Of a stretch of DNA of 64,000 nt, positions 1-64,000 are shown one piece after another (the stretch's first letter is position 1; every line of letters begins with the position of its first letter). The position numbers and the translations under genes were made by a program. The stretch spans positions 1,562,100 to 1,626,099 of the forward strand of contig NW_003314267.1 of assembly GCF_000143415.4 (NCBI RefSeq), given 5' to 3'. This DNA is from Selaginella moellendorffii. Lineage: Eukaryota; Plantae; Lycopodiophyta. The notes under the pieces were generated by a model. That model was not told the origin of the DNA, did not search any database, and saw only the letters and a program-made list of their open reading frames with translations.

Positions 1-9309: not shown

Positions 9310-12300
9310 ATGGCGCCATGTTTCGTGATCCCACAGAGCGGCGGCCTTGAGGAGCTCGAGAAAGATTGCGGTGAGGAAGATTTTCTCGTCGTCCAGCGCG
9401 ATTTCTCGACGGCCGATGGCGAGGAGCTCGCCAAAGGTGAGATTTTGGTGTGTCCATCGCTAGGGTATCTTGATCACGGTTGTCTCGTAGAGGTCGCGTT
9501 CCAGCTCGGTGACAATGAGGTCACCTGCATTGAGGAGCAAGCGATTTTCGATCAGCTGTTTGCCATTGTCAAGTAAGATCTTTCCGGAAAGAATGCGCCT
9601 TGATCCGGGCTCGATTTGCAGGAATTTCCCCTCTTTGCAGCCCTCAACAAAGAGACTGATTATCGAAAGCCTTTGCTCGAATTTTACACTCCTTATCGCA
9701 AGCATCGCGTCGTTGAAGCGTGAAGATGCGGAGAGTGATCCAGCACTTTTGTGTCAGCAAATCCACTCCCAGCAAAACGCTCTCAAATTATACTCGTTTT
9801 TTCTTCAACAAATCTATACTCTCGAGGAGGCGCCTTGCTCAGACTCGCAGAAGACTAAAGCATCGACTAAGGTAGAACATTTCTTTCTTTTATCCCTGGT
9901 TCTATCCTTTTTGCCTTTTATGTGTTCTAGAGCAAGCAGCCTCGTAAGAAAAATCCAACTTTGTCTTGGAAGTGGGAAGACTTTCGAGCTCGGATAGTAT
10001 CATCAGTCACGCGTGTTTTGGAGGCGGACTTACAACTTCTCTATGGCATGGCACGGCCTGAGAATGGGCTTCTTAACTTCCTTGCAAAGTAAGCCTTATT
10101 TCTACAGCTTTCTACGCACTTGGTTGATGTTTGCTTCTCAGGTTCGGGCTGAAGCTACTCGAAAATCCAACCGTCATGAAGGACAAAGAAGCAAAAGACG
10201 AAGTTTGCAAGTTTCTAGCAACGTGTGCTGTCAAGTATGATTACCACGAGCAACTCTTGCCTTCCTTGATCGACTTGCTACACAAATGCGAACATGTCCC
10301 GATCCCGTTAGCAGATCTGGTGACTGTCTCGGATAAATCATATGGCGACAACACTCTGGCAGTGGGGATTCTGAGGGAAATCGGCATGACAGGCCAAGCA
10401 GAGTATAACCGGTTACCTACAGTAGCAGACAATGTGAAGCTTTTCCTCGTGGAGCTGGCGGACAGGTTACCCAAAGTGTTGGCCGCCAACCTCAGCGTTC
10501 TTATGCCGCACTTTGGAGGGGAGTCGTACAAAATAAGGAACGCTCTTGTTACGGTGCTGGGAAGGCTTGTGGTGAAGGCTTTCGGAGACAATGACAGCAA
10601 CTTAAGCGAAGATATCAGGCTCCGGAACAAACAGGCCATGCTCGACGTTCTAATAGAACGAACCCGTGACACGAATGCTTTTACGCGGGCTTGTGTGCTG
10701 CAGACATGGGGTTACCTGTGCGAGCAGAATTCCCTGTCAATCAGCCTCTGGAATCAGGTTGTGGACATTGCCGCTGGTCGTCTACATGATAAAGCAGTTC
10801 TTGTGAGGAAAAACGCTCTTCAACTCCTCACAACTTTACTGGAGTACAATCCGTTTGGACCTATGCTCAAGACTGGCCGTTTTGAAGCGACTCTCGAGAT
10901 CTACAAGCTACAGTTGGAGAAAATGACTCAAGGAAGTGGAACTTCCGGGGAAACGGAAACGGAAACTGCAAGGTTTAAGCCACAAGAGGAGGCTGCCAAC
11001 GATAACGAGACGCAAGACACCGCTACATTTGAGTCTCAAGGTCCCCCTGAGACGCAAAAGCGCTGCGATATTGGAAGTCTTGAGCAAACCAGAGCTCTCG
11101 TGGCCTCGCTGGAGTCTGCGTTGCATTTTTCTAGAACGATGGCGTCAACTATACCAGTTATATCTCAACTCTTCTCGTCTTCCGCGATTTTTGACGTTCA
11201 GCAAAGTATTCAGTTTCTTACAAAGTGCCATAAGTTCAGCATTGATGGAGCGGAAGAATGTATGCGGAAGATGCTGCCTCTGGTAAGAAGCTTACTTGTA
11301 GTAGTACCTCAACTGAATTGCTATTGCTACTTTGGTCAGGTTTTCTCTCAGGAAAGGAGCATATATGAAGCTGTGGAGGGTGCCTTTGTCGTGACGTATA
11401 TAAAGAAAAGTCCGCAAGAGACTGCCTCTAATCTCCTCCAGCTAGTTCTTGAAGCCCCAGTCGGGCATCTGACGTCCATCGAGGCTCTTTTGATTAGTCT
11501 CGTGAAAAAGAGGGAAATTCCTGCTGGCACGGTATTTTTCTGTTCAAGTTCCTCTTCGTTTGTTTTTACTTTGTTTCGTACACAGGAGCCAGCGTTATGG
11601 GATATTTTTACGTTCAACTCTGTTGGTGTAACACCGGAGCAATGCCGATGTGCTTTGTCCTTGTTCTGTATGATAGCGAAAGCATCTCCAAAGGTGTTTA
11701 GCTCTCGTATACAGAACGTGGTGGACATTGGTTTTGGACGATGGGCCAAGCAAGAAAGTTTACTGGCACGATTCGCCTGTCTCGCCCTTCAACGCCTCTC
11801 GATCGAGGACAAGCAGCAGCTTCAACCTGGCCACAAAGTTTTCAGCATACTTGCCAGCTTAATCTCCGATCAACTTCTACCCGATGAGATCTGGTACTCG
11901 GCAGCAGAACAGGCTATAAGCGCGATATATGCCATTCATCCCGTTCCAGAGGCGTTTATGTCAGCTCTAATGCTGAAGTTCTTAGATGCTGCTCTTCAAA
12001 AAACCGATGAAGGACTGGACTCGAGCTTATTAAGCAGGTTTCTGTTTGCCACGGGGCACGTCGCGCTAAAGCATCTGGTTTACATCGAGTCATGCGTCAG
12101 AGGCATACGAAAACAAAAATGTGACAAAGAAAGAGAAGCAGCAGCTGTTGATGCTAATGCGGCAGAAGATGGAGTTTCATCTTCCAAGGTATCTTTCCTT
12201 CTCTTTTTCTTGATCTAACTGACCACCTTTTCTAGGACGAAGGCATTAATGCAGAACTGGGAGTCGCTGCTGCAGAAGACGTCAAGCTTGATTATCTTCT

Positions 12301-14381
12301 GGAAAAGGCGGAACGTGAAATCGTCTCTGGCTCAGAAACTAGAAAGCTCCTTATTGGTAGCATTTCTCCTCTGGTTTCCAAGCTTTGTAAGAACTCCACT
12401 GTTTTGCAAAAGGTACGATATTTTTTGTTTCTTTCTTTCTGATACGCTATTTCCTTCCACAGTTTCCTCAGCTCCGGTCATCAGTAGTTCTATGTCTGTG
12501 TAAACTTATGGCAGTAGATTCCAACTACTGGTAAGCATTCGTTCGATTCTTTCCATTTATCATAAAGGAGAAGAACGTTCCAGTGACGCAAACCTGCAAT
12601 TGTTATTTACTCTTGCTCAAAATTCCCCCGAGGATGCGATTCGCTCGAACTGTATTATTTCTCTTGGAGATATTGCATTTCGGTTTCCAAACTTACTGGA
12701 ACCATGGACGGAAAATATATACGCCCGGCTGCACGACAGATCCGACTACGTGCGCAAGAATGCTGTGCTTGTCATCTCTCACCTGGTTCTAAATGATATG
12801 ATGAAGGTTTGTTCGTGGTAGAGGCAGCTGTTCGGTATTTACATCGATCGTCACTTACAGGTTAAGGGACATATTAGCGAAATGGCTATCAGAACTCAGG
12901 ATGAGAACAGTCGAATTTCAGAGCTTGCAAAACTTTTCTTCAGCGAGCTATCAAAACGAGGTAGCTCTTGTCTGAACAGTATAGCAGCTACTAATTCATG
13001 TTGCAGGGACAAGTCCAATTTACAATTTTCTCCCGGATATCCTTAGCCGTTTGTCATGCTCTACTAACATCAGTGGAGATACCTTTCGTAATATCATGCA
13101 GTTCCTCTTAGACTTCATAAAGAAGGTAACAAATCAAATTCCACCACCAGTGTCATAATCTCAATTTGCGTTAACTTTGTCAGGATCGGCAAATTGAAGG
13201 CTTAATTGAGAAGCTGTGCAACAGATTCGTTGGAACATCTGGTAAGCTTGAAATCGTAACTGCACTTTACGTGATAAAGCTCTGTTTTAGATCGAGCACA
13301 GTGGCAAGCGATTGCTTACTGCCTTTCTCAGCTGACTTTTACTGACAAGGCAATGAAAAGGTTGATCGACTTGTTTAAACAGTTTGCCAATGCTTTGGTC
13401 GACGAGCAGGTCCTGGATTCTTTCAAAACCATATGCAGCAAGGTAGGAACAACGAGTTACGAGTCAAGTTCTAATATTTTCGTTCATGATTTTGATATGT
13501 AGGCTAAGAAGCTGGCTAAGCAGGATTATCGACAGCTCCTGGAAGAGTTTGAGCTCAAGATAACTGCATGCCACGAACAAAAGAGAGAAGAGGAGGTTGC
13601 AGCGATGGAAGCCCAGCACGTCGCAGACAACGGCATACGGTGTGAGTCGAATGGAGCTTTCAAAAACGATGAAGAGCAGGCATCTAGCACTGTGAGCTCA
13701 AACGGAAGCACGTCGGGAGAAGACGAGGAAGTTTGCCCGAGGACTCCTGTTGCCTCAAGCGTCAAGGTACTCTTTCTCTTCGAAAATCCTGGAACTTCGC
13801 CTTGCAATTGTTGCTCAGCCTGGGAGCGTGGATGGAGACGATTACAGCAGTGGAAGCGAACACCGGTCTCATGTTTCGACTAACTCGGTAAGTTTCAGCT
13901 GACCGACATAGATTTTTTTATATGAAGTCACTTGGAAATTTTTCCACAGCGTGAAAGTTCTGGTGGTAGCATGAATGGAGACGACTCCAGCACAAAATGC
14001 AAACACCGCTCTCGTGTTTCAACGAGGTCCAAAGTCACGGTAAGCATTTAACCTCGCTTGCGTATGCTTGACATGGTGTTAAACTCCCAGGGACGAAAGG
14101 GATCGATCGATTCTAATGCCATGGTAGATTACTTCCATTTTTTCTCGATTCATAACAATCCTGACGCTGTTTTTCAGCTTGAAAACTCCGAGAGATCTCC
14201 GGTTTCGATCGATTCGTATGCAAAGGTGAGCTTTTTCGGCCTTTCTTCTCTCAATTGCAAAACAATCGACTGTTCATCTCAGCGTGAAAACTCCGAGAGC
14301 TTGGACGGAGGACACACAGACGAAGAAGAAGAAAGTACGTGTACGGATGGAGGAACGGTGAGCGATTCTGAGGAAGAGTAA
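9310..14381 (+). CDS. CAP-D2: Condensin I HEAT subunit CAP-D2 (Cnd1), multi-exon
   Basis: ESYKIRNALV, RTRDTNAFTRACVLQ, RLHDKAVLVRKNALQLL..YNPF, IRSNCIISLGDIAFRFPNLLEPWT, VRKNAVLVISHLVLNDMMKV; short GT-AG introns; acidic tail ending DSEEE*. Terminal exons less certain. Confidence 0.93.
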
Positions 14382-14653
14382 GCTCAACCGTCCATCAGCA
14401 CGGACATTATGCCAAGTGCTGTGTGTAATCAACATAGGTTTTGGTTTATTTGGATTCCCAGCGAAACCGCGCCGCCAGGTGGGGAAGAGATGCTCGGCGG
14501 GAGGATTGGGGATGATCTCATCGCCGCTGCGCTGATGCTCCATTCTCACCAGATCCTCTGAGGCTGGGCGCTGGCTGCATTCAACGCTACTCCATCTTAG
14601 GGTTTGTGCCGCGATCAGCATCGATTCCTCTGCCGACTGCATCACCTGGTCGA

Positions 14654-17048
14654 ATGGCGGAGGCAGAGATCGAAGAGCTGCTAGATTTCGATGGCTCGGA
14701 CTACGAATTTGGATCCGATGAAGGAGCCGGCGAGGAGGAGGATGTAGATTATCGTGTAGTTGGGGAGGATGCCAGTATGGGGCAGGACGATGCAGCAGAT
14801 CCGGTGGAAGGGCAGGCCGCGAGCATGGATTCTCTCGAAATATCGGGGTCTGTAGAACCGCAGAGAGAGCCGGATCGTGCTATCGAAAGAGGGGGAAGAA
14901 TGCCAGAGTCCAGGAGTACTAGGCATTCTTCAAAGACTGATCTGGAGGACGGCGAGTTCTTCGACATGGCTCCCATGGTGATCATTCTTATTCGCCTTTA
15001 TTTCATAGCTACTAGTCCTTTTGGTTTAATCTTTTTTTCTCCAGTCCAGTCTCTATCTTAGCTTCGTCGGCATTGCTTCTTGAAGAGTTTTCTAGCGGCG
15101 CCTCCTTCCCTGCATTAACATCTGCTTTTCCTTTTTTTTTACTCTCTCATTTTTCTCTTCCTTTTTTTACGTACGCTTTACATCGTTTTCTTTTCTTTTT
15201 GTTCTTTTTTCCTTTCCAACTATTCATGAAGAACTCGCTCGAATGATGCTCGAAAGGTCCTCTCTAGCATCCAGCTATATAGTGTTTTATCTTGAGAGTC
15301 GAGTTTCACAAAGTTGGAGTTTGGTTTACATTTTCAAGGTGAATAGCAAGAAGCAAGCTGAACACGGCGTGGTGAAGGATGGTAAACTTTCAAGGAAGCA
15401 ACACTCCAACGAGACCATGGTATATTTTTTTAGTTTCCTTGTTTTTGCCTGCGCAGTAGTCATAGTGTTTTATCTAGTGCTGACTGCAGCAACTAATGGG
15501 GTAGAATAGATAGAGCTAGAGCCTTCGAGCTAGAACTTATGTGTGTGGGCTTGCCAATGCGGGAAACAGCGAGCCTTATCAGATCGTGAGGCAGAGAGAA
15601 ACACGGGCTCCCGGCAAGACAGGAAACGACGACGGGATCATGACTACGAAAGGCACCTGTACAGCAGCCCCCGGAGCCGAAAGCAACCTCACGAGAGATA
15701 TACGGGAAGATATGATCGGCCCCATGGGGGGTAAGAAACTGCAGTTTTGATTTGTCCGCTGTTAACTTATCTCGTTTGGAAATAGTGACAGACGATACGA
15801 TCGCGTTGGAGACTTTCCCGATTCTAGGATCCGAGGTACTATATTTTGGTGTTTCCAGCTCGTGTTGATATTGTCCTTGCAGGACCCCCGTTTTACCGCC
15901 CCAATTATTCTCCCGGAATCATGGGTCCTGGAAGACCCGACATGAACCATGTTCGTGCATGTACTGCCGGTTTAGAAATCTTCTCGCCCGTAAGTCCAGT
16001 TTGTTTCAGTTTCATGCTGAAATGTGTCTTACTTCTTGTACTTACACCAGGCCCAGTTGCAAGAACTCTTAAACCAGGAACACATGCTACGATCTCAGCA
16101 AATGCTGCATTTGGCAAGGCTTGGTATCCGACCTCCTCCTGGCCAACCAATGTACCCTTTAATGGGTCCTAATGATTTTCGGCCTCCGTTCCAGCCTATG
16201 GGATCCGACATAACTTCTCGGATGAACTTCATGGGGGGACCTCTCGGAGTCCAAGGCCCCCGATCGTGTTTTCCTCCAACGGGACGCGGCCCAGGCATCC
16301 TCGGTGGTGCTGGTTTCCCAAGACCTCCTAGGAATGAGGCGTTGGCTCTTGGTTCCGGGAGGGTCCAACCGCGTCCGAGCACAGCCAATGCACAAGTTGA
16401 GAATGGAAAGTACCCTGCCAGAAGTGTTCCGTCAACAAAGCATGAACAAGATTCGCCTCGGAGGAACGACAGGGACCGGGAGCCAGAGTCAAGATCCAAA
16501 AGAACAGCGAGCACTTTTGACGCAAGGTTGGAACGCGACAACAGGGAGAAGTGTAGCAAAGGAAGCGATCCCGCGGGAAACTTAATCCATCTTGGCGGGC
16601 CCGTCCAGAAAAGCAGGTTCTTGTTTTCCTGCTAGCGTATCGTTTCCTGCAATCACTTAGTGTTGTTTTTACCAGGGTCTTGACAGTCGGTGGCTTGCTC
16701 GAGAACACGCCAATGTCGACTGTCGCTGACGCGTTTGAAAAACAAGGCAAGATTCTTGTAAGTTCTTTTTCGCTTCTCCATTTCCAGCACGCTGGCCTAA
16801 ACTCGGTTTCTCTGCTTTTTCTCTAGGATTTCCGAAAGAATCAAACCGGCGACGTTTTCACGATAACTTTCTCGAGTGTACAAGAGGCCGTGTCTGCCAA
16901 AAGGCACCTGCACAGGTATGATTCATCCTTTGATTGCACAGTGTGAATGTGACGACACACACCAGGTGCTAAAGTCATCTTTCATACCCATCAATGCAGG
17001 TCTATGCTCGCAGGGCGACAGATTACTGTAGAGTATGCAGTGGTGTGA
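14654..17048 (+). CDS. RNA-binding protein: acidic N-terminus, RD- and P/G-rich middle, C-terminal RRM
   Basis: MAEAEIEELLDFDGSDYEF start; spliced last exons give VLTVGGL...VADAFEKQGKIL...FTITFSSVQEAVSAKRHLHRSMLAGRQITVEYAVV* (RRM-like). Confidence 0.7.
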
Positions 17049-19305
17049 TGAAAGAGCGAAGGAATCGCGGCGGAGGAAAGAGCTCTCTCTCTCTCTCTCC
17101 CTTTCTCTCCCGGCGGATTGTGTTTATCCCAGACGGCCACTCTCTGGGAAGACAACCGGGTATGTTTCTATCAAGCAATCAATCAGCTTGTCATCAAACT
17201 CTATAGCTTTTCTTCTTGCGCAGGAAAGAAAGCTAAGATGAAGAAGAGAAAAGAAAGAGGCGGGCATGTCCGAATTTGGTCAACACGTCAACACGCTAGA
17301 CTACCACCTTTTCTTCTTTTGCTCATGAGCGAATTAGGTCAACACGTTAATATGCCACCTTTTTCTCCGTTCAAAGCTAATGATGGTCTCTCATTCAACA
17401 CGGCATTGGTCTCTGCTTTTAGTTTCTCTACGTCAAAACAAACGAATCATCAACCATAACAAACACAGTATAAACAGATCAACAGATTCATCCCACAATG
17501 CATGCATGATCAGCGAGCCTGGTAAAAAGTAACCAGGCCGGGAATATCCGGGTTGACTTTTTACCACCCCCTCCCCCTCTTCACCCCAGCCTACCCGCTC
17601 GCGCCACGTGTCCTGCGCCATGGCGGCTCCCAGTGTTCTTTCGTTGCTTTTAGGAAGGCCTGAAAATGCGACAGCGACAGCGACAGCGCGTCGATGTTGC
17701 AGGTGTCCAATTACGAAGGTATTTTCCCTCCGCTCCTCCCCTTGTGTGGAGAAAGTTACCTTGAGTAATAAATTGGCATTATTTATTTACATTTTATCCC
17801 TGTTTTTCTCTGGCTGTTAACGTGTCGTCGCAGTCGTTGTTGCGCTGTTAACATCCCACATATCCCGAGCTTGATAGCATGTCGCCTTAGGCACGTTTGA
17901 ACAGAGGCATCCAGGCCTTTTGTTCTTCCCCCCCCACACACACAGCTCTTAACCTCGATTTGATTCCACGATTCCTTTTCTTTGTCCCCGAAAGAGTTTA
18001 GCTACGTTGTAAAAGCTTAGGGGATTTCACTTGAATTCGACCACCCACTGGTACAACAATGCCGGCAGCTGGCCAGCCAAGCCAAAAGAAAGGAGAGAGC
18101 GAAAAAAGCAAAAGCCAAAAAGAAAGTGTTTTACTGATGTCAAGGCCTCAATTCAATGCCCTGATGTGAACATTCCTGGGAGACCTTTACCTACAATTCT
18201 ACAAGGTTTTAGAATATGCCACTGGTTGGAATTACGCATATTCCCCCCTCCCCCGCCACCCCCACATTTGCTGAAAAGAACGCACAGGACCACGACGAAA
18301 GCAGCGTATACAAACACTCTTCATGGTATGATCTTGACAAAAAATGACAATATGGCCCAATCCAGCTGCATACGGCCATTGTTTACCGTACCCCTCCCGC
18401 GCCCGGGCCACAAGTATGGCCGTACCGACCGTACATGATTATGGTGGGGCATCATTGTCACATTGGACTGTGAATACCGTGTACCAGCTGATGGTAAGAA
18501 ATGGGCCTATGGGTTAGCTCTGCTTTTTACCCGGTGGTAGTACTTAGAGGTAAAAATTGCCACCACATCCAGATTAGGTGGCAATGTGGCATGCATCTAC
18601 ATCATCACAGTACGGTACAAACCTGGGGACAAAGCTTTTCCATTCCTCGGCGCGTACGGACAGATTTGGCCCCTGCATCCCTGTCGCTTTCCCGGGGCAT
18701 ATTTGCATACTAGGAAGCCGTACACGCCTATATGGCGCCAAACACGTCAGCCCCAATCGATTTGGCGCGCCCCCGGCCAAAATTTTAAATGTCCTCCTCC
18801 TTGTGGTGGTGAGCTTAAATGCCTAATAACCGAATCGTTAATTAGCCAAGGGTGTGGTGAGTGGCGGAAGAAAGGCCAATTTTTTTTGTCCGGTCCCAAA
18901 AATGCTGGAATTATGTCGCCAGAGGGAATGTAGTATAAGACAGGCCAGGGGGGAGGGCCATGATTGGTTTGGGCCATGTGGAGAAATGGTCTAATACGGT
19001 AATGCACGGACAGGCCATGGCACATACATGTGGATGTATACACATGAATAGCATAGCACATGAGCGAATGAAACAGTGGAAAGAAAGAAGCTTCTTATTA
19101 GTTCTTCTTCCTTCTCTCTTCGCTACTTCTTCTTTCTCTCAATTATGATGCGCTCTAGCTGACCTAAATTTCGGGGCGCCGGGCATTCTAGAGTAGCAAT
19201 GTGCGCGATTCTCTTGATCGTCTCGAGCGGCAGTGGCGGCATCGATCGGCAGCAGCAGTAGCGCCGGGCCGGCAGCACACCGATCGATCGATCGGCGCCA
19301 GGGAA

Positions 19306-21664
19306 ATGGAGAGCGGAAGTGAGGATCACTCCGACGGGGGAGCCCCGTGCTCGGCCGCGGCGGCGGCGCTCAAGAAGGGACCGTGGACGTCGGCCGAGGA
19401 CTCGATTCTCGTCGCCTACGTCCAGAAGCACGGCGAGGGGAACTGGAACAACGTCCAGAAGCAGTCGGGGCTGTATCGATGCGGCAAGAGCTGCCGGCTG
19501 CGCTGGGCGAATCACCTCCGGCCCAATCTCAAGAAAGGCGCCTTCACGCCCGAGGAGGAGCGGCTCATCATCGAGCTCCACGCCAAGCTCGGCAACAAAT
19601 GGGCTCGCATGGCCACTCAGGTGAGCGATCTTCCACAATCCCTGGCTTCTTGATCGATCGCTTCCTCGCTCGCCAAGAAATCTTTCTTGAAATACCGATG
19701 CTCATGGCGTGTTCTTTGTCCGAGGAATTCCTGGCTCTGTGGAGTATTTCTTTCTCTTCATTACCTTGCTTGCGTTCGCTGAGATCTTCTCGGAGTGTAA
19801 ATTTCTAGCTGCGATGTTCTTGTTCTTCTTCGTGCCTTCCATCCTCGAGCTCTATCTTCTCCAGTTTTGCTTGGAAAAATAAGAGTTTTTTCTTGTCTTA
19901 ATTTTTTGTTCTTGGCTACTTCCAGTTGCCAGGACGCACTGACAACGAGATCAAGAATTACTGGAACACCCGGATCAAGCGTCGGCAGCGAGCGGGGCTC
20001 CCGGTCTATCCTCCAGACATCCAAGCTGCCATCAACAGCTCCAACTCATCGACCAACCACACTAACGCTTCCAACACCGTTCCAAGCTCGTTCTATGGAG
20101 GATTCAACCTCTTGGGAAGCAAACTCGTGGAGAATTCCGACAAGCCAAGGTCCGAATTCCATGGCCTCACCTTGCAAGCTTTGCAGCGGCAAGGAATGGG
20201 CTCGAGCCATCCTCGAGCTCTCACCGCGGCACTCATCGCGGCAGCAGCAGCATCCTCGTCAAGCTCCGCCGCCACCGAGCATTGCGAAGCACTGGGCTGG
20301 TCGAGTGCACACCCGGGATTCGAGCACCACAGCCTTCCACACCATCTCAGCGGCAGCTCGCTCTTCTTGCAACAAGATCACGAGGGGGAAGTTTATCACG
20401 TTGGCAGCAGCGCTGGACGCCAGCACCATGGCTTCTACCTCACCGGAACCTCGGCCTCCAACGCCGCCAACGAGATGGATCACGGCGGCGGAGGAGCTGC
20501 TCATGGTCACGATGGGTCTTCTTTTATCAACACCATCAATACTTCGTGCTCCAGGCCTCTTCCTCTGGTGATGCCAGTGGTGGATCACCATGACCAAGGC
20601 CTGAAGCTGGAGCTCCCTTCAAGCCAATTGTCCACGGAGTCGGCGGACTCGGCCATCACGACGCCTGGCTCTGTGATCAATAGCAGTCCAAATCGTTTCA
20701 AAGTCAGTACCTCACAGCAGCAGCAGCAGCATCATGGCTGCGAGAGCTTGAGCTTAAGTTTGCTGGAGGCATACAACAAGCTCAAGGCCGAGCAAAGCGG
20801 CGAGCCTCCGCAGCAGCAGCAGCAGCCATTTCCAACACAGGCGATGCATCACTTCTTCAACCTCCAGCAACAAATGCGTAAGTTTGTGGAGCTTTGGCTT
20901 TACTTGCTTCTATCTGAGCTAACAAATGCTTGTGGCCTCCTTCAGAGAATGCTGTGAAGCCACACGACGACGCAACTCCGCAGCACGGCTTGCCGTCCCA
21001 GCAGCACACTCATTACACTCCTGGCCACGGGGAAGCAATTTCCACTCTGATTCAAGAGTATGGCCGTGCCGATGATCACCGCGCTGCAGCCAGTGATGGT
21101 GGAGCTGCCGCTGCCGGTCTCGTAAGCGTTGATGCGGCCACCGCCAGCGCCGAGTGGTACCAACTTGGGCCGTCGCCTCCTCATCAAGCAGACATGTACA
21201 ACATGGACGAGCAGGCAGCAATTGCAGCAGTCAGCAGTCTCCAGCAGCACAACAGCTTGCAAGGCGATCATTCAAGTGGCCCCGGGAAGAGCAACGACAA
21301 CAGCAGCAGCGGCAGCTTCATGGATCCGGGAACAGGAGTCTACCATCACATCGCTCCATCGGATTTCCTGGCGAGTTTTACGGGGCAGCAGCAGCAGCCG
21401 GAGCAGCAGGAGAGTCAAGTCTCTCATCTTCACCGTCACGACGGCCACCATCAACAGCATCAGCATCAGCATCACCAGGAGGTTCATGGCTCGTTTACCG
21501 AGACCAGTCATGAAGTTCCAGCATCTTGGGAACTGAGTTCGTGCTGCTCGTGGAACAACATGCCGGGTGCCTGCCAAATCGGCGACTATGGCCAGACTCT
21601 CGGGGATTGTCGCTCGGTGAATTGTCTCCCGGAACAGATCCACGATCCGTGTGCTATCTACTGA
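19306..21664 (+). CDS. GAMYB: GAMYB-like R2R3-MYB (exons 19306-19620, 19926-20877, 20946-21664)
   Basis: [11 protein letters not shown]...GEGNWN...[49 protein letters not shown] (Box1), KLELPSSQ (Box2), WNNMPGACQ (Box3). Confidence 0.95.
20608..20628 (+). promoter_or_regulatory. miR159/miR319 target site TGGAGCTCCCTTCAAGCCAAT
   Basis: Near-complementary to miR159 (UUUGGAUUGAAGGGAGCUC..), in the canonical LELPSxQ position. Confidence 0.9.
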
Positions 21665-23169
21665 GCCCAGCCGACCTACCAACAGGAAAAAAAAAAGAAA
21701 AAAAGAAAGCAACTACAAAGAACAACAGGATTAAAAACCAGGATTCCAGCAGCAGCGGCAGCAGCAGTCATGTTTTCCGGGATCCTCGCACTTTGTTTCG
21801 AGATGATGCCTTCCTCCTCTCCAAGGTTTGTGGATCTCACTTTTGTTGGCGCAAAGTTTCTAACGCACAAACTTTTCGATTCCTCCTTCCAGGAACGTCG
21901 TCGTCGTCATCGTCGCAAAGTGTGCCAGGAATTCTCCAAAGCCTCGGGGTGAAAGGATTTACGTGACACACTGCTACTACATGTAAGTTTTTCCATAGCT
22001 TCATACACAGTGCTGGGAGGAAGCAAAAAAGATTCCATGGCGAAGATTTAGCTCGAGGGAGGCTTCGCTAAAAACTTTTCTTTTCGCGGGATCTCAGGCA
22101 AGTCTCGATCGCCATCTTTCTACTTTCTCTCATCACATAATTGACGCGAAGAACACCACCGTTTTCTCTTCTCTCTCTCTCTCTCCTCTCTTTCCTTGCG
22201 TGACAGTGTTTTGCGGTCGATCGATCGACTGACTTATAATATGTACTCGAATTCGTGAATGGAAGATTTGGTTCTTACAAAAAGCTTATATCTCATCGTT
22301 TTGATTGTTCTAGCTCTTACACACAGTGCTCGGCAAGAAACGCGTGAGCTCTTCTCCTTTTGCTAAGTGCTGTCCCTCGGATCGTAAACAAATGAGAAGA
22401 TCCAATGGCTGATCCAACCGGCCACCATGCACGCTCGACGTGCTCTTCACCTCCATCGCTACTGCGTCGCGAGAAAAACTCTAGAAAAAAACTCTTCTTT
22501 TTTCTCGCGCGCGCGCTTTAATGACCCTTGGTCGATCGTTCGGGAGCTGCTGCTGCTAGCTAGCTAGCGTTGAATCGCGTCTTTAAACTTTTAGAGTCCA
22601 TAAGTTTTGTGTTCGTTGGGGGGCAAGGGACTTTACTTTCACCATAACGGTAAAAGTTTGAAGAGTATATCTCCTGTATCAGTATCGTATCCGCTCGTAA
22701 GAAATATATAGCCATCCCAGGAAAGCTCTCGATTCTCGACGATCGGATAGCCTACTTGCATTCAACCGGCGGTTAGTCCTCGAAGAAGAAAAAGAATGAA
22801 AGAGAGAATTCCTTCCAACCACGAAGAAAGGAGAAAAGAGAGAACCTCTGGCGAAGAACTCGAGGAGCTTGATCGAATTTTCGTCTTACCTACATGCGTT
22901 GTGTGAGAGTGTATGTTCACGATAAGGTACAAAAGTCGAAAGAAAAATGGTACCTGTATAGTGCGGTGGACTTCGTCGCTGCCCGCTAAACTCGCAAGAA
23001 CTTCCAAGAACAACAAGACAAAGCTCGAGCGAGCTACTCTCTGGCTGCTTCCGCGCGGATTAATTACTATACACTGCACCGCACAAGAAAAGTTAGCAGA
23101 CAAAAGAACCAAAATCTTAATTTCTTTCTTGCCTCGATCGCAAGTCCGTGGCCAAGCAAAACTCTCGAC

Positions 23170-24228
23170 TCACGATGCCGCTGCTGGAAACGTCGTTGCC
23201 GCTGATTCCCTTTCCTGGATTTCCCGGGCCATCTTTGCTCGACACCACTGCTTGTAGTCAGCGAGGAGCCCGTCGAGCAACGCAAACTCCATGGCGCCAA
23301 GTATTCGGTCCAGTATCCCGTCGCCTACAGGAAGAACGATGGCCTCGGGCATGAGCGAGAAAGGCAACGGCAAGTCACAGTCGAGCCCCAGCGAAACGGA
23401 GCCGTGGAAGCGACCGGCAGCATTGCTCGCGTTGCTTGCGATGGACGACTGCGCACCAAGATCACCCCCGAGCGAAAACTGTAGATTTATGTCGTCGTTC
23501 ATGCCGGGTGGCAGTCCGATGAATTCGAGCACCAGCTTGTCCGATTCCAGCACCAAAGTCTTGGTTGATTCCCGGTAGAACACCCTGCGAGAAACGCAAA
23601 CGTAAAAAAGATGGCGAAGTTAGCTCTTCTACAGGAAAGACAAGTCGAAACAAAACAAAGTTCTCTAGGATGGATCACGAAGAGCTGTCCAAACTCCCTC
23701 TACGTCATCGAGAAGATCATAGATCTCTAGCTGGAAACACTGCGAGCTCTTCTAGATCGACACTCAAGTAAGTTTCCTTTGTCACTCACAGTTTCCTTGT
23801 CACTTATCTAGCTCGGAGAAACAAAGGGAAACATTCCAAGCGAGCTAGAAGAGCTACAAGGCTCTCTCAAAGGTAGCGTCCGGGAAATCTTACCTGAGGT
23901 AGCAGACTGGTGTTGCCGACACGCTAAAGAAAGTGACGGGCCGGAGTCGCGAGCGCCAGGTGCTGTTGCCCACAAATTCAATCCTCGAGCTGTCCGGGAA
24001 CGCCACTCGGACGATGCGATCCACCTCCTTGACGTAATCCTGCGCTGGGAATCCAAGCCCCCGATAGGGAATGCTCACCGCTCTCTTCGCTCTAAATCCC
24101 ACCATTTGACACCGCGCATTTCCAATCTGACTCCCCGCTCTAGCCCTTACTGCAACCATCGGCATCGAGAGATCCCCCATTCGCGCGGGAGGCGCCGAGA
24201 AGGCCGAGCAAGAAGCCACATTCGCCAT
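23170..24228 (-). CDS. DUF1997 family protein, probably plastid-targeted (exons 23894-24228, 23170-23584)
   Basis: Transit-like N-terminus; YVKEVDRIVRVAFPDSSRIEFVGNSTWRSRL; LPLPFSLMPEAIVLPVGDGILDRILGAM...LLADYKQW. Confidence 0.75.
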
Positions 24229-24397
24229 GGCCACGATAAACCCTAAGAACAGAGAAGTGACACGTACTAAGGGGTTTTACAAAGTGGTGTCCGCGTTGGC
24301 AAGAAAAAATCTGCCACGCAAGCACACACCAATAAAGTGATGTCCGCGTGGTTATAGACGTGGCGAGCCGTACGAGCCACGTCGGCGGATCATAGTC

Positions 24398-26371
24398 TCA
24401 CGATACGGGGAAGTCGCCCGTGAGCTTGATGTGATCCAAAGTTCTGGGAAGTCCAAACTGGACGACGGCGCTCTGCCCGATCCGGAAGCCATCGCCGTAG
24501 GCCGGGGAAGGGTCCATTGCGATCTGGTGCATCACAAACTCGCGCAGCTTGCTCGTGTCGAATTGGTGTGGCGCCGGCTTGGCAGCGCCGTGAGAGGAGC
24601 TGCTCGACGATCCAATCTGCGACTCCAGCCAAGTGTGCGCCATCACCTGGCAAATGCCTTCTTCCACCACCGGATTCAAATGGCTCGGGTATCCTGGAAC
24701 GTTTCCACAAGCTTTGAGTGAGTTTCCTAAACTTTGAGCTTGCGAAGAACTTTACCGTTCAGTCGGAGCCATGCGTGCATTAGTTCGTGCGCGAGAATGG
24801 ATCCTGTCAGCAATCTAATTGTCGATCGGAGGAAAGTTTTAGACATCGATATGGTTTGTGTAGCAAAAACAATATTGTTTTTGCTTACCTGGGGAGCCCA
24901 TACAGCACCAGAATGGCAGTCACCTCACAGTTTCTTCTGAGCTTCATCGACTCCGTTCTCATCTCTCCAAAAAACCCCCGGCTCCTCGGTCTTCTAAACA
25001 CCTGCAAGCATTTCATGAGTCTAGCTCTAGCAAAACTTCCACTTACAGAGGTAACAGTTTGCTCTTCGGATAGAGTCAATCCGCGAGTCTCGGTGAGGTG
25101 ATGTCCCTACAACAAAGCAAATTTTCTTAGCAAAAGGAGAGAAAGAACTAAAGGAAAGGAAAGAAAGCCGAGAATCTACTAACATTACTTTCGTGTGCAC
25201 GAGCCTCATTGAGTGCTTGCCTTTCAACAAGAAGCATCGGTATCTGTTGAGTTATCTTCATGTTCATGCCCTCGTAGAAGTTGATAATCTCCTGGTACAG
25301 AGGCTGCCCTTCGTTTGTGTCCATGACGGCAGAATCCATGCATTCCAAACACAGCTTTCGACCATCGTCTAGAACTACGTACTTGGAGTTTTTCGTCTTC
25401 AGGAAAACATCGCAAAGTAAGAACAACGCAGATCGATTCATGTTTGCTTACCTCCAAACGCTCGCAGCTACAACATCGGGGCGTGTTGTCATCTTCATGT
25501 GAAGGACAGTATCGTTGCCCCCAAAAAGGATGAACTCTATACTCTATCAGGCCAGAATAATTTGGCGGTATCTGAAGAACAAAAACCAACATAAATGCAC
25601 GAACAAGATACTTTGTCGAGACGCCCTTACAAATAAGTTGCAGACATCACACCGAGGATGAAACAGTTCCTTGTAGCAATCTTTGTGATAAGGATCGTTT
25701 CCAGACACCGAGAACTGCATAAAAGATCACCCGCTTATAGAATCCGAGAAACCAACAATGCAAAACTGCGACCATACCTCAGAACCCGAAATTGGTTTAT
25801 TGCACGACGTGCATCTAAAGCATTCCGGATGCCACAAACCTCCCATGCAGCTTAGAAAACGTCCAGGTCCGATGGTCTTTTTACATCGTGCGCACACGTG
25901 AGCTCCAGAAAACCTGCGAGGCATTTAGACGAAGAGACTCTCGCAACGATTTGTAACACAGAAAGCTACCTGCGTGTTCGTCCATCGCCACCGAATGGGA
26001 AGCCAGAAGAGAAGCCAGAGGAGAAGCCAGAGGGGCCTTCACTGATGAAACTTTCCTGCAAAGCTCTCGCCAATGCCTCGTCGTTGTCTGTGGCGCCTTT
26101 GTCTCTTGCCGCAGGCTTGTCGTCTGGAAAGGCAAAAACCTCGTCACCAGTGAAACCAAAAACTTCAATCGAAACATTTACCGTAGTGATCGCTGAGTGA
26201 CAAAGCTATGGCTCGATCCAGCTCCTCGTCCGCCTATAACACGCTTACTTTGTCTAGAATTCTTGTTTCTTACACGAAGGAAAGAAGCACAAGTACCTCG
26301 GAGGACGAATTATGGGAGATTTCATGAACCTTCTGGTGCAAAGGCTTGAAAATCTTATCAAACCACTTCAT
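24398..26371 (-). CDS. DA1: DA1/DA1-related LIM-domain zinc peptidase, multi-exon
   Basis: MKWFDKIFK start, UIM-like [85 protein letters not shown]. Confidence 0.93.
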
Positions 26372-27536
26372 TGTGGAGAGCTTGTCCCAAAATCTAAAAC
26401 CCTGGCAATCCATGAACAGTCCGCCACATTTAGATCACAGTGGCGAACAGGGAAACCTCCAATCTCACCTCGATATGGCGAAAGCCTAGGAGCGATCGAT
26501 CGATGAGCGCTGGAATGAGAATCCTCGCGATCGGCTGCTGGAAATCTGGAGCTCCCGCGCCGCGACGCGATCAGAGACCCGACTAGGCATTCCTAATGCG
26601 CTTCGCCTTCCGAGGCATTTCCTCGCTACTACGACCTACAAACAAAATAAAAAGATCTAAGAAAGAAAATTTAACTTCAGATGGAATGGACGCATCGCAG
26701 CCGTTCGATCTATTCATCGGTCGCGACGGCCCAGATCACGAGCTTACTAAGAATATCAAGGTATATTCTGATTTAAATCTTAAATTTGTTTTTCATTAAA
26801 GTTTATTCGCTAATACAATAAGCTGTATTTAAATTTTTAGTGTAAATAATTGTTTTGATTTGTTTATTTATTTTCTTACTAAAAGATGTTAGCTTTGAAA
26901 TTAATCTTTACTCTTGCTTACCTTTGATGAAATCCTAGGCATAACTCTAATGTATTAACGAATAGCTAGAGATTGATCATCAAATCAAAATTAAAGAATT
27001 AATGAACTAAATCATACCTTTGTAAGGATAAAAACGTTTTTCCACTTAAATTTTATGACATTGAATTTAAAGGTTGGAGCTCTGGATGTAAAGTGTGCAT
27101 TGCAATCTATGCATAGCAGAGTCACTCTTACTTGCCACTTTGTGAAGCATATTTTATGTCTTGAATTGATTGTAGGTGATGATTCATAAGTACTAGAAGT
27201 TGAAGAGTTCTTACCTTTCTCATGGCACAATATTCCCAAACAAGCTATTTAAGAAGTTGAAGGTGTGAGGTAATAGGATGAATCCTAGTAACAGTGGCAT
27301 TAGCAGCAATGCAATAATGATGATGAGAAAGGAGTTCAGAAATGTGTCCTACTGCTTTATCCTTAGCATAGTCCTGGTCACCACCATCCAAAATCCAAGC
27401 TCTTCTAGATCTTAGCCAGAAACATCAGAATTGATCAAGTGTGTTCTAGATACTTGAATATACTTGGATGTGTTTACATTGTTTGGCCATCATAATTAAA
27501 GCTATGGGTGTATTGATATGTGTCATGCCCCATTCT

Positions 27537-27611
27537 AATATTATAATGCACACAATTATATTTTGATTGCTTTTATAGCAATCAAAATGTAATTATGTTC
27601 ATTATGATATT
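27537..27611. repeat. Imperfect palindrome, 35-bp arms around a 5-nt loop
   Basis: aatattataatgcacacaattatattttgattgct pairs with agcaatcaaaatgtaattatgttcattatgatatt (4 mismatches); a related core sits at ~3182-3208. Confidence 0.8.
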
Positions 27612-28489
27612 GTGTGCAATTGAAAACAAAAAAAGTATTCTTACATGAGTAAAAAAAAGATATACCCACAGTTTGCTTTTAATATTGTATTCATCAAGGT
27701 GTTAAAATTTTGAGATATGATATTGATTGAAATGTTATTCTTATTTATATTTCATTCTCATGGAGGGAAAGATACTGAAGATGTTCCACTAGCAAAGCCA
27801 ACACCTTCAAGAGTAGCTGGAGCTTTGCTCCCAAAAACACCAATGTTAGGGCCACTAGCACCACCACCCAAGCCTTTTTACCAGCTTCAATTCCCAGAAC
27901 TCCCTCCCCAACAGCACTGGATGGTACCTATGACACTTCCTCAATATGGACCAGCTCATGCATATTACTTGCCAATGTTACTATCTCATCTTGGGTTCAT
28001 GCACAGCCAGAACATGTACTTGGGCCCCCATATGATCAACCAAACTCTCAGTCAACAAGCCACACTCCAGCCCATTCAAAAAGTGTAAAGCATGCCTTGC
28101 AAAAGAAAGACAAAGACAAAAGGTGTAGTATCAACAGAAGACTCCTTCCAGATTATCAATTAATACAATCAGATGGGCTAATAGAAGTGGAATCCTCTCA
28201 AGATACCATAATCTAGCAGCATCTAAAGGAGCTTGGCTAGGCTCATCTACATCCAACTCAGGCCTCACAAGCAACTCTAAACAGTGTTAGACTCTCAGCA
28301 AGGAGAAAACAACAGCCCACCAGACTCTAAGGCCATCTCAAATGCCAAACTTCAACACTATGGGCCGAGGATAGATTTCTGTTCATAATGTTATTTAGTT
28401 AACAGTTGAAAGTTGGATTGAAATTGATTACATATGTACCCCTCATTCTGGTAATTTTTCTATTTCTAACCATTGTGCAGTATGCCCAG

Positions 28490-29910
28490 CCACACACAAT
28501 CCATCTCGGCTGTTGGAATCTACAAGGCCTGAAAGCCCAAAGTACTCATGAGCTGGCCGAGATGGACAGGTATGATGTTGTAGCATTTGGTGGAACTTGG
28601 GAGCATGAGGAGTCTCACCTGCCACAGCTGCCAAAGTTTGCTCTCTTCTTGGCCTAGAAGCCATTACAACCCAGACAACACACAGGATCTAGAGGCATTG
28701 CAGTCTATGCACAGCTTCTGGAAATAGATCCAGATTGCCACTACATAGCATTGGCTTTAGCCCAAAAGGATGTCGGATCTTATATTATTTTCCTCCCAGT
28801 TGGATCCGTCAGCAGCCAAAGCCTTATGCCCCTCTCACGACCAAGCTTCCTGACTGGAGACATAACGCCAAGGTGGTGATCCTCAGGGATATGAATGCCT
28901 GCACTGGGAGTTCACAAGTTACACTTTGAGACGACGAGGGAAACCTTGTGCCACACTTCACATACCAGGATGAGATGGAGGAAAACAACTCATTGAGGCA
29001 TGCTTTACACACGACTTGATTATCCTCAATGGTACACTACCATGTGGGATGGTATACATGTCAGATGAGTTGAGGGAATAGTACCACTGATTACACACTC
29101 ATAGACCACACCTTGGTACCTGAGGTGATAGACTTTCATCTCCAATACATGCCTGACCTGAAGACAGTGGATCATTGCCCACTGGGAGTATCCTTGAAGA
29201 TACTGCCTATCACAACTGCTCCAGGAGAATTCCCCACCTCCATCACATACAAATTGGTGGATAATTGCCGAATGTTGTATGTAGAATGGGTACAAGATCT
29301 ATAGAAGGCCTCTCTATCACTGAGAAGAGCATGCAGAAGTCTTGGTTAAGGTCCTTACAATAGTGGCTCAATTCACCCTTCCACAACACTCCACTCAATA
29401 ACACCCTTGAAGAATGCCAAAAATGGCATGCATTAAAGAAGTAAAAAGCCATACATGAAGCACTTGGTGCACCATATCTTCTGCAAGCTTAGGAAACGAG
29501 CTTTTCTAGCCAGGAAGAATGCAAACAATAACAACTCTAAACAGCATCAGCCATTGCCTAATAACTTTTCCAAAAGCCTGCCAAAAAGATCCTGCTGATG
29601 GACATGGACATCTAGATAGCATACCTTCGCTAGCTCTACAGTTCTACTGCTCCATCAATTGTCCATGAATGGGACAGAGGCAACCTTGATTTCACTATTG
29701 AAGAGCTGGCCTGAAATACACAAAAGCCCAGATGTTCATGGCCTAACAGTCAAGCTTCTCCAAGCATGTGATGAAGGCTTTCTAGCACAGAGTATCTTTG
29801 ATGACATCCTTTGCAACGGATTTCCGAAACAAGGGACTGTGAATCTCATAGTGCCTATACATAAGACTGGAGACGAGTTGCTTCCCATGAACTACTGTAC
29901 TTCTTACACA
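28490..29910 (+). mobile_element. Degenerate LINE ORF2 remnant (APE endonuclease and start of RT)
   Basis: Ordered motifs across broken frames: CWNLQGL..DVVAFGGTW, VILRDMNACTG, DHCPL, KSPDVHGL, FPKQ..LIVPIHKTGD..PMNY. Confidence 0.8.
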
Positions 29911-30052
29911 TTGATCTCATGGGACAGTGTCCTCCTTGATTATCTTCTCTAACTCCATTGCTTTTGTCTAAAAAAGAATATAGGCTTATGGTACGGAAAG
30001 CCAAAAATAGATCTCTACTTTTTTAAAATGGGAATTCTGTCGTGGCATTGTG

Positions 30053-30120
30053 ACGTGGCGGATTTGCCTACGTGGCATGCCGCATTCTTTTGTTTTAGGG
30101 CTTTTGGCCCAAAAACCCTA
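30053..30120 (+). promoter_or_regulatory. TIM13 promoter motifs: two ACGTGGC boxes, site II (GGCCCA), telo-box (AAACCCTA)
   Basis: Motifs at ~30053, ~30070, 30106-30111 and 30113-30120, just upstream of ATG 30134. Confidence 0.5.
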
Positions 30121-30133
30121 GGGCCTGTAAGCG

Positions 30134-30442
30134 ATGGATTTCTCTTCGCCCTCTTCCTCCTCGAATGACGCGATGATGGATCAGCTCAAGAACCAGCTCG
30201 CGCAGGCCTACGCGCAGGAGTTCTTCGGGGTACGCTCTCTCCCACTCTCTTGCTCCTCCCCGTTTGATAGATTTTTGTGTCTAAATCTCTAGACCGTGCG
30301 CGAGAAATGCTTTGCGAAATGTGTCACCAAGCCCAGCAGCAGCCTGAGTGGATCCGAGAGCAGCTGCATTTCAAAGTGCGTGGATCGCTACATCGAAGCC
30401 ACCGGGATTGTGAGCAGGGCCCTCTTTAACGCCGCCAAGTGA
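30134..30442 (+). CDS. TIM13: Mitochondrial small TIM chaperone TIM13 (exons 30134-30229, 30293-30442); missed by the ORF track
   Basis: MDFSSPSSSSNDAMMDQLKNQLAQAYAQEFFG|TVREKCFAKCVTKPSSSLSGSESSCISKCVDRYIEATGIVSRALFNAAK*, twin CX3C. Confidence 0.93.
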
Positions 30443-30657
30443 GTGAGTGAGTCTTATACTCGCTCTTGTTCTCTCTCTCTCTCGATCCAATCCATTTTTC
30501 CTTTCTTCTCTTTGAGAATCCAGACTAAAAATCTCTCTTTTCTACTTTGTGATGCACTGGTTTCGAGACGAGCTCTTTAGACATTTCCAACAAGTATAAG
30601 AATGATCACACAAACTCTTGGTACGCGAGTGTTCTAAAAATCTCTGTTTTGGTTCTT

Positions 30658-31743
<1,086 letters not shown>

Positions 31744-31958
31744 CTATCCCTTCCCTTAGGTCAAATCAATCGAGTCGATCACGCCGTGCAGATCCAAGCG
31801 CCTTAGCCTCTGCTGCTGCCGCTGCTCCTAGAAATCGAGATCAATCGATCCTCGCGGTGAAAAATCCGGCCTAGAAAAGAACTCTCCACTAGAGAGTATT
31901 TAGGGCGGCTATAATGCGTATTTGTGTTCTCAAATTTTAGGGTTCTTGGAGGGCATCC

Positions 31959-33340
31959 ATGGCGACGGAGGAAGCGACCGCGGCGACGAACTGTAAGTGT
32001 GATTTCTCGCTGGATTCTCGGTTCTATCGCTGCGCTACTCGATTTCCAGGCACATTCTTCAAGAAGCCTCCCAAGAACAGGAATCTGAGGAAGCGGCCAC
32101 AGGAGGAAGAGGCGGCAGGCGATGGCGCCGGCAGCGGCAGCGACGAGGAGAAATCCGCGGTTGTCCACAAGCCAAAGGCGCCACGCAAGGGCGGATTCAC
32201 GACCGGAGTAGCGCAGCGATCGGGCGCCGACGAGGCAGCGGCGGCTGGGGCGGGCAGCACGAGCAAGAACACATTCTTCTACGAGTCCTCCAAGGAGATC
32301 CAGGCCCAGGACAGCTACGCGACCGCGGCGCTAGAGACCGAGACCGAGTTCGACAAGGACGCGCGGGCGCTGCGCGAGAAGGTGCTCCAGGCGGCGGCCA
32401 AGCGGATCAAATCCTCCAGCGATCCCTTCGACGCCACCACCAACAAGGAGAAAGGCGAGGACAAAGGAGAGAAGAAACCAGCGATCTACAAGGGACTCAA
32501 CGCTTACACCGATCACCGCGCTGGGTTTCGGCGAGAGAACAGCATCGCCTCCGAGAAAGCTGGAGGGGCTCACGGGCCTCTCCGCGCGGCCTCCAACGTG
32601 AGAATGTCGGTGAGGTTCGACTACCAGCCGGATGTTTGCAAGGATTACAAGGAGACTGGCTACTGCGGTTATGGCGATTCCTGCAAGTACTTGCACGACC
32701 GGGGGGACTATAAGTCGGGGTGGCAGCTCGAGCGGGACTGGGAGGAGGCACAGCGGGAAAAGAAGGAGAGGTTGATGAGGGGGATCAAGGAGATGGTGGA
32801 AGGCAAAGAGGAGGATGAGGAGGAGGACGACGAGCTGCCTTTCGCGTGCTTCATCTGCCGCGAGTCGTTCGTGAATCCGGTCGTGACGGCTTGCAAGCAC
32901 TACTTCTGTGAAAGCTGTGCTCTCGAGGTGCGTTTTTGTTTTGTTCTTCCTTCTTCCTTTTGTCCGAGATCTCTGTTCTCTTTTCTTCCAAGTTTTAGAT
33001 CTCTTTCTCTTCGATCTGGTACCTTTGTTATATCTTGTTCTCTTTTTCCGAGTTTTAGATCGAGAAGTCTCTTTCTCTTCGAGCTGGTTGATTCTTAATC
33101 ACCTTCTTGGTTTGAACTTTTTTCTCTCTTCTTCCAAGTTTTAGATCGAAAAGTCCTGCTTTCTCTTCGAGCTGGTTGATTCAAAGTGTCAGTTCTTAAA
33201 GTTTTTTTCTCTTTCGAGCTAAAAGTTTTCCTTTTTTGCAGCACTACAAGAAGAACAAATCGTGTTTTGTGTGCAACAAGCCCACGAACGGGCTCTTCAA
33301 CACAGCACACATCATTTTGAAGAAGCTAAGGAAGCCATAG
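31959..33340 (+). CDS. CCCH + RING splicing factor (CWC24/RNF113-like)
   Basis: [38 protein letters not shown]; [30 protein letters not shown]|[20 protein letters not shown]...RKP*. Confidence 0.93.
32986..33182. repeat. Three ~35-50-bp repeats in the CWC24 intron
   Basis: ttcc(a/g)agttttagatc...ctttctcttcga(g/t)ctggt occurs at ~32986, ~33046 and ~33131. Confidence 0.75.
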
Positions 33341-33420
33341 CTGTGGTAAAGTCTTCCTTCTTCTTTGCGATAAATCTCTGTTTCTTCTTAGGGCTCTCTT
33401 CACTCCAACTAGTAGGGTTT

Positions 33421-33844
33421 ATGGAGGAGGCATCGATCGTGTACCGCTGCAGGAAGTGCCGCCAAATTGTAGCCACCGACTCGAGCGTCCAGCGCCATGA
33501 TCCAGGCTCCGGCGAGCAGGCCTTCTCGTGGAAGAAGCGATCCAACAACGACGAGGCCAAACCGCGCGAGTGCTCGTCGATCTTTGTGGAGCCAATGCAA
33601 TGGATGAATGGAGGTTAGCTTATCCTTTTTTTTCTCCTCAAACCATGCGATCTGTCTACTTTGTTTAGTTCAAGATGGCAGTGTGGAAGGGAAGCTCTTG
33701 TGTAACGTCTGCCAGGCGAGGCTGGGGAGCTTTAACTGGTCGGGGCTACAGTGTAGCTGTGGAGCTTGGGTGAATCCAGCGTTCCAGCTCCACAAGAATC
33801 GTTTGGATGCTACTACACTCGTGGTAAGCGATAGAGAGAAATAA
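33421..33844 (+). CDS. Stand-alone YVH1/DUSP12-type zinc-binding domain protein (no phosphatase domain), 2 exons
   Basis: YRCRKCRQIVA..H..G.G..F.W.KR..CSSIFVEPMQWM|..EGKLLC..CQARLGSFNWSGLQCSCGAWVNPAFQLHKNRLD. Confidence 0.88.
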
Positions 33845-33992
33845 AAAAAGAACAAGAGGGGAGCTTACTTTTCTCTGAGAAGTTATCATCGGAGAAGCAA
33901 ACCTTCTTCTCCGCCGGGCACCAATGAAGCCCAGCACTGTCGATATAATCCATTTTCAAATAGATAGGGGAAAGTCTGTCTCTCCCCTTTTA

Positions 33993-36712
33993 TCAAGCGT
34001 ATAGAACGTCCTCCCATGGATGCCGGTACAATGGCTGTTTCAATCTCTTTTGGTCGAATGTGTGCCTGCAAAGAATGTCAAAGTTTGAGAGCTGGAACAA
34101 CTTCTAACAGTTGGAAGGAAGCTTACCCGATGAGACCGATGCTCCTGGCGAGAACAAAGAGGCCGTTCAAGTAGCCAATCTCCACAATGTCATCGATCTC
34201 TTGCTGGTTAAACATGGCGCAGCTGACTAGCAAGTCGAGGAAGAGCGAGCCAATGGCACCGTCCACGTTGAGCACCAGGTTGTTGGCTTTGGTCAGTGTG
34301 TACGTCTCTACTTGCACGGCATACTCCATGTATTTCACTGAGGGGAAGTGGAGACGAGCATACTTCTGGAGGAACTCGACTCTCTTGTCCCGGTTGTCAC
34401 GGCTCTTTATCCTGAGAGACACGATAGTATGTGTAAGAACTCCAAATGACCCTATAGTTACCTGTGACCAATCCCTGGAACACGAATTCCTTTCTTTTTC
34501 ATCGTCTCCACGAACTCGTGTGGGTTTAGTTGCTGCATGGGAAAGTAAAAAGGAAGGATCAAATTATTCCTTTGCGGGAGAATAGTGTGGCAGCTTACTC
34601 TATCGTACGCATCTTTGAAGTAGCGTGCTGCATCGTCAATCGCACCTCCAAATCTTGGTCCGATAGTAAGGAGACCTGCGACAGACAATTACTTCATGCA
34701 AGAAATATAGGGCCTTTACCGGATACAAGGCAAGAAACCAAGTCTTTCCCAGCTCGAGAAGTGACTATGGAGTTGTGTGCTCCAGAAACACATGGGCCGT
34801 GATCTGCGCACAGGATAATGCACATCTGCGTCGAGGAAACTTGGAGAACCACAAAATTTACTGAAAATGAATGCTTACCTCAATAAACTTGGTGGCATAG
34901 CGAGGAAGATTCTTTTTAAACCATAGCAAAGATATGACGTCTCCAACGCCAAACTCCTTTTCAATAATGTTGGAAATAGGGACGCCAGCGTATGTCGGTT
35001 CTTCACCTGCAGCAAAAGTAAACAGAATTACCGCCATATGGTTTGGAAAGTATAGCTTTGAAACCTCTATCATCACAAATGGTAGAAACAATGTGAGTGG
35101 GAGCACGAACTTTGCCGTTCTTCACAGCAATGTTAAGGTCTTCGGGAACAATGGGAGGAGTAACGTCGACCACAGGAATAATTACACCACTTGCAACCTG
35201 CATTTCTCCATAAGAATGCAAAACTTGAATGTTTTTTGAGCACTTACCAGCTTCTCAAAAGTGTCTTTAATGACGGCTTCCAAAGACTCGAAAGATGTTG
35301 GCACAATAGCACCAGCTTCCTTCAGAGCTTTGTTTTTTCCCTGTGCCGACTCCAAGTCTCCTCCACTTTTGGCACCCTGACAAAACAAACGAGCGTCTAA
35401 GACTTTGGCTTAATCATCATAAGATCCGCACTCACAGCATGACCAAACTGGACTTCAGACTTGAAGAGCTTCGCACAAGTTCCGCTGACCCACGCGACAA
35501 CAGGCTTGTGAACTCTTCCTTGTTGAAGAGCCTCGACTAAAGAATACTCATCCGTTCCTCCAAGTTCTCCCAAAACCACAATCAATTTTATCTACAGGCA
35601 AAACAGTATAAACACGTCAAAACACACACAAACAAAAGATTTACTTGAGGTATGTTGTTAAATCGAAGGACGTGATCCGACAACGTAGATCCCGGAAAGA
35701 CATCGCCTCCGATTGCAATTCCTAACGAGATAAATAAATCCAAGGTTCAGATCAATCAAGGACAACGCAAAAGACAAACCTTCGTAGAGCCCGTCAGTTG
35801 CACGAGCAAGAACGTTGTACATCTCGTTGGACATGCCTCCCTGAAAGGGCCCCAGGCATATCGTCAGTGAATAAAAACCAAGAACACTTACAGATTTGGA
35901 GACAAATCCCACGGACCCAGGGCGATAAAGCTTACAACTCACGATGTTATCGAGAGTACCAGCAGTATCTCCAATCTTGAAGGCACCAGCCTGCATACCA
36001 CCTACAGTAGCAGGCCCAATGACTACCTATGAACAAGTGAAGAACAAATCTCGTAAGTTTATTCCAAGTCTCAAGAGTACCTTGTTATTTGCTCTGGCAT
36101 ACGCTATCAGCTTTTTGGCATCGCCTTCCGGGACTCCCTCGGCAATAATAGCGACGACTCGTATCGTTGGTTGCTTGAGAGCTTCCATTGACGAAGCAAA
36201 GGCACTGTAAAACACGTAAGACAAAGGTCAACCAATTAGCTTACATGGAATTCTCCTCGCGACGTCACAAACACGAAGGTCTTACCTCCTAAACGACGCG
36301 AAGTTAATAAATACGTCTGCTGTGGGATGTGCCTTACATCCAGCGACGACACTGTTGGATAGAAAGAGCCATTTAATAGATCGTCGCTACCAACTAGACC
36401 AGAGATCTCGAAACAAGCAAGAGATTTCGAGATATCGGGAAGGATATTCCACTCACCTCCCATAAACCGGCACGGCAATCTCTTCCTGCCCGAAGAAGAG
36501 CTTCTGGAATCCATCAGATCCGGGATTGACAATGCCGGCCACCGATGGGAGCTCCCGCGCTGCAATGCCGGCCATCCGGCGTTAGAATCTCCACAAAACG
36601 AGCCTCCCCTACCGCACAGGAAGTCGAAATCCAGCATCCGCTGGATGGGGCTTTGCTTGAAATTGTAGAAGAGCGCCTGCGTAGATCGCGAGAAGAGCTG
36701 CCCCGTCGCCAT
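33993..36712 (-). CDS. ACLB: ATP-citrate lyase subunit B, multi-exon
   Basis: [75 protein letters not shown]. Confidence 0.96.
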
Positions 36713-37110
36713 CGCGGCTCCTATCGATCGACCTCGAGCGCTGCTCAAATCGCGCTTGCGCAGCGCTCTTCTCGCCAAAATAAAATAAACTAAACCTAAA
36801 TTTCTCCCACTATGCTTTTCCCAACTACCTGGCCTTTCTCTCTAGAAGGGTAGGAATATCATCCAGCTTTGATGAGACCAAAAAATAGAAACAAAGGGGG
36901 CGCATCAAGAAAGATTCGCTTATTTTTATTCCCTTGTTATCCATTGAAGAAGATGATGCCAATATACAACGCACGAATGCGTGCTTTTAGTAGTAGACAT
37001 AGTGGTGGTGTTGACGACGGAGAACAAAGAACTCTGGAAAACACGAAAGAAAACGCAAAGAAGAAACAAACCATGGAAGAACGAAGAAATGAGTGTTAGA
37101 ACTTTGGTGT

Positions 37111-38799
37111 CTACCTCCAGCTCGATCCACCCAGACGAATCACGTCCTCGCCGCTCGAGTCTTTCACTCGCGCTGCTTGGTTCTCTTCGAGCTTCTTGCC
37201 GCTAGCATCGCCATACACGTCCCGGAGCTTGAGTAAGTTCGCCGAGATCGCAACGTTTGCGGCGCTGCCATTCTTATCACTGTCTTTCATTCCGGGGCTC
37301 GAGCTCCTCCTCCTCGGACTCCTTCTCGGGCTCCGGCTCCGGCTTCTACTCCGCCTCTCCCTTCTCCAATCTCTATCCCTCTCCCTGGAAGAGTGTCGGT
37401 CTCTATCCCGGTTCTCCCTCTCCCTAGAAGAGTGCCGGTCTCTATCCCTCTCCTCTCTGTCCCGCCGGTCCCTCCTGTCCCGTCCTCTGTCCCTGTAATC
37501 CCTGTAGTCCGAGTCCCTGCTTCTCGGCCTCTCCCTCTCCACTTCACGGTCTCGGCCTCGGTCTCTCTCTTCGCGAGTCCTGTCCTGGCCTCTGCTGCTA
37601 CGATCGTCAGTGTTGTTGTTGTTGTTGTTGTTGTTGTTGCCATTTGATGGAGGGAGGCTTCTTCGGACAGGAGACGAGTCTCTAGTCGAAGCTCGGTGAG
37701 GTGCTCGCTGGCCGAAGGAGACTGAAAGTGCAGCTTTCACTGAGGGTGGCCGGCGGGCGGTCTCCTCCGACGAGTGCCGGCCGGTTGTTCCTTGGGGAGT
37801 CGTGGGGAGCTTTAGCCGCTCCAGGTGGCTGGCGATCTGTCTCGCCACTGGAACCGGTATCCTTGGAAAGATGGTGTCGAAATAATGCTGAAAGTGCGAA
37901 CTTAGTCAGTACCTCCCAATGAAACGCGGCAGCTAAGTTAAAAGAAAGAGAAAAACGAAAAGAAAAAAAGAAGGAAAAAAAAGAAAGATATCAAACAGCT
38001 TAGCCGTATTGGCTACACAACGTAGGACACGATTTCTTACTTCCTATGCATTGCACCACTGGTGCAACGGCTTCATAGGTGGTAGCGGCCTTCATCTCTG
38101 CAGGTTCCCTCCAGCATCAAAAAAGCATAACAGATTTTACTGCGACATCTTACCACTTGAATGCATGATAATGAGTAGGCACCCATGTACATCCTAGAGA
38201 TGAGGAGAAAAAATAGACTCACCTGATGCAAGAGAAGATCGCGGATGTACACTCCCATCTTTGTCACTCGCCCATTTGTGCCGGGAGAGAATTCCTGCAG
38301 AAAAACAAAGCCAAACTTCACAAAAAGAAAAAGAAGAAATTTCTGCAAAACTCACCTCATCATCTTCAATGTAAGGCTCGAACCATTGCCAGAGAGTTCT
38401 CGGTTCGCCACAATAACGCAAGTACAAAAATCCAATCTGCGAGGAAAACAGAACAAGAAATGAGAAAAAGCTTCGAAGAAATGAAGGAATGAAAAGAGAT
38501 CATACCGCACGAATGTAAGGAGAATCAGCGTGGTTGAGAAGCCCCTGCATCTGCTTGACGGTGAGCTTCATGGTGAAAAACTTGTAGAGGAGGCAAAACG
38601 CTGTCGAAGGGCCGCGGCAATTCCCAGTCATCCAGGGCTCCACATGATCGACATGGTTGTAAATCTCGTCCACGACCTCGTGAAACGTCTTGAGGCGGTA
38701 GAGCTCCTTGAAGTATTCTGACGACAAAATGTTAACATTGACGACGTGCTCGACCAGAGTCTGTATGGGCTTGCCACACGTCTGGACCTCGGCGCTCAT
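37111..38799 (-). CDS. SRL1: PRP38B/SRL1-like splicing factor with RS/RD tail
   Basis: NILSSEYFKELYRLKTFHEVVDEIY..RGPSTAFCLLYKFFTMKLT..DSPYIRA, YFDTIFPRIPVPV, RSRSRSRSP, EDVIRLGGSSWR*. Confidence 0.93.
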
Positions 38800-39663
38800 C
38801 CTGATCTGCTAGGCCGCGCCCCCTAGGGTATTGCGAGAGCGCCGGGATTTCGAAACCCTAAGCTCAGATCCCTCAGAGACTACGTTGCGCTAGGAATCAA
38901 ACCTGGAAACCGATGTCGGTGCCGCTGGCGCCGCAGAATCGCCCCTCGCGCGTGCGCGGCATTGACAAATCCCTATCGCGCGACTGATTAGGGTTCGTGG
39001 GCAAAAAAGTCCAGACGTCATTCTAAAGGCATTCTCCGTTAGAAGCATATTCCGTTACTTTGGAAAGTGCTACTTTTTTTTTCCGGGTGGAGGCTATACA
39101 ATCAAACTCAAACTCTTTCCAGTCTACTTTTGAAGATTTTGTCTTCTGAATCATGTATGTGAATCATTCTCTGAGAGATAGTGATATCAAAATGAGAAAG
39201 CCTTACAAATTTATTCAACATACCTATAACACTTCGCAGAAAAATTGCATGGTGCTAGAATTGTGCGGTAGAATCATGCGAAAGGTTTGCATGTCTCCGC
39301 ATCACGATAATCCCATCTCGATTGATGCTGTTTTGATGTAACAGAAAAGAGAGCAGCAATTTCAAGTGGCTAGTTCTTATATGCAACGAAGATGCACACA
39401 GCAGGTTGATTCTTTGTTATCTCATATAGGCGATCTATAAAATTCTAAAGCAAGTGGTCAAGATCGATATTATCATTTTGGCTGATTTACATAGTATTAG
39501 CTCAAGAAATGCTTGCATAAGTTGGCGATTAGATCCTCAAGAATACGACGGTCGCGCAGAAATCTAAGCGGCAGTGTCTCCTCATTTACAATTTGCTCAT
39601 AAACTCTTTCTTTTCTCTTTCAGGTAAGTTTGGACGTTCTTCGCGGGGAGGAGCCGGCGACCC

Positions 39664-40183
39664 GCCGGTTGTTCCTTGGGGAGTGGTGGGCAGCTTGAGC
39701 CGCTCCAGGCGGCTGGCGATCTGTCTCGCCACTGGAACCGGTATCCTTGGAAAGATGGTGTCGAAATAATGCTGCAGACAGCAAACTTAGTCTAGTCAGT
39801 AAGCAAGAAAGAGAAAATGATAACTGATTTTACTGCGACATCTCACACACCTGATGCAAGAGAAGATCGCGAGTGAACACTCTCACCTTTGTCACTCGCC
39901 CATTTGTGCAGGGAGAGAATTCCTGCAGAAAAACAAAGTCAAGCTTCACAAAAAGAAAGAGAAGAGATTTCTGCAAAATCATCATCTTCAATGTAAGGCT
40001 CGAACCATTGCCAGAGAGTACTTGGATCACCACAGTAACGCAAGTACGAGAATCCAATCTGTGAGAGGAAAACAGCTCCCTGAAGTAATCTACGCAATCA
40101 AACGATTAGGGCTCCGGGGAAAAAAAGTCCACGTCATTTTTAAGGCACATCTCCGTTAGAAGCATATTCTGTTACTTTGGAAA
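39664..40183 (-). pseudogene. Partial PRP38/SRL1 duplicate (internal exons and promoter piece; exon 1 absent)
   Basis: Matches ~37780-37890, ~38133-38150, ~38219-38445 and ~38985-39066, with deletions. Confidence 0.88.
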
Positions 40184-40191
40184 AACTTGTT

Positions 40192-41201
40192 TCACTTTGG
40201 GCCGCTAGTTTTTGACGGGCCGGCTCTTTCTACCATCACGTCGTAGAGACGCTTACCATCCTACAAGAACAGAAAGTAAAGAAATGATTTATCACACACA
40301 CAAACGAAAAAACAGAAGTACTTACAAAGATCACTGGAAAAAAGTGAACTTGGCCCTCCGGCTTGGTTTGTGTCTCCTTGAAGTAGACGAGGATTGGAAA
40401 GCTTGGCCACCATAGCTCCCAGTTTGTAAAGGTTGAGTACCTAGACAAAGAAGAACACAGTGAAGAGACCGTGACTTTCCTCCTCTAGATGCTTACTTCC
40501 ACCGGTTTTGTCCACCGACGAAGACGTTCTCTCCGGATTCCTGTAGCTCCGAGCCGATCTTTACTTCCTGGAGAAGCTCAAGTAATGTGAAATCCAGCTC
40601 CAGCGACACAAAGAGAAAGCAACACAGAAGCTTACCAGAGCTTCGTCATCGAACACGAATTTCACTCGGGTAGTCTGTTTCAGCATAGAACCAGGAGTTA
40701 GACTTTCATTCCTGTGACGAGGACACGGACCTGGAATAAGAGAAGAAGGCCGAGCAAACCAATTGGAGCTGCTGGAAGCAAATTGTCCGTGTAAACTAGA
40801 GCACCAGCAGCACCTGTAAGGAGGAACACCGTTTGTTTCTCTCTTTTTTCCACAGAGAAATCCTTTCTACTTACCAAGAAGAACGACTGGAATGCGATAA
40901 TCAGGTGCTGGAATGACAGTCTCCCTCACGATCTTGGCTGCTTGTTTCCTTTTAAACTACACGAGGCTATCGCCTTCGTCAGGACTATAGCTCTCGAGAA
41001 ACCAGAGAAATTTAAGTACCAATGCTTTCACAGCCCCAGGTCTTGATAGCCTCCTCCTCGGCGAAAAGATCAAAGAAGAACTTGGAGCTCTTGGCAGCAA
41101 TCCAATCGACCCAGCGCCTACATTAATCATATGTTAATCTCTAGCTAGAGCACGAGATTCTACGTACCAGGACCTGAACGAAAAACACAGGCCATAGCCA
41201 T
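40192..41201 (-). CDS. DUF3119 family protein, 8 exons, apparently intact; mostly missed by the ORF track
   Basis: Splices in frame: MAMACVFRSGP..RETVIPAPDYRIPVVLL..DNLLPAAPIGLLGLLLLFQ|TTRVKFVFDDEAL|EVKIG..GENVFVGGQNRWK|YSTFTNWELWWPSFPILVYFKETQTKPEGQVHFFPVIF|DGKRLYDVMVERAGPSKTSGPK*. Confidence 0.88.
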
Positions 41202-41385
41202 CGCCAAGAAGCCCTAAACCTCGAGAACAATATATTCGTTCCGTTTAAGAATATTTCTGTGTGATTACTATTTATCACTACTTTTTAACCACCTTTAAGG
41301 ATGCTACAATGTCTAATTCGTTGAAAAGTTTAAAGTTGCAAGGTGACGGCATGGGTTTTGTAAGCAAACGCGCAAAAACAAAGAC

Positions 41386-42255
41386 CATGGGCATATCCGA
41401 GCTTGGTGCGAGCTGACGTCACCGTGTCCACCATTGCGTCATACATGTTGCTGTAGTGGACGCGTCCGTGACGCCCGGTCGGAGCCGAAGCGCGCGTACG
41501 TTGGTCGCGTGGCTGAAGAAAGGATAGGCTGACGCGTCCATGACGTTGAAGGCGTGCGGCGTGAAGACCACGGTGCCGGCGGTACGCAGCGCGGTGTACG
41601 ACTGTACGGCAGACTGGACGTCCCGGAAGGATGACGCGTCCATGACGTTGAAGGCGTGCGGCGTGGAGGCCATGGTGCCGGCGGTACGCAGCGCGGTGTG
41701 CGACTATACCGCGAACTGGATGTTCTGGAGGGCCGGAAGGCGTACCGCGCGTTGTTTGTGAGGACCTTGTTGCCGATGGAGATGGCGGGGAAGCGGACGG
41801 CGGAGATGAAAGGGGCGATGGAGGCGTCCAGCCAGGCAGCGGGGCTGGAGGCGATTTGCTGGAGCTGCTCGTCGGGGATGGAGACGCTCAGATCGATGCC
41901 CGAGTTTGCGAAAGCCGGGATCAGCGTCGAAGATGCGCGCCTTGGTGATGTTGTTGGATTTGAGCAGCGCCACGACTTGCGACGGCGACGGCGGATTGTC
42001 CCAATCTGCCATACTTCACGCCGATGCTCGCTCCCCAAGAGAGGAATAAAATCGAAATAGGGAGAGAAAGAGATTTAAAATGTGACCGTTTTGTGTCTGG
42101 AAATGAAAATGCGAGGGCTGGAAGACGAGGAATCATGGGGAATCTTGCCAAGAGGATCTATAAACTCACCAGGAATCCCCTCCAGCGCAGCCAAAACCGC
42201 AACGAGCAGCAGCACTATCACCAGCAGCCGATTGAATCTCACTCCCGCTTCCATG
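41386..42255 (-). pseudogene. Degenerate copy of the GH17 glucanase, with a 102-bp internal tandem duplication (41530-41733)
   Basis: High identity to ~48093-49063 with frameshifts, small deletions and loss of the 3' end. Confidence 0.92.
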
Positions 42256-42399
42256 GAATCAATCAATCAATCAAAGAGAAGGAATCGCCCAAAGCGTTTA
42301 CGATTGATCATTGAGCACACAGAGAGAGAGCGAGAGAGAGAGAGAGAGAGGTGATGAACTAAAACGCTTGTTCACTACATCGGCTTAAAGTAAAAATTC

Positions 42400-42665
42400 T
42401 TCATTTGATCCAGTAAAAACTCTCCACCATGGAAGAACTCTTTCACAGGAAGGATCGTGATCATGGTGGTGGGATTTAGGGTTCCAAGGCTATTCAGCGG
42501 CCAGAATCTGAGTGACAAGCTCAACAGCACGCAGCAGAGCTCCGAGAGTGATCGGTTTTTGGATCTCACGCTCACGGCCTGCGAGTGGAGTTACTGGAAA
42601 AGATGACGCCAAGAACGTATGTCGACGGCTTTTTGGAAATGCTCTAGTGACGATCACAGAGCGAC
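42400..42665 (+). pseudogene. Collapsed copy of the promoter and 5' exons of the CID gene
   Basis: Blocks match ~49330-49420, ~49706-49725, ~49788-49855 and ~50233-50335. Confidence 0.85.
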
Positions 42666-42666
42666 A

Positions 42667-43135
42667 GCTGCGATAGGGATTTGTCGACATGGCGCTCTCG
42701 TAATACCCTAGGGGCGCGGTCTAGCAGATCACGATGAGCGCCGAGGTCCAGACGTGTGGCAAGCCCATACAGACTCTGGTCGAGCACGTCGTCAATGTTA
42801 ACATTTTGTCGTCAGAATACTTCAAGGAGCTCTACCGCCTCAAGACGTTTCACGAGGTCGTGGACGAGATTTACAACCATGTCGACCATGTGGTGCCCTG
42901 GATGACGGGGAATTCCCACGGTCCTTCTCCAGCGTTTTGCCTCCTTTGCAAGTTTTTCACCATGAAGCTCACTGACGAGCAGGTCCAGGGGTTTCTCAAC
43001 CACGCTGATTCTCCTTAACGTTCGTGCGGTGTGATCGCAGTACATTCTTCTCATTCGTTGCTCCTATTTTCCTGCGTTATTATGGTGATCCAAGTACTCT
43101 CTTCTGGCAATGGTTCAAGCCTTGTATGGTGAGCT
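42667..43135 (+). pseudogene. Inverted copy of PRP38/SRL1 5' UTR, exon 1 and part of exon 2; truncated 94-aa ORF at 42734-43018
   Basis: MSAEVQTCGKPIQ...HADSP* is nearly identical to 38500-38799 on the opposite strand; TAC>TAA stop. Confidence 0.9.
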
Positions 43136-43254
43136 TTCGCTTTTTTGGGTTTAAATTCTACTGTGGTTTAAAAAATTGTTATATAAACTAGATTAGATTA
43201 ACGGAATTTTTAAAACAATTAAATATAATAAACATTTAAGTGAATTTATTAGGA

Positions 43255-44097
43255 CTAAATTTTACATAATTTGTGTGAATCCCATAAAGCTATATTTGGA
43301 TATTTGGCTTTATAAATAACTAAATTACAGTCATTTTGAATAGTGAATAAGGTTGGTAATAAACAGATTTTCTTATTACATGATATAGTTGAAATCATGA
43401 AATAATTATTATTATAATGCATTAACAAATTTCCATCGTTATTTAATTTAACATAACAGTTATAAATATTATCAATAGAAGTCTTAAATTTCCAAATGAG
43501 TCTATCTTCTGAGTATAAAATCAAAATACAGTTTTGTTTTAAAATTAAAATATTCTTTCTGTTTGCAGAAACTAAAAAGTTATCTGCATAAATAACTGAA
43601 CCAGGATATAAAGTACTTATTCTAAGGTAACAAATTAACACATTATCAAATGAGTTTAAAAGAAAAACATTTTCAGAATCTTTTAATTTATAATATATAA
43701 CATAGTTTTTGCTTTCTCCTTCAAAATAATCTGAAAGATTTTCATAGAGTTTATCCTTATACTTATTTAAAATTGTTTCTATACCTGCTATAATATTTCC
43801 ACCTAAAATTCTAGTAGGTGTATCTTCAATAGTGCATTGATCTTTTGTTTTAATTATTAATTCAATAAGCCCTTTTGATGTATCTATTTCCATTTCATCT
43901 CCAAAGGTTGAAGAATAATCACTTTTGCGATTGAGTTTGAATAATAATTCATATATTCCAGCAATTATTTTAGTAATATCTTGTGTATTTAAGATTCTGA
44001 CAGTTCCAAATTTAGGTGTATATTTTTTTGGAGCAATCACATGTAAAATATAAAATGAAAACAATGAAAAATATATGAAAATAAATATGAGCTTCAT
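43255..44097 (-). CDS. Secreted protein: signal peptide, unknown ~130-aa domain, bulb-type (GNA/B-) lectin domain
   Basis: Intact 280-aa ORF; hydrophobic N-terminus; TLYPG..FLVS.N..LILKQNCILILY..IW, KLNNDGNLL, TIQNDCNLVIY..ALWDS (QxDxNxVxY motif). Confidence 0.7.
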   Translation of the reverse strand: MKLIFIFIYFSLFSFYILHVIAPKKYTPKFGTVRILNTQDITKIIAGIYELLFKLNRKSDYSSTFGDEMEIDTSKGLIELIIKTKDQCTIEDTPTRILGGNIIAGIETILNKYKDKLYENLSDYFEGESKNYVIYYKLKDSENVFLLNSFDNVLICYLRISTLYPGSVIYADNFLVSANRKNILILKQNCILILYSEDRLIWKFKTSIDNIYNCYVKLNNDGNLLMHYNNNYFMISTISCNKKICLLPTLFTIQNDCNLVIYKAKYPNIALWDSHKLCKI

Positions 44098-44098
44098 C

Positions 44099-44146
44099 TA
44101 TATATATATCTGTGTGTGTGTGTGTGTATATATATACACACACACA
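44099..44146. repeat. Compound (TA)n(TG)n(TA)n(CA)n microsatellite directly upstream of the lectin ATG
   Basis: Read directly; partly self-complementary. Confidence 0.9.
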
Positions 44147-45823
44147 TTGATATGGGTTTTATTTTAATATAACAGCTAGTTTATAAATATAATTAAATAT
44201 TATTTTTCATAATTATTATATTTTACTATTTCTATTGGCTTACTGCTCAAATATGTACCTTAGTTTAGAAATAGTTATCCTTATTTGAGTTTATTTCCCT
44301 TGGGGATTTGTATGGTGATATACCATAATTTATTTACATTATTGCATGGTCTATAAGTCCTTAAAACTTGTAGGAAATAGTGTAAATAATAATATTGAGA
44401 ACTCTTTGGTTATTGTTTTTCAGTAAGGTATATGATAAATGATATTTAAGCATATGGTGCCAATGAGTTTAATTATTATTGATTGTGGCTATTAAAATAT
44501 TTTATATCTCTAAGTAAAATATATGTGTTTTCTTCTATGTAATGTAATTACACAACTCTCAATTCCATCTAGTGAATTAAATACTTTCATGAACTAGTAA
44601 GAGAACTAAAAGAATGAGATTTTCATGAATAGTTTGATGTTTAAAATTTAGATTCAAATTAATGCTTGAATAATGGAATATATGTAAAATATTTGGAGTA
44701 TTTGATGCTTTATAGGGTTAAAATGTTGTGATTGTTGTAATATTGAACTATATGACATATTTAGTTGAAGTCTTGCCATTTTGAAGTCATTTTTACTAAT
44801 AGTTTATGTTATATTTTTTTTCCCAATTGTGAGTGCCACTAAGAATTATTGATACTTAGAAGTTTGTTTGTTCTTTTGAGAATGTGAAATCTTCCTTTCA
44901 TTTTCTCATCTCAAGTATTGAGTTAATGTAAAAGAACTTGAATGAGTGGGTTTTCTTATTTTGGCCAAAGTATTTTATAATGTAATGAACTCTATTATTC
45001 AACCTTGAAAAGAGTCTTTTATAATAGAAGATCCCATATTATCCAAGCCTTAAAAACACATTTTCTTCTTTTATTTCCTTGTTTTTACTTTAACTATTGC
45101 TAAAGTTTTTGTTTTTAGTGTTTTTTATTCATATTTTGTTCTTCTACATGCTTTCTTCCTCAACTTTTCTAATTTTTTCCTCTTTTCTCTAATGTTTGAA
45201 ATTTTTTTCTACTAAGGAGGGATGGATAGGAGTTTGATGTAAGTCACAAATTTTTCTTTTCTGATTTTTTAACTTACTTTCCCTACTTAACCATTTTTGT
45301 TTTGGCTATAATAAAATTCTTTTTGCCAAAATCTAAGCTTAATATACAAGCTTTACTACACAAATAATAAAGTGTGTGGTGGTTGATCATTTGGTCCCTC
45401 TTCCATATCTATTAATTCATTAATTGGTGAAGTTAGTGGTGAATCTACTGGCGTTTTTACATCTGGTATTGATCTTCTCTTCAGTAGAAGGATCATCTAT
45501 AAAAAAGGAAATTAGATGAACTTAACTACCTTATTTACCTGAGTTTAGATGTGGATACTTATTATCCCATTGTTTTTGAATAAGCTTGATACATATATTA
45601 ATATACTCCGTCAAAGACTGTTTTACTCTTCTTTCAACCAACTTTAGTCTATATTAAATGGCAAGTTTAGATTTACACTTTGGCAATCAAGTTAGTTTTC
45701 ATTGCATCACTCTTAGTTCTCTTTGCAATCAACAAAAACAAACAAGCTTTTGTCTCTCATAAATAGAGCCATGGTCAATATTAAAAATTTTAGACTTTAC
45801 CCCTTTTAGCAAGAATGGTATTG

Positions 45824-46055
45824 ATGCTTTATTTCGTTAAAGTGGAACTTATTCAGTAAAGTGGGACATTAATTAGCATGTGTCCACATACCATTTCCTA
45901 GTACTTAATTAATATTTATTAATATTTCTATCAGTTTTTTAATTTATAAATTATAAAGCTAAAACTTCAATTTTTTATTGTTGTTATAAAAATGGCATGT
46001 GGCCACACACCATAAGTGGGATAATGAAAAGTTCCACTTTAATGAAATAAAGCAT
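45824..46055. mobile_element. Putative 232-bp MITE with 27-bp TIRs and a flanking ATTG direct repeat
   Basis: atgctttatttcgttaaagtggaactt / aagttccactttaatgaaataaagcat (1 mismatch); attg at 45820-45823 and 46056-46059. Confidence 0.55.
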
Positions 46056-46384
46056 ATTGGTGGTCAATTGTGATATTTAACTTGATGATTGTTAAAGTGC
46101 ATTTTGTGAAGGTAAATTTTTTTCTTGCAATTTGGATGCAAGCAAACATGACACTTGACTATACAATTTAGAACCATCATCCCAATTGATTCCCTTGAGA
46201 GCAAATCCAAACCTTTGCAAACTAATTGAGAGCTCTTTATAATACCTCTACTAAGAAATGTACTTGATTTGGATTTTCCTTACTTGTGGCTATGATAGTG
46301 CCTATTGTGATGCTCTAGTGCTCTCCTAACTTTGAGATCAAAAGGCAATTAAATACCCTAAACTGTCAAGGCAGAGGATTTTCA

Positions 46385-46678
46385 ATATAATTTGTCATCC
46401 TTACAAATATAATTTGGCATGCAATAAATTATAACTTATTATTTATATATAATTAGTTTCGTTATATATTTAATTTGTCATCTAAATATAATTTGTCATA
46501 CAAATATAATTTGACATGTTTACTTTGGAATTTATCATGTGGGGAAAATAGTAATTTGTCATGTGGGGAAAATAGTAATTTGTCATGATAATCTATAATG
46601 TGTCACCTGGTCATTTTGGAATTTGTCATGGAGGGGAGTGGTGTGTTACATTAAATTTATAATTTGTCACCTAATTTG
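46385..46678. repeat. Cluster of about ten (TAT)AATTTGTCAT-like motifs, including a duplicated catgtggggaaaatagtaatttgt unit
   Basis: Read directly. Confidence 0.8.
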
Positions 46679-46708
46679 GAGAACAGTTTAGTTGGGCTAA
46701 CAACTTCC

Positions 46709-47490
46709 TCGTAGAGCATCCTACAACAAAATGATTTTCACACACACAAAAGAAAAGAGGAAGTACTCACAAAGATCACTTGGAAAAAATAAGCTTGGCC
46801 CTTGTGTGTCCTTGAAGTAGACGAGGATTGGAAAGCTCGGCCACCATAGCTCCCAGTTTGTAAAGGCTGAGTACCTGGAATTAGAAAAACACAGTGAAGA
46901 GACCCGTGACTTTCGTCTTGATGCTTATTTTTTCCACCAACGAAGACGTTCTCTCTGGATTCCTATAGCTCCGAGGCAATCTTTACTTCCTCGAAAGCTC
47001 AAGTAATTTTAAATCCAGCTCCAGCGACACAAAGGGAACAAACACCACAGAAGCTTCGTCATCGAACGCGAATCTTACTCGGGTGGTCTGTTTCAGCATA
47101 GAACCAGGAATTAGACTTTCATTCGTGTAGAGAGCACACGGACTTGGAATAAGAGAAGAAGGCCGAGCAAACCAATTGGAGCTGCTGGAAGCAAATTGTT
47201 CGTGTAAACAGCGGTACCTGAAAGAAAGAACACTCCTTGCTTCTCATTTTTTTCCACAAAGACCCAGAAGAACGATTGGAATGCGATAATCAGGTGCTGG
47301 AATGACAGTCTCCCCAACGATCTTGTTTTAAACTACACAAGACTATCGACTTCGTCACGAATATCGCTCGAGAAACCAGAGAAATTCGTACCTGCTTCCA
47401 CAGCCCCAGGTCTTGATAGCCTCCTTGTCCAGAAGATCACAGAAAAACTTGGAGCGTTCACAGCAATCCAATCGACCCAGCGCCTACATA
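46709..47490 (-). pseudogene. Degenerate copy of the DUF3119 gene
   Basis: Colinear with ~40240-41120; deletions remove splice donors, exon 1 and most of the last exon. Confidence 0.88.
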
Positions 47491-47841
47491 GAGAACGGTC
47501 GGGATCATGGCATATTCGTTTTTCTGTTTAAGAATATTCCTGTGTGATTACTATTTCTCACTACTTTTTAACCACCTTTAAGGATTCTAGAATGTCTGAC
47601 GTGAACAACCACCTAATTGAGAAGTATCTTCGTCAATCGTTGAAAAGTTTACCTCAAAGTTGCAAGGTGACGGCATCGGTCGTGTACGCAAACGCGTAAA
47701 AACAAAAGGCAAGCAAACAAACAACTTTTTTCTTCAATCGCAGCCAATAAGGTGGTAAATCCCATCGAACTTATTAGACATCACACCATCATCCTTCTAG
47801 ATCGAAAAAAAAAAGAGAAAGAATCTTAAGGCAAGCACCAA

Positions 47842-49063
47842 CTATGAGAGTGTGATGGTATACACTTGGGCCAGGCTGGGCTCAAACAGCCCAAAATTCC
47901 TCTCGGACACCGGCCCGGTCTTTTGGTCCTCGTTGAACAGCGCAAAAATGTAAGTCTCCGCCGTGACGCCGGGCCGCGCGGGAGTGCCCACACCAGACAC
48001 CACATGCCGGATGAGATTCTGGTTGTACCGTGCGGCATTGGCGGTAGTGGCGCCGGGCTCGTCCCCCTTGCTCGGCCACCCGGTCTCGGTCACCACCACG
48101 GGCATATTCGGGTAGCCGAGCTTTGTGAGCGCTGACGTCACCGTGTCCACCATTGCGTCATACATGTTGCTGTAGTGGAGGTTGGCGGGCGCGTCCGTGA
48201 CGCCCGGGTCGGAGCCGAAGAGCGCGTATTCCAGCGGTACGTTGGAGGGGTCGCCGGCGTAGCTGAAGAAAGGATAGACGTTGATCATGAAGGGGCTGCC
48301 TGACGTGGACAGAAAATCCACCACTGGCTTGAGGGCGATGGTGGCGTTGAAGGCGCCGTTGGAGGGCGGGAAGGATGACGCGTCCATGACGTTGAAGGCG
48401 TGCGGCGTGGAGACCACGGTGCCGGCGGTACGCAGCGCGGTGTGCGACTGTATCGCGAACTGGACGTTCTGGAGGGCCGGGAGGAGGAAGGGGGCGTACC
48501 GCGCGTTGTTTGTGAGGACCTCGTTGCCGATGGAGATGGCGGGGAAGCGGACGGCGGGGATGAAAGGGGCGATGAAGGCGTCCAGCCAGGCCTTGGCGGC
48601 GACGGGGCTGGAGGCGATTTGCTGGAGCTGCTCGTTGGGGATGGAGACGCTGAGATCGATGCCCGAGTTTGCGAAGGCCTGGATCACTGCGGGATCGGCG
48701 TCGAAGATGCGCGCCTTGGTTATGTTGTTGGATTTGAGCAGCGCCACGACTTGCGCCGGCGATGGGAGATTGTCGCCCAATCTGCCATAGTTCACGCCGA
48801 TGCTCGCTCCATCCGCGCCTGCCAAGAGAGGAGTCAAATCGAAATCGAAACGCTCTGATTCAACCAAGAGAGAGGAAGAGATCTAAAAATGTGACCGTTT
48901 TGTGTCTGGAAACGAAAATGCGAGAGCTGGAAGACGAGGAATCGTGGGGAATCTTGCCGAGAGGATCTATAAACTCACCAGAAATGCCCTCCAGCGCAGC
49001 CAAAGCCGCGACGAGCATCAGCACTATCACCAGCAGCCGATTGAATCCCACTCCCGCCTCCAT
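47842..49063 (-). CDS. Glucan endo-1,3-beta-glucosidase (GH17), secreted, no X8/GPI tail (2 exons)
   Basis: Signal-peptide exon; IGVNYGRLGDNLPSP, SIGNEV, PFMINVYPFF, VVVTETGWPSKG, YIFALFNEDQKTGPVSERNFGLF. Confidence 0.95.
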
Positions 49064-49779
49064 GGAAACAATCAATCGAAGGAATCGCCCAAAGCGTTTG
49101 CGATTGATCGATGAGGAGAGAAAAGGGAGAGAAAGAACTGACGAACGAAAACGCTTGCTCGAGCTAAACAGAGGAGCAGTGGCAACACTACAGCGGCTTA
49201 AAGACAGTCCGTTGTGCTTAATAATTCACGGTTTAATTAGTCGAAGACTAAAGTATTAATTGGTCCACACGAGTCAGTGCCAGTATACTACAGGTAAAAC
49301 GTAAAAAAGAAAAAAAGAGAGAATCTTTATTTGATCCAGTAAAAATTCTCTATCTACATCTGTACATTCTCCACACCGCGATTTGGATCTCGAATAACTC
49401 TTTCACAGGAAGGATCGTGATCTTGGGCAATTCGCGCAATTCCAGCGATGGAGTTTGCGTCGATCGAATTGGAAATTGGGTAAAGGATTGAGCAGCAGCA
49501 GGATTGATATAGATGCGGTGCGCTTGAGAGGACGAAAGAGCTCGCCCTAATTTTTGGCATTTAGAAGATATCGATCCTCGGACCCTTTTATAGAGGAGGA
49601 GGAGCGATGGGCGGCTTTAGGGCAGTGCTATGCGGTCCGGCAAGGGTTGAGGCGTTCTTGGCACGGCCGCTCGAGGCGCCAGGCTGCGGCTGCTAGAGGT
49701 AGGCAAGGATTTAGGGTTCCAAGGCTGAGATTTTCTTCTTCCAGGGGATTCGGCGCCCTTGATTTTGGGCTTCTTCGCC

Positions 49780-51704
49780 ATGCAAGGGCTATTCAGCGGC
49801 CAGAATCTGAGTGACAAGCTCGTCAAGCTCAACAGCACGCAGCAGAGCATCGAGAGTAAGATCTCTTCCGTTTCGCCTTCTCATGGTGGATTCTTTCTTC
49901 TTTTTGCTCCTCAGCTCTGTCACATTGGTGCATTTTTCATCGGAAGTATGCAAAGCAAGTCGTGGATATTTGGGAGAAGGAGTTCTTCCAGGCGCCGAGA
50001 GAACAACGCGTCCCTTTCTTGTTCCTCGCCAACGACATCTTGCAAAACAGCCGCCGAAAGGGCTCGGAGTTTGTCTCCGAGTTTTGGAGAGTCTTGCCGG
50101 GTGCGCTCAAGCTCGTCATGCAAAATGGAGACGATAGCAACCGGAACACGATCCTTCGACTGGTTAGTTTTCTTGTTCATGCGAGCTCGATATGACTCCA
50201 TGCTTGATAGATTGATATATGGGAGGAGAGGCGGGTTTTTGGATCTCACGCTCACGGCCTGCGAGTGGAGTTACTGGGAAAAGATGACGCCAAGAACGTA
50301 TGTCGACGGTTTTTTGTAAATGCTCTAGTGACGACTCTTTCTGGCTTGATCACAGAGTGATGCGCTTATGCCAGAAAAACTCGTTGCAGTGTACAAAGCG
50401 TTTCAAGACAAACTAACTGACGAGGACGCGACGGTCTACAAGTGCCAAACCGCGGTTCTTCACATGGATGCCTTTGAAAAAGAGATAGACACAACGACCA
50501 TATCAGGTGATTGTCTGCGTCTCCTTTGGTCCACAACTCGTTTTTGAACAAGGATCTTGCCTGCCAGGGCAAGAGAGTAGCATTATCTTGATAGAGGAGC
50601 TGCAGCAGCGAGAAACAATCCTTTTGGAGTGTGCTCAGCAGCTGGAAGCTATAGAGATTGCCCGCTCCAGCATTGTTTTCCAGCTTAAGGAAACTCTCCG
50701 GGACCAGGTGTGTGAAGCGAATTTACTTTCCAAGTTACTCCTTTTCCCCTTCTAAACACTGTTTGTTCTCGCAGGAGGACAAGCTCGAGAGAACACGACT
50801 TTTGCTCCAGGTTTGAAACGTGCTAGCGATCCAAAACTTCACAACCCAATGATCCTCGTCACAATTTTCGCAGGCTGCTCACACTCACGCCGACCAAGCT
50901 AGGATGATGCAGCAGCAAATCTATGACGCTGCTAGCGGCCAAGCTTACCAGCCAGTAGTAGCGAATGGCTCGACTGGCGGCGGCGGCCTTCTAGCTCACC
51001 ACCATCACTACGACTCGAGCATCCAGCACCAGCAGCACAGCGTCCCATCTCTCTTGAGCAGCGAAGCCGAGTGTTACGTCCCGACCGAGGCGAAGATGTT
51101 TGATCCGGCCGCCGCGGCCGAGGTCGCAGCTAAGCTGGTAGCGTCGAGCTCGTCGGCAGCGATGATCTCGTCTGTCTTGTCGTCCCTTGCAGCGGAGAAT
51201 GTGGTGAAACTACAAGATCCGCAAGACAAACAGCAGCAGCAGCAGCAGCGAAACTTTGATGATCCGACCGAGAACTACGGTCAAAACCCAGAAGAAGTAG
51301 CGATCGAGGAGGAAGTAGAAGAGGAGGAAGATCCGGGGCGAGAGCCGCCAGAGAAGCGGCAGAAGGTGGATGAGGGCGAGGAGGAGAGTGAGTCGCTCTT
51401 GGGGCCGGCGGTGGAGCTGGAAGAAGAATTTGGGGAGGAGGTATCGGCGGCAGAAGTGACGAGCTCCATCCCATTGTCGCCGGCGGCGGTGGTGGCGGCT
51501 GTGGCGGCGCCGCCAGCGACAGAAGCGGTGACGACCGCGACGGCGGTGGCGACAACGATAATGGGCTCGTCATCGTCAATGTTACTTCCCTTTAGTTTTG
51601 GAGGGCAAAGCTTGGGATTCCCATTGCCAGTGGCGGCGCCGCCGGGCTGTGCTCCAGCGAGCGATCATACAAGCACTAGTTTGTTTGCTCTCCCGCGACA
51701 ATGA
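49780..51704 (+). CDS. CID-domain protein (RPRD1/Rtt103-like), multi-exon
   Basis: FSGQNLSDKLVKLNSTQQSIE, LSHWCIFHR, FLFLANDILQNSRRKGSEFVSEFW, IYIWEERRVFGS-type exon, coiled coil, AAEVAAKLVASSSSAAMISSVLSSLAAE. Confidence 0.88.
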
Positions 51705-52005
51705 TCTTCCTCCTCTAAGGGCTATAAAAGGTTTGGTGTGCTCGCTGGATTCGAACCCCCGTTCTTTTAGGGTTTATGGATTTGCATCTTTTAGAATAAA
51801 GGTATCCGGCCTTTTAGGGTTCTACGGAACAAACGGCGAACTGCCAACGCATAACCGGATGAGTTTTGTTGTGTCTGTTGGAGAAAATTTTGGCCGCTTT
51901 TCTTCGCATTTCTTGGAGCTGCCGATCTAGGCGCTGGGTAGGCGCTAGCTCGGAGTCGGAAGAATCGCGCGGCGGCAGGCAGGGTTGCTTTGATCGGCCG
52001 CGGCG

Positions 52006-53728
52006 ATGGTGAAAATGGACGAGTACGAGATCATGGACAAGATGGAGGAGCTCAAGAAGCTCCAGAAGGAGCAGGAGGCGATCAAGCTGGAGAATGCGCT
52101 GCTGTCGGAGCATCTATCGGTATGTTTGATCCTTCTTTCTCGGGGATTTGGGCCTCCCGATATTTCGATCGATCTTGCGATGTCTCGGGGGTCTGGGGTT
52201 GGATCGAAATATCTGGCTCACGGATCGATCTCTTGCAGCGGATCGTGACGCGCAAGGGCAGTATGCAAATCCATCTGGAAAATTTGGAAGCCGAAGAGCA
52301 GGAAAGAGAGGCCGAGGAGAAGGAAAAGGCGGATGCCGCTGCCGCTCTTGCGGCGGCGACGGCAGCCGATGCTACAAAGAGGAGGAGGAGCACGAAGAGA
52401 TCGTTTCGGGTTTTCCAGGAGGTCCAGAGGCCCTCCGTCAAGTTCTTCTCGCCACTAAGAGATTCTCGCAAGCCTCGCGTTCGAGCTCCCATGAGTCTAG
52501 AGGAGAAGCTTGAAGTTGTGGACGACGAGATTGGGTGTCACAACGAGCAGATGAACCGGCTGACGGCCGAGAACAATCGAGTGCTGGACGATCTGCGAGC
52601 GGTTTTCGAAGAAACTGACTATGGGATCAAGGATCTTGCCAGTGAGAAGAACAGCATTCAAAGAGATTTGATGATCTTGGCGGAGATCAATCCTCGTCGA
52701 AAGCTCTACACTGAGGATTTCTTGAGGTACTAGCCTCTCGCTCCCCAAGTTCTCGCTAGTTTCTTCCTGGGTGACATAAAAGTTTCTCTTTCAGGTTTCA
52801 AGGAGAGAAGCTGAGGAAGAAAAGGAACATCCGGGAAAAGCTCCAAGAGAAGATTGATATACTACACATGGAGGTCATGGACGCGGAGCACCAATTCTCC
52901 ACCAAGAGGGATCTCAAGGACATTTTACACGTGATCGACTTTGATCAGCTCAAGATCCAGAGGATTCAGCTGCGATCGCGTATTCGTCTTCGAACAAGTG
53001 AAGTGTGGAGATATAAAGCGTTGATAAAGAATGCTGGCGCGGTAAGAACACTGGCACACTGGCTTTCACTTAGTTTTTAGTTATAGTACTTGTGTTTGAT
53101 GCAGCTCTTGATGAAAGCTCGCAAAGATCTCGAGGAGAAAGTCGAGGAAGGGAAGCGCATAAGGCAAAGCATTGTGGACAGAACACCACAGATCTCGTCT
53201 TCGCAGGTGGAGATCAACATGGAGAAGAAAATACAAGTCAGTCATTCTTTTTCTTTACGGTTCAGCATTCTCATCTTTTAGTTTTCTGATCCCAGAGAAG
53301 CCTCAACGAAGACATTCTTCGGCTAATACAAGAACAAGACGGCCCTCCCCAGCCCCGCGTTCTGGATTACATGCGATATCGTATCAAAGTAGCGGAGCTG
53401 AGGAGAGAGCTCAAGACTTGGCTGAGCAAGGTGAGGCTTCTTGCTCCCTTCTTTTTATTTCTTTTCGTTTTTTTCTCTTTTTGTTTAGGCGATAGCATTG
53501 TAAGCCCTGAAATTGCAGGTGGACGTGATCGAACAATCGCACATCCGGCTGAGAAATCACGTGAGATACATCAGGAAACAACGAGACGCGATTCTAGCTG
53601 CATCACCGGACATACTAGCGTCACTACCGGATCGAGGTGCTACTCCTGTGCAACCCAAGCTCGCGCCTGTAAAAGTCAGCCTCCGTCCAATGCAAACCAG
53701 CTTCACTCCCGTCGCAGTTCACGGTTGA
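52006..53728 (+). CDS. CCDC113/CFAP263-like (DUF4201) ciliary coiled-coil protein
   Basis: IKLENALL, MSLEEKLEVV, YTEDFLR, DILHVIDFDQLKIQ, P.VLDYM..KVAELRRELKTWLSKV. Confidence 0.65.
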
Positions 53729-54066
53729 TCTATGGCCAGCCAGTTGCGGGGCTCGCTGTTCAAGGCCAGGATTGCCGGAGGTGACGACATACTCGATATG
53801 CAGGTGATATTTTTTGGAGATTGTGTCTACTTCAAAACTAAGCTTTTTTCTTTCAGACTACAGCAAGAGAAAATTGATACACTTGATCAGAGCCACCATG
53901 AACCATCCGATCGTGCATTGGAACCTTAATCGTACAGGTAAAAAAAAAATGCTGAAGAAAGTCTTGGGCACGCTTATTGCTGTTTCTTGCAGCAAAGCTC
54001 GCCAAGAGCTAGATAGATCGGGAGATCGCTCTCTTCATCGCAAGTTAACATCGGGGGTTATAACTT

Positions 54067-55983
54067 TCAAGGCTCGTTCAAGGCCTGTATTGCCGGGTGC
54101 TCCGCGTAATAGCTGAGCGTTACAGGCCGGGAAGTTGGCGGCACGGGGGCCGGCACGTCTCCACTCAGAAACTGGCAACACTCTCGCATCGTCGGCCTGC
54201 TATCCGCATCGGGATGGCAGCACAAGAGTCCGAGGGTCAAGACGCGCTCCATTTGCAACGCATCGAAGCACTTGATCAACTTCACGTCCGCGGCCTCGAG
54301 CAGCATTCCTCCGGTGTTGGCCTTCCACACCCAGTCGAGCAGAGTTATTCCATCGGCTTCGAAGCTCTTGTCAAGCGCGTGGAGGCCGGTTGCGATCTCC
54401 AAGAGGACCACTCCAAAGCCGTAGACGTCCGACTTTACGGTTGCTCTTCCGGTGTACGCCAACTCGGGAGCGATGTATCCCAAGGTTCCGACTTTGGTCA
54501 TGTCCTCGGTGGTGGCGTCCATGAATCGAGCCAGGCCGAAGTCGCCGAGCCGGGGAACGAAATCAGCATCCAGCAAAACGTTTGCGGCTTTCACGTCCCG
54601 GTGGACGATCTTGTGCTCCCATCCTCCGTGCAAGAAGGCGAGCGCTTCGGCGATGCCTTGGGCGATGTTGTACCGCTGATCCCACTGGAGAACGCGCCGG
54701 TGGTCGAACAGGATGGTGTCGAGGCTCCCGTTGGGCATGAACTCGTAGACGAGGATGAGTTTGCTTTTCTCGTGACACCAGCCTCGGAGAGAGACCAAGT
54801 TCTTGTGCTGGAGGCGGGAGATGATGGACAGCTCCGATATAAACTGGTGGTGGCTCTCCTTGGAATCGTTGGCCAGCAGCTTCACCGCCACGACCGAGCC
54901 GTCGCTGGACAGCACTCCTTTGTAGACGCTTCCCATCCCTCCGCGGCCGAGCAGCTCCTTGTCGCTGAAGTTCTTCGTCGCCAGCGCCAACTCCTCGAAG
55001 CTGAAGAGCGTGAAGGAGCAGCCAGCTTTGTTCCGTCTCTGGATACTCCGTGTCTTGAGGTAGACCCGGAGGAAGGCCTGGAATTGTAGCAGCGCAGCTC
55101 CCAGCAGCAGCATCGCGACTCCCAGCCCGGCCGAGGACAGCAAAACCGCGACTATGAAGTTCGTTCTACTGCAGTACCACGCCTTGCAGGCTCCCGGTGG
55201 TGCGCTCTTGTTCGGGGGATGGCTCACGTACCGGGTGGTGAAGCTCCATTTGTAGATCTGGTAATACTGGTGACACTGGCCAGTGGATGCGGAGAAGCCA
55301 ACGTAGTAGCTTTCCCTCTGGAGAATCGCCGGGAGCCTCACTCTCGGCAATTCCAGGTCTGGCTTTGCGGGTCTCCTGTTCCCGTTGCTAACTCTCACCT
55401 CTAGTGTGTCGTAGAGGCCCCAGTACTCGATCCACGCGGTGAGCGTGAGATTACTGGCCAGGAGCTCCTGCATGTTGCTTCCAGTCGTTTGAGCCGAGAT
55501 GAGGCTGCCGAGATCCACACCGACGTGCTGCCAGGGCGGGTCCTCGTACACCATGTTCTGGTGCGTGTCAAACTCCACCGCAAACGTGTGGTTGAGGCTC
55601 CGGCCGGGGGTCATGAGGCCGAGGACGCTTCCGGGTGGAGGAGCCCGAGGCTTGGGGACGACGACGAAGGCGAATCCTTCTCCCTGCTGGCACGACGGCT
55701 GCGTGATCTTGAACTGAAACGAGGTATTGAAGGTGACGAGCTTGACAGGGGCGTCGGCATGGCGGAAGCGGACCGGGAGCTTGTGGTAGACTCGTCCGAC
55801 ACTCCCTGGCTGCCCCGAGGTGAGGAAGATGCTCGTCTCTTTGCCTTTTGCGCTGCCTCTGAAAGCTAACAGGTTGCTATTCTGGAAGGAGGGAGTGAGG
55901 GTGAAGGAGATGTCGTCGCCTGCTTGGCACAGGGGGAGTGTGAGTGAGATCCAAAACACGAGCACAGCAGTGGCAGCAAGCAT
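54067..55983 (-). CDS. L-type lectin receptor kinase, intronless
   Basis: Signal peptide, legume lectin (GEGFAFV, FAVEFDT, YVGFSASTG), TM helix, kinase GRGGMGSVYKG, HRDVKAANVLL, DFG, GYIAPE. Confidence 0.95.
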   Translation of the reverse strand: MLAATAVLVFWISLTLPLCQAGDDISFTLTPSFQNSNLLAFRGSAKGKETSIFLTSGQPGSVGRVYHKLPVRFRHADAPVKLVTFNTSFQFKITQPSCQQGEGFAFVVVPKPRAPPPGSVLGLMTPGRSLNHTFAVEFDTHQNMVYEDPPWQHVGVDLGSLISAQTTGSNMQELLASNLTLTAWIEYWGLYDTLEVRVSNGNRRPAKPDLELPRVRLPAILQRESYYVGFSASTGQCHQYYQIYKWSFTTRYVSHPPNKSAPPGACKAWYCSRTNFIVAVLLSSAGLGVAMLLLGAALLQFQAFLRVYLKTRSIQRRNKAGCSFTLFSFEELALATKNFSDKELLGRGGMGSVYKGVLSSDGSVVAVKLLANDSKESHHQFISELSIISRLQHKNLVSLRGWCHEKSKLILVYEFMPNGSLDTILFDHRRVLQWDQRYNIAQGIAEALAFLHGGWEHKIVHRDVKAANVLLDADFVPRLGDFGLARFMDATTEDMTKVGTLGYIAPELAYTGRATVKSDVYGFGVVLLEIATGLHALDKSFEADGITLLDWVWKANTGGMLLEAADVKLIKCFDALQMERVLTLGLLCCHPDADSRPTMRECCQFLSGDVPAPVPPTSRPVTLSYYAEHPAIQALNEP

Positions 55984-56390
55984 GGTTCTGGAAGATGGAA
56001 GATCGATCTAAACAGGTTGGGTGGTCGCACGAGCTTATGTTGGAAGTTCCGATGGACGGACGGCGGACTCCCACAAGGCCGCATTATTGGGAGACAGGAC
56101 AAAGACCAACAGTTTTGTCACTGGGACCGAGGAGAACAAAAGAAACACTTTTCTTCGTTACCTCTTACAAACAAAGTCTATCGGGCTGGAGGAGGAAGAA
56201 CTCTCAAGTTTTCCGTATCGTCTCACAGACTTCATTGATAAAGGTAACGACATAGTAGTTTAAGATCTCCTCTTACATGTTTTTCTTTTCATTGTTTTTC
56301 AGGCGCCATGCTTCCAATTTGAGGAAACTTGCGGAGTGTTACAGTGAAGAAAATGGCAGGACGGGGGAAGAGAACTGCTAGACGAGGGTC

Positions 56391-56879
56391 TTAGGAGGAA
56401 GCTCTGAGAAATCTGGCCACGGCCCTTTGGCCCTCCACGACGGCTTGCTGGGACAGCTGCCCGGGCAAGGCGAGCTTGCAGGCGGTCTGGATGTCCTTGG
56501 AGGAGAGCGTGGCCGCCTTGTTGCGCCGGACCAGCTCCGCCGCCTCTCTCGCCAGCCTCTCAAACATGTCGTTCATGAACGTGTTCATGATATCCATGGC
56601 CGTGGTCGATATCTTGAGATCCTGGTGCGTCGTCGACCGCAAAACCTTGAGGATGTAGCGCTTGTACGTGTTGCTCGCCGCCGCCTTCTTTCGCTTGCCG
56701 GATCCAGGAGCTTCTGCCGGAGTCGCTGGAGCTTCAGTTTGGGGCTGCGCCGCTGGAGGAGCTTCGGATTTCGTCGAGGGAGTCTTCTTGGCGGGAGCTT
56801 TCACCGGAGGCTTCTTCATCGTCTTCGCCGGCACCTTCACTGGCTCCGCCACACGGGCGCTCTTCGCCACCTTTGCCAT
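56391..56879 (-). CDS. H2B: Divergent histone H2B variant with long K/P/A-rich N-tail
   Basis: TYKRYILKVLR..ISTTAMDIMNTFMNDMFERLAREAAEL..TLSSKDIQTACKLALPGQLSQQAVVEGQRAV; TATA-like sequence ~30-55 nt upstream. Confidence 0.9.
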   Translation of the reverse strand: MAKVAKSARVAEPVKVPAKTMKKPPVKAPAKKTPSTKSEAPPAAQPQTEAPATPAEAPGSGKRKKAAASNTYKRYILKVLRSTTHQDLKISTTAMDIMNTFMNDMFERLAREAAELVRRNKAATLSSKDIQTACKLALPGQLSQQAVVEGQRAVARFLRASS

Positions 56880-57034
56880 GCTGCAAAGGCAAACACAGCC
56901 CAAGCAGTATATATATATCCCTCCATTATAAAAAGTCACTCTCAAGCTCAGGTATGTCCGTATAGAATATGTTGTCCGTACGCAATATCTCCGTACGGGA
57001 AACGTCCGTACGTAAAATGTTTTTTGCTAAGCGT

Positions 57035-57123
57035 GATGGAGCGGAGCTGCTGCTCGTCGTCCCTTCCAGGCATAATCTCCTCGCTAGCGTCATTGTATGG
57101 GAATAATCCCTCTTCTCCCCAAA
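57035..57123. repeat. Displaced fragment of the HTH-psq gene (copy of ~59215-59340)
   Basis: Shared cgtcgtcccttccaggc.taa.ctcctcgctagcgtcattgtatgggaa. Confidence 0.85.
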
Positions 57124-57324
57124 TGTGACGTGCCTAAGAATCGTACACCAAGATTCTTTACAACCCGAAAAAGATCATGCATATCTCTCGTTTGAGCATA
57201 GTTTGGAGGCTCAGAGAAGAAAGTTAGGCGTTCCTGTAAATGAAGTACAATGCATAGCTGATGAGCCGGTTAAACTAACTTTCTATTCAAGAGAGCGGAA
57301 TTTGCTTCGTAAACAACAATACCC

Positions 57325-57917
57325 TCACCCTGTATGTATAAGCCTCCTCGTTGTCGTCTGGAACATAAATGGGCATCTCAACATGCATACCTCCAAGAGC
57401 TCGTCCCTTTTCTCCCTAAACGGCGGACACAAGGCCCCACTCGACGCAGTGCCCCGAATGTCATCCAGAACACCAGCTTGCACCTCAAGCCCCTCTTGCA
57501 GGCTGCCTCCACACGCGTTTGCAAGTTGCCGCAACGCTTGCTCCACTTTCACCAGGCTTGTATCATCCTCCTGTTCCTGACTCCCATCCGCGATGTAGTG
57601 CTTGATCTTGATCACGTTGAGCAGATACTTGTCGAGCGAATATCGTCCACGATGATGTTGCTAAGGTTCCGTCCCAGCCAAGTCCTGCAACAAGGTGTTG
57701 CCGGTAGAGTCTGTGCGAGAAGATTGGATCCAAAACCTGCAGCGCAGCCTCGGCATACGGCTGCGCCGGCCATGGCGTGCAAGAAAGAATCCACACCGGG
57801 TCTCTTAGCCATGTAGAATCTCCACACAGGAGGCAGCCTCGCGCGCATCTCATGTAGGCCCTGTTCCAGCAATGGCCATCCATCTTTTGTTGCTGACGCT
57901 ACACGGCCAATAGTCAA
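57325..57917 (-). other. Two abutting ORFs of unknown identity (possible pseudogene fragment)
   Basis: Coding-like GC content; ORFs 57612-57917 and 57325-57615; no recognised motif. Confidence 0.3.
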
Positions 57918-58132
57918 TTTGATGTCAAAGCAGCGCAGCAGCTAAGAAGAGGAAGGAGAATATTCTTTGATAAAAGGGTTGTCCGTTCAGAATATTTTAT
58001 CCGTACACAAAGGTGTATATTCCGTGCATTAGGTTAGACTTTTAAGTGAACTTGTCGTCCACATTTTGTAAAAACGCCATAATCAGTCAAACTATACGTG
58101 TGTTTCTTGTTGCAAGAGTAAGCACAGCGCAG

Positions 58133-60829
58133 CTAAACCAGAGTATGGTGATGGTGGTGAGAATGGTGGTGCTGGTGCTGCGAGTGATGGTGATGAGCGA
58201 TGTTAGCGTCGGAGCGATCGCAGCAGCTTGCCCCTGGATTGTTGGCGGTGGGAGCGGCAATGATACCGCTCCCTCCGCCGCCACTTCCACCGCTCGGATG
58301 GTGCTGGTGATGCTGCTGCTGCTGCTGCTGCTCCAGAGCTCCTCCTCCTCCCGCCATGGCCGACTGCTCGCCTTCTTCCTCCTCCTCCTCCTCCGCCTCC
58401 TCCTGGCTGCTGCTCTCAAACTCCTCCGCCCGCTGCACCAGCGACAGCTCCATCTTGTCCATCTCGCCCTCCACCTTCCGCCGGAGGATCTGCAAGTGCT
58501 CCCCGGTCACCATATGCACCACCGACATCTCGTCGATGAGGCTCCGGTTCTGCGCCTCCTGCAGCCCCTCGCCCACCCGCGCCGCCACGTCCGGGTGCCG
58601 CCGGTTGAACCACACCCACCACTTCTTCACGGGGATCCCGTCCTTGAACGGCGAGCCTTTGTTCACCGACAGCGGCGCCACCCTCCGCCGCAGCGAGTTG
58701 AGCGTCATGAGCGACTGCGATACCTGCTGGATGCTGAAGAACCACTCCACGATGGCCGACTCCTGCTCGCCCCTCGTCATTCCTCCGTGCGGGCCTCTCT
58801 TCCTCGAGTGCGTCCTCCCGTTGAGCCAGTTCCTCAGCGTCGTCCTGGGGATCCCGTAGCACTGCCCGGCCTTCCGGATGGAGATCCCGTTCTTGATCGC
58901 CGCGAGAGCGTTGTGGAGCGCCTGCTCCGTCCACCCGTTGCTCTTCCTCGACTTCTCGTCCGACTCTTTCATCTCCCCGGACTCAAACTGGCCCTCGTCT
59001 TCCTCCTGCTTGCCTTCACCACCACCACCACCACCACCACTCGGGCTTCTCTTCTGTGCACCGTTGAGCGTGTACTTGAGTGTCGAGCGCGGGATCCCAA
59101 ACTGCTGCCCCGCGCTGCCGATAGTGCAGGAGCCACTCTTCACGGCTTCCACGGCATCTAGCAGCGCCTGCTCTGTCCATTTGCCACCTTTTCCCCGCTT
59201 CTTGCCTCCGGACATGGAGATCTCCGCGGACTCGAGCTGCTGCTCCACGCAGGCGTCGTCCCTTCCAGGCGTAAGCTCCTCGCTAGCGTCATTGTATGGG
59301 AAGTCTTCCCCAGTCATCCTAACACCTTCTTCTCCCAAACTAGAGTCTCCCTGCTCGAAAGCGAGAGATGTGTGCGGGCCGCGTTTCCGGGACCTTGTCC
59401 GACCTGTTATCCAATTCCTGAGCGTTGTCCGTGGTATGCCATAAGCCCGGCTTGCTTTGCAGATCGTCAAGGTGTTGTTTTTAATCGCTTCCATAGCCTC
59501 CATCAGCGCCTTCTCCGTCCAGCAGCCAACTTTCTTCTTCCCTTCTCTGGCCTTTTTCTTCAAACGCTCCTTCTTCTCGCCACCATCAGGAATCTGATCG
59601 TCACCACCGTCCTCCTCGTCGTCATCTTCGTCGTCTTCCTCATCATCCTCATCGTCATTCATCTCCGCCACAGCCATTGCATAGGCATCCTCCCTGCTAC
59701 CATGGAATGGCTGCCCGTATACAGTAACCTCGGTCCCTGACGACGATGACTTCTTCTCTTGCTCCTTCATCCAGTAGTCAAGCGTCGAGTTTGGAATGCC
59801 GTAAACCTGTGCTGCCTTGCTCACCGCCATGCCCCCGTTCCTCACAGCGTTGAGTGCCTCAAACAGCGTATGCTTCGTCCACACTCGCCTCCTCTTCCGC
59901 AGCAAACTATCCTCCTTACTGTCACTCCCATGTCCCTCCTCACCGGAGTTTAACGTCACCTCGTTCCCCATCATCAGCGTTCCGGGATGCTGATCGCCCT
60001 GCATCTCCTGGCGACAAAACGAGAGAGCCTCGTCTACTTTCGGCCCGCGCTTCCTAGACCTGTTCCTCCCGTTCAACCAGTTCCGCAAAGTCGACCGAGG
60101 AATCCCAAAGTCCTTGCTCGCTTTGTAGGCTGTCAAGGATCCACTTTTCACAGCCGCCACCGCGTCGCACAGAGCCTGCTCCGTCCATCGGACTTCCCTC
60201 GTCCGCTTCGAGTCGGGCTGGTCGCTATCGTTTCTCAGCTCGTCATCGTCGTTGGCATCGCAAAGAGAAGGATCCTCCCACCTCCCACCCTCCGCTTGCA
60301 TGACTACGTGGTGCGAGCCATCTAAGACGTGGTGAGCTCCTTCCATCACCGAGACGCTCTCGGCCCGGCCACTGTAGAGTGGCTGCTCCCACCGGACCTC
60401 TTTCACGATCTGGTGCTGCCCTCCACCGCTGCCATCGCCTCTAGCATCGCAGAACCCCTGCTCGGTCCATCGGAGCTCTAGCTTGTTCACGGCCTGGTGA
60501 TGATCATCGTGGGAGCCGGGAGCTACCACACCCATTCCTCCTGCTAGAGCCACCAGAGCCTGCTGGCTTCCTTGCAATTCGCCCTCTCGCACGCCATACT
60601 GCGCTGCCACTCCCTGGAGATCCTCCCGGAGCACAAAATGCTGGCCATCCCTCACGACGTACTGACCAGGAATGTGGTGGTGGTGATGCTGCTGTTGCTG
60701 CTGCTGATGGTGGTGATGGCTCTCCGGTGCCATGGCGAAGTGATGCACGCCCTGGAGGTGATGCTCGCTCCCATCCCTCACGGAATCCATCTGCTGCTGG
60801 CTCAGCGACAAGACATTCACAGCGTCCAT
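58133..60829 (-). CDS. Intronless DNA-binding protein: five pipsqueak-type HTH repeats and a CENP-B/Tc5-type HTH (pogo transposase-derived), His/Gln-rich ends
   Basis: Five WT(E/K)xxL..A..A(V/I)(K/R)...A...(F/Y)GIPx(S/T)TL repeats, then QESAIVEWF..LNSLRRRV..SPFKDGIPVKKWWVWFNRRHPDV; no DDE domain. Confidence 0.85.
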   Translation of the reverse strand: MDAVNVLSLSQQQMDSVRDGSEHHLQGVHHFAMAPESHHHHQQQQQQHHHHHIPGQYVVRDGQHFVLREDLQGVAAQYGVREGELQGSQQALVALAGGMGVVAPGSHDDHHQAVNKLELRWTEQGFCDARGDGSGGGQHQIVKEVRWEQPLYSGRAESVSVMEGAHHVLDGSHHVVMQAEGGRWEDPSLCDANDDDELRNDSDQPDSKRTREVRWTEQALCDAVAAVKSGSLTAYKASKDFGIPRSTLRNWLNGRNRSRKRGPKVDEALSFCRQEMQGDQHPGTLMMGNEVTLNSGEEGHGSDSKEDSLLRKRRRVWTKHTLFEALNAVRNGGMAVSKAAQVYGIPNSTLDYWMKEQEKKSSSSGTEVTVYGQPFHGSREDAYAMAVAEMNDDEDDEEDDEDDDEEDGGDDQIPDGGEKKERLKKKAREGKKKVGCWTEKALMEAMEAIKNNTLTICKASRAYGIPRTTLRNWITGRTRSRKRGPHTSLAFEQGDSSLGEEGVRMTGEDFPYNDASEELTPGRDDACVEQQLESAEISMSGGKKRGKGGKWTEQALLDAVEAVKSGSCTIGSAGQQFGIPRSTLKYTLNGAQKRSPSGGGGGGGEGKQEEDEGQFESGEMKESDEKSRKSNGWTEQALHNALAAIKNGISIRKAGQCYGIPRTTLRNWLNGRTHSRKRGPHGGMTRGEQESAIVEWFFSIQQVSQSLMTLNSLRRRVAPLSVNKGSPFKDGIPVKKWWVWFNRRHPDVAARVGEGLQEAQNRSLIDEMSVVHMVTGEHLQILRRKVEGEMDKMELSLVQRAEEFESSSQEEAEEEEEEEGEQSAMAGGGGALEQQQQQQHHQHHPSGGSGGGGSGIIAAPTANNPGASCCDRSDANIAHHHHSQHQHHHSHHHHHTLV

Positions 60830-61401
60830 CCCGCGCAGCGCTAGCGCTCTCACATCCTGCCCAAAACGCGCGTCAGAGCTAGAACCCTAAAATTTCTTGC
60901 AAGAACTGGAGAAAGTGGGGAAGAAATCTCTCCAAGAAAACGCCCCCGGAGAGCTGGGAATCCCGAGAGGGAGCGCGGCTTGCTCACCTCGACATCCGGA
61001 GGACGCGCCAAGAAAATGCCGCAGAGATTAGGGCAAGAGATCCAGGAGAAGCGGCGATCGTAGCGCCGGCGTCACGCATCTTAGAAGCATCCTTGCTCAA
61101 GAACCCTGGATGGAAACCGAAGAGAAAAAAAATTTGATCCGAAAGAACTCCCACTGAGAAAGAGAAAAACATTTCATTTATCTCGCCTAGTTTAAGCTAC
61201 AAAATGCTTCGCATCTGCGCCGTCCGATGCCAAGCGGTACCAACGGCCACGATCCAGAGCGACACGGACGGACGAGATTGAGGTGCAATCTTTCCGTTAC
61301 AGTCGTGGCGAGTTCCCAGCCGTTATTTCTTGCCAGTTCCAAAGTTCTGGGGAAAACGAAGAGTTCCAAACAAAACAAGTACCCATAGAACGATGAACGA
61401 T

Positions 61402-64000
61402 TCAAGGCACGTAAACAAAAGGCTCGGGAGGAGCTGGCTCCAAATCGACGCCTCCCATTGGGATTGGAGCGGCGGCGGGAGCTCCATTTGCTCCTCCTGC
61501 TGGAGCTGGCGACGCTGGCGAATCGGTGGAGACGAGCTCCACTGGCTCCGACGGCTCCAAGTCTCGCAGCATCACGAATCCCGCCGGAGTTCTCTTCACT
61601 GGAGCGTAGCGGCAGCCCTCCGGGAACCGGACATACTTCTCCTGGAGTGGGATCACTCGCGCTGGATTGCTCAAAACCTCGGAGGTGGCCTCGGGATTTA
61701 CAGCCTTCTTCTCAACAGCACTGTCCACCTGGAACGGGATTCCAAAGTTTCAGCACAAGAACAAGAACGGAAAGAGAGAGAAAAAGAGAGATGGAGTTAC
61801 CTCCATAGCCTCGCTGCCATCTTTCGCTGCTTCTTTCCCTGAGGACGATTCCTCCGGCGGTTCAGCAGTAGAAGCTGCTTCGGACGTGGCTGCCGTGGCA
61901 CCTGTGCTACTGCCGACGTCCATCTGCGAGCTCGTATCAGGCTGCTTCTCTGCCTTCGTCTTCGCGTCTGTGTCTTTCTTTGCTTTCGACTTGGAGCGGC
62001 CGGACGTGGATAGAACCGCCGTGGGGAGCTTGATGTTCACGTTGACGGATGGAGGCGCTGTAGGCGCAGGATATGCAAACAAAGCGGGCTTCGCATCGGA
62101 GATGATGTCAAACTTCGGCATCCTCAGCTCGTGGTTGAGTCCGATGAATGCTGTTGGTGCGAAAGAGAGGCTGACGAAGTAGGTCAGCGGGTACCAGTAC
62201 CAAAACTGGGTGAAAACGGCCATCCCCACGACTGCCATCACCCGGTCGTGACCAGTTCGCGACTGCAGAGATATGGTCACATTCCTGCCTCCGGCATCTA
62301 GTATACCATACGCCAGTATGGCTCCCATCTTGCTCATCGTGTCCTCGTGTTTGTCACTAACAATTTTGTCGAGTTGACGCCTGCGAGAGGAACATCACTT
62401 CTAAGCGTTATACTGCAAATAGCTGACAAACCTGAAAACAGAAACGTGAGGCTCTCGGGCTTCGGTAGCCTGCATCAGAACCATCGCCATAGCCATAAGT
62501 GCTCCCTGGCGAACAAAGTCCACAGCGTCTGACGTCAAAGGTTCCAGAAGCGAGATCGCCTCACTGGACGCAGTTCCAGCACAGGAGATTCCGACAGCCA
62601 TAGCCGCGCCATAACGAACGTGAGCGTTGTACGACTCCGACAAAAGGGAGACAATTTTTGGAGTCTAAGAAAAAAAGAAAATATTAGACGTCGTCATACG
62701 CAAGAGAAATTGTGAATCTTACCTGAGTAGGATCAGAACATAGCACGAATCCAAGAGCTAAAACTGCTGCTCTTCGGACATCGTCACTCACGTCCGAAAC
62801 GGCAAAATGCAGCAGACGGCGGATAGCACTGTTGTTAGACGTGCCTCTATAAGCCAGAGCCAGGGCGTACATGCCACCATAGCGAAGAATAGGATCCTGA
62901 TCCCTTGTCATCTGCTCGATCAAAGTATCTGCTTCTTCTTCACGACCATAGACAACCAGCGCTATTCCAAGAGCCAGCCCCCTTATAATCTTCTCGTGTT
63001 GTGTATCGTGAGCGTACGTGAGCATTTCTCCGGCTTTATCGCTGGCGCTTCCAACCATAAGCAGACCCATAGCAATCCCTGCCGCCTCGCCAGCGATGGC
63101 GCTGTCTGTATACAGTACATGTTTTATGTCTTCGTAGATTTCATCGTCGGCAGTGCCCAGTGCGGCTAGTCCTAATCCAAGACAAGCACCATGTTGGATC
63201 ACCTGCATCACAAGTACCAAAACATTATTTACAAACGTCTTACTCAGAATGACGCTTACCTCATTGTTTGTCTTTCTCAAGCTCTCTAGTAAGAACGACT
63301 TGATTCCTTCACCGTGGTTAGCATGTATTAGTCCTAAAGCGTAAAGAGCTCCACCTTCCGAGTATGGACTTCCCCCACCAGTCCCACCATCTTGAGGTAG
63401 ATATGGGGCCATTAAAGAGCGGCCCTGCTGCAAATGACCTCTGTGAATAACACCCAGCCCAGCCGTTGCACTAAACTTTGCCCAATTGGTGGCCCGACTC
63501 AGCCAATCCTAACGATATGCTCTTCAATCAGCCGCAGCATTAACAACAAAAAAAGAACGCTCACCAGATTATCGCGCAAAAACGTATCCACTGTTGTCCC
63601 CGCATGCATCAAAGCATTTGAGTATATTGTAGCGCTGTGACAAACACTGTTTCTCGTTTCAACTGAATGCTTGATAGTCTTCAGAATAAGGAGGTCCGAC
63701 CTGAAAACATAGCAGGCATAAGAATCGAGAAAGATAACAGTGGTCTTACTTGTTACGGCTGTATAAAAACTGTAATGTGAGATTGATAGGTGTTTCTCCA
63801 GAAAGAATGCCCTTCAATTTCCCCATCCTGTCGACATAGATATTATCCTGGGAATCCTCGACGTTAGTGGCTGCTTCTGCACTTGTTGAAACGTCCATCA
63901 TTCCGTTTTGTTCTGTAGTTTCCGTATTTTCACCCCCGCCTGAACTACTTCCAGCCCGAGCCTCAGGCAAACGGTCCCTCACGTTTAGTAGGAACAGCTG
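61402..64000 (-). CDS. RPN2: 26S proteasome regulatory subunit RPN2 (5' part lies beyond the window)
   Basis: [92 protein letters not shown]. Confidence 0.96.

What the first reader, a model, noticed from the sequence alone, without database searches (positions are those of the whole stretch)
58133..60829. Plant pipsqueak-like protein: domesticated pogo DNA-binding region with five HTH-psq repeats
Seen: five HTH repeats (~60070-60190, 59765-59885, 59400-59525, 59060-59180, 58815-58935). Repeats 1, 3 and 5 end LRNWxxGRxxSRKRGP while 2 and 4 lack it, suggesting duplication of a two-repeat unit. Three eroded W-motifs lie upstream (RWTEQGF, RWEQPL, RWEDPSL). Repeat 5 continues into a CENP-B/Tc5 HTH as in pogo transposases, after which the DDE domain is replaced by an acidic and polyQ/H tail. 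No TIRs seen; ORF intact. Knowledge: multi-psq factors (Pipsqueak, LCoR) and CENP-B are known mainly from animals and fungi. Inference: an independently evolved plant psq-type transcription or chromatin factor.
Basis: partly seen in the sequence, partly recalled or inferred. Interest (0 to 1): 0.8.

Follow-up and report, generated by a model that had tools for sequence, protein, structure and literature searches.

The report
Transposase-derived five-HTH DNA-binding gene in Selaginella
A spikemoss (Selaginella moellendorffii) gene that is expressed, spliced and under purifying selection encodes five Pipsqueak-type DNA-binding motifs plus one Tc5-type motif. These come from the DNA-binding head of a pogo-type transposase whose cutting domain is gone, making it a plant example of a recycling known mainly from animals and fungi.

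Summary
The minus-strand ORF 60829..58133 (898 aa) has five Pfam HTH_psq domains (E 7e-51). Repeats 1, 3 and 5 carry the LRNWxxGRxxSRKRGP tail. There is no DDE domain, and no terminal inverted repeats (TIRs) flank it.

- **Second HTH:** The stretch after repeat 5 is missed by Pfam HTH_Tnp_Tc5. A profile built only from relatives that Pfam does recognise hits aa 688-758 at 1.5e-21.
- **Transposase origin:** aa 621-770 aligns colinearly with the N-terminal head of psq+Tc5+DDE_1 transposases. The nearest relative by identity sits in a 4.7-kb element with 28-nt TIRs and flanking TA.
- **Organism and locus:** The organism is Selaginella moellendorffii. The only near-identical protein is the allele on the other haplotype, in the same RPN2/histone H2B context.
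- **Expression:** RNA contigs from four studies cover the gene, with a spliced 131-nt 5'UTR intron. Both alleles are expressed.
- **Selection:** Allelic pN/pS is 0.20 (P 0.001). The five repeats form one clade, with saturated synonymous sites but conserved residues.
- **Moss parallel:** A Sphagnum protein (5 psq + 4 Tc5, no DDE) built its own array independently.

Verdict: a real, probably domesticated pogo DNA-binding-domain gene. It is a new plant member of a known kind. Its function is untested, and genome-wide copy number could not be checked.

The parts
58133..60829 (-). Coding sequence, 898 aa plus stop, a single coding exon
   Evidence: Identical to database protein P0001. Covered by RNA contigs.
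60987..61132 (-). 5'UTR exon 1. It holds short upstream ORFs that end before the main ATG.
   Evidence: Contigs of runs X2 and X11 both end at 61132 and join 60987 to 60855. Sequence read.
60856..60986 (-). 5'UTR intron, 131 nt, GT..AG on the minus strand
   Evidence: Joint 60855>60987 with CT..AC ends in three runs. Sequence.
58055..58132 (-). 3'UTR (approximate end)
   Evidence: Contigs end at 58055-58076, and depth is zero at 57394-57590 in all four runs.
60194..60829 (-). N-terminal His/Gln-rich low-complexity region (aa 1-212). It holds three helix-1 stubs: RWTEQGF at 60443-60475, RWEQPL at 60374-60397, RWEDPSL at 60254-60286.
   Evidence: The first stub is 81% identical over 31 nt to the start of repeat 1 (D4).
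60041..60193 (-). psq repeat 1 (aa 213-263), with the GRNRSRKRGP tail
   Evidence: Pfam HTH_psq. Profile stretch 207-264.
59750..59887 (-). psq repeat 2 (aa 315-360), no RKRGP tail, the most diverged repeat
   Evidence: Pfam best stretch 330-365. Matches LCoR 2cob at E 8.7e-07.
59375..59527 (-). psq repeat 3 (aa 435-485), with the GRTRSRKRGP tail
   Evidence: stretch 427-496.
59045..59185 (-). psq repeat 4 (aa 549-595), no RKRGP tail
   Evidence: stretch 543-603.
58787..58939 (-). psq repeat 5 (aa 631-681), with the GRTHSRKRGP tail. It is the first half of the bipartite transposase-type head.
   Evidence: AF2 model helices 15-26, 31-38 and 42-49.
58556..58768 (-). Tc5-type second HTH (aa 688-758)
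   Evidence: HTH2 profile i-E 1.5e-21. 40% identity to the Pfam-positive Tc5 region of P0039. CENP-B 1HLV Z 6.8 over both halves. Pfam itself gives no hit.
58430..58555 (-). Predicted long helix (aa 759-800). It is the remnant of the segment that precedes DDE_1 in the transposases.
   Evidence: The BLASTP alignment to P0016 runs to aa 766. AF2 helix 126-168 of the model.
58136..58429 (-). C-terminal acidic and then Gln/His/Gly-rich tail (aa 801-898), in place of the DDE domain
   Evidence: No Pfam family found. Allelic indels occur only in G, E and Q runs.
57026..57118 (-). Stray 93-nt copy of the repeat-3/repeat-4 linker (aa 499-538), about 1 kb downstream of the gene, inside a haplotype-specific insertion
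   Evidence: 49 nt at 96% identity (D5). tblastn 60% over 40 aa, and 57017-57161 has no counterpart in L001.

Best explanation
This is a host gene of Selaginella moellendorffii made from the DNA-binding head of a pogo-superfamily transposase of the psq + Tc5-HTH + DDE_1 type. The catalytic DDE domain was lost and replaced by an acidic, Gln/His-rich tail. The psq motif was then copied four more times within the gene, giving five psq HTHs followed by one Tc5-type HTH.

Shown here:
- the domain make-up and the homology to transposase heads;
- the absence of DDE and of TIRs;
- one locus in two haplotypes;
- transcription with a spliced 5'UTR intron;
- purifying selection, both between the alleles and among the repeats.

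Inferred: the protein is nuclear, since basic patches precede every repeat. It would bind DNA sequence-specifically with several HTH units at once, so it should favour long composite or tandemly repeated sites. Pipsqueak binds GA repeats and CENP-B binds its box in this way. Its low-complexity acidic and Q/H-rich ends would recruit transcription or chromatin machinery. Likely targets are sequences descended from the ends of the parent pogo family, or other short tandem motifs.
For: - Five HTH_psq domains at E 7e-51.
- Colinear alignment of aa 625-766 with psq+DDE_1 transposases.
- Exhaustive HMMER: 1326 relatives at E<=1e-3, and 47 of the top 149 carry DDE_1.
- An HTH2 profile hits aa 688-758 at 1.5e-21.
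- The AF2 model (pLDDT 85.8) shows two three-helix units. Its best structural match is the CENP-B bipartite domain 1HLV, Z 6.8 over 111 residues. The clade profile hits LCoR at 2e-4 and CENP-B at 1e-3.
- The nearest relative, P0035, lies in a TIR + TA-flanked element with a DDE_1 ORF. The Selaginella locus has neither.
- The two haplotype copies share RPN2 and H2B neighbours and are colinear at about 97.5% identity.
- RNA contigs from 4 runs in 4 studies, with a spliced UTR intron, correctly spliced RPN2 introns, and little or no depth downstream of the gene (none at 57394-57590 in any run). Both alleles are seen.
- Allelic differences are 10 synonymous and 7 non-synonymous, pN/pS 0.20, P 0.001.
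- Repeat pairs show pS 0.52-0.77 against pN 0.27-0.40, and all five keep the (F/Y)GIPxxTL turn and helix 3.
- The repeats are monophyletic at support 95.
Against: - No DNA-binding, localisation or phenotype data exist.
- Pfam's own Tc5 model does not score the second HTH.
- Copy number in the whole Selaginella genome could not be searched. The 'single locus' reading rests on the protein databases holding only the two alleles.
- No orthologue in another lycophyte was found. Conservation beyond this species is therefore unproven, which is odd for an array whose repeats are this old.
- The runs were labelled 'RNA?' by guess. Their RNA nature is inferred from splicing and from the lack of depth in the intergenic stretch downstream.
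- Contig depth cannot give expression level.
Confidence: 0.72

Rival explanations
1. It still serves a transposon. It would be a DDE-less product of a pogo family, acting as a repressor or helper that binds the family's ends (in the manner of a KP-type truncated transposase), or the cargo of a non-autonomous element. It would not be a host factor.
For: The head domain is transposase-derived. An earlier first-stage note, not checked here, reports a pogo transposase elsewhere in this genome. No orthologue outside the species was detected.
Against: The gene has no TIRs or TA duplication, whereas a relative has both. It is one syntenic locus between ordinary genes in both haplotypes. It has its own spliced 5'UTR exon. 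The fivefold internal amplification, with saturated synonymous sites, shows long coding constraint on one gene rather than on a turnover-prone TE copy.
Confidence: 0.12
2. It is not a lycophyte invention. It would be a member of an old land-plant gene family shared with mosses, domesticated once before the two lineages split. The Sphagnum 1534-aa protein (5 psq + 4 Tc5) and the Ceratodon psq+Tc5 protein would then be orthologues or paralogues.
For: The Selaginella unit falls in one 62-row clade (SH-aLRT 87) with the Sphagnum, Ceratodon and Adiantum proteins. The Sphagnum gene has no DDE, has introns, and lies among host genes.
Against: The same clade holds DDE_1-bearing transposases, interleaved with the DDE-less proteins. 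Sphagnum units are monophyletic (99) and Selaginella repeats are monophyletic (95), so the arrays were built separately. The repeated unit differs: psq+Tc5 in Sphagnum, psq alone in Selaginella. The neighbours are not shared. Nothing outside the HTH units aligns.
Confidence: 0.15
3. It is a transcribed relic with no function. A dead transposase fragment would keep an open frame by chance, or through its low-complexity composition.
For: About a third of the protein is low-complexity sequence. Function is untested.
Against: The frame stays open for 2.7 kb although the repeats are saturated at synonymous sites. Allelic pN/pS is 0.20, P 0.001. Allelic indels fall only in homopolymeric runs and keep the frame. 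Every repeat retains the psq signature residues and passes Pfam.
Confidence: 0.03

Closest known systems
Drosophila Pipsqueak and other animal multi-psq factors (LCoR, E93, mblk-1)
   Same: It shares tandem HTH_psq motifs (Pfam PF05225) used as a DNA-binding array. Sequence matches reach LCoR (2cob, E 8.7e-07) and insect mblk-1/E93 proteins. The pogo-related origin of the motif is accepted in the literature (PMC10027918).
   Different: It has no BTB or other partner domain. It has five repeats plus a retained Tc5-type HTH. It has plant lineage-specific relatives. The repeats arose inside this gene, so it is an analogue and not an orthologue.
CENP-B, Jerky, Abp1/Cbh: pogo/Tigger-derived centromere and chromatin proteins
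   Same: It shares the bipartite head of two HTH units taken from a pogo-superfamily transposase. 1HLV is the best structural match for repeat 5 + HTH2 (Z 6.8, 111 residues), and the profile hit is E 1e-3.
   Different: CENP-B keeps a DDE-derived core and a dimerisation domain, and its first HTH is of CENP-B_N type. Here the DDE region is gone and the first HTH is psq-type and multiplied fivefold.
psq + HTH_Tnp_Tc5 + DDE_1 transposases (the head type that Gao et al. 2020, PMC7386202, assign to Fot/Fot-like pogo elements)
   Same: aa 621-770 is colinear with their N-terminal 150 residues. Clade mates P0057, P0089 and P0139 have the full architecture. The nearest relative lies in a TIR/TA-bounded element.
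   Different: It has no DDE_1, no TIRs and no target-site duplication, and it carries four extra psq repeats and low-complexity ends. PMC7386202 reports land-plant pogo elements only as Lemi in eudicots, with another head type. The moss, fern and lycophyte clade seen here is not in that survey.
Sphagnum troendelagicum CAK9198581.1 (1534 aa, unnamed)
   Same: It is also a plant protein without DDE, built of repeated pogo-head units. It was the best hit of the exhaustive search (E 8e-90) and shares 34-37% identity per unit.
   Different: Its repeat unit is the whole psq+Tc5 pair (5 psq, 4 Tc5), and its gene has introns in the coding region and different neighbours. Its units form their own clade (99), so the array was built independently.

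Membership tests
HTH_psq domain family (Pfam PF05225) | Score above Pfam's gathering threshold, with a three-helix HTH and the GIPxSTL turn/recognition helix | tested here: met
   170.1 bits against a cut-off of 20.4, in five stretches. All five repeats carry (F/Y)GIP(R/N)(S/T)TL. The AF2 model shows three helices for repeat 5.
HTH_Tnp_Tc5 (Pfam PF03221) second HTH | Match to the Pfam model | tested here: not met
   No hit at E<=1 for the whole protein, nor at E<=10 for aa 682-818 or 682-906 scanned alone.
HTH_Tnp_Tc5 (Pfam PF03221) second HTH | Homology to bona fide members at the same position, after the psq HTH | tested here: met
   A profile built from 59 relatives without the query hits aa 688-758 at i-E 1.5e-21. 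The aligned relatives P0032, P0035, P0037 and P0039 are Pfam-positive there. Identity to P0039 is 40%.
pogo-superfamily transposase (active or autonomous) | DDE_1 catalytic domain | tested here: not met
   No DDE_1 or DDE_3 hit. phmmer with three DDE regions finds 47 relatives but not this protein.
pogo-type transposable element (autonomous or not) | Terminal inverted repeats with TA target-site duplication, in multiple copies | tested here: not met
   No flanking TIRs. The only flanking 21-nt pair is 81% complementary, lacks TA, and has one arm inside the RPN2 3'UTR. As a positive control, L004 shows 28-nt, 96% TIRs with TA. Copy number across the genome could not be searched.
Domesticated (exapted) transposase gene | Fixed single locus, transcription, and purifying selection | tested here: met
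   Syntenic in both haplotypes. Spliced RNA contigs from four studies. pN/pS 0.20, P 0.001.
Domesticated (exapted) transposase gene | Orthologues kept in related species | tested here: inconclusive
   No close relative appears in 5.8 billion clusters by word search, and none groups with it in the exhaustive search. Other lycophyte genomes could not be searched directly.
Pipsqueak family proper | BTB/POZ domain plus C-terminal psq repeats, with orthology to insect psq | tested here: not met
   No BTB hit. The repeats arose within this gene.
CENP-B family | CENP-B_N + Tc5 HTH + DDE-derived core + dimerisation domain | tested here: not met
   The CENP-B_N hit (E 1.3e-10) only overlaps the psq repeats. 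No DDE-derived core or dimerisation domain was found.

The most novel reading that the evidence does not exclude
At least two early-diverging land-plant lineages, a lycophyte and a peat moss, independently turned the DNA-binding head of one plant-resident pogo lineage into tandem HTH-array proteins. The Selaginella protein would be a plant counterpart of Pipsqueak or CENP-B, reading tandem repeats (TE-end-derived, GA-type or centromeric) and organising chromatin there. That would add pogo to the short list of transposon superfamilies that have given plants regulatory proteins.
Probability: 0.3. Interest if true: 0.65.

Novelty: new member of a known kind. Interest (0 to 1): 0.5.

Why it matters
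Plants are known to have recruited MULE, hAT and Harbinger transposases as regulators: FHY3/FAR1, DAYSLEEPER and ALP1/HDP. Pogo recruitment is documented for animals and fungi. The papers found here describe no plant case, and PMC7386202 reports land-plant pogo elements only as Lemi in eudicots.

This gene, together with the separately built Sphagnum array, would show three things. Non-seed plants host a psq+Tc5 pogo lineage. That lineage has been co-opted. Multiplying HTH units is a repeated route to new DNA-binding proteins.

It also gives a concrete, testable protein for asking what a five-HTH array recognises. The limits are plain: function is untested, and only one species is shown to have the gene.

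Tried and rejected
- **Pfam on the post-repeat-5 piece alone.** No Tc5 hit. Homology had to be shown through relatives.
- **Foldseek against the PDB.** Nothing at E<=0.001. Only the VIA-align re-ranking put CENP-B first, at a modest Z of 6.8.
- **ESM Atlas feature search.** It returned only generic psq clusters, scores 0.86 or lower.
- **Word-index protein searches.** Searches with aa 200-800 and aa 621-790 found no close relative beyond the gene itself.
- **Search with the DDE-bearing clade mate P0057.** It gave 111 relatives, almost all unnamed metagenome or Logan proteins, so the host range of the parent TE lineage stays open.
- **Decayed Tc5 HTHs after repeats 1 and 3.** None found, even with all HMMER filters off and E 100.
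- **Linker-to-linker similarity** (a test of the two-repeat-unit duplication). All z-scores were 0.9 or lower. The psq tree pairs R2 with R4 only at support 54-60. The idea is neither confirmed nor excluded.
- **A 21-nt inverted pair at 57475/61271** was considered as a TIR and rejected. It is 81% complementary, has no TA, one arm lies in the RPN2 3'UTR, and 11-nt seeds are expected by chance in a 12-kb search.
- **The TIR of the related element L004** is absent from the window.
- **Not possible with these tools:** searching the Selaginella genome or other lycophyte genomes for further copies or orthologues, and naming the organisms of most relatives.
- **P0033, an unnamed ENA eukaryote** with the same layout (8 psq, then psq+Tc5), could not be placed because no DNA was served.
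Full report
**What is there.**
On the minus strand, an uninterrupted ORF runs from the ATG at 60829 to the stop at 58133-58135 (898 aa). Pfam finds five HTH_psq domains (170 bits, E 7.1e-51). The other HTH families listed in that scan overlap the same stretches.

Repeats 1, 3 and 5 end LRNWxxGRxxSRKRGP. Repeats 2 and 4 do not. Each repeat is preceded by a basic patch. The linkers are acidic or Gly-rich. The N-terminus is His/Gln-rich, and the C-terminus is acidic and then Gln/His-rich.

The three upstream 'RW' stubs are present. The first is 81% identical over 31 nt to the start of repeat 1. All three tryptophans in the first 210 residues sit in this motif.

**The second HTH and the transposase link.**
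Pfam's HTH_Tnp_Tc5 model does not score the region after repeat 5, even when that region is scanned alone at E<=10. Three lines of evidence nevertheless place it in that family:
- aa 625-766 aligns colinearly with the first ~150 residues of psq+DDE_1 transposases (BLASTP E 2e-11, 3e-11, 2e-10).
- It is 40% identical (E 2e-30) to Ceratodon purpureus KAG0597716, whose matching stretch Pfam calls HTH_Tnp_Tc5.
- A profile of the second HTH, built from 59 relatives without the query, hits aa 688-758 at i-E 1.5e-21, and nowhere else in the protein.

An AlphaFold2 model of aa 621-790 (pLDDT 85.8) shows two three-helix units followed by a long helix. Foldseek matches were weak. On re-alignment, the CENP-B bipartite DNA-binding domain 1HLV ranked first (Z 6.8, 111 residues, both halves). 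The clade profile also hits LCoR (2e-4) and CENP-B (1e-3) by sequence. No DDE domain exists.

**Relatives.**
An exhaustive HMMER search with aa 621-800 against 1.84 billion representatives gave 1326 hits at E<=1e-3. Of the 149 best hits other than the protein itself, 47 carry a DDE_1-like region downstream. P0057, P0089 and P0139 are psq+Tc5+DDE_1 by Pfam.

The most identical relative is P0035 (41%). It is the first ORF of an element with a DDE_1 ORF 300 nt downstream, bounded by 28-nt, 96% TIRs with TA on both outer sides. This is a textbook pogo/Tc1-mariner signature.

In a tree of 141 units, the Selaginella unit sits unresolved in a 62-row clade (SH-aLRT 87). The named members of that clade are all plants: Sphagnum troendelagicum, Ceratodon purpureus and Adiantum nelumboides. 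Most members are unnamed metagenome or transcriptome proteins, so 'plant lineage' is likely but not proven. Gao et al. 2020 (PMC7386202) list land-plant pogo elements only as Lemi in eudicots and assign the psq+Tc5 head to Fot/Fot-like elements. The clade seen here is outside that survey.

**Gene or transposon?**
The organism is Selaginella moellendorffii. The 90% cluster holds only this protein and XP_024543944.1 (900 aa). That second copy lies on another scaffold between the same neighbours: RPN2 upstream and an H2B-like histone downstream. It is colinear with the window at about 97.5% identity over more than 15 kb. It is therefore the other haplotype's allele.

No TIRs or TA duplications flank the gene. 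One 21-nt, 81% pair was examined and dismissed.

Contigs of four runs from four studies cover 58055-60855. In three of these runs the contigs join 60855 to 60987 across a 131-nt GT..AG intron, and in two they reach an upstream exon ending at 61132. The same runs splice three RPN2 introns correctly and leave the stretch downstream of the gene with little or no depth (none at 57394-57590 in any run). They are therefore RNA. The differences seen in run X11 are those of the other allele, so both alleles are transcribed. Upstream ATGs in exon 1 open only short ORFs that end before the main ATG.

**Selection.**
Between the alleles there are 10 synonymous and 7 non-synonymous differences (pS 0.017, pN 0.0033, ratio 0.20; binomial P 0.001). 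The indels are in-frame and fall only in G, E or Q runs. Among the five repeats, synonymous sites are saturated (pS 0.52-0.77) while pN is 0.27-0.40. All five keep the (F/Y)GIPxxTL turn and recognition helix. The array is therefore old and has been kept as protein.

**History of the array.**
The five repeats form one clade (SH-aLRT 95), with order (R5,(R3,(R1,(R2,R4)))). They therefore arose inside this gene from the transposase's own psq, which is repeat 5. R2 and R4 pair only weakly, and the linkers share nothing.

The Sphagnum protein CAK9198581 has 5 psq + 4 Tc5 and no DDE. Its gene has introns and lies among ordinary genes. Its repeat is the whole psq+Tc5 pair, and its units are monophyletic (99). 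The two plant arrays were thus built independently.

**How it probably works.**
This part is inference. The protein would be nuclear and would bind DNA with up to six HTH units, so it should prefer long composite or tandemly repeated sites. Its low-complexity ends would recruit transcription or chromatin factors. Candidate targets are sequences derived from the parent pogo family's ends, or short tandem repeats. Nothing here tests this.

**Novelty.**
Recurrent co-option of pogo heads is well known in animals and fungi, for example psq, CENP-B and Jerky (PMC10027918, PMC7386202). Searches of the paper library found no report of a plant psq or pogo-derived factor. A main survey of plant TE-derived genes mentions neither pogo nor mariner (PMC4948706). 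I class this as a new plant member of a known kind.

**Earlier notes of this scan.**
Another first-stage note describes the allelic copy in the same terms (s1-385074). A further note mentions a pogo transposase elsewhere in this genome (s1-420820), which is a lead for the parent element but was not checked here.

**Limits.**
- The Selaginella genome and other lycophyte genomes could not be searched for extra copies or orthologues.
- Expression level and tissue are unknown.

Noticed in passing
window 57017-57161 (copy at 57026-57118): A 93-nt copy of the gene's repeat-3/repeat-4 linker (aa 499-538) lies about 1 kb downstream, roughly 150-240 nt upstream of the H2B-like gene. 49 nt of it are 96% identical to the source. 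It sits inside a stretch that the other haplotype lacks, and it looks like templated filler DNA from a repair event.
   Followed up: partly
window ~56389-56877, minus strand (L001:13698-14186): An H2B-like histone gene of 162 aa, with a long Lys/Pro/Ala-rich N-terminal extension, lies directly downstream of the psq gene.
   Followed up: no
window 61155-64000, minus strand: This is the 3' part of the 26S proteasome subunit RPN2 gene. RNA contigs of all four runs confirm introns at 61727-61798, 62380-62430 and 62665-62722. Its transcript ends only about 25-130 nt upstream of the psq gene's first exon.
   Followed up: partly
window 60987-61132, minus strand: The 5'UTR exon carries several upstream ATGs. 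Their short ORFs end before, or just inside, exon 2. One allele has an 8-nt deletion at 61076.
   Followed up: partly
L002:10001-15955 (Sphagnum troendelagicum OZ019904.1): A 1534-aa moss protein with five psq and four Tc5 HTH domains and no DDE. It is encoded by an intron-bearing gene between PRP39-like and SYF2 genes, and is a second, independently built plant HTH array.
   Followed up: partly
P0033 and P0041 (ENA sample ERZ25878582, contigs of 1.07 Mb and 0.49 Mb): An unnamed eukaryote carries two proteins, each with a copy on both contigs, with 8-10 psq repeats. One of them (1417 aa) ends in psq+Tc5, the same layout as the Selaginella protein. No DNA was served, so the organism is unknown.
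   Followed up: partly
L004:4428-9168 (JGI metagenome 3300061195): A complete-looking pogo-type element of about 4.7 kb, with 28-nt, 96% TIRs, flanking TA, and psq+Tc5 and DDE_1 ORFs split by a gap. It is the closest relative of the Selaginella unit by identity. The same locus recurs in other metagenome samples.
   Followed up: partly
window 41394-42653: Sequence 86-96% identical to the glycosyl hydrolase 17 gene end of the allelic locus (L001:20180-22401), but about 6-7 kb away from the allelic position. It is probably a nearby paralogous or duplicated fragment.
   Followed up: no
window 44001-46000 and 1-4000: Marked AT-rich islands (GC 0.26 and 0.33-0.38) in a window that otherwise averages about 0.5 GC. 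They were not examined.
   Followed up: no
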